A stretch of 64,000 nucleotides of DNA from Mobula birostris (lineage: Eukaryota), in the NCBI RefSeq assembly GCF_030028105.1, contig NC_092380.1, forward strand, positions 102,787,899 through 102,851,898, given 5' to 3'. Shown one piece after another: positions 1-64,000 of the stretch (the first letter of the stretch is position 1; the number at the start of each line of letters is the position of its first letter). A model generated the notes under the pieces. That model did not search any database and was not told where the DNA came from. It saw only the letters and a program-made list of their open reading frames with translations. A program made the translations under genes and the position numbers.

Positions 1-185
1 CAAGTCATTACGTACATTTAAGGCAGAGGTTGATAGATTCTTGAGTGGTCAGGGCTAAAGGGATATGGTGGGGGCTGAGGCAGGAGATTGGGACTGAGGA
101 AAACTGGATCAGCCATGATGAAACGGTGGTGCAGACTCAATGGGCCAAATGGCCTAATTCTGCTCCTATATCTTAGAGTCTTATA
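1..185 (+). mobile_element. CR1-clade (HER-like) LINE 3' end
   Basis: tttaaggcagaggttgatagattcttg...aattctgctcctatatctt. The same tail recurs at about 19.5, 37.6 and 63.9 kb. Confidence 0.75.
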
Positions 186-249
186 GTCTAAAAGATGAAT
201 AAGGATGGGTAATTAGTAGTCCTGGTAATGAGTAGAAAATTGATTTTCC

Positions 250-1135
250 AAGTTCAAATTAAATTTATTATCAAAGTACATGTCACCATTTACAACCCTG
301 AGATTAATTTTCTTGTGGGCATGCTCAATAAATCCATAAAAGAATAATAACCATAATAGAATAAGTGAAAGACTGAACAAGCGGGGCATTCAACCAGTGT
401 GTAAAAACAGCAAACTGTTTAAATACCAAAAGAAAGAAATAATAATAAGTAAATAAGCAGTAACTAACGAGAACATGAGATGAGGAGTCCTTGAAAGTAA
501 GTCCATCGGTTGTGGGAGCATTTCAATGATGTGGTAAATGACGCTGAGTGAAGTTATTCCCATAGTATATGTCACTATGTGCTAACTTGAGATTCACTTT
601 TTTGCAGGCATTTACAAAAAAAAAGAAATACAATAGAATTTATGAAAAACTATACAAAAGACTGACAAACAACCAATGTACAAAAGAAGACAAATTATGT
701 AAATTTTTTAAATAAATATATAAAATACTGAGAACGTGAGTTGTAGAGTCTTTGAAAGTGAGTCCATAGGCTGTGGAGTCAGTTCATTGTTGAGGTATGT
801 GAAGTTATCCGTGCTGATTCGGAAGCCTGATGTTTGAGGAGTAATAGCTGTTCCTGAACCGGGTGGTGTGGGACCCCAAGCTCCTGTATCTCCTTCTTGA
901 TGGCAGCAGCAAGAAGAGAGCTTGGCCTAGGTGATGAGGGTGCCTGATGATGGATGCTGCTTCCTTGTGGCAGCGCTCCTTGTAAATTTAGTCAATGGTG
1001 GGGAAGGCTTAGCCTGTGATGGACTGGGCTGTATCCACCATTTTCTGTAGCCTTTTCCATTCCGGTGCTTTGGTGTTTCCATACCAGGCTGTGATGCAAT
1101 CAGTCCACTTTGCATCTATAGAGGTTTGTCAAAGT
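250..1135 (-). mobile_element. Rex1/Babar LINE 3' fragments
   Basis: Same RT C-terminus and 3' UTR as the copies at 18.4-19.0 kb and 10.6-11.2 kb. Confidence 0.7.
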
Positions 1136-1208
1136 TTTTTGTCATGGGGTATACCATGAGTATGAACAGGTTGGTCCTAACTTGGGCAATTAATCAGAAC
1201 ATTTCCAG

Positions 1209-1291
1209 CTGCCATGTTTTTGGAACACTAGAAAAAGTGTCAAATGTGGCTGAATTATGGGTGGGATCTTGCTTGGTTTGAAGAGGATCAG
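1209..1291 (+). pseudogene. Degenerate duplicate of ANO1 exon 1914-1996 (pseudo-exon)
   Basis: 73/83 nt identical with no indels. atttccag acceptor and gttag donor retained. TGG>TAG stop at 1229-1231. Confidence 0.92.
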
Positions 1292-1570
1292 GTTAGCATG
1301 GAAGTGTAGTGGTTAGCAGAACGCTTTACAGTACCAGCAATATGGGTTCAACTCCTGCCACTGCCTGTAAGGAGTTTGTATGTTCTCCACGTGAATGCAT
1401 GGGCATCCTCCAGATACTCCAGTTTCCTCTTACAAGACAAAGATGTACTGGTTGGTAGGTTAATTGGACATGGTAAATTGTCCTGTGGTTATGCTAGAAT
1501 TAAATCAGGGGATTGCTGGGCGGCACAGATCGAAGGCCAGAAGGGTCTATCCCACACTATATCTTATTAA
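1292..1570 (+). mobile_element. tRNA-derived V-SINE (HE1-like)
   Basis: tRNA head (gtagtggttagc...gggttcaactcc) plus V-domain (ggagtttgtatgttctcc...ggttaattgg). Further copies at about 2741-3025, 16020-16260, 20490-20775, 28465-28805, 29795-30040, 53500-53755 and 60420-60630. Confidence 0.8.
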
Positions 1571-1913
1571 ATGAGTGTTAATGGTGACCGGAGACTGGAG
1601 TTTATGACAGAGACCATCAATGCTATCCATGGTCTCACTGAGATAACAGCTGCAGAATGAAAATCCTTCCTTGTATCTCTATCTACATCTAAGCATCCGT
1701 CACATATCATGATTTTGGCATGGCAAACGATCTACAGTGTCTACAAGTGAAGGGCACTTTTATCCCCCAAAGTCAGTACACTGTTGTGTAGGAATGTGGA
1801 GAAATTATTTTAAGAAATTCTTTATATTTAAAAAGACTCATTACTTTGTAGTCATTTTAATTTATTGCTGGAAAAATAATGATCATTTTGATAAAAGCCA
1901 ATTTTATTTCCAG

Positions 1914-1996
1914 CTGCCATGTTCTTGGAACACTGGAAAAGGTGCCAAATGAGGCTGAATTATAGGTGGGATCTTACTGGATTTGAAGAGGATGAG
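1914..1996 (+). CDS. ANO1: Anoctamin-1 coding exon (83 nt): (A)[27 protein letters not shown]
   Basis: ttccag|CT...GAT GAG|gttag. Matches recalled mammalian ANO1 [28 protein letters not shown]. Ends in phase 0. Confidence 0.95.
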
Positions 1997-2113
1997 GTTA
2001 GATTTTTAAGATTCATTCCTTAAAAATCCCTAAATTTTCATTGAACAATATTTTGCCATTAATTTTTGCCATTAATAACACTTCTTTCTTCTTCTGTTGC
2101 CGTCGGCCTGAAG

Positions 2114-2125
2114 GAACGATTAAAG
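2114..2125 (+). CDS. ANO1: ANO1 12-nt microexon (segment c equivalent), ERLK
   Basis: Pyrimidine tract then ctgaag|GAA CGA TTA AAG|gtttgg. Phase 0-0, between the EEDE and DHPR exons, where mammalian EAVK lies. Confidence 0.85.
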
Positions 2126-2484
2126 GTTTGGATTTTTTTTTAATTAACTCCTGTACATCTTTCTGAAGCTTGCCTAATTATGATGTTTCTGTTGCTGTAT
2201 TGGTGCTGGGTGGGGGGAGGGGCTGGGATTAATCCAATACAATTTTATGTTACGCTTCGGAGCTTTTACCTTTTCTTTCTACATGTTGTATTGTCAAACT
2301 AAATCACACGTGCCATAATAGAGGATTCCTCATCGAACTACTCAGTACTTGTACTTGCCTGCCATAAATGCCTCTTTCTATTTCATCCCAGGTGCAAAAA
2401 TGACTCTTCCAAATTTGGTGATTTTATGCTAATTAGAAGCTGGAAAGCCCAAAAGATCTTTTAGTCATTTAAGGTAGTTGTATA

Positions 2485-3325
2485 CATTCATTGGCCAATT
2501 TATTATTAGTTACTTCCTGTACCTAATAATGTGGCCACTGAGTGGATATTCCATGGTCTTCTACTGCTGTAGCCGGTCCACTTCAAGCTTTGACATGTTG
2601 TGGGTTCAGAAATGCTCTTCTGCACACCGGTGTTGTAACATGCAGTTACTTGAGTTGCAGTCGCCTTCCTGTCAGCTTGAACCAGTCTGGCCGTTCTCCT
2701 GTGGCCTCTGTCATTAACAAGGTGTTGTCACCCACAGAACTTGGGCGCCACGGTAGTGTGGCAGTTAACACGAGGCTATTGCAGCATCGGGCATTGCATT
2801 TCCACATTCAATCCCACCGTCCTCTGTAAAGAGTCTCTGTACGTCCTCCCATGGAATGTATGGGTTTTCTCCGGGTGCTCCTGTTTACTCTTGCAATCTA
2901 CAGAGGTATGGCTAGGTTAACTCGTCATTGTAAATTGTCCCATGACTAAGTTAAGTTTAAATCAAGGTTGTTGGGAGTTTCTGGGCGGAAGGGCCTATTC
3001 TACGCTGTCACTCTAAATAAATAAACTGCAACTCACTGGATTTTTTTTTTGTTTTTACACCATTCTCTGTAAACTCTAGAGGCTACTGTGCGTGAAAATC
3101 CCAGGAGATCAGTAGTTTCTAGGATTCTCAAATCACCCCATTTGGCACCATCAACATTACATTTCTTCCCCACTCTGATGTTTGGTCTGAACAACAAATG
3201 AACCTCCTGTCTGTCTGTCTGTATCTTGTTTTACAGCGGTTGGCATCCAGCTTAATGGTGCATTACCGCCACCCTCTGCTCCAGAATGTGCACTAGACAT
3301 ACATTCTAAATCCCTTCACCCAATC

Positions 3326-3363
<38 letters not shown>

Positions 3364-3623
3364 CTACACTTCACCCTCCCATCTTTGACCATCCTAGTAT
3401 CCTATTCCTGTTTATTCGTCATAGTCTATAAAAAACCCCTGTACCCCTTAAAAATGCTAAAAATACCCGGACTTGTGCTCTCTCACCCATGCCCAGCAAA
3501 ATGAACCTCCTGACCATGTCTGCATGTCTTTATGCATTTGATTGCTGCCACATGATTGGCTGATTAGATATTTGCATTAATGAGCAGGTGTACAGTTATA
3601 CCTAATAAAGTGGCCACTGATTG
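2485..3623 (-). mobile_element. Non-autonomous Tc1/mariner element with nested V-SINE and LINE tail
   Basis: TA-flanked TIRs related to CACTCAGTGGCCACTTTATTAGGTAC. Same family as 8785-9346. Confidence 0.85.
3210..3498 (-). mobile_element. 5'-truncated LINE 3' end (Nimb/I-group-like) with internal (CA)n
   Basis: Perfect 14-bp TSD aaatgaacctcctg (3196-3209, 3499-3512). (ACAG)n tail. GGTGGCGGTAATGCAC motif recalled from fish Nimb 3' UTRs. Confidence 0.7.
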
Positions 3624-4210
3624 TATTTGAGATGTTTTATAAATGAAGACTAGTAAATAAAATGTTTAGTTCAGAGTCATTTTTAGTACGGTGGTAACTC
3701 GAAAAGTTTACTTTTAACATTTTTGGTCATCTTAAACCTCCATTTCCTTTATTGCAGGCAGTTTTGCAATTTAGACCACTATCTTGATTGTGTTTTTAGT
3801 CTCTGTCCGATGGTAAATGATAGCTGCAGTGTGCTTTCCCACAAAACCACCTGACAATTGTCTGCCTCTATTCTTGGTAAAGATTGGGGAAATTCAGCAT
3901 CCAATAGATATGAGCCTGAATTTCTATCCCCACTTCAAAAGAAACAAGTATATTGGCATTCCAAAAAAATGTGAGATTTCTGGAGGTGGCATTTGTTGGC
4001 AGTCATACAAGTTAACTGTGTTAGTGTCGAGAAAATGTTCTTGTATTGGGGAAACAAAAGGTTTATTGCTCAATGGGTTAATTGGGTAAATGTTTGGGTA
4101 CTCTTACAAACATTATGTAAATACTAAGTTGATTCTTGATATTGATATATATTTGTATGTTCTCAAAAGTAATCAAACTTAAGGTTCAAGTTTATAACAT
4201 TTTGATAGTT

Positions 4211-4770
4211 CATAAGACCATAAGTTATTGGAGCAGAATTAGGCCATTTAGCCCAAGGAGTCTGCTCCACCATTCCATCATGGCTGATTTATTATTTTGC
4301 TCAATGCCATTCTCCTAACTTCAACTTGTAACCTTTGACGCCCTTACTAAGCACGAGCCTGTCAACTTCTGCTTTAAGTATACCCAATGACCTCCACAGC
4401 TGTCTGTGGCAATGAACTCCAGAGATTCACCATCCTCTGGCTAAAGAAATTCCTCCTCACCTCCTCATTCTTTCTCGTCCTTGTATTGTGAAGTTGTGCT
4501 CTTTTTTCCTTAACTCCCCCACAATTGGAAGTATCCTCTCCATGTCCATTCTATGCAGGTTATTCAATATTTGATGGGTTTCAATGAGATCTCCCTTCGT
4601 TCATCTAAACTCCAGCAAGTACAGGCCCAGAGCCATCAAACGCTCCACATACATTAACATTTTCATTCCTGGGATCATTCTTGTGGCACCGCTGTGGACT
4701 GTCTCCAATGCCAACACATCCTTTCTCAGATCATGGCCCAACACAGCACACGACTCTCCAGTACTCCTGT
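4211..4770 (-). mobile_element. CR1 LINE 3' fragment
   Basis: ORF 4601..4795 has LRKDVLALETV...TRMIPGMK, the CR1 RT C-terminus. Confidence 0.85.
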
Positions 4771-4932
4771 AATGATGTTTTCTGCATAAGGGCAAGAGAA
4801 AATATGGATTTTTTCTAGCAAAGTTTAACTGAGTAAAAAGCAGTTGAGCTTTGAATAACTTATATTAAATGTAGCTTTTTAATTATGGCTAATGTTTCTG
4901 CTGACTGTTTTCTTCCCTTTTGAAATAAACAG

Positions 4933-5007
4933 GATCATCCACGTCCTGAGTATGAGGCTAGAGTTCTGAGTAAAGTTTTGAAAAAAGAGCTTCAAAAGAA
5001 AGAAGAG
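4933..5007 (+). CDS. ANO1: ANO1 exon (75 nt): DHPRPEYEARVLSKVLKKELQKKEE
   Basis: aacag|GAT...GAG|gtatag. Matches ANO1 DHPRAEYEARVLEKSLKKE. Confidence 0.95.
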
Positions 5008-5712
5008 GTATAGATAAGCCTTCAATGTAAATAACACTTACTTTTAGCTAAAGACCCAAATTATTCTTTGTTGTTTTTTGAGCAACACACACAAAATGCT
5101 GGAGGAGCTTGGCAAGTCGGGCAGTTTTATTCCCTTCCATAGCTGCTGCCTGATTTATTGAGTTCCTCCAGCACTTTGTGTGTGTGTTCAAGATTTCCAT
5201 TTCCTGCAGAATCTCTTGTGTTTATGTTCTGCATTTTTTTTAAATTTTTGTACTCGTTCATTTTTTGTAATTTTCCCCAAAATTCAGTCTTACTGGATGT
5301 ATATATTGATGGGCTTTATTAAGTTAATGTTTGGGCACTAGTCCATGTAATTGTTGGTTTTACTCCTGCATCTGGGATTATGTGTTAAATAGAGTATCTT
5401 TGATGGTAACACAAGATTAAGGAATTACCGAGATTGACCTTGCTAATGACTGCTAAAAGGGGAACATCTATACTCTTGTTAATCCAAGGTGCTTTTTGAT
5501 GATTAAAACACAATAGAAATGAATGGAAGAGATATCATGTAATTAACTCCATCAAGTTTGAGGCTGTTCCTGGGTTTCAAGGTGATTTTCAGCATTTCCC
5601 TAATGCAATGAAATAGACAATAACGTTCACTTTATATTGAATCCCTAATGTTAGTTTATATTGATATGTTTAACACTCTGCCTGTATGGGCCTTTTCTCT
5701 ACCTGACCTCAG

Positions 5713-5790
5713 AAGGCAGCAGAAGGCGTGGAGGAACAGCCAAACAAATGGAAAAACAGAGTTTTGAATGCCATGGCTGGGGTGAAATTG
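5713..5790 (+). CDS. ANO1: ANO1 segment-d exon (78 nt): KAAEGVEEQPNKWKNRVLNAMAGVKL
   Basis: ctcag|AAG...TTG|gtacc. 26 aa, same length as mammalian KRRHIPEESTNKWKQRVKTAMAGVKL. Overlaps ORF 5728..5967. Confidence 0.92.
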
Positions 5791-7994
5791 GTACCAGTTG
5801 AAAATAAAACTTTCTTGTTTATTTTTCAAAGTTTGTTTAGAAGGACATGGAGCCATTTGTTTTTTTTAATTATAGTTGCCATGTGCACACCTAAATGTGC
5901 AATTTATTGTCATAAAGTACACTCGTTATTTCAATTGTGCATTATGTCAATAAACTTGCTCATTTAATTTTCTGACAATTGATTAACCAAGTGGAAAAGA
6001 AAATGCTTTCTTCAATTTAGAGCTGATGAATATTATGCTGGATTGTCTGATTGATTATCAATGTTCTCAAAGTATTGAATAAACACAACTGAGAGATGGT
6101 ATCTCACCATAATGTCTTCTGCTTTTTTTTTCCAAAAATTCTTTATCATTACATTAGCTGGAAAAGTTGTTCCCCAGATAAATCTATCCAAATTTTTAAT
6201 GAAATTACTTGGAAGTGGCACATGCAATTTAAAGTGGCAGTCTTTCTCAACAAGCTAATAGATATTGTATTGCCAAACTTAGTCACTTTATTAAAAGCAT
6301 CCGATAGTTGGTAAAGCGATGCATTAGAATGGCTGTGCATGTCATATTTGTTAAAGGCACTCTAATTCAGTTTTGTTTTCAGCCACCTTAGTATGGTTAT
6401 CACTGTGCATGTGATTAGTGACTTTTGTGCACCATGTGACTTATCCTGTGATGCTTAACAAGTAGCAAATAGTTCTAGCAGCTGTAGTCAATCAGGGCAT
6501 TAATGTGCTAAGCTTCTAGTTTTGAAGTTTGTCCTTATGAAATATTTCCCATTGATAATGACCAACTGATTTAATTCATGTTCACTTTGTAAGGACTCCT
6601 AAGCAAGATCTGGAATTATATAATTAATAAGTTTAGCTTACAAAGAATGTTTTTAAAGTAATTGGGTGTTTGAGGGCCCAACCACTCAGCAGCCAAGCTA
6701 CTTTGCAAAGAGGCTACTTGCATTCATTTAGTTCAAAATGTGATTGACTTTTATTCGTCAGCCTCACGTGTGATGGGCAGTCTTAATTTAGTCTTGGTTG
6801 TGACCTCTGTGCTGACAATTATTGATTTTAAAAAAAGATTTAAAATAAAAATTGTTAAATTAGGTTATTACTGTTGCAAGTACCAAAGCACAGTGTAAAA
6901 CATTAGATTTGCACATCATGCAAATAGATCATTTCAACATATCAGTACATTGAGGTAGTACAGGAGAAAGCAGAATATTCAGTTATCAGTGCAGCCAGAC
7001 CATATCACGATGAGGTAGATTGTGAGGATCCATCTTACTGTAAATAAAAACACCTTCAGAACGGACACAAGGAAGACATCAGGAAACCTTTTTTTCCATA
7101 TGTGGTAGATAAAACTAGAGGATGTGGATTTAGGGTGAGAGATTTTGAGGAAGCCTGAGGGAGTCCTTTTTTTTTAAACACGAGTGGTGAGCACATAGTA
7201 TGCGCTGCTGGGGAGTGATTGAAACGGAATCACTGACATTATTTAGCATGAGGACTTGAACCTTGCGTCACTGAAGGCGACAGAGCCGGTGTTTCAAAAT
7301 GACAGATAAATACAAATGGGTGCCCACCTTATCATTGTGAACACAGTGGGCCCCGTGGTCCATGCTGTTTGACTCTCCACACCCTGATTCCTGATTGGCA
7401 AGCTAAATGTTACTAAAAGTAATCTTTTTTTTAGGAGGGCTCAGGGTATCAGATAACGCTTGAATAATAAGACATAAAAGGGCCAGTGATCTCAAACCCA
7501 TGTTCAGGATGAGCATGGAATGAGCATGTAAGGAGCAACGAATTCTGACTGGGCTTACGCCGTGTAGAAAAATGAAAGGTCATTTCACTAAAACGTAGAC
7601 CATTCTCTCCGTTGTCATGAAGGCATTGACGCAGGGTTGTACTTCCCTTCACGTGGATCTTTACACCAATGGACCAGGGTCCCATTAAGGTTTCCGCCAT
7701 TCAGGATGGTAACAGCAGAAACATCCTCTTCCACAGGAGGCTGAATCATTAGAAACCTCTACCGTAGTTGTTGTGAGAGCTCGGTTGCTGACTGTATTCA
7801 ATATACAGATTGAGATGTTTTTGGGTTTCAAAGGGGTCAAGAGGTGTGTTAGTGAAGCAAAATGGCACCAGGTAAGAGGTCAACCCTGATTCTTATGGAA
7901 TGGAGGAATAAATGGCCCCTTAATCATGTTTTCTTTGTACTAATATTCTCTTCTTTCATCTCCAACCTTAAAACTGGCCATCCTTTTCACAGCT

Positions 7995-8765
7995 CCCTAT
8001 AATCAGATGCTGGGGAGGCTAGTGCTCAAGATGGAGTTGGCTGAGTTTGCAAATTTCTGTCGTTTTTTTTCCGATCCTGTGCAATGGCCCCTCCATACCA
8101 GATGGCGACGCACCCAGTTAGAATGCTTTCCATGGTACATCTGTAAAACTTTGTCAGAGTCTTTGTACCAGGTCTCCTCAAACTCCTAATGAAATGTAGC
8201 CGTTGTCGTGCCTTCTTTATAAATATATCAATATATTGGGCCTAGGATAGATCTTCTGAGATGTTGATACTAAGGAACTTGAAATTACTCTCCCTTTCCA
8301 CTGCTGATCCTTTGTTGAGAACAGGTTTGTGTCCCCTCAATTTCCCCTTCATGAAGTCCATAAGCAATCCCTTGGTCTTTCTGATGTTGAGTACAAGATT
8401 GTTATTGCAACACCACTCAACCAGCTGATCTAGCTCACTCCTGTACACCACCTCATCACCTTCTAAAATTCTGCCAGCAATAGTTGTGTCATCAGAAAAT
8501 TTATAGGTGGTGTTTTGAACTGTGCCCAGCCACAGAGTCAGGTGTAGAGAGAGGGAAAGTAAAGCAGTGGGCTAAACATGCATCCTTAAAGTGCACCAGT
8601 ATTGATTGCCAGAGAGGAGATGTTATTTCTGATCCACACTGACTGTGGTTTGACAATGAGGAAGTCAAGCATCCAGTTGCAGAGTGGGGAGGTACAGAGA
8701 CCCAGATTTTGGAGCTTGTTGATTAGTTCTGAGGGTATGATGGTGTTAAATGCTGACTGAACATG
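7995..8765 (-). mobile_element. Rex1/Babar LINE RT fragment
   Basis: [15 protein letters not shown]...LCNWMLDFL and YRSELDQLVEWCCNNNLVLNIRKTK motifs. Confidence 0.88.
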
Positions 8766-8784
8766 TTTATGTTGAATACACATA

Positions 8785-9346
8785 CACTCAGTGGCCACTT
8801 TATTAGGTACCTCTTGTACTGAATAAAATGGCCACTAAGTATATGTTCATGGTCTTTGGCTGCTGCAGACTGTCCACGTCAAGGTTCAGCTGGTTGTGCA
8901 TTCAGAGATGCTCTTCTGCACACCTCTGTTGCAAAGCGTGATCATTTGATTTACTGTCAACTTCCTGTCAGCTTGAACCAGTCTGGCCATTCTTCTCTCA
9001 CCTCTCTTATCAATGAGCTGTTTTTGCCTACAGAACTGCCACTTACTGGTTGTTTTTTTTCCGCACCATCCTCTGTAAGCTCTAGAGGCTGTGCGTAAAA
9101 ATTCCAGGAGATTTGCAGTTTCTGAGATACTTAAACTACCACTTCTGGCAGCAACAATCATTCCTTGGTTAAAGTCACTTAGATCATATTTCTTCTCCAT
9201 CCTGATGTTTGGTCTGAACAACAACTGAACCTCTTGACCATTTCTGCATGTTTTTATGCATTGAGTTGCTGCCACATGATTGGCTGATTAGATATTTGCA
9301 TTAACGAGCAGGTATACAGGTGAACCTCATAAAGTGGCCACTGATG
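8785..9346 (-). mobile_element. Internally deleted Tc1 transposon keeping the N-terminal paired-like HTH
   Basis: TIRs present. ORF 8886..9275 has MEKKYDLSDFNQGMIVAAR...SISETANLL...RRMARLVQADRK. No DDE domain. Confidence 0.9.
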
Positions 9347-9769
9347 TTAGAAGACCACATATTTGTGAAGAATTATACGTTGATTAACTTTTTTTAGTGG
9401 TGTGTGTGCACTATTTCAAAAGCCAGTCTCAATATCTATTGTATCTTGTCACCTTGTGTCTGCTAATGTAAAGGAAAATTAAGCTTTGTTCCCCTTTTTG
9501 TTTCCAATTGACCCAAGGCACCTGGTTGCTGGGAGTCCAGTTTGAATTTTTGATTCTTTCATTGAATTTTCAATGTGTTCAATAATACAGACCTTGGTAA
9601 AAGCTTAGAAATTGGATGAACTGTCCATTTTGTACATACAGCTTGTCTGTAAACCTATGTCAATGGAACTATATATGTATCGGTTTCTTGAAAACAAACC
9701 AAAAACTGCTCAGAGACTGCATGGGGGGGTGGGTGCTGACACTGTATGACATGCTTTTAAAATAATGAT

Positions 9770-11255
9770 ATATGTATCCACTACTTTATATAGACAATTT
9801 TGCCTTTCCACCACTTTCCATAGACTCTTTCCATTCCTGGGCATTGGTGTTTCCATACTAGGCCATGATGCAACCAGTCAATATACCTTCCACTGTGCAT
9901 CTATAGAAGTTTGTCAACGTTTTAGACGACATACTGAATTTACACAAACTTGTAATGTCTTCTTTGTGATGGCACTTTCATCAGATCCTCTGATATGATA
10001 ATACCAAGTAATTTAAAGTTGCTGACCCTCACCACCTCTGATCCCCTGATGAGGACTGGCTCATGGACCTCCGATTTCTTCCTCCTGTAATAAATAATCC
10101 GCTCTTTGGTTTTGCTGACACTGAGTGAGAGGTTGCTGTTTTGGCACCATTCAAACAGATGTGCAACCTCCCTCCTATATGCCAATTTGACCATCAACAG
10201 TGGTATCTTAAGCAAACTTAAATATGCCATTGGAGCTGTATTTAGCCACACAATCATGGGTATAAAGTGAGTAGAGCAGGGGGCTAAGTACACAGCCTTG
10301 CGGTACACCTGTGCTGATGGTGATTGTGGAGGAGGTGTTGTCGCCAATACGTACTGATGAGGGCCTCCAAGTGAGGAAAATGAGGATTTTGTTTCGGAGA
10401 GGACTCAAGAACAAGATGTTCAAATATTACTGGGTGTGCTACAAAGTTTTTAAATGAAGCTTAGGGTTTGGAGACACACCTACAGTAACTGGTACTTCAA
10501 CACAATGACTATTGGATTGTCTGACCCATTTGTGTATGATCATAGTTGAATAATGTAAAAAAAAAGTTAAATCCCAGAACAAGAGAAAATAAAATATATT
10601 AATCAGAATCAGGCTTATTATCACTGACATAAGTCATGAAATTTGTTGTTTTGCTCCCACAGTGCAGTGAAATACATAAAGCAAATTAACTTACAATGAG
10701 AATTTTTTAAAGTAAGTAGTATAAAAATAGAGCAAAATAGTGTTCATGGTTCACGGACCATCGAGAAATCTGATGGCAAAGGGGAAGAATCAGTTTGTGT
10801 CGTCAGGCTCCTGTACCACCTCCCTGGTGGTAGTAATGAGAAGGATGGTAAAGTTCCTTGATGATGGATGCTGCTTTCTTGCAGCATTGAATATATCCTT
10901 GATGGTGGGGAGCTGAGTGTCCATGATGGAGCTGGCTTATGCAGCACTGGCACCTCCACACCAGATGGTGTGGCAACCGGCCAGAATGCTCTCCACGGTA
11001 CACCTGTAGAAATTTGCTAGAGTCTTTGGTGCCATAACGAACCTCCTCAACTCCTAATGAAATTTAAGCCACTGACATGCCTTCTGTGTAATTGTAATAA
11101 TATGTTGGGCCCAGGATAGATCTTCAGAGATCTGACACCCAAGAACTTGAAGCTGCTCACCCTTTCCACTGCCGGCCACTCATTAAGGACTGTCATGCTT
11201 TCTCCTGACTTCCCTTTCCTGAAGCCCACAATCATTTCCTTGGTCTTACTGAAAT
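9770..11255 (-). mobile_element. Two Rex1/Babar LINE fragments (about 9770-10385 and 10600-11255)
   Basis: [41 protein letters not shown] and VERVSSFKFLGV motifs. Confidence 0.88.
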
Positions 11256-11696
11256 ACAGAATGCCCAGACTGAACAGCCATAATAACCAAAGAAGACCCA
11301 TTGGGCGAATAGAGAGTTAGTTTTCTAAATATAATATAATCTTTTTAACAACACTTTGGAAGTTGTTTGAATTACAGTTGAGAGGTGCAGTCTCATAATA
11401 AAGGAGTTTGTCAAGCATTGTGGACTAATCACAGTGTACTCTCAGATATAGATCAGACATTTAAGTAGGTTGGTTTTTGGTCCGATATATAGTTCCTGAG
11501 ACACACAAGGTTTGCAAAGGCATTGCTTGTGTCTGACAGTTCTGTATTATTTAACCACCTTCTGTCCAGGTGAAACCTGATGGACCTCACGGTTTCAGAT
11601 AAGGACTTATTTTGAGCAGAAGCTCCTAGCACATATTACAGTTAAAAGGTTAGCTTGAGGGATTAACTGTTTTACTGATTCTGCTTGTGTTCATAG

Positions 11697-11771
11697 ACTG
11701 AAAAGGAGAAACTGACTTGGAGGGACCGTGGCCCAGCTTACCTGACAAATATGGTCAGCATCCTTTTCATG
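11697..11771 (+). CDS. ANO1: ANO1 exon (75 nt): TEKEKLTWRDRGPAYLTNMVSILFM
   Basis: catag|ACT...ATG|gtaag. Matches TDKVKLTWRDRFPAYLTNLVSIIFM. Confidence 0.95.
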
Positions 11772-12112
11772 GTAAGAATGAAGATAACTTCTCAGTGGAA
11801 TTACGGATGAAATTTGGTTTTAATGGGGATTCTGTAATGTTATGCATTCTCAAAGTAATTCTGATGTCAAAGGTATTAAAGAATGATCAGGACAACATAT
11901 AAAAGACTTGCATTTCAAGCAGCACACACAAAATTCTGGAGGAACTCAGCAAGCCAGGCAGCATCTATGGAAAAGAGTGCAGTCGATGGTTCAGGCTGAG
12001 ATCCTTCATTCTTCCTTTCCAATCCAATTACAAAGTGCTTTATTAGAGTTGATTTAATATTGTCACATGAACCAAGATATAGTAAAAAGCTTGTTTTGTA
12101 TACTGTTCATAC

Positions 12113-15100
12113 ATAAGAACATAAGGCATGAGAGTATTTAGGCCACTTGGCCCTTTGAGGCTGGTCCACCATTCCATCATGACTGATTTATTGTCCCTTG
12201 TAGCCCCATTTTCCTGTCTTCTCCCCAAAACCTTTATGCCCTGACTAAGCGCGATCAATTAACCTCTGCTTTAAATATACACGATGACTTAGCCTCTGCA
12301 GCCATCTGTGGCAATGAATTCCATGGATTCAGTATCCTCTGACTAAAGAAGTTCCTCCTCATCTCTCTTCTAAAAGGATGTCCCTCTATTCTGAGGCTGT
12401 ACCCCGCTTCTAGACTCCCCCACTACAGGAAAAATCCGTTCTGTCTAGGCCTTTCAATATTCAAAGGGTTTCAATGAAATCCCCTCCCATTCTTCTAAAT
12501 CCTAGGAGTACAGGCCCAGAGTCACCAAACTCTCCTCATACATTCACCCTTTCATTCCTGGAATCATTCTCATGGACCTCCTCTGGATTCTCTCCAATGC
12601 CAGCATAATTTTTCTTAGATACTGCTCACAGTGTTCCAAATATAGTCTTGACCATTGCCTTATAAAACCTAAAAATTACGTCCTTGCTTTTATATTCTAA
12701 CCCTCTTGAAATGAATGGTAACATTGCATTTGCCTTCCTCACCACCAACTGAACCTGCAAGTTAAACTTCACCAAATCCTACATGAGGACTCCCAAGTCC
12801 CCCTGCGCCTCTGATATTTGAATATCTCCCTGCTCAGAAAATAATCTACTTCGGGCCGTCATCTGCAAGGAGACTGTACTCCTCCCCATGAATGTGTTCG
12901 TTTCCTCCCACAGTCCAAAGATGTAACAGTTAGTAGGTTAATTGGTCAGTGTAAATCGTCCAGTAATTATGCTCAGGTTATATTGATGGATTGCGGCATA
13001 GTATCGCTAAATAGATAAAAAAAATAAATGAATAAGTTTATTCCTTCTACCAAAGTGCATGACCATATACTTTCCTACACTATATTGATCTGTCACTACT
13101 TTGCCCATTCTCTTAATCTGTCTAAGTCCTTCTGCAGACTCCTCAGTTCCTCAGCACTACCTGCCCCTCCACCTATCTTTTTATTATCTGCCAGATTGGC
13201 CATGAAGCCATCAATTCTGTCACCAGCAGCCTACCAGAAAAGGTCCCTTTATTCTGACTCTTTACTTCCTGCCAGTCAGCCAATCTTCTATGCATGCTAG
13301 TATCTTTCTTGTAATTCCATGGGCTCTTACCTTTTTAAGCAGCCTCATCTGCAGCACCTTGGCCAAAAGCCTTCTGAAAATCCCAGTAGACAACATCCAT
13401 TGACTATCCTTTGTCTATTTTTTTATTTTCTCTCAGAATTCTGACAGATGTGTCAGGCAAGATTTCCCCTTAAGGAAACCATGCTGGCTTTGGCCTCCTT
13501 TATGAAGTGCCTCGAGGTATCCCAAAATCTCATCCAAAAACTTCCTAACCACTGAAGTCAGGCTAGCAGGTTTATAATTTCCTTTCTTCAGCTTGCTTCC
13601 TTTCTTAAAGAGTAGAGTGACATTTGCAATTTTCCAGACCTCTAGAAACATTCCAGAATCTAGTGATACCTTAAAAGATCATTACTAATGTCTCCACAAT
13701 TTATTTCGCTACCTCTTTCAGAACCTTGGGGTGCACACTCTCTGGTCCAAAGGCTGGTTCAAGTTCAAAGTAAATTTTAGAAGTACATAAATGTTACCAT
13801 AAACATCCCTGAGGTTTATTTTTCTGGTGGGCATAGGTAGTAAATCCACAGAATATAATAGAAACATAAATGAAGACCACACCCAACAGGATAGATTATC
13901 AACCAATGTACAAATACAAGAGAAAAATAATAATAAATAAAAGAAACTAAGAGTCCAGATGACTTACCTACATTCAGACCCTTCTCCTTCCCAAACACCT
14001 TCGCCTTAGTGTTAGCAACTACACCCACTTTTTCCCCCCGACACTCTTCAATTTCTGGCATACTACTAGTGCCTTCCACAGTGAAGGCTGACACAAAATA
14101 CTTATTAAATTCATCTGCCATATCTTTATCCCCCATTACTACTGTACCTCTCCAGTGTCATTTTCCAGTGGTCCACTATCACCTCCTCAAACTTGTGTCC
14201 TCTTCAGCATAAGAGGCAAAGGATTCAGATATGTGGGAATGTCACTACTGCCAGTGCTATCATTTCTAAATGGTATTGTCCTTGATTGTTACTGGATCTA
14301 AATCCCAGTCCTTCACCAGAAGAACATCAGTGGTTCCAACAAATGGCTCTCCACCATCTGATCATAAGGTGTTAGATATTTCGCAGAATTTAGACATTTG
14401 GCCCATCAGCTCTGCTCCACCATTTCATCATGGCTGATCCCATTTCATCTCTCAGCCCCAATCTCCTGCCTTCTCCCTGTATCCCTTCACGCCCTGACTA
14501 ATCAAGAATCGATCAACCTCTGCGTTAAATATACATAAATACTTGGCCTCCATAGTAGCCTGTGGCAAAGAATTCCACAGATTCACCACTCTCTAGCTAA
14601 AGAAATTCTTCCTCTAAAAGGACGCTCCTCTATTCTGAGGCTGAGTCCTCTGGTCTTAGATACTCTCACCATAGGAAACATCCTCTCCACATCCACTCTA
14701 TCAAGGCCTTTCATCAATAGGTTTCAATGAAATCACCTCTCATTCTTCTGAATTCCAGTGAATACAGGCCCAGAGCCATCAAACACTCTTCATATGACAA
14801 GCTATTCAATCCTGGAATCATTTTCATGAATCTCCTTTAAACCCCCGCCAGTTTCAGCACATTCTTTCTAAGATAAGGGGGCCAAGCCTATTCACAATGC
14901 TCCAAATGAGGCCTCACAAGAGCATTATAAAGTTTCAACATTACATCGTTGCTTTTTTATACTAGTCCTCCTGAAATGAATGCTAACATTGCATTTGCCT
15001 TCCTCAACACAGACTCAACCTACAAATTAATCTTCTGGAATCCTGCAACAAGGACCCCCAAGTCCCTTTGCACCTTTTTTTTTTGTACTTGATCTCCATT

Positions 15101-16015
15101 TAGTAAATAGTCAACCATTCTCTTCTACCAAAATGCATGGCTATACACTTCCCAACGCTGTATTCCAACTGCCACTTCTTTGTCCATTTCCTAATCTGTC
15201 TAAGTCCTTCTGGAGCCCTCCTACTTCCTCAGAATTACCTGCCCCTCCACCTATCTTCATATTGTCCACAAACCTAGCCAGAAAGCCATCAATTCCGTTA
15301 TCCAAATCGTTGACGTATACTGTAAAAAGAGGTCCCAGCATAGCCCGCTATGGAACACCACCAGCCACCGGCAGCCAACTAGAAAAGTCTCCCTTGATTC
15401 CCTGTCTTTGCCTCCTGCCAATCAGCTAATGCTCTTTCTATGCTAGTAACTTTCCTGTAATACCATGGGCTCTTAACTTGTTAAGCAGCCTTAAGTGTGG
15501 CATGTTATCAAAGGCCTTCAAAAAGTCCAAGTACACAACATCTGCCAATTCTCCTTTGACTATCCTGCTTGTTATTTCTTCAAAGGATTTCAACACATTT
15601 GTCAATAAAGATTTTCTCTTAAGGAAACCATGCTGACCACAGCCAATTTTATCATGTACCTCCAACTACCCTGAAACCACATCCTTACAATCGATTTCAA
15701 CATCTTCCCAACCACTGAGGTCAGACAAACTGTCCTATAATTTCCTTTCTTCTGTCTCTCTCCCTTCTTGAAGAGTGGAGTGACATTTGCGATTTTCCAT
15801 TCCTCCAGAACCATGCCAGAATCAATTGATTATTGAAAGATCATTTCTAATGCCTCCAAAATCTCTTTAGCCACCTCTTTTAGAGCCCTGGTGTGTAGAC
15901 CATCTGGTCCAAGTGATTTATTTACCTTCAGACCTTTCAGCTTCCCATGAACCTTCTCCCTAGTAATGACAATTTCACACACTTCCACCCCTTGACACTC
16001 TTGAACTTCTAGTAA
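12113..16015 (-). mobile_element. Two decayed CR1 LINE copies (about 12113-14190 and 14375-16015)
   Basis: WKIANVTPLFKKG...NYR, QHGFLKGKSCLT, DVVYLDFLKAFD and LGPLFTVYVNDLD RT motifs, frameshifted. Confidence 0.92.
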
Positions 16016-16769
16016 ACTGCCCATCAACTCCTGACAATCCCAATTTAACCCTAATCCAATCACAGGACAATTTAGAATGACCAATTAACCCACTAACCGG
16101 TACGTTTTTGGATTGTGGGAGGAATCCGGAGCACCCGGGGAAAGCCCACGCATTCCACAGGGAGGACGTACAGAGACTCCTTACAGAGAATGACAGAATT
16201 GAACTCTGAACTCCGACGTCCTGAGCTGTAATAGCAGTGTGCTAACCGTTATGCCACGTGGTCTTGTCTGAGGAAACAATTCCTTCTTATCTACTCAGTA
16301 CGCACAATAAAGGGACTGTGGTTAGAACATGGAGGGTGGGCAGAGGCAGCCATTGAGTATATTGTCTTGCTGTGACATTGTTAATTTTTAATCAAATGTC
16401 TTTGAAGTATGATGTTCAGCTACAGTTACCGTACTACATATGAAATATTAAAGCACTCACCCTAACTCCTGTAAAAGTACAAGCTGGAATAAAGGTTGGC
16501 AAATCTCACAATCTGAATTAAATTATAAAGGCCTTTGAAGTAAGGATGTCACACCAATATAACTAGAAGCATTGTAAATTAATGAAATAAAATTACAATC
16601 TGGTGTTAGAAAAGTTTAAACATGAGAAAATCTGCAGATTGTGTCTTTATTCACTCTTCTTGCTAATGAAGGTAATATTGAAATGCCCACTTAAACGATA
16701 TCTGAGCACTGTGCGTTAGTCCTGATGAAGTGGCTTGATCACTTCATTTCTAACATCCTGTCCTGTATA

Positions 16770-18430
16770 AACATGAGAAAATCTGCGGATGCTAGAAATC
16801 CAAAGCAACACACAGCAACTACGGAAAGGAATCTAAAGTCAACGTTTCAGGCCAAGTCTCTTCATCAGGACTGGAAAGGAAGGGGGAAGATGCCAGAATA
16901 AGAAGGTGGTGATGGGGGAGGGGAAAGAGGACAAGTTCCTTTGGCTTCTCCCACTTTCTCCAGACTTGAGGGATAGCCATGGGCATCCATATGGGCCCCA
17001 GCTATGCCTGCCCCTTCGTTAGTTACGTAGAACATCCATGTTCCAATCCTTCCCCGGTAATGCTCCCCAACTCTTCCTCTGCTACATTGGCGACTGCATT
17101 GATGATGCTAGTGCACCCATGCTGAGCTCGTCAATTTCATCAAACTTGCCTCCAACTTCCACCCTGCCCTTGCATTCACTTGGTCCATTTCTGACACCCC
17201 CTGCCCCTTCCTCGATCTCCTTGTCTCCATTTCTGGAGAGAAACTATTGACCGACATCTTTCATTAACCAACCAATTCCCATAGTTGTCTTGGCTATAAC
17301 TATTCACACCTTGTTTTCTGTAAAATGCTATTTCCTTCATCTCCACTACATCTGTTCCCAGGATGTGACTTTCCTTTCCAGGACATCAGAAATGTCGTCC
17401 TCCTTCAAGGAACCAGCTTACTCTTCCTCCACTACTGATGCTGTCCTCACTCGCATCTCCACCGTTTCTCAAACATCCACACTCACCCCATCTTCCCGCC
17501 GCCTTAACAGTGATAGAGTTCCTCTTGTCCTCGCCTACTACTCCATGAGCCTTCACATCCAGCACATCAACCTCTGCAATTTCAGCCATCTTCAAAGGGA
17601 TCCTACCACCAAGATATCGTTACTCCTTCCCCCACCCACTCTCTGCTTTCCACAGGGATTGCTCCCTCCATGATTCCCTTGTCCATTTGTCCTTCCCCAA
17701 CAATCTTCCTCCTGGCACTTATCCCTGCAAGTGGCCAAAGTACTACACCTGCCCATTTCCCTCGTCCCTCAGCTCCACTCAGAACTCCAAACAGTCCTTC
17801 CAGGTGAGGCAACACTTCACCTGTGAATCTGCTGGGGTCAGTTATTGTGTCTGGTGCTCCCGATGCGGCCTCCTTTACATTGGTAAGACCCATCGCTTTG
17901 TAGAGTACCTCCGTCAGTTCACCAAAAGAACTTCCCAGTGGCCAAACATTTTAATTCCAATTCCTATTCCCATTCCGACATGTCAGTCCATGGTCTCCTC
18001 TTGTGCCACAATGAGGCCACTCTCAGGCTGAAGAAGCAAAACCTTGTATTCCATCTGGGTATCCTCCAACCTGATGGCATGAATATCAGTTTCTCCTTCT
18101 GGTTTAGAAAAAAATTCCCTCCCCATCCCCTCTTCTTCTATGCTGTACTGTTGCCACTGCCTATCACCTCCCTGTGGGTCCCCTCCTTCCCCTTCTCCTA
18201 ATGTCCACTCTCCTCTCCTATCAGATTCCTTCCTTTCCAGCCCTTTACCTTTCCCACCATCTAGCTTTCCTCTTTGCCCTCCCCCACCTTTTTATTCTGG
18301 CATTTTCCCCTTCCTTTCTAGCCCTGATGAAGTGTCCAGGCCTGAAACATCAACTATTTATTTATTTATTTCCGTAGAAACAGCCTGACCTGTTGAGTTC
18401 CTCCAGTATGTTGTGTGTTTTGCTCAAGAA
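16770..18430 (+). mobile_element. Penelope-like element (RT remnant + GIY-YIG endonuclease) with inverted 5' pseudo-LTR
   Basis: GIAMGIHMGPSYA and FLCYIGDCI (RT). FTCES..V.YCVWCSRCGLLYIGKT and VAKHFN...LQPDGMNI (GIY-YIG). 16770-16935 is an inverted copy of the 3' end. Confidence 0.92.
16837..16873 (-). ncRNA. Minimal type-I hammerhead ribozyme motif (Penelope-associated)
   Basis: Reverse complement reads CAGTC-CTGATGA-AGAGACTTGGCCT-GAAA-CGTT-GACT. Core intact, AGUC/GACU stem I, palindromic stem III, degraded stem II. Confidence 0.7.
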
Positions 18431-19000
18431 TTCAAAGTTCAAAGTTAATTTATTATCAAAGTACATACAGTATATGTCATCTCATACAATCCTGAAATCT
18501 ATTTACTTGCAGGCATTCACAGTAGGACAAAGAAATACAATAGAATCAATGAAAAACTGCATGCAAACAAAAACGGTCAAGCAATCAATGTGCAAAAAAC
18601 AACAGATTTGTAAATAAAACAAAATAAAAAAATAAATAAATTATACTGAAAACTTGAGTTGTAGAGTCAGTGAAAGTAAGCCATAGCTTGTGAAATCAGT
18701 TCCGTTTTAGGGTGAGTGAAGTTACCTACTCTGGTTCAGGAGTCTGATGGTTGAGGCGTAATAATTGTTCCTGAACCTGGTGGTAAGGGACCTAAGGCTC
18801 CTGTATCTCCATTCTGATGGCAGCATTGAGAAGAGGTGGAGATCCTTGATGATGGATGCTACTTTCCTCCGATAGAGCTCCTTGTAGATGTGCTCAGCAG
18901 TGGGGAGGGCTTTACCTGTGATGGACTGGGCTGCACCCACTACCTTTTGTAGGCTTGTCCGTTCAATGGCATTGGTGTTTCTGTGCCACGCATGACACAA
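18430..19000 (-). mobile_element. Rex1/Babar LINE 3' end
   Basis: ORF 18722..19000 has LQKVVGAAQSITG...LPSEWRYRSLRSLTTRFRNNYY..IRLLN. Confidence 0.85.
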
Positions 19001-19683
19001 CCAGAAATCAGATATATAAAAAGAAATGTCCTAAGGTTGATTTGGATTGGGTTTTAATTTTGTATCTTAACAGACTTGTAGAGAGCTTTCATAAACAGCA
19101 GTGGTCTTTTCAGTTCACTTTAGTAATGCTGACAGAAATATGTAATTGGAAGCATGGCAACACTTGTAGTCTACCCCAGCTCATCCTTGGATTTTGTAGA
19201 TCATTAATAACAAACAACAAATTTTACTGTAGGTTTTGATGTGCATGTGACAAATAAAGCTAATTTTATCTTTATCTAACTGGTACTCTGTAAAATGGTC
19301 TACCATGTCACTGACAAATTTAACCAACTTCATTGAGCAAGGCCAGTGATCCAGGCAAGTTGCTCATCTCAAAGTCCCATTCTTGCAGGTTTGTCAGAAG
19401 GCAGAATATGTATTTGCAGCACATAGTTTGCTCATTGAGCCATGATGAGTTAACTTAAGCACTGAACTTGTGACCTGCAATATTGCAAGAAGTGATGTTG
19501 TGGAATTCTTTGCCACAGGCAGTTGTGGAGGCCAAGTCTTTATGTTTATTTAAGGCAAAGTTTGATAGATCTGTGATTGGTCAGGGCACAAAGGGATACG
19601 GGGAGAAGGCAAGAGATTGGGGCTGAGAGGAAATTTGGATCAGCCATGATAGAGCAGACTCAAAGGCCTAATTCTGCTCCTAT

Positions 19684-19955
19684 TGTAGGCCTCCGTTAGT
19701 CTCGTGAGACCATGGATTTGTGCCTTGGAAGGTTTCCAGGGCGTAAGCCTGGGCAAGGTTGTATGGAAGACCGGCAGTTGCCCATGCTGCGTGTCTCCCC
19801 TCTCCACGCCACTGATGTTGGCACCAGTGTTGTTGCAGAGCAATGAGTGGTTAAGTGCCTTGCTCAAGGACACACACACAGCCTCAGCCAAGGCTCGAAC
19901 AAGCAACCTTCAGATAACTAGACGAACACCTTAACCACTTAGCCACACGCCACAC
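19684..19955 (-). mobile_element. tRNA-derived SINE inserted in a CR1 tail
   Basis: 11-bp TSD tctgctcctat (19673-19683, 19956-19966). On the minus strand there is an A/B-box head followed by gtgtccttgagcaaggcactt. Confidence 0.8.
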
Positions 19956-20224
19956 TCTGCTCCTATATCTTATGGTCTTAACATGGATTAACACTAGCTG
20001 CCAGTTTTCCTTCTAAGTTAATTGATAGAGTTGCAACATCCAATATAGTTGCATTCATCTCTTTAAAAATTTTTGTGAATAAAACCAGTGCTGAAGGCGC
20101 ACAGAAAGTTTGACAGCATCTGTGAACAGAGAAATGGTTAAACTTTCAATATTCAAATAGCTAAGATTTAATTTTCAGTTATATATTATTCAATTCAGAC
20201 TGTTAGATTGTTAGAAGACTGGGT

Positions 20225-21020
20225 ACTTAGTTAGGTACCTCATGTACCTAATAAAGTGGCCGCTGAGCGTATGTTTGTGGTCTTCTGCTGCAGTAGCCCA
20301 TCCATGTCAAGATTTGACATGCACATTCAGGGATGCTCTTCTCTACACTACTGTTGTAACATATGGTTATTTGAGTTATTGTTCTTTTCTTGTCAGCTTG
20401 AACCAATCTGGCTATTCTTCTTTGGCCTCTCTCATTAACAAGGCTTTTTTGCCCACAAAACTGCTGCTCACTGTAAATTCCAGAGACTTTGTTTGTTTAT
20501 TTATTTATTGAGATACAGCACAGAATAGGCCCTTTGAGTGACACCACCCAGCCAATCCCCTTATTTAATCCTTGCCTAATCATGGGACAATTTATAACGA
20601 CCAATCAACCCACCAACCAGTATGTCTTTGGACTATGGGAGGGAACTGGAGCACCTGGAGGAAACCCACATGGTCACGGAGAACATACAAACTCCTTACA
20701 GGCAGCAACAGGAATTGAACTCGGGTCGCTGCTACTGTAAAGCAGTGTGCTAACTTCTACGTTAGTGTACCACGCTGTTGTGTGAAAATCCCAGGAGATC
20801 AGCAGTTTCTGAGGTACTCAAATCACAATCATTCCACAGTCATAGTCAAATTTTTCACCTATCTTCCCCATTCTGATGTTTGGCCTAATAAACAACAGAA
20901 CCTCTTGACCATGTCCACATGCTTTCATGCATTAAGTTGTTGCCACATGATTGACTGATTAGATATTTGCATTAACAAGCAGGTGTGCAGATATACCTAA
21001 TAAAGTATCTGCTGAGGGTA
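20225..21020 (-). mobile_element. Non-autonomous Tc1 copy interrupted by a V-SINE
   Basis: Same internal sequence as 8785-9346, with degenerate TIRs. Confidence 0.8.
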
Positions 21021-21175
21021 TACTTAGTGAGTAGCATATTGGTGCATTCAGAAACCCGCCATCTCTTGGTAGGTATTGCAACGTATCCATGTCAACAACT
21101 CCAGTTTGCCAGTGATAGGTTTCCAAAGATATTAGAGATCTTAGATTTTTAACCAAAGCTCTCTGCTTTCTCTAG

Positions 21176-21377
21176 ATCGGCCTGACATTTGCAATCGTCT
21201 TTGGAGTGATCCTGTATCGAATCTCCACGGCAGCGGCTATGGCCGTGAGCCCTGATCAATATGCCAAAGCTAATGTCCGAGTCATTGTCACGGCTACTGC
21301 AGTCATCATAAATCTGGTGGTCATTCTTATTTTGGATGAAGTCTATGGTGCTGTTGCTCGATGGCTGACAAAAATTG
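21176..21377 (+). CDS. ANO1: ANO1 exon (202 nt), TM3-TM4: [67 protein letters not shown]
   Basis: tctag|ATC...ATT G|gtaag. Contained in ORF 21206..21466. Phase 0-1. Confidence 0.97.
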
Positions 21378-23212
21378 GTAAGTATACAATTTTTTCCAAG
21401 GTAAACTTTAGCCACTGTTGGATCTCTGTTTATTTTTCTGATCCTTGGGGTTCTTTCAGGAGTTAGGAATGATGAGCAGTCTTAATTTCAACTATTGTTT
21501 ACTTTATAATACAAACAAACATACAAATATTAAGCAAATGAAATAAATAGCTGAGAAACAATGCAGAGAGATAAAAATGAAAACAACAGAATAAAGAAGT
21601 AAAAGAATAAAGATGGCGCCTCTATAAAATCCATCTCTTTTATAGATAAGATGAGGAAAACCCTTAGGTAGAAATAAACTAGTTAATAGGCTAGATAATT
21701 AAAGCAGTTACATCACATGGGTAATGTTCTAATACTTAGCCAATGAAAAATGAGAAAGGTGATAAAACGTTAGTTTAACTGCTACATCGCTTTCTGCCAG
21801 TGAGTGGGGATGAACCACCACATACTATGAAAAAATACTTGAGTTGGTTAAAAAGTACAAATGTTATAAAAAGTATCTCTTTTTTTTAGAAAAAAGGTGT
21901 TTTCTAATACCACAATACTGATTCCTAAACATTTTTGGATATTTGTTTATCAACATGGCGAGAAATTTCAAGACTGACTGGAGCTATAGATGTTTGAAGT
22001 GCCATTCAACTCCTTTATCTGAGTTATATTTCCCCTTGAAGTCCAGAATCACCCGTTTCAGATGAATAGACAAAGATGGTGCTTGCTTTCATCTCAGGTA
22101 GTTCAGATTTTAATTTTCCCTCCCAAAACTAGTGGATACAGCCCTGTCCATCAGAAGGGAAAAAACCTTCCCACCATTGAGCACATCTACTAGGAGCACT
22201 GCCACAGGAAAGCAGCGCCTATCTGCGAGTACCCCCACTGTCCAGGCCATGCGCTCTTTTCACTGCTGCCATCAAGAGGGAGGAACAAAAGCCTCAGGTC
22301 CCACACCACCAGGCTCAGTAACAATTATTACCTTTCAACCATCACTATCGTGGACAATCTCACTCACCACAATTTTGAACTGATTCCACAAGCCATGACT
22401 CACTTTCAAGGACTCTCCAACTCATGATTTCAGTTTTATTTATTTATTTAGTTATTTGCACTGTTTGTCTTCTTTAGCACATTGGTTGCTTGTCATTCTG
22501 TGTACGTAGTTTTTCGTTTATTCTACTGTGAACGCCTGCAAGAAATATCGATAATAAATTTATTTTGAACTTTTGAACTTTGAGATAAATCACCATCAAA
22601 TTCTGCTGCTCCTCCCCAGTTCCTCTGCACAGAGTTTAGTGATCTCAGGAATGTTGTACCATGGTTTACTGCATATCTCAAATTAAATCTTTGCTTGCTT
22701 TCTTTGGACCATTTTGTAGCTGTTGAGAATGTCATTATTATTAGCAATGTGCACTGCATGAACAGTGACCCACCGATATTCCCAAAGATCACGGTGCAAT
22801 TGCAATTCCTCTTCCCACAGCCCCCTGCCCCCCCCCCCCCCACCCCCATTAGGCTGTTGGGAAGCTGTGGGAGTCATGGTTATAAAGGTATCTGTGTGCT
22901 TACAAGTTGAAGGAGGCAATCAACAGTGTTACTTTATGTCAGTACTTGCTGAAATTACCCAGTTCTTGCCAAAAAAAACGGCAGGAGTGCAGAGATCATA
23001 GTCTATTTCCTTTCCCATTCTCTCATTTCCAAACAATCCTTTTGATATAAATGACTTGTTATTGAATAAGTTATTTTAATGTACCCATCACTTTAATGTT
23101 TACATTGAATGTACTAAAATGTCATTTCAAAATTGTCCCTAATTAAACCTGCAATGATTTGATATTTTTAAAACTTTCTGCTTTTTGGGTACATATAAAC
23201 ACACACAAATGT

Positions 23213-23214
<2 letters not shown>

Positions 23215-23246
<32 letters not shown>
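23215..23246. repeat. (TG)n microsatellite
   Basis: Read directly from the sequence. Confidence 0.95.
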
Positions 23247-23248
<2 letters not shown>

Positions 23249-23532
23249 CATCACTGATGAGGTACGGGAGCTTGAAGAGAGAGACTCAACGTTTCAGGAA
23301 CAGCTTCTGCCCCTCCACCAACAGACTTCAGAACAGACAATGAACCCATGAACACTACCTCACTATTTTTGCTCTCTTTTTACACTGCTTAGTTCTTTTA
23401 ATTTTTATGTATTCAGAATATTTCTTACTTTATAGTATTTTTATTACACATTGTACTGCACCACTAAACTGCAAAACAACAACTTGCACCGTATTTGTCG
23501 GTGATAATTAATCTGATTCTGACACTCTAGCC

Positions 23533-23612
23533 CAGGGATTGCCAACTTTTTTTATGTTATGGACCAATAGTGTTAAGCAAGGGCTCCATGGACCCCAGAA
23601 TGGGAACCCCTG
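23533..23612. mobile_element. 80-bp hAT (Charlie-like) MITE
   Basis: CAGGGATTGCCA...TGGGAACCCCTG termini. Imperfect 8-bp TSD ctctagcc/ctctgacc. Confidence 0.75.
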
Positions 23613-24734
23613 CTCTGACCTTTCCTCTGAATGCATCTGTTCTAGGCACTGCCCTGCTGCAGGTACCTGGCTTTTCTGCTCATGATCTTCCTGCTGCTAA
23701 GTATGTCCCTGTGTGCAAAGTCCAGGTATTCTTTGATAAGAAAAGTTTTCCAGTTGCTGGTTCTTGTAAATGTTTGGCACCAGGTCAGGAAAAAATTGTT
23801 TTCAATTTTTTTTAAATACCATTGCTACTTTGAAGTAGGACATGTACTCCCTGCTTCTATGAATTGGCACACGTTTCCTAATGGCAGGAGACTATTTGCA
23901 GTTGATGTCCAGAATGGGATACCAATTCCCATAGCTGCTCCTTACATAAAATTGCACAACGTCCATTGATATAGCATTATTAAATATAGTGAAATTACCT
24001 AGATACCTTCTAATAGCAAAGACATTTGATAATTTGACACCAAGCTGCATGAGGTTATTCAGACAGACTATCAGTATCAGGTTTATTCTAAGACTATAAC
24101 ACACAGGAGCAGAATTAGGCCATTTGGCCCATCAAGTCTGCTCCACCATTCCATCACAGCTGATTTCATTTCAATTCAATTCATTTCAACTCAATTCAAG
24201 TTTAATTGTCATTCAGTCATACTTGAATACCCATGAATACAGACAAATGGGACAGTGTTACTCCGGGGCCAAAGTAACAGTCACACACAGCACAAAGCAC
24301 ATATTGCACATACAAGATAGCAAGCACATGTAAGATATCAGTAAAATTCAGCCACACAAAATAAAGTCTAGTCCTGAGTCCATAAATGCCACAGAAATCT
24401 GCAGCTGACCACAATACAGCTTGTCTCTCTCACCCATTCTCCTTCCTTCTCCCCATAACCTTTGATACCCTTGCTAATCATAACCTATCAACCCCCACTT
24501 TAAATATACATAATGGCTTGCCCTCTGCAGCTACCTGTGACAATGAATTCTACAGATTCACCACCCTCTGGCTTAAGAAATTACTCCTTATATCTGTCCT
24601 AAAGGGACGTCCTTCTTAAAGAGGCTGTGCTCCTTAGTCCTAGACTCCACCACAATTGGAAATATTCTCTCCATATCAACTCTGTCTAGGTCTTTAGGTA
24701 TTCGGTAGGTTTCAATGATTATCATAGGCTTACT

Positions 24735-25470
24735 AAAGATTCAAAATTGTTTCATGTCATTTCCTGTATACAGTAAAGGAGAATGGAGTAATTGTTAATG
24801 TAGTGGGATGGATAAATGGGTGGAGTGTTGATCAGCTTTATTGCTTGGGTGAAGTCATTGTTTTGGTGTCTAGAGGTCCTGGTGTAGGTGCTATATTGCC
24901 TCCTCCCTGATGGGAGTGGGACAATCAGTCCATAACGTTGTGGGACAGATCCTTCATGATGTTTCTGGCCTTTTTCTGGCTCCTTTCTGTGTATATGTCC
25001 TCGATGGTGGGTAGGCTGATGCCAGCGATGCATTGGGCAGTTTTGACCACCCGTTGCAGAGTCTTGGGATGGTCTCTACTGCACATCTGTAAAAGGTTGT
25101 GAGCATAGATGTGTAGATAGTCCAGCCTCCTCAGAAAGTAGAGATGTTGGTGAGCTTTCCTGATTATGTAGGATATGTTTGGGACTATGAGAGGTTGTGC
25201 AATTATGTGCACTCCCAGGAGTTTAAAACTTTCCAGTTTCCACCACTGTACCACTGACGTAAAGAGAGATGTGAGTTCTCCTGAAGTTGATAACCATCTC
25301 CTTTGTCTTGATGACATTGAGGAAGAGCATCAGGACTCAAGCTCTTCCACCTCTTCTCTGTAGGCCGTCTCATTGTTGAAAGTGATGAACCCCAGCACTG
25401 TCATGTCATCGGCGAACTTGACAATGTGATTACTTAGGTGTTGGGCCGTGTAGTCAAGCGTGAGCAGTTA
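24735..25470 (-). mobile_element. Rex1/Babar LINE fragment
   Basis: SFKLLGVHI, KAHQHLYFLRRL and LQRVVKTAQCIAG motifs. Confidence 0.85.
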
Positions 25471-26089
25471 TTTGATGTGAAATTTCTTTTGCAGCAGCAG
25501 TACAGTGCAAAGACACAGAATTACAAAAATAAAGTAAATTATAATAACAAATCATGAATTACAGAAATAAGTTGTGCAAAATAAAGCAATAACAAAGTAG
25601 TGTTCATGGACCATTTAGAAATCTGGTGGTGGAGTGAAAGAAACTGTTCCTAATTCATTGAGTGTGGGTCTTCAAGTTGCTGTACCTCCTCCCCCGATAG
25701 TTATTACAAGAGGAGGGCATGTCCCAGATGGAGAGGGCCTCCAAAAGCTTAGTCAAAGGGTTGGTTTTAAGCAAACATCTTGAAGGCACACAGGCACTGA
25801 CATTTTTTTGGAATGAATTAGAGGGCATTGAGTTTGGGAATCAAGTGCTGGCCAGAGATGGAGAAGCATTGAGACCTTGGTGGAGAATGCAGTGAAGTAC
25901 AAAGGGGCATTGCAAATGAAAATTTTGGTGAGGCAGTATAAACTGGCATGTGGATGGACAAAAAAGATATTATGGATTAGAATATAGTTTTGGATTAAGT
26001 TATGGATGTTTAAAGATGGGAGTACATTGTAATAAATTGTATGAGAGACTGCATTAATTGTAATTATGGTACATTAGTCTCATAATGTT

Positions 26090-26595
26090 AGCAGACTTGC
26101 TCGCCATGGCATCTGGCTGGCTGGCAACTGAAAGTCGATCTTGGCAACCAGTTAAAGTTCCCTGACTTCATCGTGTTATCATCACTGAGGCCTGACATGG
26201 TCATTCTGTCAGAAACCTTGAAGCAGGTGGTGATGGTTCCTTGGGAAGATTGAATTGAGGAGGCATTTGGGCATAAGAAAACCAAAACCAGGAGTTTGTA
26301 GACCAGTGGCAGAGACAGGGGAGCAGGGCATGGTGTGAGCCAATAGATCTGGGGTGTAGAGGTTTTACTGGCTGCTCGCTGTGCAGGACCTATCTCTGCT
26401 TGTTATTATGGGGGCTGCAAATAAAAGAGCCTCCAGGTGGCTATGGATCAAGGGATGTGACCTGTGGACCAATGCTGCTGGGAGTCAACCATTGCTGAGT
26501 AATCTGGGTGAGGGAGCCTGATGTTGAAAGACCCAGAACATCAGTTGACCCCAGCTTACATGGATGGTGTGTCCCAGTGCATCCTAGGATGTATT
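26090..26595 (+). mobile_element. HERO-like RLE non-LTR retrotransposon 3' fragment
   Basis: Manual translation WQLKVDLGNQLKFP...SLRPDMVILSETLKQVV..VPWE and ASRWLWIK. The 3' UTR is shared with 60690-61050. Confidence 0.8.
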
Positions 26596-26662
26596 TTAGG
26601 ATCTGAGACTTAATTTTTGGTTGTTAGCTCATAATCACACTTATGTTTCGTTCCTTCCACAG

Positions 26663-26774
26663 AGGTCCCAAAAACAGACAAAAGTTTTGAGGAAAGGTTA
26701 ATTTTTAAGGCTTTTCTGTTAAAGTTTGTGAATGCCTACACGCCAATCTTTTACGTTGCGTTCTTCAAAGGCAG
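26663..26774 (+). CDS. ANO1: ANO1 exon (112 nt), TM5: (E)[36 protein letters not shown](R)
   Basis: cacag|AG...GGC AG|gtgag. Phase 1-2. Confidence 0.97.
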
Positions 26775-27769
26775 GTGAGTTACCCATTTTTCTTACAGCC
26801 ATGTGCTTATCTAATGATCTTTTAAATGTTCCTAATGTAACTGTCTCTACTATCATCACCAGCAATGCATTCCAACCACCTATCGCTCGCTGTGTACAAT
26901 CAAACGATCTCTGACATCTGCACTAAACTTTGCTCCACTCACCTTAAAAGGATGTCCTCTGGTATTGGCCATTGACAAAAAGGTGCTGGATGCCTTTTCT
27001 GTCTATGAATTTATAATCTTGTACTTTTCTATCAAGTCACCTCTCATCCTCCTTCAGTCTAAAGAGAAAAGCCCTAGCACACCTAAACCTTCTTTGTAAG
27101 GCAAGATGTACAGTAAACATAAACATAAGATTCTGTAGATGCTGGAAATCCAGAGGAACACACGTACAAAATGCCAGAGGAAATCAGCAGGTGAAGCAAC
27201 ATCCGGGGAAGGAAATGAACGGTCAATACTTCAGCCTGAAACCATTCTACCAGATTGAAAAGGAATGGGGAGAAGCCAGAACTATTGAACTGCAAGTCCC
27301 TGTCAATTCTCTCCAACTTGCAAATATATTGCTATCCTTCCATTAGCTTGGGCTGTGAATCCTGAGATTCCCTCCCCAATGATGTGGAGAACACTTTAAC
27401 CAAGTAACTCCAACAATTTAAGAATGTCCTTGCATGACAGATAGGATTGGACTGCAAATTCCAGCATTGGTTTTATCACACAAATAAAAATTAACCAACA
27501 AAGGAGTAGGATTAGTGTAAACTGGTGAGTGATGATGTGAACCTAAAGGGCCTTTCTTCTGTGCGTGGCTGTGTGATAACGATGAGACAATATGAATTTT
27601 TAAGTGTTTTTTAAGAAATTGAGCAAATTGGGGAAGTGTGACTTAAAACTAAGCGATTGCTTTACAATAACAAGGGCTATTCAGCCTAATTTGGCTGAAA
27701 TTTCTTCAGTCTGAGTAGTATTTGATGCTCTGCCTAAGTGAAGCTATACTTGCTATCATTTGCTTCCAG

Positions 27770-27827
27770 GTTCACAGGTCGGCCTGGAAAATATACATAT
27801 ATCTTTCACAGCATGCGCATGGAAGAG
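27770..27827 (+). CDS. ANO1: ANO1 exon (58 nt): (R)FTGRPGKYTYIFHSMRMEE
   Basis: tccag|G TTC...GAG|gtagt. Phase 2-0. Confidence 0.95.
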
Positions 27828-27929
27828 GTAGTGTAATTTCTTGGGCCTTCTCATATTTAAATGAAAATTTAGCTCGAGAGTTTGCCATCTGGTTTAAGAC
27901 CAATAACTCTTATGTTTTATTTTGATCAG

Positions 27930-28030
27930 TGTGCTCCAGGAGGCTGCCTGATGGAGCTGTGCATTCAACTGAGCATCATCATGCTGGGAAAGCAATTAAT
28001 ACAGAACAACCTGTTTGAAATAGGCATTCC
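27930..28030 (+). CDS. ANO1: ANO1 exon (101 nt), TM6: [33 protein letters not shown](P)
   Basis: atcag|TGT...ATT CC|gtaag. Anoctamin signature motif including the Ca2+-ligand NNLFE. Confidence 0.98.
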
Positions 28031-28299
28031 GTAAGTATCTAACTGTATCTTGGCATGTTGATGGAACACTTAAAATTGCAAATGAATTGTTTGAAGCTCA
28101 TTTTCCTCCAATGACTTTTAGGTTTTCCATCAAAAGACAGGGCCAGTGGCCAGTTGATTCCCTGGCCTTCAGCAGTGTTGACTGGCAAATGAACATTAGT
28201 AAGTACTTGAAGAGTCCTACTCCTTGAAATCTGTGGGAAAGGTCTTGAAGAGTGTAGTAGAACAAAGGGATCTGGGAATACAGATCCATAATTCGTTGG

Positions 28300-29340
28300 A
28301 AGTGGCGTCACAGGTAGATAGAGTCATAAAGCTTTTGGCACATTATCCTTCATAAATCGAAGTAATACGTACTAGAGTTGGGATGTTATGTTCAAGTCAT
28401 TTAAGATGTTGGTGAGGCCATATATGCAGTATTATGTGAAGTTCTGGTTGCCTACCTTCAAGAAAGATTTATTTTATTTATTTAGAGATACAGTGCAGAA
28501 TTGGTCTTTCTGGTCCTTCAAGCTGTGCTGCCCAGTAACCCCTGACAACCCTCCCCCCACCCCCGATTAACCCTAACGTAATCGAGAACAATTTACAATG
28601 GCCAATTAACCTACGAACTGGTACATCTTTGGACTGCGGGAGGGAACTGGGGTACATGGTTCCCTGCAAGGAGAACTGGAAGCCTACACATTCCACAAGG
28701 AGGATGTTCAAGCTCCTTACAGAGGCCGCCAGGATTGAACTCTGATCTCCGGAAGGTCCCGAGCTCTAACGGCATCGCGCTAGCTGCTACATTGCAGTGG
28801 TGCCCTAGGATAGCAATAAGGTTTAAGGAGTACAGAGAAAATTTACAAGGATCTTGCTGGAACTTGATGATCTGAGTTACAGGGAAAGTTTGTATAGGTT
28901 AGGACTGTTCCCTGGAGCAGAGAAGAATTATGAGGAGATGGGTAGGCTTTTTTCCATTGAGGTCAGGTGAGTCTAGAGCTGGAGGTTATAGGTCAAGGGT
29001 GAAAGGTGAAATGTTTAATAGGAATCTTAAGGAAAAGCTTCTTCACTCAGACAGTGGTGCATGTTTCAATAGGTACACTTACTGTTTCAATAGGTACATT
29101 TAATGTCAGAGAAATATATGCAATATACATCTTTAAGTTCTCTGTGGAAAGAGCTGCCAGCAGAAGTGGTGGATGCAGGTTTGGTTCCAACTTTTAAGAG
29201 AAATTTGGAGAAGTACGTGGACAGGGGAGGTATAGAGGGCAATGGTGCAGGTGCAGTTCGATGGAACTAGGCAGAATAATGGTTTGGCATGGACTAGATG
29301 AGAGAAAGGGTCTCTTTCTGTGCTGTAGTTAGTATGACTC
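28300..29340 (+). mobile_element. CR1 LINE 3' fragment interrupted by a V-SINE
   Basis: LVRPYMQYYVKFWLP motif followed by a CR1 3' UTR. Confidence 0.75.
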
Positions 29341-31339
29341 TAATTCTGCTCAGATCCTCTTGCTGATGAAAGGAGAATTGCCTGCTCGCATTAACCCTAT
29401 TTATTCCCCTCATTGAAAGAATAATAATGTCATTCAAAAGCTCTTGTACTCTTTGTGAAATAACAAGCTGTTGTTCCAACATCATGGATGAACTGATTAT
29501 TTGGTTCCTTTTGAGGTCAACAGGACCATATGCTGCCTGCTGTATCATTGGTTTTCTATTCATCCATGACACACTTCTAACTCAATAAGGCTGTAGTATT
29601 TCTGTGGTGTTCATTTCAGTCTTCAGATTTTCACCAGAGAATATTATAATTTTGTTTTGTATTTCAAAAAATTAGCATGGAGTCTTCAGTCAAAGGATGT
29701 GGACATGAAAGCTAGAGCAGTATTTATGATCATCCCTAATTCCTCCGTTTAGCTCCGAGGATCTGGAGTTGCATGAGGGCAGATGATTTTAAAATATTAT
29801 ATTTTATTTTAGAGATACACCACAGTAAAAGGCCCTCCCTCCAATGAGTCTGTGCTGCCCAATTACACCTGTGAAAAATGAAACCACTAACCTTCATGTC
29901 ATTGGTTTGTGGAAGGAAACAGGAGTATCTGGAGCCCCTGTAGTCATGGGGAGAACGTACAAACTCCTTGCAGACAATGGCGAATGGAACCTGGATTTCT
30001 GCTGCTGTAATAGCATTATGATAACTGCTACTGTGCCACATAAATGTAAACAAATGTGTTGTTGTTGTGACGTTGATGGTTTCTTGAATGGCCAGGGCAT
30101 CTAAAGTTATAGGGGAATTGGGCTTGAGAGGGATAATAAATAAGCCATGATAAATGCTGCAGCAGACTCGATGGGCTGAATGACCTGATTCTACTCCTGT
30201 ACCTTATGGAGAAGCACAGAGTTGCGTCGTGAATTGGATGCCAAAGCTAAAGCTTTGAGCTCCAGCACAAACAAGGTGGAGGTTACAACTCACACCTGTG
30301 TGATGCCATTTCTGGTGTCTTCAGTGTTTCTGGATTTTCGCAAAGCTGTAGAAAGCAGGTGAAACCACATTTAATGTTGGGATACCAGAATGAGACTTCA
30401 AGCATCACTGACTAGGAATGTACCTTCTGACCATTACCTATGCCATTCAAATCTCATTGCAGGCATTTCTCCCACTGATAGGCAACAAACTTTTGTCTTG
30501 TTCTGGGCTGGTGAACATTCTTTTTCCCCAGAAGCTCCTTTGCCTTTTCCTGGAGGAAGCAGTGGAGAGGAATAATAGAGCATCTCTGGGCAAGGCAGCT
30601 GATAAAAAAGATGAACCATACCACCTGAGGCATCTTGTCTCCTTCAGCGTGCTATTTTGATTCCCTTCCATTGCCAAGAACAATGACCTGTAGCAGTTGA
30701 TCCCTGTGATGTTATCAATGCTTACGGTTAAACATGGACACTCTCAAACAAGTAAGGATTACAATTGACAAAATAGCCTGACTTATTATTCATTTGGTCC
30801 CTCACCACATTCCCATGAGTAGGTCCTCATCTAAACACAGAAAAACAACAATATATCATCTCGCTAAACAGACCGCTGAACGCATTTTTTGTTGTGTCAT
30901 TCCCGGAATCTTTGGAAGCTATCAAAGAAAGTCTGAACCTACTCCACATGGAAGTCACCCAGGCAGGGTATTCTGCAGCACAGGGGAGAGGGAAAAGTAC
31001 AAGGCCTCAGAAACCACTGTCCTCACAGAGGTAAGAGTACAAGGACAGCCAAGGGTGGCCTCGAAAATATTAGGCAAGCCTCACAGATTGGAACTGCGAT
31101 CACCAGCCTATTACCTGCATTTCAGCATCTTGTCTCTCTTTTTCACTTGGCGGGCAGTCCACTGGAAAGGCACTGTTCCCACTTCTGCATTATTAGCACA
31201 AGCTCCATCATTTCAGCTGGAAAAGGTGATAAGCGGAAAGGGATGTACACTGTAGGACACTCGATTCGAGGCAGTGAGGGCAAAAATTTCTCTTCCCTCA
31301 AAGCAGGATGAAGATGAGGACTAGAGTAGTCTTGCTAGG

Positions 31340-32020
31340 AACATACAATATAGAACAGTATAGTACAGGCTCTTTGGCCCAAGATGTTATGCCGACCTTT
31401 TAACCTTCTACAGGATCATTGTAACCCTTCCCCCCCACAAAGCCCTCCATCTATTGTCCATCCATGTGCCTATTTGAGAGTCTCCTAAATGTTCCTAATT
31501 AATCTGCCTCTAGAATCATGCGCTTATCACTCTCTGTATTTTAAAAAAAAATACCTTTGACATTCCCCCAATACTTTCCTACAATCATCTTAAAATTATG
31601 CGCTCTCATATTAGCTATTACCACCTTAGAGAAAAGAGCACTGGCTGCCCACTCTCTCTATGTCTCTTATCTTGTACACCTCGTTCAAGTCATCTCTCAT
31701 TCTCCTCTGCTCCAAAGAGAAGAGCCTTATTCCCTCATAAGACATGCTGTAGTCCAGGCAGCATCCTGGAAAATCTTCTCTGCAACCTCTCTAAAGCTTC
31801 TTCATCCTTCTTATAATGAGAAGACCAGTACTCAGCAAAATGCTCCAAGTGTGGTCTAACCTGCGTTTTACAGAGCTGCAGCCCTACCCTGTGGTTCTTG
31901 AACTCAGTCTGCTGACTAATGAAGGCTAGCACACCATACACCTTCTTAAGCACCCTATCTCCTTGTGCAGCAACCTTGAAGGATCTATAATGTGAACCCC
32001 ATGATCGCTCTGTTCCTTCA
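31340..32020 (-). mobile_element. CR1 LINE 3' fragment
   Basis: ORF 31735..31953 has VRPHLEH...WS..YKKD..ALERLQRRFSRMLPG. Confidence 0.8.
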
Positions 32021-33412
32021 TACCGCGAAGGAAGGGGAAACTTGCCTCATACAAGCAGCTATGCTGAAGCTTCTGAGTCCTGCCAGGGAGCCTCGGCACA
32101 ATGGCTTATGGTGCTGGGGAGCCTGCTTTCAGCCTACGCAGTATCTTATGCCAAACTGTTGACCAGGTGTGATGTCTGCGAATGCTGTTAACTAAATTGG
32201 CCCTATGATCTGTGATGTGGTTTAATAGCTAATTATATTTGGAGAATGGGGATTTGATAATGTGGTTAAGAAGGTGTATGACGCGTTGGCCTTAGTCGGA
32301 GTATTGAGCTCAACAGCTGTGAGGTAATTTTGCAGTTCTAAAAACCTCTGGTTGGAGTATTGTGTTAGGTTTTGATTGTCTGATTATAAGAACAGTAGAG
32401 AAGCTTCAGAGAGGGTGCAGTGGAGATTTACCAGGATTAGAGAGCATGTCTAATGAGAAAAGGTTGGGTGAGTTGGGCTTTTCTCTTCAGAGCAAAGGAG
32501 AATTAGAGGTGTATAAGGTTATAAGAGACATAGATAGCACTCTCCCCCCAGTTTGGCAATGCTAGTACCAGAGGACGTCCTTCAAGGTGAGTGGAGGAAA
32601 GCTTATGAGAGTTGTCAGAGGTAGGTTTTGGGCTGATACATTTGGAACATCTTTTAAAAAACCTACTTCTGGATTTTCTGTCTTTGACCAGTCCCGTAAT
32701 CATAAAGTAAAGGATGTGACAAGATCTGTGAAATTGGAATCACTTTGGGGGCAATGGGAAGGAGAAGGGTCTGTAAATTAGTTAAGCAATTAGCTCCTCC
32801 TCACTTCTGTTAGGGCTCTGTATTGTAATGGTCCTCGGGGCACTTCCCTTTATAGCCTTGTGTAGCTTGGACAGGAAAGACAAAATATTGCAGTGGTGAG
32901 CCTGTGTTTCTCACACTGGAGCATGAATGAGCCTTCCAGAGCCATTCTAAATCTTACAAGACAAAGAGACACAAGGTATTTAAACTCATGTAAATCATCC
33001 ATATTATTTACATATTTTAATGTAGGTTGTTGATAAAGGGAAATTATCCAGGTTCTCTGACCAGGAAATGTTCTGTAACATCATAAATCAGAAAACTAAG
33101 TTTACAGGAGCAATGAGAAAATTGTTTCCCAAATGCACACAATCCAGGTTTAATAAGGTCTTTTGTTATGATGATTGTTTGAACATTCGGTAATTTGAGA
33201 CTGAAGGCCGCAACTGGTTTGGCTTGGTTCCAGTCCATTAAACTGTTTGTCCAGTGCGTACTTTCATTGCTTTCTGGTTCCCAAACGGTTTCCTTAATCA
33301 GTTCATTTTTTACAGTTTGTTAATATCTGTGCTGTAAAGGTCACAAATTTACATTTTTATATATTCCAGAAAATGACTGATACAATATCAAATTTCCCCA
33401 TTCTCCCATTCC

Positions 33413-33953
33413 CAGACATCCCACCTCTCCCGGAAGTTCTGGGAGTCTCCCGCATATTAATAGTGGCTCCCTGATGCCCGCAAATTATATACGATGTCCC
33501 GGAAACCAATTTTTTTGAGAGCGAGAGAGTGCGCGAGAGTAACTACGAGAGAGAGAGAGAGACACTAAGAGAGAGAGCGCGAGCGACCACGAGAGAGAGC
33601 GAGAGTGCGCCATGACAGAGTGTTCCAAAAAAAGAAAATATAAAATGTACTTCACCCAGACTACCCTAAAGTGTACCCCTGCCTAATAGGGGTCAAAATA
33701 ATGACAGTATTGCTCGTTGCACTGTTTGCAACAGTGACTTTTCTATTGCCCATGGTGGGTTAAAACTGTAAAAGACTTGTTGAGGTGAGTTTATCAGGTG
33801 TCATTGGTTCATTAGCGTAGCTAACGTTAGTTAAACCAGCTGGCTAGCTGCTAAGGAGCTACTCTATTGCAGACATCCCACCTCTCCCGGAAGTCTTCCG
33901 CAAATTAATGGTGCTACCTCCCTGAAATGAGTTTTTGCAGAGTGGGATGTCTA
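33413..33953. mobile_element. Non-autonomous DNA transposon (MITE) with internal (GA)-rich tract and nested mini-copy
   Basis: TIR CAGACATCCCAC...GTGGGATGTCT. The left-end 25-mer is repeated at 33870. Confidence 0.75.
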
Positions 33954-36749
33954 CATTCTGCAGCCCAGCAAAGGTCACTCTCCTTCCAGTATTTTAGATG
34001 CAATCATTTAGAACATAGAACAGTACAGTACAGGAATAGAATCAAAATCAAAATCAGGTTTAATATCACTGGCATATGTCATGAAATTTGTTTTGTTGTT
34101 TTTATTACCAATATATGGTAATAGAAACTATAAATTACAATAAGTAGATATATTAAACTAAATACATAAATTTAAAAGAGAGGGAAAAAGTACTGATGTG
34201 TTCATTCAGGTGTTGTGCCAAACCAATTAAATTAGTAATAAAATAGCCAACTAAATAAATTCCTTATTTACACAATGTCCATTTCTTCCATTTTCCTCAC
34301 ATTCATGTGCCTATATAAACATCACTTAAAAATCCCTGATGTATCAGCCTCTACCACCACCCCAGGCAGTGCATTCCAGGCACCCACCACTGTGTGAAGA
34401 TCTTGCCCCTCACATCCCCTTTGAACTTGCCCTCTCTTACCTTAAATGTGTGCCCTCTGGTATTAGATTTTCAACCCTGGAAAATGGGCACTGTCTGTCT
34501 TCTCTATCTATGTGCCTCTCATAATCAGGTAAACCTCTATTAGATACCCCTTGGCCTCCGCTGCTCCAAGTCTGTCCAGTTTCTTATAGCACATGCCCTC
34601 TAATCCAGACAGTGAACCTACCTGAGGGGCAGGGTTCATTTTCATAATTCTCTCGGAAGCTTTATCTGCTTGCTAACAAAGACATTCTGAGCCACAGGTC
34701 ATACCTCTGAACTTTAGGTTTATTCCTGGTGAGACATCGAGCTAAAGTTTTGCTTTATGTATTGGTTTGTCACTTATTGGAGAGAATAATCCTCCTCTTT
34801 ATGGACTCTGTTTCACTCAAGCAGACAATGTAATCACAGACCCCACCCACCCCAGACATTCTCTCCTCTCCCCTCTCCCAGAAGATACAAAAGTCTGAAA
34901 GCGTGTGCCACCAGGCTCAAGGGCAGCTTCTTAGCCACTATTATCAGTCTCTTGAATGGACCTCTGTACAGTATTACCTCATTATAATTTTATACTTTGT
35001 TTACTTGCATTTCACTAAATATTAACATCAAAGTGGAAAATCATTACTGTGTCATTCTGCTGGCAGCAGGGTTCAGCTTAACTTTGACCAACCAGACAAA
35101 TCAGTGTAGTGCTAACTTGGTTTCCTTTGTTAAAATACAATTCTGGTAGATCATCCAAAAATATTAGTTGTTGGCCGAAAACCAGAAGTTAACATTTTGG
35201 ACAAAAAGAACTGAACTGAATATGTCTGGACTAATCAGATGATTTGTGGTTTGGTGTTTTATGTTTTGTGTTTTTCACTCTTTTTTTTGGGAATTGAATT
35301 GAATTGACTTTATTACTTACATCATTCATATGCATGAGGAGTAAAAATTTTTATGTTACGTCTCCATCAAAATGTGCAATGTGGAATTTATAGTAATTTA
35401 TAATAAATAGTACGTACAACAGGACAGTCAATATAACATAGAAATACAGTTGTGTCAGCATGAATTAATCAGTCTGATGGCCTGGTGGAAGAAGCTGTCC
35501 CGGAGCCTGTTGTTCCTGGCTATTATGCTGCGGTACCGGTTCCCGGATGGTAGCAGCTGGAACCGTTTGTGGTTGGGCTGACTTGGGTCCCCAATGATCC
35601 TTCAAGATCATTGTACAATTTGTTCTTATTTTGTGCATTGGGAGTTGAAGATTTTCTTTAAACAGGTTCCATGGTTTATCTTTCTTTTGTTTTGTGGCTG
35701 TTGATGGGAATACGAATCTCAGAGTTGAATACTGAATACATACTTCAATAATAAATGTACTTTGAATCTTAGAATCTGCTTCATTAGTAACCTCAGGATA
35801 CAAAATCTAGTCCTGCCATATCTATTTTGCATGTGACTACAGTATGGTTGATCTGTAATGTATTGTGGACTGGCCAAGGGATGGGCATAGAGTCATAGAT
35901 TAATACAGCACAGAAACAGGCCCTTCAGCACAATTCATCCATGCCAAACAAAACACCCACCTAACCTAGTCCCGTTCACCTGTGTTTGAACAATAACCCT
36001 GCAAACCTTTTCCACCATTTGCTTGTCCAAATGTCCTTCAACCACCTCAACTACCTCTCCTGGCAGATGAATCCATATATGGATTACTCATTGCATAAAG
36101 AAATTTCCCTTCACATCCTCTCCAAATCTTTCCACTCCCAACCCAAACCCATGCTGTTTAGCCTTTGATTCCCCCTCCCCCACCATGGGAAAAAAGACTG
36201 TGGATTTGTCCCAATTATGATTTCCCACCCCCCCCCCCATGATTTTACATCTTCCTACAATGATATCCCTCAATCCATCACGCTCCAGGGAATCACACTA
36301 CCAGGACCCACACCACCAGATTTAGAAACAGTTATTACCCCTCAACCATCAGGCTCTTGAATCAGAGTGGTAACTTTACCTACCCCAACACTGAGCCGAT
36401 TCCACAACCACACAACCAATGGGCTCTCTTTCAAGGACTCTACAACTCATGTTCTCGATGTTTATCATTATAATTTTGTTTTTTTTTTCATTTTTGTATT
36501 TGCAGAAATTGTTCTCTTTTACACACTGGGGGCAGTTTGTCGGTCTTTGGCAGAGTGTAGTTTTTCATTGATTCTATTGTATTTCTTTGTTTTTACTGTG
36601 AACACCTGCAAGAAAAGGGGATAACTTCACTCAACTTCACATGCTCCATCATTGAAATGTTCCCACAGCCAATGGATTCACTTTCAAGGACTCTTCACCT
36701 CATGTTCTCGATATTTATTTATTTATTTATTTGTTTATTAGTTGATGTT

Positions 36750-37748
36750 TTACAATGCTGGGACCACTGCGTTTTACGATGCATGTCAATGATTTGAACT
36801 ATAGGGTTAATGGATTTGTGGCTAAATTTGCCAATGATACAAAGATAGGTGGGGGAGCAGGTATTGTTGAGTAAACGGAGAGCCTGCAGAGGGACTTGGA
36901 TAGTTTAGGGGAATGGGCAAAGAAGTAGCAAATGAAATAGAATGTTGCACAGTGTATGGTCATGCACTTTGATGGAAGAAATAAATGGGCAGACTATTAT
37001 TTAGATGGGGAGAGTATTCAAAATGCAGAGATGCAAAGGGATTTGGGAGTTTTTGCACAGGATACCCTAAAGGTTAACCTCCAGGTTGAGTCGGTGGTGA
37101 AGAAGGCAAATGCAATGTTGGCATTCATTTCTAGAGGTGTTGAATATAAGAGCAGGGATGTGATGTTGAGGCTCTATAAGGCACTCATGAGACCACACTT
37201 GGAGTATTGTGTGCAGTTCTGGGCTCCTTATTTTAGAAAGAATATACTGACATTGGAGAGGGTTCAGAGAAGATTCACGAGAATGATTCCAGGAATGAAA
37301 AGGTTACTGTATGAGGAACGTCTGGCAGCTCTTGGGCTGTATTCCTTGAAGTTCAGGAGGGGTAATTTCATAGAAACATTCTGAATGTTAAAAGGCCTGA
37401 GCAGATTAGATATGGCAAAGTTATTTTCCATGGTAGGGGAGTCTAGGACAAGAGGGCACAACTTCACCATTGAAGGACATCCATTTGGAACAGAGATGCA
37501 GAGAAATACTTTAGTCAGAGGCTGGTAAATCTGTGGAATTTGTTGCCACAGGCGGCTGTGGAGGCCAAGACATTGGGTGTATTTAAGGCAGAGATAGATG
37601 GGTTCTTGATTACCCAGGGCATCAAAGGGTATGGGGAGAAGGCAGGGGAGTGGGGATGACTGGAAGAATTGGATCAGCCCATGATTGAGTGGCAGAGCAG
37701 ACTTGATGGATCGAATTGCCTACTTCTGTTCCTATATCTTATGGTCTT
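36750..37748 (+). mobile_element. CR1 LINE 3' third, comparatively well preserved
   Basis: ORF 36956..37384 has RDLGV...LYKALMRPHLEYCVQFWAP...LERVQRRFTRMIPG, followed by a full 3' UTR. Confidence 0.93.
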
Positions 37749-38177
37749 ATTATTATTATTATTATTATTACATTATTCCTTTCTTTTTGTATTTGCACAG
37801 TTTGTTATCTTTTCCACACTGGTTGAATGCAATCTTTCATTAATTCTATTATGATTATTATTCCATTATGCCCCCAAGAAAATGAATCTCAGGATAGTAT
37901 ATGGTGACATTTATGTACTTTGATAATAAATTTAATTTGAACTTTGAATAAATCAGAAGTCTACCCAACCTCTCCCTATAACTCAGGCCCTCAAGTCCTG
38001 GCAACATTCTCGTAAATCTTCTTTGCGCTCTTTCCAGCTTAAGTGACACTCACGACTAATCTCACATGAAGTGATGTATTACTTCCACTATGACAGCTAG
38101 GTATGGTTGGCACAACTAGCCTGTTCTAGCTGCAGTTCAAGTGTGTTTGTAAACTAACTATGTGTGCTCTGTTTCAG

Positions 38178-38323
38178 AAAACTGAAGAAGCTGATTCGAT
38201 ACATAAAGGCAAAAAGAGAGGCCAAATTGGAGGCAGAAAGCAACTGCAAGGTCCCTCGCCAGTATGAATCAGACTATAACCTCGAGCCATTTTCTGGACT
38301 GACTCCAGAGTACATGGAAATGA
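38178..38323 (+). CDS. ANO1: ANO1 exon (146 nt): KLKKLIRYIKAKREAKLEAESNCKVPRQYESDYNLEPFSGLTPEYMEM
   Basis: ttcag|A AAA...ATG A|gtaag. In ORF 38164..38355. Carries the EYMEM Ca2+-binding glutamates. Confidence 0.97.
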
Positions 38324-40394
38324 GTAAGAATATTTCTTTAAAATCTTTTGCTTGATCCTATCCTATGTCTGCATCAGCACAGGTAGGAAGAACATTTCCC
38401 TCCATGTGAGTAACCATTGTTGATCTTGTGTTGATTTCGTTCAGTAACATTTACACTGAACTCTTTGCTACTCAATATTGCCATTTCTATAGTATCTTTG
38501 GCATCGCACAGACATTCAAATGGGGATTTTACGGAGCAGTCACTGAACAAAAGTTGATGAGGCAGAAGGTGAGAAAGTGACAGATGGCAGAAGTGGGTTT
38601 TAAGGAACAACTTACAGAAGAAGGCAGTAAATATTAGATCACCCTCTTATTTTCTTAGATTAAACTATAGGAACTAAAAATTCTCTCAGTTGGCCTGACT
38701 TGATGATTGAGATCCAGAAGCCAATTAATTGTAAACACGACGGTCCTTGGACTGGAAGCTTAATCAGACCTTTTGAAACCTGATTGCTGAAATCCATCCA
38801 TAGGCTTGGTAGATGGGTGAAAAGAATCAAAAACACTTTATTGCCAGTATGTGAAACATACCAGAATAGATTTTGGTTTGGTGCCAAGTATAATACATGG
38901 GATAGTACCATGACAGACAACACAATAGTGACCAACAACTTATAAGAGTACTGAAAATTGACAATTAGCAGAGCAGTCACATGTGTAAATGTCAATAATC
39001 AAACTTAAATAAATGTGTACATATGAACAGGCTCAATAATTATCAGCAGAACAAGGACAGCAGGGAAGGCTATTTCATGGATGTTGTGCAGGAACAGTTG
39101 GAGTATCACACCTGAGAGAGTTTTGTTGAGAAACTGGATAGCTACAGGAAAGAAGCTTCAGAGATGATATGTAGTCCTGGTAGTGATGGATTTGTAGCGT
39201 CTCCCTGATGGCAAGAATGGAGACAATATAGCAACAAATCAATGGGCATAAGATGTGTGGCTTTTTCATGCTGCAGACAGGAAGAGACCTAGGGCCATGG
39301 TTGGAGAAGAACTTGGAAAACTCTTTGTTTAAAAACCTACCTCTGATAACACTCCTCTACTTTCTTCCAATCATGTTAAAAGTATGCCCCTTTTATTAGC
39401 CATTTCCACCCTGGGGAAAAGTCTCTGGATTACACACAAAATGCTGGGGAACTCAGCAGGCCAGGCAGCATCTATGGAGAAGTAAACAGTCGATGTTTAG
39501 GGCCGAAACTGTTCTTCAGGACACTCTTCCATGGATGCTGCCTGGCCTGCTGAGCTCCTCCAGCATTTTGTATGTACTGCTTTGATTTCCAGCGTCAGCA
39601 GATTTTCTCTTGCTTGTGAAAAGTCTATGGATGTCCGTCTATGCCTCTCATCATCTTGTTCACCTTTATTAAGTCACCTCTTACCTTCCTTCACTCCTAA
39701 CAGGAAAGTCGTAGCTCACTCGACTTGTCCTCATAAGATGTGCTCTCTAACTCAGGCAGCAGGCTGGTACATCTCCTCTGCACTGTCTCTAAAGCTTCCA
39801 CATTCTTCTTATAATGACCAGAACGGAACACAATACGCTGAAGGACTATCTCAGAATAAATGCGAAGTACCACCGTCCTGTATACACTTCCTTGAGTGAA
39901 AAGGTGATTTAAGATAGAAAGAATTATCCGTCTATGAGAAAATTAGGGCAGTTATTATGACTGTCTCTCGCCCCTTTTCTTAATCTGCATCTGAAACGTT
40001 TGAAACCCGCTTCCCCATCACACCTGTTATATTCAGAGCTCACATCTTTGTATCTTAAAGTAGAGCCTTCTTTGTATCTTAAACTAGAATGTTCTTTGTA
40101 TCTATTTCATTTATATTTATAATGCACATAGCTAGTCATGACCTCAGAAGATTTGTTTGCAACTGCGAGGATGAAAGAAATTCAGCACATTGTATCTGTA
40201 CTGGCTAATTGAAATCGATATCCAGTTAGCCGCAATCCCTGTACCATTTAAGGTAATTTTATTTCGAGGATCCATCCGACTTCCTTTTGAAAGTTATTGT
40301 TAAATTTCCTGTGCCATTACTTCTAGCAGGACATCCCTCATCCCTTGCTGAGATCCCTGCCAATTTACTATAAGGTCATGACCTCTGACCCTGC

Positions 40395-42375
40395 ACTTTT
40401 AGCCCCCTCTACTGTCCCTCCAATTAGAGATTACTGTTTCCTCTATACAAGTCCATGAGTTAGTGCTTCCATCATACACCGGGGTACTCCCTTCAGTTAA
40501 CTGATGAGGTAACTGTAGCTTTTGACCAGGAACAGATGTTGTCAGGTGGTGCCCAACCTTCAAAGAGTGTTTCAACCCTTGACCACCACACTCTCCAGAC
40601 AGCACGTCAGCAGTCACTGCCCATCTGCTCCTAATTTCCAGCTCAACTCCTCTCACGTGCTCCACATCCAGCAAGAAGCTCTTTCTGCTTCCTCTCCCAC
40701 CCTGCGAGTTGCTTAGTTCTTGCTCTTTTCATCAAGGCCCAGTGCAGACAGTAACCTCCATGCCGATCTTGCCAGGAACCCTCCACAACCGATCTCCACA
40801 GGGAATAGCCACGTCTGCCATCTTTTGTCCCTGCTCTCCTGGACTAAGGACTGGTACTTCAGGGCCTTCCTCTCATGAGCCTGCTTGCATCCTTTCTCCC
40901 ATCGTGCTGTGAGCTCCACCAGGATGATTTTCCTATCTTTGTTGGACCACAGTACAATGTCTGGTCGAAGTGTAGTTTGCACTACCTCTGTGAACTGCAG
41001 CTTCCTCCCCACATCAACCGTCTTCTCCCAGAATTTGGGAATTTGCAGCAAATTGGATTTAGACCTCTTTGATATGACTGGTGTGGCCCTCTCCTTGACT
41101 TCCCTATTTGCCTTTGCCAGCTGGTCTCTTTTTACACCTCTGCCGCCCCAGTTAGTCAGCAAGGGACAGTAGGACCTTGTTGTGGTGCCATCTATGCCCT
41201 CCTGGTGTTAAAGCTGTTTTGCATCCTGACAGTACATGTGTCAGTGAACCCCATTGGCCACAAAGCTTGCAGTTAGGGTCCCCTCTCAGTCCCCAAGTGT
41301 GCAGCTGTGCTGGTGTAGGGAAAGTGTCATACATGGACCACAGGAGGAAAGAAATGCGGAAGGGCCGTAGTCTCCAAAGCTCTTCCCAAGTGATTTTGCA
41401 CTTGGGAAGATCCCATTTTGTTCAGGCGTCTGGTGACCCCAACTCTACTGCCTTCGATACCCGCCTTTCATCCTCGCGGTTCCGTACCTCTGCATGGACC
41501 ATGTCATGCCTATCCCTTGCACTTGCACTTCCCCGTCATTGGAAGTATGCAGAGCCAAGGCCTTGCCGTCCCAGGCATGGGTTGCTAATGATGTCTTACA
41601 ATTGTAGGGAGCTCACTGCCTGGTCTATGGCCAAGTTGGCAGCCCACTTTCGACCCAATCTTGTTATGACTCCTGCTTAGTTTATTAGCTTGTCATTGGA
41701 GCCCCTCAGTGTTAACACAACTCTACACTATGCCACCTTGAACTCCTTCACTACCAATGACAAAGGAAGCTATAGCTAGCCTGATCTTATGTAGAGCCCC
41801 ACTGATGAAAAACTTGAGGGGGTCCCCAGCCATCTCTACAGGTGGTTGTTGACTTCCCTCTCAATGCCTTCTCCAGTGATCATAGGGAACTCGTACACCG
41901 TGAAAAGCCAGGGCAGCCTTGGTAGAAGACCTTGTTGGTAAAGCAATGTCTTAAAATTACCAGTGTCTGGTTTTATCGATCTTCTTCGGCCACTCTTCAG
42001 TCTGCTTTATAGTGTCGGTGATGTTGGCGCTGTTCGTCATTGCTGCATTAAACCACATTCCAAGACACTTTACTGGATTGTCCTCTATGAGTGGAATGAC
42101 TTCTCCCTGTACTTGAAGACTGAACTTGCTTGTAACCTTGCCCTTTTTGATCACCATGCATCAGGCCTCGGAGGTCATCCTAGCACAGGTCTTTACGTTG
42201 TCCAGAGTTTCCGATACCCAATTTGCTTGGACATGGGTTACTGTGGTTACTGTGTCATCCATGAACACCCATATTGCAGGTTGTCGGATCCTGGGCTCCA
42301 ACACTGGGCCTTGGGTTACGTCTGCTGCTTCTGATACAAGGGGGTTCATACCCATGACAAACAAGGTGGAGATGA
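40395..42375 (-). mobile_element. HERO-like RLE-clade non-LTR retrotransposon, 5' truncated and frameshifted
   Basis: RT FMDD motif, CCHC knuckle CKLC...LTHVLSGC, RWHHNKVL, and restriction-like endonuclease LRPDIVLW...LVELT..WE....HERKALKY...PVEIGCGGF. Confidence 0.9.
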
Positions 42376-43504
42376 ACTGTATTCCCCAAATTATTTGATC
42401 TGTACATATCCATGTTGATGGAACAAGGCAGATTAATAGTTCAGTATGGACTAGATGGGCAAAAATGACCTGTTTCCGTGCTGTAGTATTCTCTGACTAT
42501 TGATTTTTTTATACTTTCTTTGAAACTTGAATTGCAAATGTTTGTTTTTTTTTTCTGTTATTCCATATTGTGAACTATTTTAGTGCTAATCCCAGCTTCC
42601 TAGAACCTTGCTCCTGACCCCCCCAGATGCTAACCCAGAGACCAGACATGGGAAAGAGATTCTTGACCTCATCTCCCTGACCTGATACACTTCACCAAGT
42701 AGCTGAACTTGTAACTGCCAAATCACTCAGTAAACGCAGAAAAACAAAGGGGTTGAATAAAAAGTCATCGTCCTTATTGTGAGGACTAAGCCTTTGCCAA
42801 AACATATTAAGTGATCATTAGTGGACTGTGTGTAATTCAGCATTTACTTTGAAATTGTATCTTCCCCCATGAGAATAAATGGGGACAGAGTATGTTCTTG
42901 ATCATATTAAAAGGGCAAGATGGATACGTGCAGATTGAATGGTTGTTCATTGGTACATATGTAACTCATCAGAACCATTTACTCTTAAAACCATTGTCGT
43001 GCTGTCATTACAGCAGGCTCCCAAATGTAGCGAAGTAGTCTGTTATTCTATACGGCTGGTGGATTTACTGAACAACTTTTTAAGGAGAGTTCTGAGAAGC
43101 AGACGTTGACACCCACTCTTTCTAACATTAGATTATTACTGTGAGTGTGACAGCACTCTCAGCATGTGTACAGTCTCTTGCTAGTTTATTAAAACCACAT
43201 CCTTGGTAAATCACTTGGGAGGGAAGAAAGTCTTTCTCAAAACAAGCAGGACCATGTGAAATTCCCAACCAGTGACCTATCACTGAAGCCGTCTAATTCT
43301 TTCAGTGCGAGAGAAGAATAATGCTGATTATCTCTAGGAATTGCTGTGCATGGAGTTTCTTTGCCAAGGCTCTGAGGTCAGGAAATATCTCCTTCATCCT
43401 CACTACCTCTCCTTAAGGTGCTCCTTAAACCTGGTGTCTGCGATCGTACAGCTTCGCTGTCATTCTTTTTCCATTATCCCCATGATTCACCTTGTGACCT
43501 TCTA

Positions 43505-43979
43505 CACTCAGTGGCCACTGACTGTGTGTTCATGGTCTTCTGCTGCTGGTGTAGCCCACCCACTTCGGGGTTCAACTGTTGTAGAGTGTGGTTACTTGAG
43601 TTACTATCAGCTTGAGTCTAGCCATTCTCCTCTGATCTCTCTCATTAACCAGATTTTTTTCCCACAAAACTACTGCTCACTAGATGCTTTTTTGTTTTTT
43701 GCACCATTCTCTGTAAACTCTAGAGACATTTTTGTGTGAAAATCCCAGGAGATCAGCGGCCTCTGAGACACTCAAACCATCCCATCTGGCACCAACAATC
43801 ATTCCACAGTGAAAGTCACTTGGATTACATTTCTTCTGCATTCTGACGTTTGGTCTGAATAGCAACTGAACCTTTGACCATGTCCTCATGCTTTTATGCA
43901 TTGAGTTACTGCCATATGATTGGCTGATTAGATATTTGATTTAGCAAGCGGGTGTACCTAATAAAGTGGCCACTGTGTG
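43505..43979 (-). mobile_element. Non-autonomous Tc1 copy
   Basis: TIRs present. ORF 43680..43901 has SDFHCGMIVGARWDGLSVSEAADLLGFS. Confidence 0.88.
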
Positions 43980-44159
43980 CATTTACTCACATCAAATGTA
44001 GTTCAATTATCCTGCACATAGCAGTCTGGGCATGTGAGCTGTGCCTTTGTTTCTCTCTTCCTTTTCCCATACACATTGACATTTTTCACATCACTGTCTG
44101 CAATTAGAGGGTCCTGATAAATCAATACTGCTTTCCATGGATATTACTCATCTTAACGT

Positions 44160-44565
44160 GTACTTACTGCCTATGACACCACTGGCATTTAGGGCAGTAA
44201 TAAAGATCCTCCATCTCTGGCCATGTTCAGGACTTATTTCATCGTGCCAGTTTCACTACTGTCAGTCATGCAAGTCCCGGTGGGGACTCAGGGATACTGT
44301 CACACTCAGACGTAAAAGGATTCGTCATTGCTGTTTCCATAACCATTTTGTTCCACTAGTCAGGGTTGATGGCCCTGAGCTGAACACCAGAACCTGGAGG
44401 ATGGGTGGACTATGCTTAGTCTGTCCTCTACCCTTTGACCTGTTTAGCATGGGTGACCCTACCAAGAGCCAAAACAGAAAGCCCTGACTCCAGCCAACAT
44501 AGCAGTCTGGGTCATTGAGGCATGCAAGCTTCCAAACACAAGGGCAAGGTTGTGGTCCTTTTGGA
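44160..44565 (-). mobile_element. Short non-autonomous retroelement, probably RTE-related
   Basis: ccctttgacctgtttagcatgggtgaccctacca motif recalled from RTE 5' UTRs (antisense). Not database-verified. Confidence 0.45.
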
Positions 44566-44644
44566 GAATTTTCCCTTGTGCCCTCATATCTTTGAAACCC
44601 CTACCTTGGGAATAAGACTATCTATTCTATGTCTACCTCTTCTA

Positions 44645-45385
44645 AGAACACCAGAAATAGGAGCAGGAGTAGGCCATTTGGTCCATCGAGCCTGCCCCGC
44701 CATTTAATAAGATCATGGCTGATCTGGCCATGGGCTCATCTCCACCCAACTGCCTTTTCTCATTAACTCTTAATACCCCTAATCTCATCTCCACTCTAAA
44801 TCTACTCCCCCAAATCTTGAGGCTATGTCCCATAGTTCTAGTCTTACCTACCAGTGGAAACAACCTTCCTGCCTCTTATCTATCCCTTTAATAATTTTAT
44901 ACGTTTCTATAAGATCTCCTCTCATTCTTCTGAATTCCAGTGAGTACAGTCCCAGGTGGCTCAATCTCTCCTCATAGTCCAACTCCCTCATCTCTGGAAT
45001 CAACCTAGTGAACCTCCTCTGACCTCTAAAGTCAGTATATCCTTCCTCAAGTAAAGAGACCAAAACTGCACACAGTACTCCAGGTGCGGCCTCACCAGTA
45101 CCCTGTGCAGTTGCAGCATAACCTCCCTGCTCTTAAATTCAATCCGTCTAGCAATGAAAGCCAACATTCCATTTGCTTTCTTGATAGCCTGCTGCACCTG
45201 CAAACCAACTTTTTGTGACTCATGCACAAGCACTCCCAAGTCCCTCTGTACAGTAGCATGCTGCAAATTTTACCATTTAAATAATAATCTGTTCTTTCAT
45301 TTTTCCTTCCAAGGTGGATGACCTCACATTTACTGACATTGTACTCCATCTGCCAGACCCTTGCCCACTCACTTAAGCTACCTAT
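44645..45385 (-). mobile_element. CR1 LINE 3' fragment
   Basis: LVRPHLEYCVQFWS and LYSLEFRRMRGDLIETYKI motifs. Confidence 0.9.
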
Positions 45386-46565
45386 ATCTCTCATAACCTT
45401 TATATTCATCTATCAAGTCTCCCCTTGGCTTCCTTTGCTCCAGGAAAAACAAACCTAGCCTATCAAAGAATAAATGATCAATGTTTTGGGCCAAGACCCT
45501 TCAGTAGCCCAAAACGTCGATTGTTTATTCCTTTCCATAGATGCCACCTGACCTGCTGAGTTCCTCCAGCATTTTGTGTGTGTTACCCTGGATTCCTAGC
45601 ATCTGTTGAAACTCTAGTATTTACGATTTTCAGCCTATCCAGTCTCTCCCCATAACTTTCAGATCCAGGCAACATTCGGGGTGAATCTCCCCTGCACTTT
45701 CTCCATCAAAATCACATCCATTTTGTTGAGCACCCCCATCTCCATGTTCAGCTCCTACTCTGGGATTTTGACATTTCAGCAAGCTAATGTTTTCTCTGTG
45801 GGCCTAACTAGTTCCAGATCATATTGGTGAATTCAAGATTCCATGATGCTATCAGGAGAAATTCTGAGAGATCCCCTGCGATGTTTCAGACTACATCATC
45901 TCCGTGTCTGAATAATTGTTTGTTTACCATGTTCTTTATCTAACTTTCCTTTTGCAGCCTGGTTACTGTTTTTCAAAAACAAGGGTTAGGACTATCTTGG
46001 GTCTGGCCCATCGCCCAAATTCAGTGCCAGCTAAGCTAGCAAGTTCTGTGTATGGAGAGGGAAATAGGTTGACAGTACCTGAAGTATCCTTTGAGGTCAA
46101 GCAGACTAGGTGCTATTGCCTAAGCCTCAGGTGGCAATGGCTACCAAGGCCCAAACCTCAGACAGAACAAATGACAGATGTTAAAGGCTTCAGAATTGTT
46201 TTGCCTAAGGCAACATCTACAGTATATTCTATTATTTATAGTACATTTCCAAATGTACTTTAGTCATAAGCTTACATACATACACAGTAAATATAGTCTT
46301 TTCCTGTCTTTTCCTACAATCATTGTTGCACCTTCCAAATCAATAATATCTCTTTGCAATGTACCGATGTCACTTGAGTCTCTCCTCAATGAAGTCGTGA
46401 AATGTTTTAAAGGAGGTTGCAGAGGGCCCAAGGCCTCAGTATCCAGTGGTGCAAGACCCTAGACTGTTGTCTTTCTCCACAACAGCTTTCCAGTGAATGT
46501 ACTGAAATTCAATGCTTCCCTCAGTTTGGAAGGAGCTGGAACAAGCTTGCTGAGGAGGTGGTGGG

Positions 46566-47383
46566 CAATGTTCCCACTAAGGTTACTAATGCACAAAGGA
46601 ATTTAAACTGCGCACAAAAGGTTGTCACCCTCTATCTCATTGGCATGTTAAGTATAGCTCATGATCGTACACAATCACGTTTCCTTTTCCGCTTCCGATG
46701 TGGATGGTGTTGACAACGTGGAGTTTGCGATGATTTGTCTACAGATTTTAGAACTGGTTTATTTATAGTGTTTTTATTGAAGAAATTATTGATTCACTCT
46801 GTCAAATTCCGAAGAAGCAAAGGTCATGAAGCACAAAGAACTGTTTGTTCATTTGAAGCCGAATGTCTTAGTGAAACAGTAGAAATTGCTACACTAAAAG
46901 GTCATGAGGTCAGGAGCATGCAACTACAAGAAATATTTATGTACAATACAGAAATTGGTGATACCTGTGTATATTGTTGCGATGAAAAAGTTGCTGGAGA
47001 ATTTACAAGTGGGAAGAAGCAGAGTGATATTTAGAAACTTGACTTTTTAAATCTTCGTTTAGCAAACAAATCACATATGAACAGTGTACAAAAGCTCTGG
47101 TGGGAAAATCCTTCAACACCTGCTACAGGCCTGCTACATATGTTTTGTTAGAGTGTTGATGAATGAGAGCGAAAACGATCAAACCCTGAGGAGATCAAAG
47201 TTCTTAATGACAGTTATTTCATTTCTTTTGAACAACGAACAACAAACTGGACTTGGTAGTTTGTTATCCTTAGAATAGCTTCAGGTTTACTTCAGTGTGC
47301 ACATGCTGTTCACTGGGCAAAAAAATTGCGCAGCCCACAAGATTTTTGCGCAGACTGGTCATTACAAATTAGAGAGAACACAG
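46566..47383 (+). mobile_element. Internally deleted hAT transposon with a TTF-type zinc-finger remnant
   Basis: TIRs CAATGTTCCCACTAA / TTAGAGAGAACACAG. Perfect 8-bp TSD gtggtggg (46558-46565, 47384-47391). Peptide CVYC...EFTSGKK...KLDFL..L..KSH. Splits a CR1 tail. Confidence 0.88.
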
Positions 47384-47869
47384 GTGGTGGGTGCAGGTTC
47401 AATTGTGATATTTAAGAGAAGTTTGGATATCTACATGGATGGGAGGGTTATAGAGTCCAATGGTCTGGATGCATGAAGATGGGACTAGGCAGAAAAACAG
47501 ATTGGCATGGACTGGTTGGGTTGAAGGGCTTATTTCAGTGCTGTGATGCTCTATGTTTATGTCCAAGAACTGAGTTAGAGTCAAACAAATAAGAATCTTG
47601 CCTACAAATTTTACTCCAGATGGCCACTCCACTTGTGTTAAATTGGCTTGCACCAGCTGTCCCAGTCAGCCATAGCATAAAGTAAGGGATTGGATGCAAA
47701 GTGCACCCAGCCCCTCTCCTCAGCCCGTCAGTGCTCTGCCATTATACTCAGTGGAAAGTCCAGGGAAATTTTGTCTCTGGGCTTGTTTCTTGAACAGAAT
47801 CAGGTTTATTTTCACAGACCTATGTGGTGAAATCTGTTGTTTTGCTGCAGCAGTACAGTGTAATACATA

Positions 47870-48430
47870 AGAGACCCTCCATTGCTGGGGATCGACCATG
47901 GCTGTTTCTAACCAGCTGTCTGTGTGATACACAAGCCAGGGCAGTACAGTATGGAGAGCAAGCTGTTGCCCAGGCAACAGGCTCCCCAACTCCGTGCAGC
48001 TGATGAACCTAAAGGAATGAGAGACTGGTAAAGTTTGGCAGCAGTGGCATCCCAGGAGTTGCCAGTCAGCATTGAACTCAGCATAGGACTGCCTTAGGGA
48101 CTCCAGCTCCATATTTTTCCTCAGAGTTTATTCCTGAAACCTTCCCCATGAGTGGGTGCAGCTGCAAGGCAGGGGAGGTTTGAGATCAGCGTTTTCTTTC
48201 TCCTAGATGAGCTGCCAACCACGATTGATGAGACCCCATCTGCTCAAAGTGACTGATTTTAAGGTGCCAGTAACGTGCCTTTGCCCCATCTCTTGTCAGT
48301 AGAAATGGTTCAACCAGGCTTAGTAGCTAATCCATACATGAAGGCTGGGAGCTGGACTTGGTTTTCAGAAGCTATTTGAGACGCACGCCATTGAGAGCAT
48401 TTAATAGGTAGTGGGAGCTTAGCCCCACTG
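47870..48430 (-). mobile_element. RTE-related non-autonomous retroelement
   Basis: ttctcctagatgagctgccaacc...gatgag motif recalled from RTE/BovB-type 5' regions. Its left end resembles the tail of the SINE at 19684. Confidence 0.5.
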
Positions 48431-48433
48431 CTC

Positions 48434-48815
48434 TTCATCATCATTATGTGCCATGTCATGTGATATAGGGGATCACAGTATCATGGCAACGACTGTCTTG
48501 ACAAATCTTTCTACAGAGCAATTTGCAATTCCCTTCCTCCGAGCAGTGTCTTTACAAGACAGGTGATCCCAGCCATTATCAATACTCCCCAGAGATTGTC
48601 TACCTGGTGTCAGTGATCACATAACCAGCACTTGAGATATGCACCAGCTGCTCATACGACCATCTACCACCTGCTCCCATGGCTTCACTTGACCCTGATC
48701 AGGGGTGGTAAGGGCTAAGCAGGTGCTACACCTTGCCCAAGTGTGACCTGCAGGCTAGCGGAGGGAAGGAGTGCCTTACATCTCCTTTGGTAGAGAATCC
48801 CCACCCTGCCACCCA
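48434..48815 (-). mobile_element. About 380-bp SINE-like family, copy 1 (also 50815-51213 and 59998-60358)
   Basis: Three colinear copies sharing gaccccagccattatcaatactcttcagagattgtct...gggtgacctgcaggctag. The minus-strand 3' end is RTE/BovA-like with a (TGA)n tail. Confidence 0.8.
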
Positions 48816-49516
48816 AATAGTTAAATATACAACAGTATTACTGTTTCTGGCGCTGTCATAAGTAATGTATATTGGGTGGTAGCAGGGTGTTACAGAAGTT
48901 TCACAGTCCTTGTTCTTGTACCACAGTACCTTCTGCCTGATGGTCGGAGGTCAAAGAGACCGTGGGCTGGATAGGAGTAGTCCTTGATAATGCTGAAGTC
49001 TCTATGAACGCAGTGCATCTGGTGGATGCCCTGGATGGGGGGGGAAGAGACCCATTATGGCCGGACCATGCAACTACTTTTGTTTAAAGAAGCACACGAA
49101 AGAGGTTTCATAAATGTTACTTTCTTTGTTATTTTAGTGATGGGTTTTCCCCACACAGACGGTAAGTTCCACCACTGACCACTCTCCCCTCATCTACTCG
49201 GAACCACCTTAAACTCTGAAGCTTCACAGTCTGTTGCCAGTTTAACCACATCCCATTCAGAAAAGCATTTCCCAGTGACTCTGTGACTTTGGCAGTATCC
49301 TGTCTCATCCGGCTTTCTGACATTCCATTCTCCAGAGTATCTGCCTGTCTGTCAGACTTGAAATAATGCTCTGTTTTGAAATGTGTGATGAGGATTGGCA
49401 ACCCTGTGGGATTTGTCCAATTTTTTTTCTGGATAAGAGGGAATTCAGTAAAGGATGACACCAATTAGAATGCAAAACTAATCACTTCCTTCTCTCTGAA
49501 GCTTTTCTGCTGTCTT

Positions 49517-50087
49517 GGTTTAAGGTGAGGGCAGCCCCATTGATATTACTGAAGCATTTCTGCTATTTGACTAATTGTACACCCATGCAATACCTTTTTA
49601 TTTTTTACTCCTCTGTTCCATAAATACTTATTTTCTGTTCAAAAGTTTTATCATTTACCTAAATTATGAATTTTCAGTTCATGACTTAATGCGTTGTTTC
49701 AGAAAAGCAAATTGTGCAGAACACGGGCAATCTGCAGAAGGATATAGATAGATTACCTGAGTAGGCAAGGGTCTGGCAGACCAATAAAATGTGAAAATAA
49801 CCATTTGCTGCTTACAATGTTTGTTTTATTGATGGTTTAAAATCAGGGCTGTCCCACTGATATTATCTAAACACTCCCACTGTTTGACTTCTTTTCATAC
49901 CTATGCAGTAACTTTTTTTAAAATTTTTACACTTCAGTTCTATGGATACTTATTTGCTGTTCAATTAAATAATGAATTATCAGTTCATGACTAAATACCC
50001 TTTATTGGAAATGCAAATTGTGCAGAGGATATGGAGAGTCTGCAGAGAGATAAAGAAAGATTAATGAGTGGGCAAGGGTCTGGTAGA
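49517..50087. repeat. Diverged local tandem duplication (49517-49780 / 49834-50087)
   Basis: Colinear blocks ggtttaa, tgatatta, atacttattt.ctgttcaa, atgaatt.tcagttcatgact, gcaaattgtgcaga and ggcaagggtctgg.aga. Confidence 0.8.
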
Positions 50088-52868
50088 TGGAAGACAACAT
50101 TGTTAAATACAAGGTCATCCAAATTGGAAGATAATATCCTTAATGTGAACTTTGAACTTTTAATAGGGAACAGGCACAGAAGGGAAGTTGAGACCAGCAT
50201 AGACCAGTCATGATCAGGTTGAATGGTGGTACAAGCTTGAGAGGCTGGTGGACCACTCCTGTAGCTTTCATTGTGCCTTTGAAATGTTAGTCACTAGCTG
50301 CCTGCTGTGAAGTTAACAAGGTTCCACAGCCTCTCCTGTGTCTGCAAAACAAAATGCAGGCAGATTGTAATTGAATGGATTCAGAATGGAGATCATTCAA
50401 TGTCATACTTCGCCACACAGGAACTAAGATTTTAAAACTGCAAGAGTCCCCTTTTTTCAAACAAAAGCTGTTGTGAGCGATTAAGTAGAAAAAACAATGC
50501 AGGAAAAATTTGATCATCTGATACATGTGGATTGTTGCGGCTGTATTGGTAGATTTTCTAAATTAAAGATCAACTTTATTTGCCGTATATATTTATATGC
50601 ATAGCTATTCACTGTGATATGTTGATGTGACATGCAACTGAAAACAACATTCAACAGTTATAAAGAATAAAGATATATAGAAAAATAAAGTTAGAGGTTA
50701 AAGTGCCAATATAGAATAAAATGTGCATAAACACTTAAGTGCCGGTATGTATTTATAATGGTATTTATGTATGTCTGTACATTTTATTCCATATCTGTAC
50801 TTTAATGGATGCCGTTCATATATCATGTGCCACATTGACGTGGGTGATCATGGTCTTTCCATGACATAATTGTTCTTGACAAATTTTTCTGCAGAAGTGA
50901 TTTGCCATTATGTTCTTCTGGGCAGTGCCTTTACAAGACAGGTGACCCCAGCCATTATCAATACTCTTCAGAGATTGTCTGTCTAGTGTCAGTGGTTGTA
51001 TAACCAGGACTCGTGATGTGCACCATCTGCTCACATGACCATCCTCCACCTGCTCCCATGGCTTCATGTGACCCTAATCGGAGGGTGGTCGGGGGGGCGG
51101 GGGGGTGCAGTGCTACGGAGGTGCATTACACCTTGCCTAAGGGTGACCTGCAGACTAGTGGAGAGAAGGGGCACCTTACACCTGCTTTGGTAGAGACATA
51201 TCTCCACCCTGCCTCCACTCTCCACTCTCTCCGTGGCCATGTGTTCTGCACCCAACACATCAGCTGTATTTATTAAAAACTGTTTCTTTTGAGGCTTTTA
51301 CCAATCATCTTTATTTTTTGAAAGTAAAAGTGAAGATTCTGGAAATGTGAAATAAAAATAAGATGCTAGAAATATCTGGCAGGTCAGTCAGCATACACTG
51401 AAGGAGAAACAGGGTTCTAATGTTTAAGGGGCTTGAAATATTAACAGTTTTGCTTTTCCAGATGCTGACTATGTTGCTGAGATTTGACCACACTTTTTGT
51501 TTGCTTCCCTCCATTCTACAGCCACTTCTTGTCATTGACCTCCTCACCAACGGGAGCACTGTCAATTCCACTGGTGATTTCACATACATCTATGAGATCT
51601 TGCAGCCACTTCTGCTCCAAGGACATCAACCCCATGTTCAGTCTATCCAGCATAACTAAAGCCTCTTGTCTCTGGAGCGACTTCAGGAAATCTCTTCCGC
51701 AACTCCTTCAACACCTGTTTCCTCTTTCAAAATAACTCTAAATGTGAACAAACTAGTGTTTAATAAAGGTTTCTAATGACTCCCCAGCCCTTGAAATCAA
51801 TACCTCTATTTACATAGCCCGGGAAGCTGTATGCCGTATGAAACATTTTCTTGTCCCGGCCTGCCACTTTAGATCATAAACCATAAGACCTGGGAGCAGA
51901 ATTAAGCCATTCAGCCCATCGAGTCTGCTCTGCCATTCCATCATGGTTGGTTTGTTATTCCTCTCAACACCATTCTCTTGCCTTCTTCCTGTAACCTTTG
52001 ACAATTTTACCAATCAAAAATCTATCAATCTCTGTCAATCGACCTCCACTTTATATCCAATGACTTGCCTCCACAGATTCAGCACACACTGGCTAAATAA
52101 ATTCCAACTCATCTCTGTTCTATAGTGACATCCTTGTACTCTGAGGCTGTTACCTCTAGTTCCAGACTCACCCACTATTAGAAACATTTTCTCCATGCCA
52201 TTCAATCTAGACTTTTCGATATTCATTCGGTTTCAATGATATTTCCCCCCCCCCATTCTTCTAATCTCCAGAGAGTACAGGCCCAGAGCCATAAAACACT
52301 TCCTCATTACTCAGGACATGCCCTCTTTTCATTGCTACCGTCATGGAGGAGGTACAGGAGCCTGAAGATACACACTCAACGTTTCAGCAATCGCTTCTTC
52401 CCCCTTACAATCAGATTTCTGAATGGAACACGAACCCATCTACAGTACCTTAATTTTTCGCTCTCCTTTTGCACTACTTATTTAATTTAATTAAATATAT
52501 ATTTATTTATTTATATAAAAAATGCAATTTCTAGATTTTTCATCATGTATTGCAATATACTGCTGTCGCAGAACAACAAATTTCACAACACATGCTAGTG
52601 CTATTAAACTGATTCTGGTTCCTTCTACAATAACCCTTTCATTCCTGGGATAATACAACCAGCAATGCACATGGAGAATTTTACAATGTGGTTTACAGTG
52701 CTGAGTTCTTTGATGCTGTTCCATATTACTACATTTGATATCTGTATATTGCTGCACTTTATGTTCTGACCCCAGGATAGGATGTAGCTCTGGGTGCAAT
52801 TTGTTGTTTATGGATTTTCAATAAGAGAAAGTCTTTCTGCACTGATTGTTGATATACCTTTTCCGCAG

Positions 52869-53021
52869 TTATCCAGTTTGGATTTGTTACGCTGTTTGTG
52901 GCATCCTTCCCACTTGCCCCATTGTTTGCACTGCTGAACAATGTCATTGAAATCCGGCTGGACGCTAAAAAGTTTATCTCTGAACTCCGAAGACCCAACG
53001 CGGCAAGATCAAAGGACATCG
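52869..53021 (+). CDS. ANO1: ANO1 exon (153 nt), TM7-TM8: (I)[50 protein letters not shown]
   Basis: cgcag|TT ATC...ATC G|gttag. Carries the EIRLD Ca2+ ligands. Phase 1-1. Confidence 0.98.
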
Positions 53022-56000
53022 GTTAGTAAATCTTAACTATCGCTAACTATCTGCAAGGCTGAGTTTATGATTTGACTTGTGAACAATATCTATGTGCATT
53101 TATCAGTAACTGCTGAAGAAAGACCTTCCTCACAACATATTGTTAATGCTGAAAGGTGATGCAACCAGGTTCAACGACAAATGGTATTGTTACCGCCCCC
53201 CCCCCCCACTCCGCCCTCTGACTCTTCTTCTTCTCACTTGCCAATTACTTCCCCCTGGAGTCCCCTCCTCCTTCCCTTTCTCCTATTGTCCACTCTCCTC
53301 TCCTATCAGATTTGTTCTCCTCCTGCACCTGGTTTCACCTATCACCTTCCAGCTAGCCTCCTTCCCCTGCCCCCACCTTTTTATTCAGGCATCTTCCCAT
53401 ATCCTTTCCTGTCCTGAAGGAGGGTCTCAGCCCAAAATGTCGGCTCCCTGACCGGCTGAATTCCTCCGACATTTTGTAGGTGTTGCAGTGGTCATTTTTT
53501 TTTTTATTTACTTAGAGATACGGCACTGTAACAGGCTCTTCTGGGCTAATAAGCCCACACCACCCGATTAAACCCACGTGACCAATTAACCTGCTAGCTT
53601 GTACATCTTTGGAATGTGGGAGGAAACCAGAGCACCCGGAGGAAACCCATGTTGTCACAGGGAGGATGTATAAGCTCCTCATAGATAGCGTTGGAATTGA
53701 GCAGAGGTTGCTGGCGCTGTAGAGGTGTCATGCTAGCCACTACACTAGCGTGTCATCCTGTATTGTGTGATTACTTAATGCAAGATCTTGCAAAGTTCTG
53801 GAATAAACACAAGAGGAGTGGAACTACGTAAAGGTCTGGTGTGAAGGAACAATTGGTCATTTCATTCTGAGATCCACGTAGAAGGCCAAGTTCACAAATG
53901 AACGAGCCACTGCCATATATTCTCCAACTAAAGTATTACCTCCACAAAAATCCTGATTCCATTAGCAACCCTAGAAATATGCCTAGTAATTTCACCCATT
54001 TTAAAATTGTTAATTGATTGTGATGCCACTGGTAAGCCTTTTGTATATTGTCCAGTTTTGAATGGGCCCCTGAGTGAGGGGTAGTTAAGACCATAAGACA
54101 TAGAAGCAGAATTAGGCCACATGGACTACTGATTCCATCATCTCATTTATTAACCCTTTCAACCCTTTCTCCTGCCTTCTCCCTATAACATTTGATGCCC
54201 TTACTAATCAAGAACCTATCAATGTCCACTTTAAATATACCCAATGCCTTGGCCTCCACAGCTGTCTGTGGCAATGAATCCAACAGATTCACTACCATCT
54301 CGCTAAAGAAATTCTTCCTCATCTCTGTATCTGTTTTAAAGGGATATCCTTCTATTCTGAGTCTGTGCCCTCAGGTCCTGCACTCTCCCACTATTGGAAC
54401 ATCTTCTCCATATCCACTCTATATCAGCATTTCAATATCTGAATAGGTTTCAATTCCAGTGAGTACAGGCCCAGAGATAATAAGTGCTGCTCGTACATTA
54501 CCCCTTTCATTCCCAGGATCATTCCTGTGAGCCACCTCAGGATCCTTTCCAATGCCACATACCCTTCCTTAGATAAGCAGCCCCAAACTACTCATAATAC
54601 TTAAGAGACCATCAGTTTGAATATCTAGAGTAGCATATGAGCTAGGCTGGGTAAAGGTGGCAGATTTCCATCTCTTAAGGGGATTGGTTGACTGGATGGA
54701 TTTTTACAATAGTTCAGTAGCTTTTGTATTCACTATTACTAATACTAGCATCAATGCATTGGACTGAAGGGCCTGCTTCCATACTGTATAAAATTACAAA
54801 TCTAAAATATTGTCGCAAAAACAAATCCTGAAGTCATGGAGCTATTGACATTGATCCTATTCTATTTTTCTTGAGATAAACAATGCCAAAACTTAAGACA
54901 ATTTGGCTTCAAACCATTTTGTTGCATCACAAGCAATGAGTTAATACATTTGAAATAAGCATAGCTGTTTGTGCTTTAGTAGTATCCGTAAGTCATGGAA
55001 ACTGGTTACTAACCTAATTCCCAGATTGTATTGTCTGGGACATAACAGTCATCAAGTTTACTGGCATTGTATATATGCACCATATGTTGGGGTGTTCCAG
55101 AAATAGATATTATTCAAAAACTGGTCAACAAAACATTAACTCTTGTATGCCACAGAGTAATTTTCTTAAATTGGCAGCAATACTGATCCAGTTTATTTAG
55201 TTTTGAGACAAGTGGAAGTGCTCACATGATTAAAGTTTGCTGCAGGCCTGAAGATGGAAATCTAATGAGAGGGCAGAAAAATGGAGCGGTTCCTAAATTA
55301 ATTTGATTGCGGTATTGTGGAATAATTGGCATCCAGCCATTTATCATGGTCAAGGGAAAAACATGGCTGCTGTTTGGCCGGAGAACGTGGGAACTGGAGT
55401 TAAACGTGCACTTCAAGTCCGCTGCAGCGCACACTTCAGTCAGGGTTTATCTGCATCTTACTGTACCTCCACCTGCTGTTTCTCCATAACAATCACTAGC
55501 TTAACAAAAAGCCATCAGTCTCCATTTTGAAAACTTCAAATGATCAAGTCTCAATTTATTTTTTTTTTAGGCTGATTTCAGATTTCCACCCGACTCTGTG
55601 CCAAGATGTATTGTATTTTGTGATGTTGTTCATTTTGAACATTTCGCACACAAGGAATTGAATTTTATTTATGGCATCAGACACTCAGCTCTCACCTGTG
55701 ACTCCAGGTCACTGTTTGCATGTGACAGCGGCCACACCCTGGTCTCCCGCTTTGACAGGGGGACTAAACCAGGTGATGGTAACTGGTGGCATTATACCCC
55801 AGTGAGATAGGGACACGCCTGTCCCAGCATGCGAAGTCGGGTCTGGCGGACTGGGCAGATGAGATTTACAGTGAGATCCAATGGCTAGGAAGGTGGTACT
55901 GCAACACTCAGTGAAGGGCATGACAAGGCACAGAGAACATCATGATCATCCACTGCAGCCAAGGAAGACCTCACTTTTTGACACTTGTTTGGACCTGGAC

Positions 56001-56436
56001 TCCTGAGGTCGAGAGAGTAGAACTGCCCCAGTGAAACTTTAAAAACTCTCCTGCTTAGGTTTTCATTGGACATGGTGGACAACCACCACTACATCAAATC
56101 TTTAAACTGTTGTGATCACTTCTTAATTTTCCGTAATGATTGGGACTGTGGGCTTGTTCTAGGTAGGCTATTAATGTGTTTTAGCACAGCATGATCTGGT
56201 GAGTCTCTGCTGCAGTTCCTCAAGCCCAATATGCTTGAGGTACTCAGAATGCAAAGTCTTTTAAAGAAGGCTAGGCCTGAGGGTGGTATAATGTCATTGT
56301 CCAACGTCACAGGAAAAGGCCCTTCAGCTCATTAAACCCAGGCTGACCATCCACACCAATCCTGCACACCTAGCTCTGCATTTGCATCAGCTCACCCCTC
56401 CCAGATTGTGCCATTCACCCACACACCAGGAGCAAT

Positions 56437-57472
56437 TGTTACGTACCCCATAACTGGGTTGCCAAACCAGCAGAAATGGACCACTTAGATGTCCTGACAA
56501 AGGGTCTCGACCTGAAACGTCGACTGCACCTCTTCCTACAGATGCTGCTTGGCCTGCTGCATTCACCAGCAACTTTGATGTGTGCCACTTAGTTGGAGTC
56601 TGGATTACTGGAACTAAAAAAGTTTTATTAAAGAAATAAGCAACACAGTACTCTTATCACAAGGATAATAAATGCAACAGTTCAGCAACGATAAAACACA
56701 CATGTACACAGAACTAGGATAATAGGATCAATCAAGCTCTATCGCAGTCTAGGGGTAAATGACCAGTTTCAAGTGACGCAAAGTTCAGTTCAATTGAGTT
56801 CAGTTCAGTTCGCAGTAATCACTGTTGTGCCGTTGGGCGGGGAAAAGGAGAGAGAGTGAAAGCGAATGAATATTCAAAACGGATTCCACACAGACCTTCG
56901 ATATTCCTCGCAGTTAGCTTTCAGGCGAGTCCTTGGTAATGTCTTCTAAGGTCACCGACTGTGACCCCTCCGTTCCAGATACGATCGTTCTTCTGCGGTG
57001 AACCCAGCACCCAGGCAAGGGTGGACACACACACCAGGTTCCCACCAATCCGTACCTTTCTACCCTGTGCGTCTATGGCTGGTCCCGCGACCAGACCTCC
57101 AACAACCCCCACCAACTAGTGGGGGGGGGCACACCGCTTTCAGGGTCTCGTGTCTCGTTACCTCGTGGAGTCGTGTGTGTTGTCTTAGCGAACCTGCCCC
57201 TTTTTATCCCCCTGCTGGGGTATCGCCTGTCCATCACACTTCAAACAGTTCAGGGTTCAAAAGGAGCCGGTCTTGACAATACTCAGACCGGTGTCTCCTT
57301 CCGTTAAACTCTCTCGTCTCTTCATTAACATTTCCAAATGCTGCTCCATTGTCTTACTTATCTCTCTCTCTCCTGAAGGCAGGTGGCAGATCAACTGTTG
57401 ATCCCACTGGTGCTAGCACAGGACAGTTAACATCTTAGTCTATGTGTACTTTTGTAACCATCTTTCGTCACA
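56437..57472 (-). mobile_element. Solo LTR (probably Gypsy) inserted in a V-SINE
   Basis: TGTTACG...CGTCACA termini and a 4-bp TSD caat (56433-56436, 57473-57476). The AATAAA lies on the minus strand near 56625. Confidence 0.85.
56489..56584 (+). mobile_element. 96-bp Penelope 3'-end insertion starting at the hammerhead motif
   Basis: 8-bp TSD ccacttag (56481-56488, 56585-56592). Contains gtcctgacaaagggtctcgacctgaaacgtcgac. Confidence 0.85.
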
Positions 57473-58904
57473 CAATTTACAATGGCCACTTGACCTACTA
57501 CCCTGTCAGCCTTTGTGATGGGGAAGGAAAATAGAGCACTGGAGGAAAGCCACACGGCCAAGAAGGCCAGACATTGGAGCAGAATAAGGCCATTCAAACT
57601 TCAAAAAGTTCAAAGTACATTTATTATTGAAAGTACATATACCATATGCAGCCTTGAGAGTCATCTTCTTGCAGGCAGCTGCAGAATAAAGAAACACAAT
57701 AAAATCCACAAAAAAACAGCACATATTCAGCTAAACATACAATGTGCGGGAAAGAAAAAAAAATTGTATAAATACTTTTTTTTAAACAAAAGCAAACTAT
57801 CAATCCACAGAACATGAACCACAGAGTCCCTGAAAGTAAGGCCACAGCCATTATTCCATTATGGCTGATTTATTATCCCTTTCAACCCCATTCTCCTGCC
57901 TTCCCCCATAACTTTTTGTGCCCTTTACTAATCAAAAGCCTAATAATCTCTACTTTAAATATACTCAATGACTTGGTCTCCACAGCTATCTGGGACAAAT
58001 TCCTCCTCATCTCTGTTCTAAAGGGACATCCTTCTAATTTGAGGCTGTGCCCGCCAGTCCATTATAAGAAACAACCTCTCCATGTTCACAGTATCTAGGC
58101 CTTTCTAATCTATACTTATTGAATCTATACTTATTCAATAAGTATAGATTCAGGAAGAACGATCAAATTCCGCACAGTGGTGAAGATCAGTTGAGATCTC
58201 TGGAACTGAGAGACAGCACATCTGCTGGATGCCACCACTGTTGTGACACACCTATTACTCTTTGTACTCCAACTCCCCATGAGATGGCCAACCTTCCCCC
58301 GACCTTGTTACATTGGTTCTTTTCATCCCAGTAGCTAACCGTGAGCAGAGCTGATCAAACCCATGAGAATCTAGACTTTCTGAATCCAAAAATGTGAGCA
58401 CACAATTCAGTTTTTGTAATATCAGGACTATAACAAACTCACATTTATCATCCTAACTTTCAACTTTGAATTATATTAGGAGCACCCTTGCCAACCTTTT
58501 CCATTTCATTGAATGCAAGTATGAAAGCTTCAATTGGACAGCTGTTTTAGCGATGCTCCTGCCTCATCCTGTCCGTGGAGTTGAGTATTGCCTACAGACT
58601 AGAGTTGGTGGAGGACACATTGGGATCTCATATAAATGGTCCACTGTAACAGTAAAGAAATGTAATTGTCAAAGCAGAGCAGGAGGTCAGTTTGACCAAC
58701 CCTCCCTCCAGGTAACTCCTGACAGCTGGGAGAGCAACTCTGTTAACGCTGTTTTTTTCCCCAGAGTCCTGGAAATAATTCCCTCTTGGATATCTGCTTT
58801 TTACTCTATTGAAAGCCCTACTTGTTTCTGTTCCCATTATTTCTGCAGATCATGAATTCTAATAACGGTTTGAAATAAACTTTCCCTTGTGTTTTTTCAT
58901 AGAG

Positions 58905-59215
58905 ACATAGAAAAGCTACGGCGCAATACAGGCCCTTTGGCCCACAAAGCTGTGCTGAACATGTCCTTACCTTAGAACTACCTAGGCTTCCCCATAGCCC
59001 TCTATTTTTCTAAGCACCCTGTAGCCATCCAGGAGTCTCTTAAAAGACCCTATCGTTTCCGGCTCCACCATCGCCGCCAGCAGCCCATTCCACGCACTCA
59101 CCACTCTCTGCGTAAAAAAACTTACCCTTGACATCTCCTTTGTACCTGCTTCCAAGCACCTTAAAACTATTCCTCTCGTGCTAGCCATCTCAGCCCTGGG
59201 AAAAAGCCTCTGACT
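58905..59215 (-). mobile_element. CR1 LINE 3' end
   Basis: FFTQRVVSAWNGL...VE.ETIGSFKRLLDGY motif. Confidence 0.85.
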
Positions 59216-60689
59216 ATCTTTTTGGTTTAAGGATTGCAAGTCTGTGTCCCTTAATCATGGAACCATCAGTTAAAGGAAACTGACTCCTGCTTATAAACAT
59301 ATAATGATTTTGTATGCCCCCATCACATCTTCCCATTAATCTTCACCTTCCATTTCACCCGCCTTGCTCCTTCTGTTTCTCTCTTCTTCCCTCCTGTCTC
59401 CATGTATCCTCCACCTACCATTATCTCCTAACTCTACCTGCCCTTCTCCCCACTGCACGAACCCCGCTACCTGGCGCCACCTGCTATCGCCTTTCACCCT
59501 TCCTCAACTTAAGCTTTTATCTCACTGTCGCCCCTCTCCACTTTATACTAGCCATCTCCCTTCTTTGCTTTCAATGTAGGGTTTTAACCGGAAACTTTGA
59601 CAGCTCCTTCCAAGTCCTGCCCCACAGATACTGCTTGATCTGCTGAGTTCCTCTAGCAGATTGTTACTGCAGATTCCAGCATCTGTAGTTTCTTGTGCTG
59701 TCTGATTGGCCTGCTTTGCTTCAAGGAGATCAAACTGGCTCCTCCCCCATATAACCTAATATTTGAAATCAATCGTCCCTGGAACCACGCTTGTAAATGG
59801 CCTTATCCTCTGCACCTTTTCTAGGATGACTGCATCCATCCTAACGTTAGCTGATTGGATTTGGCACATCTTGGAAACCTGCACAGTTCTCTAAGCCTTA
59901 GTGGTGATGGAATAACCTGATTTTATTGCATCACCTGCTATGATTTTGCAATAAGAATGGACTTGGGCTTTTTAAAAGTAACTTTAGAGATATAGCATGG
60001 TAGATGATCATGGTCCCATGACCATAATTGTTCTTGGCAAGTTTTTCTACAAAAGTGCTTTGCTATTACCTTCTTCTGGGCAGTGTCTTAATAAGAAAGG
60101 CGACCCCAGCCATTATCAATACTCTTCAGAGATTGTCTGCCCTGGTGTCAGTGGTTGCATAACCAGGACTTGTGATAAGTACCAGCTGCTCATATGACCA
60201 TCCACCACCTGCTTTCATGGCTTCACATGACCCTGATTTTGTGGGGGGGTGGTTGTTAAGCAGGTGCTACACCTTGCCCAAGGGTGACCTGCAGGCTAGT
60301 GGAGGAAAGAAGCACCTTACCCCTCCTTTGGTAGAGCCGTACCCCCAGCCTGCCACCTGAATTCAGCATGGTAACCACAAGGCACCTGATGATGATGATG
60401 ATGATGACGATAACATGGTAACACACTCTTCTGGTCCAGTGAGCTGGCGCTGCCCAATTACACCCACGTGACTAACCTGTACATCTTTGGAATGTGGGAG
60501 GAAACCAGAGCACAGGAGGAATCCATACAGTCACGCAGAGAACATACTATTTCCTTACAAACAACGGCAGAATTGAACCCAGGTCACTGCCACTATAATA
60601 GTGTTACACTCACTGCACAACCACCATGCCATCTCATTTATTATAATGTGTAAGTGAGGTTCTACATATTGTCATATACTTCTGCTCAA

Positions 60690-61050
60690 ATTGCTACGTT
60701 CCAGTGCCAGAGATGGGTGGAGGGCACGATGTGAGCCTATAGGGAATGGTGTAGAGATTTTGCTGGCTGCTCGCTCTGCATTAACTACTCCCTCCTTGGC
60801 ATTATGGAGGGCTGCAAAGAAAAGAGCCATCAGGACCATCACAGAGGCTGCTGAGCGAGCCTCCGGATGGCTATGGATCAAGAGGTGTGACCTGTGGAAC
60901 AGTGTTACTGGGACATGATCCGGGGACTGATCAACCCTGGCTGGGTCGCCTGGGCAAGGGAGTCTGATGTTGGATGGCCCGAAACACCCGACGACCCCAG
61001 GTTACATCACTGATGATGTGTCCCAGTGCATCCTACAATGTATCTCAGCA
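60690..61050 (+). mobile_element. HERO-like RLE retrotransposon 3' end
   Basis: GWRARCEPI...AIRTITEAAERASGWLWIKR followed by a structured 3' UTR. Confidence 0.82.
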
Positions 61051-61515
61051 TCATTTCTCCAGACTTCAGCATCTGCAGTCTCTTGCATTGCACTCTCACT
61101 AACCTGCTTACTTCCCTGCCGTACTGTACATGTCTGCTCTGCTAGCAAGTCCGTAGATGCGCTGGAATCAATAAAATTAATGAATATAGTGGCAGAGGTA
61201 CCCAGAGATTGCCAAATCCTGGAATCATCACGGGCACTAGCTGCCGTAGTATCCAGGACATCTTCAAGGAGCATTGCCTCAAAAAGGTGGCATCCATCAT
61301 TAATGACCCCATCGCCCAGGACATGCTTTGTTCTCATTGCTACCATCAGGAAGGAAGTACAGAGCGTGAAGGCACACACTCAGCAATTCAGGGACAGCTT
61401 CTTCCCCTCTGCCATCTGATTTCTGAATGGACATGGAACCCATGAACACTACCTCACTAATTTTTTTTATTTTTATGTTTGCACTACTTATTTAATTCAA
61501 CTATTTAATATATAT

Positions 61516-61957
61516 TAAATAGTGGCATGGACATTGACTTCTCAAACTTCCGCTAATGCCCCACCTCCCCCTCATACCCCATCCGTTATTTTTTTTATTT
61601 TTATACACACATTCTTTTTCTCTCTCTCCTTTTTCTCCCTCTGTCCCTCTCACTATACCCCTTGCCCATCCTCTGGGCTTTCCCCCCTCCCCCTTTTCTT
61701 TCTCCCTAGGCCTCCTGTCCCATGATCCTCTCATATCCCTTCTGCCAGTCAACTGTCCAACTCCTGGCTCCATCCCTCCCCCTCCCACTTTCAAATCTCT
61801 TACTAGCTCTTCTTTCAGTTAGTCCTGATGAAGGGTCTCAGCCCGAAACATCAACTGTACCTCTTCCTAGAGATGATGCCGGGCCCGCTGCGTTCACCAG
61901 CAACTTTTATGTGTGTTGCTTGAAATTCCAGCATCTGCAGATTTCCTCGTGTTTGCA
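61516..61957 (+). mobile_element. Penelope-like 3' end inserted in a Rex1 tail
   Basis: 14-bp TSD tatttaatatatat (61502-61515, 61958-61971). ORF end SGMDIDFSNFR*, pyrimidine-rich UTR, hammerhead motif. Confidence 0.88.
61821..61857 (+). ncRNA. Minimal hammerhead ribozyme motif, CpG-decayed
   Basis: AGTC-CTGATGA-A-GGGT(CTCA)GCCC-GAAA-CATC-AACTG. Stem II intact; stems I and III carry G>A changes. Confidence 0.65.
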
Positions 61958-62292
61958 TATTTAATATATATGTTTACTTTAATTCATGTTGTTTTGTTAT
62001 TATTTATAACATTGTACTGCTGCCACAAAGACAGCAAATTTCACAATATATGCTGGTGATATTAAACCTGATTCCAATTCTAATTTTGAATTCTTCAGTG
62101 GTTTAAAGGCTAAACAAGCAATTAAACTGAGTTACTTCTGAATGTGTGAATAACTGAAGAATTCAGTCTGGGTTGGATTTGTCATTTTGAACCAGGAACT
62201 GAGCCTGTCCAACATATGGGAATAGCCTAGAGCTAGTCTGACAATAGTCAGAATGGTCCAAAATGGAGTAACCATTCTCCTGTTGTTTTTAG

Positions 62293-62345
62293 GTATCTGG
62301 TACAACATTCTCAGAGGCATTGGGAAGTTGGCAGTCATCATTAAT
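62293..62345 (+). CDS. ANO1: ANO1 exon (53 nt): (G)IWYNILRGIGKLAVIIN
   Basis: tttag|GT ATC...AAT|gtaag. Same as recalled mammalian ANO1. The gene continues beyond both window edges. Confidence 0.97.
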
Positions 62346-63445
62346 GTAAGTTCATATTATTTATTTAACAGAAAAATGTTCCTTTGGGAAATTTTCCATC
62401 TTACTATTTAATAAACAAATTTGGAAGTGACTAATTCTTTGTATGTGTTTGCCCTAAGTGTCTTAACACTTGTCTGCCAACTACTTTGGTTGTGTTTTAT
62501 GAAAAATTTCATAAAGGACTTGAGGGCTTTCCTGTTCAGCTGAAGACCAATCAAGTTAGAGCCAAGTCGGTGTCCAAACAGTACAGTGAAAGTGAGTTGT
62601 TGGAACTTGGGGCGAAAATTAACTTTTCAAGAAGAGAGAGTGGTCACTTGTTAAGTTAATCATAACACTTCAAGTAGAATTATCTTCTCGCAAAAGCCAG
62701 GGAATTTTGGAGGTGAGCCAACATTGATGTTCAATGAACGCCTTCTGGTGTTCTCCCGAAAGTACCAGAGACTGAAAGGAGACCTGGGAGAGATCTTTCA
62801 AATTATGGTACGTATGAATAGGTACGATAGAACAACACACACAAAATGTTGGAGGGACTCAGCAGACCAGGCAGCATCTATGGAAAAGAGTACAGTTGAT
62901 GTTTCAGGCCAAGACCCATCAATCTTTCTGCCAGGTATTTAAAGAACGTCAAATTCTAGAGGGCATATTTTTAAGGTTGGGGGTGATGGGTTGGAGCATC
63001 AAATGTGATGCGATGGGCAAGTTTTTACGTGGAGAGTGGTAGGTGATCTCAATGGTTGCAGTTTGGTGGATTTTAAGAGGCTTTTAGATAGAAGGGAATG
63101 GAGGTAAATAGATGAAAGGGGACATTTAATATGAGTTGGCATAAAGACGGGTGCGACTTTGTGGGCCAAATGACCTATTCTGTGCTATACTGTTCTTTTA
63201 ATTAACTTGCTGAGTCTTCCCAGTAAAATGGAAGGGGCTTGCAATATCACCTTCTGCAAACTCAGGATTGTAGGCACTGATAATACACAAGAGCACCTTG
63301 CAATGAAAGAGTCTAATTGAAGGACACAGTGCATGCTGCCTAAATATGACCACCTCTGGGCTTCCATCTGTAACATTCTTGACAAGTTCCTATCAGAGAT
63401 GCAAGTTCTCTTGACCCTAGCTTTTTAAATGCTTCCTCACATTTC

Positions 63446-63731
63446 TGTTGTGTATTTAATATTTCAGTAATTTTGAGTGATCTTGTGTGTGTATGTGTGT
63501 TATATATTTTTTGATATATACACAAAATATATATATTTGATTAAGCATTCCTGTTTGTTTAAATAATTCATTATGGGTTGTATGTATAAATACATGAATT
63601 GCATACATCATCACGCTACCACATGAGATGTGTGCTCCTCTCTTAAAGTAAACACGAAGTCAGACCCGCATTTCAGACTCCCGAGTCTTCCTTTGAATTA
63701 GTTTAATGTTTTGAAGTTCCAAAACATAACA
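63446..63731 (+). mobile_element. 286-bp solo LTR
   Basis: TGTTGTGT...ACATAACA termini, 5-bp TSD atttc (63441-63445, 63732-63736), and an AGTAAA poly(A)-like signal near 63647. Confidence 0.8.
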
Positions 63732-63829
63732 ATTTCTCTTGTGGTTTTCCTAGAGTGATATATCTAAGTTCAAGAGTTCTGAAGGGAAGAATCATCCAGC
63801 CACTTCCCAGTATTCAGAAGAACCCCTTT

Positions 63830-64000
63830 ATTTGTAGAATTTATTACCACAGGCTGCTGTGGAGGCCAGGTCATTGGGTGTATTTAAGGCAGAGCTTGAT
63901 AGGTTCCTGATTGGACACAGCATTAAAGATTATGGGGAGAAGACCGGGGAGTGGGGATGAGGAGGGGATAAAAAGGATCAGCCATGATTGAATGGTGGAG
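63830..64000 (+). mobile_element. CR1 LINE 3' end
   Basis: Near-copy of 37530-37700. Confidence 0.8.

Follow-up and report, generated by a model that had tools for sequence, protein, structure and literature searches.

A short intronic copy of an ANO1 exon in Mobula birostris is probably a neutrally decaying pseudoexon

Introduction

An exon copy that retains its splice sites but carries an in-frame stop may be a regulatory poison exon, the dead partner of a mutually exclusive pair or a product of neutral decay. All three readings had been put forward in an earlier note for a copy of an ANO1 exon that lies in an intron of the same gene of Mobula birostris. Which of them does this locus fit best? 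Here, we analyzed a stretch of 64,000 nucleotides (contig NC_092380.1, positions 102,787,899 to 102,851,898 of the forward strand), which is called the window throughout and from whose first letter all positions are counted.

Results

The gene and its expressed exons

The assignment of the gene to ANO1 was borne out. The best PDB match of the exon at 1914-1996 (exon B) was Anoctamin-1 (E 3e-11), with Anoctamin-6 at E 0.02, and the Pfam match of the gene was Anoctamin. When nine of the ten exons were compared with Mobula birostris anoctamin-1a, 338 of 338 residues were identical. Over nine of ten exons, the window protein differed from that of M. hypostoma at three residues and from those of Hypanus and Hemitrygon at five each. 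The exons are:

1914..1996, + strand: exon B, the functional exon of ANO1; its mammalian orthologue is exon 12, as numbered in the primer table of PMC3170211
2114..2125, + strand: 12-nt microexon, segment c, encoding ERLK (EAVK in mammals); it accounts for 12 letters between exon B and the next exon in the contigs of runs X17 and X20
4933..5007, + strand: next ANO1 exon, orthologue of exon 14
5713..5790, + strand: 78-nt alternative exon, segment d, orthologue of exon 15
11697-11771, 21176-21377, 26663-26774 and 27770-27832: further downstream ANO1 exons
27930-28030, 38178-38323, 52869-53025 and about 62293-62347: further downstream ANO1 exons

As transcript evidence we used assembled contigs of four presumed RNA runs, which cover two studies and two organisms; such contigs drop rare forms. 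A contig piece over 1913-1997, which spans exon B from end to end, was present with no differences in all four runs. The exon B contig of run X17 recurred on the exon of segment d and that of run X20 on exon 14, with offsets that left exactly 12 letters for the microexon. Because the same contig recurs on a downstream exon in X17 and X20, these contigs represent spliced transcripts, and exon B is expressed in spliced RNA.

Several other properties of the gene were observed. Exon B and the downstream microexon are 117 nt apart, and the X17 and X20 contigs contain the latter; among annotated shark and ray ANO1 proteins, some have segment c and others lack it. The segment d exon was covered by contigs of runs X17, X18 and X20, the X20 contig with exon B stopped directly past exon 14, which would suit a splice branch there, and this segment is present in some annotated elasmobranch isoforms and absent from others. 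Codon 10 of exon B (1943-1945) encodes the Cys of WKRCQ in 39 of 39 cartilaginous fish proteins and Lys or Arg in the bony vertebrates compared; copy A, described below, retains Cys. One ANO1 intron (27833-27929) measures 97 nt, and the gene's other introns in the window reach many kilobases.

The duplicated unit and its borders

Upstream of exon B lies a second version of this exon, for which the following features were defined:

1201..1296, + strand: duplicated unit (8 nt of acceptor, 83-nt exon copy, 5 nt of donor), 89.6% identical to 1906-2001
1209..1291, + strand: copy A, the putative pseudoexon, with a stop in each of the three frames; its 83 nt are not a multiple of 3
1229..1231, + strand: TAG in copy A in place of a Trp codon that is invariant (176 of 176 motif-bearing proteins have W)
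1292..1571 (ends approximate), + strand: SINE-like repeat, near full length, in the orientation of copy A; its head overlaps the donor in register
241..1146, no strand assigned: interspersed repeats upstream of copy A

When we searched the window with the unit by BLAST, 1201-1296 matched 1906-2001 without gaps over all 96 nt (E 1.5e-32), and the next best match reached an E of 0.13 only. Of the 12 ANO1 exons compared with the window in this way, 11 were reported (12 nt are too few for such a match), and a second copy was found for exon B only. As had been described from the letters, the two 83-nt versions lie 705 nt apart and differ by 10 substitutions and no indels, the splice ends are present (atttccag ahead of copy A, CAG followed by gttag at its end), and TGG has become TAG. 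Seven of the substitutions are transitions and three transversions; by effect, seven alter an amino acid or create a stop and three are silent. Copy A is homologous to a neighbouring exon and has both splice dinucleotides, the features by which a duplicate pseudoexon is recognized. The possibility that it is an assembly artefact, a haplotype or mis-joined copy, is hardly credible: ten substitutions including a stop, an excess of transitions, different flanks and a clean repeat junction are unlike mis-assembly.

The narrow extent of the similarity was likewise confirmed. Neither local nor anchored alignment, judged against shuffles, gave homology past the 8 nt of acceptor and 5 nt of donor (P 0.26-1.0). 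The repeat said to begin at the donor does so and has seven further copies in the window. The junction between copy A and this repeat falls between donor positions +4 and +6, since copy A matches exon B through +5 and the repeat is recognizable from about +5; the overlap of the two matches is short and imperfect. From the shape of its head and tail, we take the repeat to be of the tRNA-derived SINE type, and the earlier label of V-SINE, which would imply a central V-domain and a tRNA-derived head, is tentative; ARAGORN found no tRNA and Rfam gave no match at gathering level. On the other side, the minus strand at about 808-1146 presumably holds a decayed C-terminal LINE ORF, and the ORF pieces of the upstream repeats had no Pfam match. 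Between these repeats and copy A are 54 unique bases (1147-1200) that hold a CTAAC motif and match nothing else in the window.

Both borders of the unit lie at most 8 nt from the exon ends. This is improbable for random breakpoints and speaks against a pseudoexon, and the SINE junction accounts for only half of it. The same observation favors the reading that copy A is a mutually exclusive exon that has died, or else an older tandem duplicate whose similarity gene conversion has preserved. Repeats would then have replaced the flanks after a larger duplication, selection or conversion would have maintained the likeness and copy A would have died later. That homology ends almost exactly at the exon and that repeats lie on both sides of copy A would be as expected. 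However, no remnant of the flanks was detected upstream of copy A or behind the SINE-like repeat, where we searched for the downstream flank of exon B.

Origin and age of the copy

Since neither flank has a counterpart around exon B, the unit was likely 96 nt long from birth. The absence of the downstream flank of exon B behind the SINE disfavors a tandem duplication that was later split by this element. Two routes to so short a copy appear about equally probable. The unit may have arisen by a templated micro-duplication at the DNA level beside an existing SINE, or it may have been captured at the 5' junction of the SINE during its insertion by a template switch onto nearby ANO1 pre-mRNA or DNA. 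No target-site duplication was found around the copy plus SINE (longest shared word 6 nt), and such marks may be absent or eroded. By a crude measure, copy A has diverged by 0.10-0.11, and the SINE by 0.17 from the majority of its seven other copies, so that the SINE looks somewhat older than copy A.

Codon 17 offers a hint as to when the copy was made. It reads GGG in copy A and AGG in exon B, and the encoded residue of ANO1 is Arg in Mobula, Hypanus and Hemitrygon and Lys in Pristis, Narcine, three skates, the chimaera and all eight sharks. Because GGG differs from AGG by one step and from any Lys codon by two or more, this single codon favors an origin in the stingray lineage (Myliobatiformes) after the Lys-to-Arg change, a pattern that conversion could mimic. 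Dating was set aside: the rate of 7e-10 per generation given for the epaulette shark (PMC10587355) would have led to more than 1e8 generations and is inapplicable here.

When we compared 179 proteins, none of the 176 that bear the exon-12 motif had a second one (three short proteins lack the motif). The 39 proteins of 19 cartilaginous fishes hold one exon version per species, the four species of the stingray lineage, for which the comparison matters most and is weakest, being represented by one protein each. That eight of the 19 species have two to seven proteins and still a single version counts against a mutually exclusive pair or a converted tandem duplicate.

Neutral decay of copy A

The peptide of exon B is identical in the window, in both Mobula species, in Hypanus and in Hemitrygon, and therefore all seven changes to amino acids or a stop must have occurred on copy A; the three silent ones may have occurred on either copy. 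We modeled the selective constraint on copy A with about 63 non-synonymous and about 20 synonymous sites, a kappa of 4 and 10 changes only. Here, we found that the 7:3 ratio fits an omega of 1 (p=0.57), whereas values of 0.4, 0.3 and 0.2 were rejected (p=0.047, 0.015 and 0.002). An omega of 0.5 was not rejected (p=0.10), ten substitutions leaving wide limits. Four of the seven changes fall in columns that are at least 95% conserved, which agrees with chance, given 18 such columns among 27. Among the residues changed are W7, R9 and R13, each of which is invariant in 176 of 176 proteins.

Because an omega of 0.3 or less is rejected, a long life of copy A as a coding alternative is unlikely. These data weigh against the mutually exclusive pair proposed before, and the free change of invariant residues points the same way, even though an omega of 0.5 would still be compatible with such a pair or with conversion. 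Altogether we consider that reading, in its mutually exclusive or its converted form, unlikely. The suggestion that the non-synonymous excess reflects neutral decay fits best among the earlier readings.

Next to the substitutions, the intact splice sites and the survival of little more than the exon might be taken as pointers to a function. In simulations, we let the 96-nt unit decay neutrally (0.10-0.12 substitutions per site, 20000 runs). AG and GT were both kept in 63-69% of the runs, an in-frame stop arose in 34-40%, the stop together with intact AG/GT in 23-25%, and all 13 flank bases remained unchanged in 22-30%. The observed absence of changes in the 13 flank bases did not differ significantly from the 10 changes in the 83 exon bases (Fisher p=0.35). 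As an argument for function these features are weak: intact splice sites plus a stop, which had first drawn attention to copy A, are an ordinary outcome of drift. An omega near 1 does not refute a poison exon, which can act without conservation of its peptide.

Splice signals and consequences of inclusion

Two further elements lie just ahead of copy A:

1177..1181, + strand: CTAAC branch-point-like motif, outside the duplicated unit, which puts a branch A at -29 relative to copy A's acceptor
1196..1197, + strand: AG that competes with the acceptor of copy A from 11 nt upstream; the resulting 94-nt version also has a stop

It had been proposed to score the splice sites of copy A, and here the outcome was mixed. 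The dinucleotides are intact, the donor matches the consensus at seven of nine positions (exon B, six of nine), and the branch A at -29 falls inside the branch-point window of 18-40 nt given in PMC3170211. An exact CTAAC precedes 1.3% of 3889 intronic AG sites (the looser CTRAY, 9%) and one of 12 real exons scored, and the motif at copy A was noticed post hoc. The pyrimidine tract is poor: the acceptor has 10 pyrimidines in 20 positions, the median of random intronic AGs, compared with 13-16 for 10 of the 11 real exons scored and 11 for exon B. The AG-free zone, cut short by the competing AG, is the shortest seen (9 nt; real exons, 14-101 nt; exon B, 14 nt). Since the acceptor of exon B is nearly as weak, these signals do not prove skipping. 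Applying a crude filter, we found 16 other intronic sites in the window with signals at least as good (a 17th is the upstream AG of copy A itself).

If copy A were included, the premature stop that had been predicted would follow from either acceptor (1209 or 1198). It replaces W457 of 1025 residues, which corresponds to W427 of the mouse structures and which we take to be the cytoplasmic end of TM2; TM2 was not resolved by our hydropathy scan. The donor of copy A follows 60 nt after the stop, and a further 11 exons of the window lie downstream of it, which by the distance rule makes this an NMD-type position. Because 83 is not a multiple of three, joint inclusion of copy A and exon B would shift the frame, and would have done so before there was a TAG. 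On the basis of these signals, it is plausible that copy A is leakily included and that NMD follows.

Among the contig pieces listed for the four runs, in which repeats dominate and from which rare forms have dropped out, no piece of copy A was seen, a negative that says nothing about inclusion at a low level. The exon that precedes copy A lies outside the window. DNA runs of five other organisms shared 0.12-0.48 of the words in 1000-6000, a sharing that is not specific to copy A.

A search for inverted repeats gave no pair specifically around copy A or exon B. One long inverted pair of repeat copies (108-184 and 4212-4288, 77 nt, 87% complementary) encloses copy A, exon B and the microexon. 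Rfam returned three weak miRNA-family matches below the gathering score, none of them at copy A.

Discussion

We conclude that copy A is probably a pseudoexon which arose in a short local copying event and has since accumulated changes in the absence of selection. Splicing would normally pass over it; transcripts into which it leaked would have a stop at residue 457 of about 1025, and their removal by NMD would carry no regulatory meaning.

A functional poison exon would make different use of the same stop. Copy A would be included in certain tissues or stages, translation would end at the cytoplasmic end of TM2, and ANO1 would be lowered via NMD. The intact AG/GT, the CTAAC at -29 and the donor would suit such an element, as would a stop that is found in all frames, also in the 94-nt version, and that precedes the donor by 60 nt, with many junctions downstream. 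This region of ANO1 is, moreover, a known splicing hot spot, and mouse variants bearing premature termination codons have been described there (PMC3170211). Ion channels also provide precedents (PMC3809569, PMC7790302). Inclusion of exon 18N of SCN8A, which has an in-frame stop and is paired with 18A (PMC3809569), lowers Nav1.6 via NMD. SCN8A 18N and SCN1A 20N share with copy A the setting of a stop-giving exon beside a coding exon in an ion-channel gene. However, the inclusion of 18N and 20N is regulated, and 20N lies in several hundred bases conserved among vertebrates (PMC7790302), whereas copy A, known from its sequence, sits between two lineage repeats, has changed in a manner compatible with neutrality and is likely confined to the stingray lineage. 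In the simulations, splice-site survival and the stop were both expected by chance, the pyrimidine tract is poor and faces a competing AG, and equivalent sets of signals are common in the introns of the window. A regulatory role therefore strikes us as improbable.

Mutually exclusive exons, as catalogued by Hatje et al. (2017, PMC5740500), resemble the pair of copy A and exon B in equal length, phase, similarity and a length that is not a multiple of three. Double inclusion of such exons causes a frameshift, a common setting that applies to 60% of human clusters (PMC5740500). Unlike those exons, copy A has an in-frame stop and no purifying selection on its peptide; candidates with in-frame stops were excluded from that atlas (PMC5740500). 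The intron of 622 nt between copy A and exon B is also far longer than the steric limit of less than 50 nt (PMC5740500).

The closest kind of known element is the unannotated intronic exon duplicate, which shares with copy A the position of a sense copy of a coding exon in an adjacent intron of its own gene (PMC9013439). Such duplicates are described as adjacent tandem duplications typically larger than 1 kb (Ivanov and Pervouchine 2022, PMC9013439), whereas the ANO1 unit measures 96 nt, has no copied flanks and adjoins the head of a SINE. In this last respect copy A is reminiscent of 5' chimeric retrotransposon insertions, in which LINE-1 is joined to fragments of U6, U3 or mRNA by template switching (PMC13174262): a host RNA-like piece in sense orientation is fused to the 5' end of a retroelement. 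The partner here is, however, a SINE-like element of a ray, and the piece, which is unspliced, derives from a site at a distance of 705 nt. In its boldest form this comparison would have the SINE capture 96 bases of unspliced ANO1 pre-mRNA by a template switch, the piece now serving, 29 nt past a CTAAC, as a young NMD poison exon that adjusts the dose of the chloride channel in rays of the stingray lineage. We regard this combination as very improbable. The literature matches listed did not include any account of a duplicated exon or a poison exon at this position of ANO1, or in rays.

Taken together, copy A appears to be a real but ordinary pseudoexon that is likely neutral. Intronic exon copies are common, and copy A adds a single example from a ray. 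For the interpretation of such copies, it can be seen that a stop combined with intact splice sites does not suffice for calling a poison exon, since at the divergence of copy A neutral decay yields both about a quarter of the time. If the copy and the SINE did arrive jointly, retroelements would have a direct route to duplicate exons in place, and if copy A were included under NMD block, ANO1 would contain a young poison exon.
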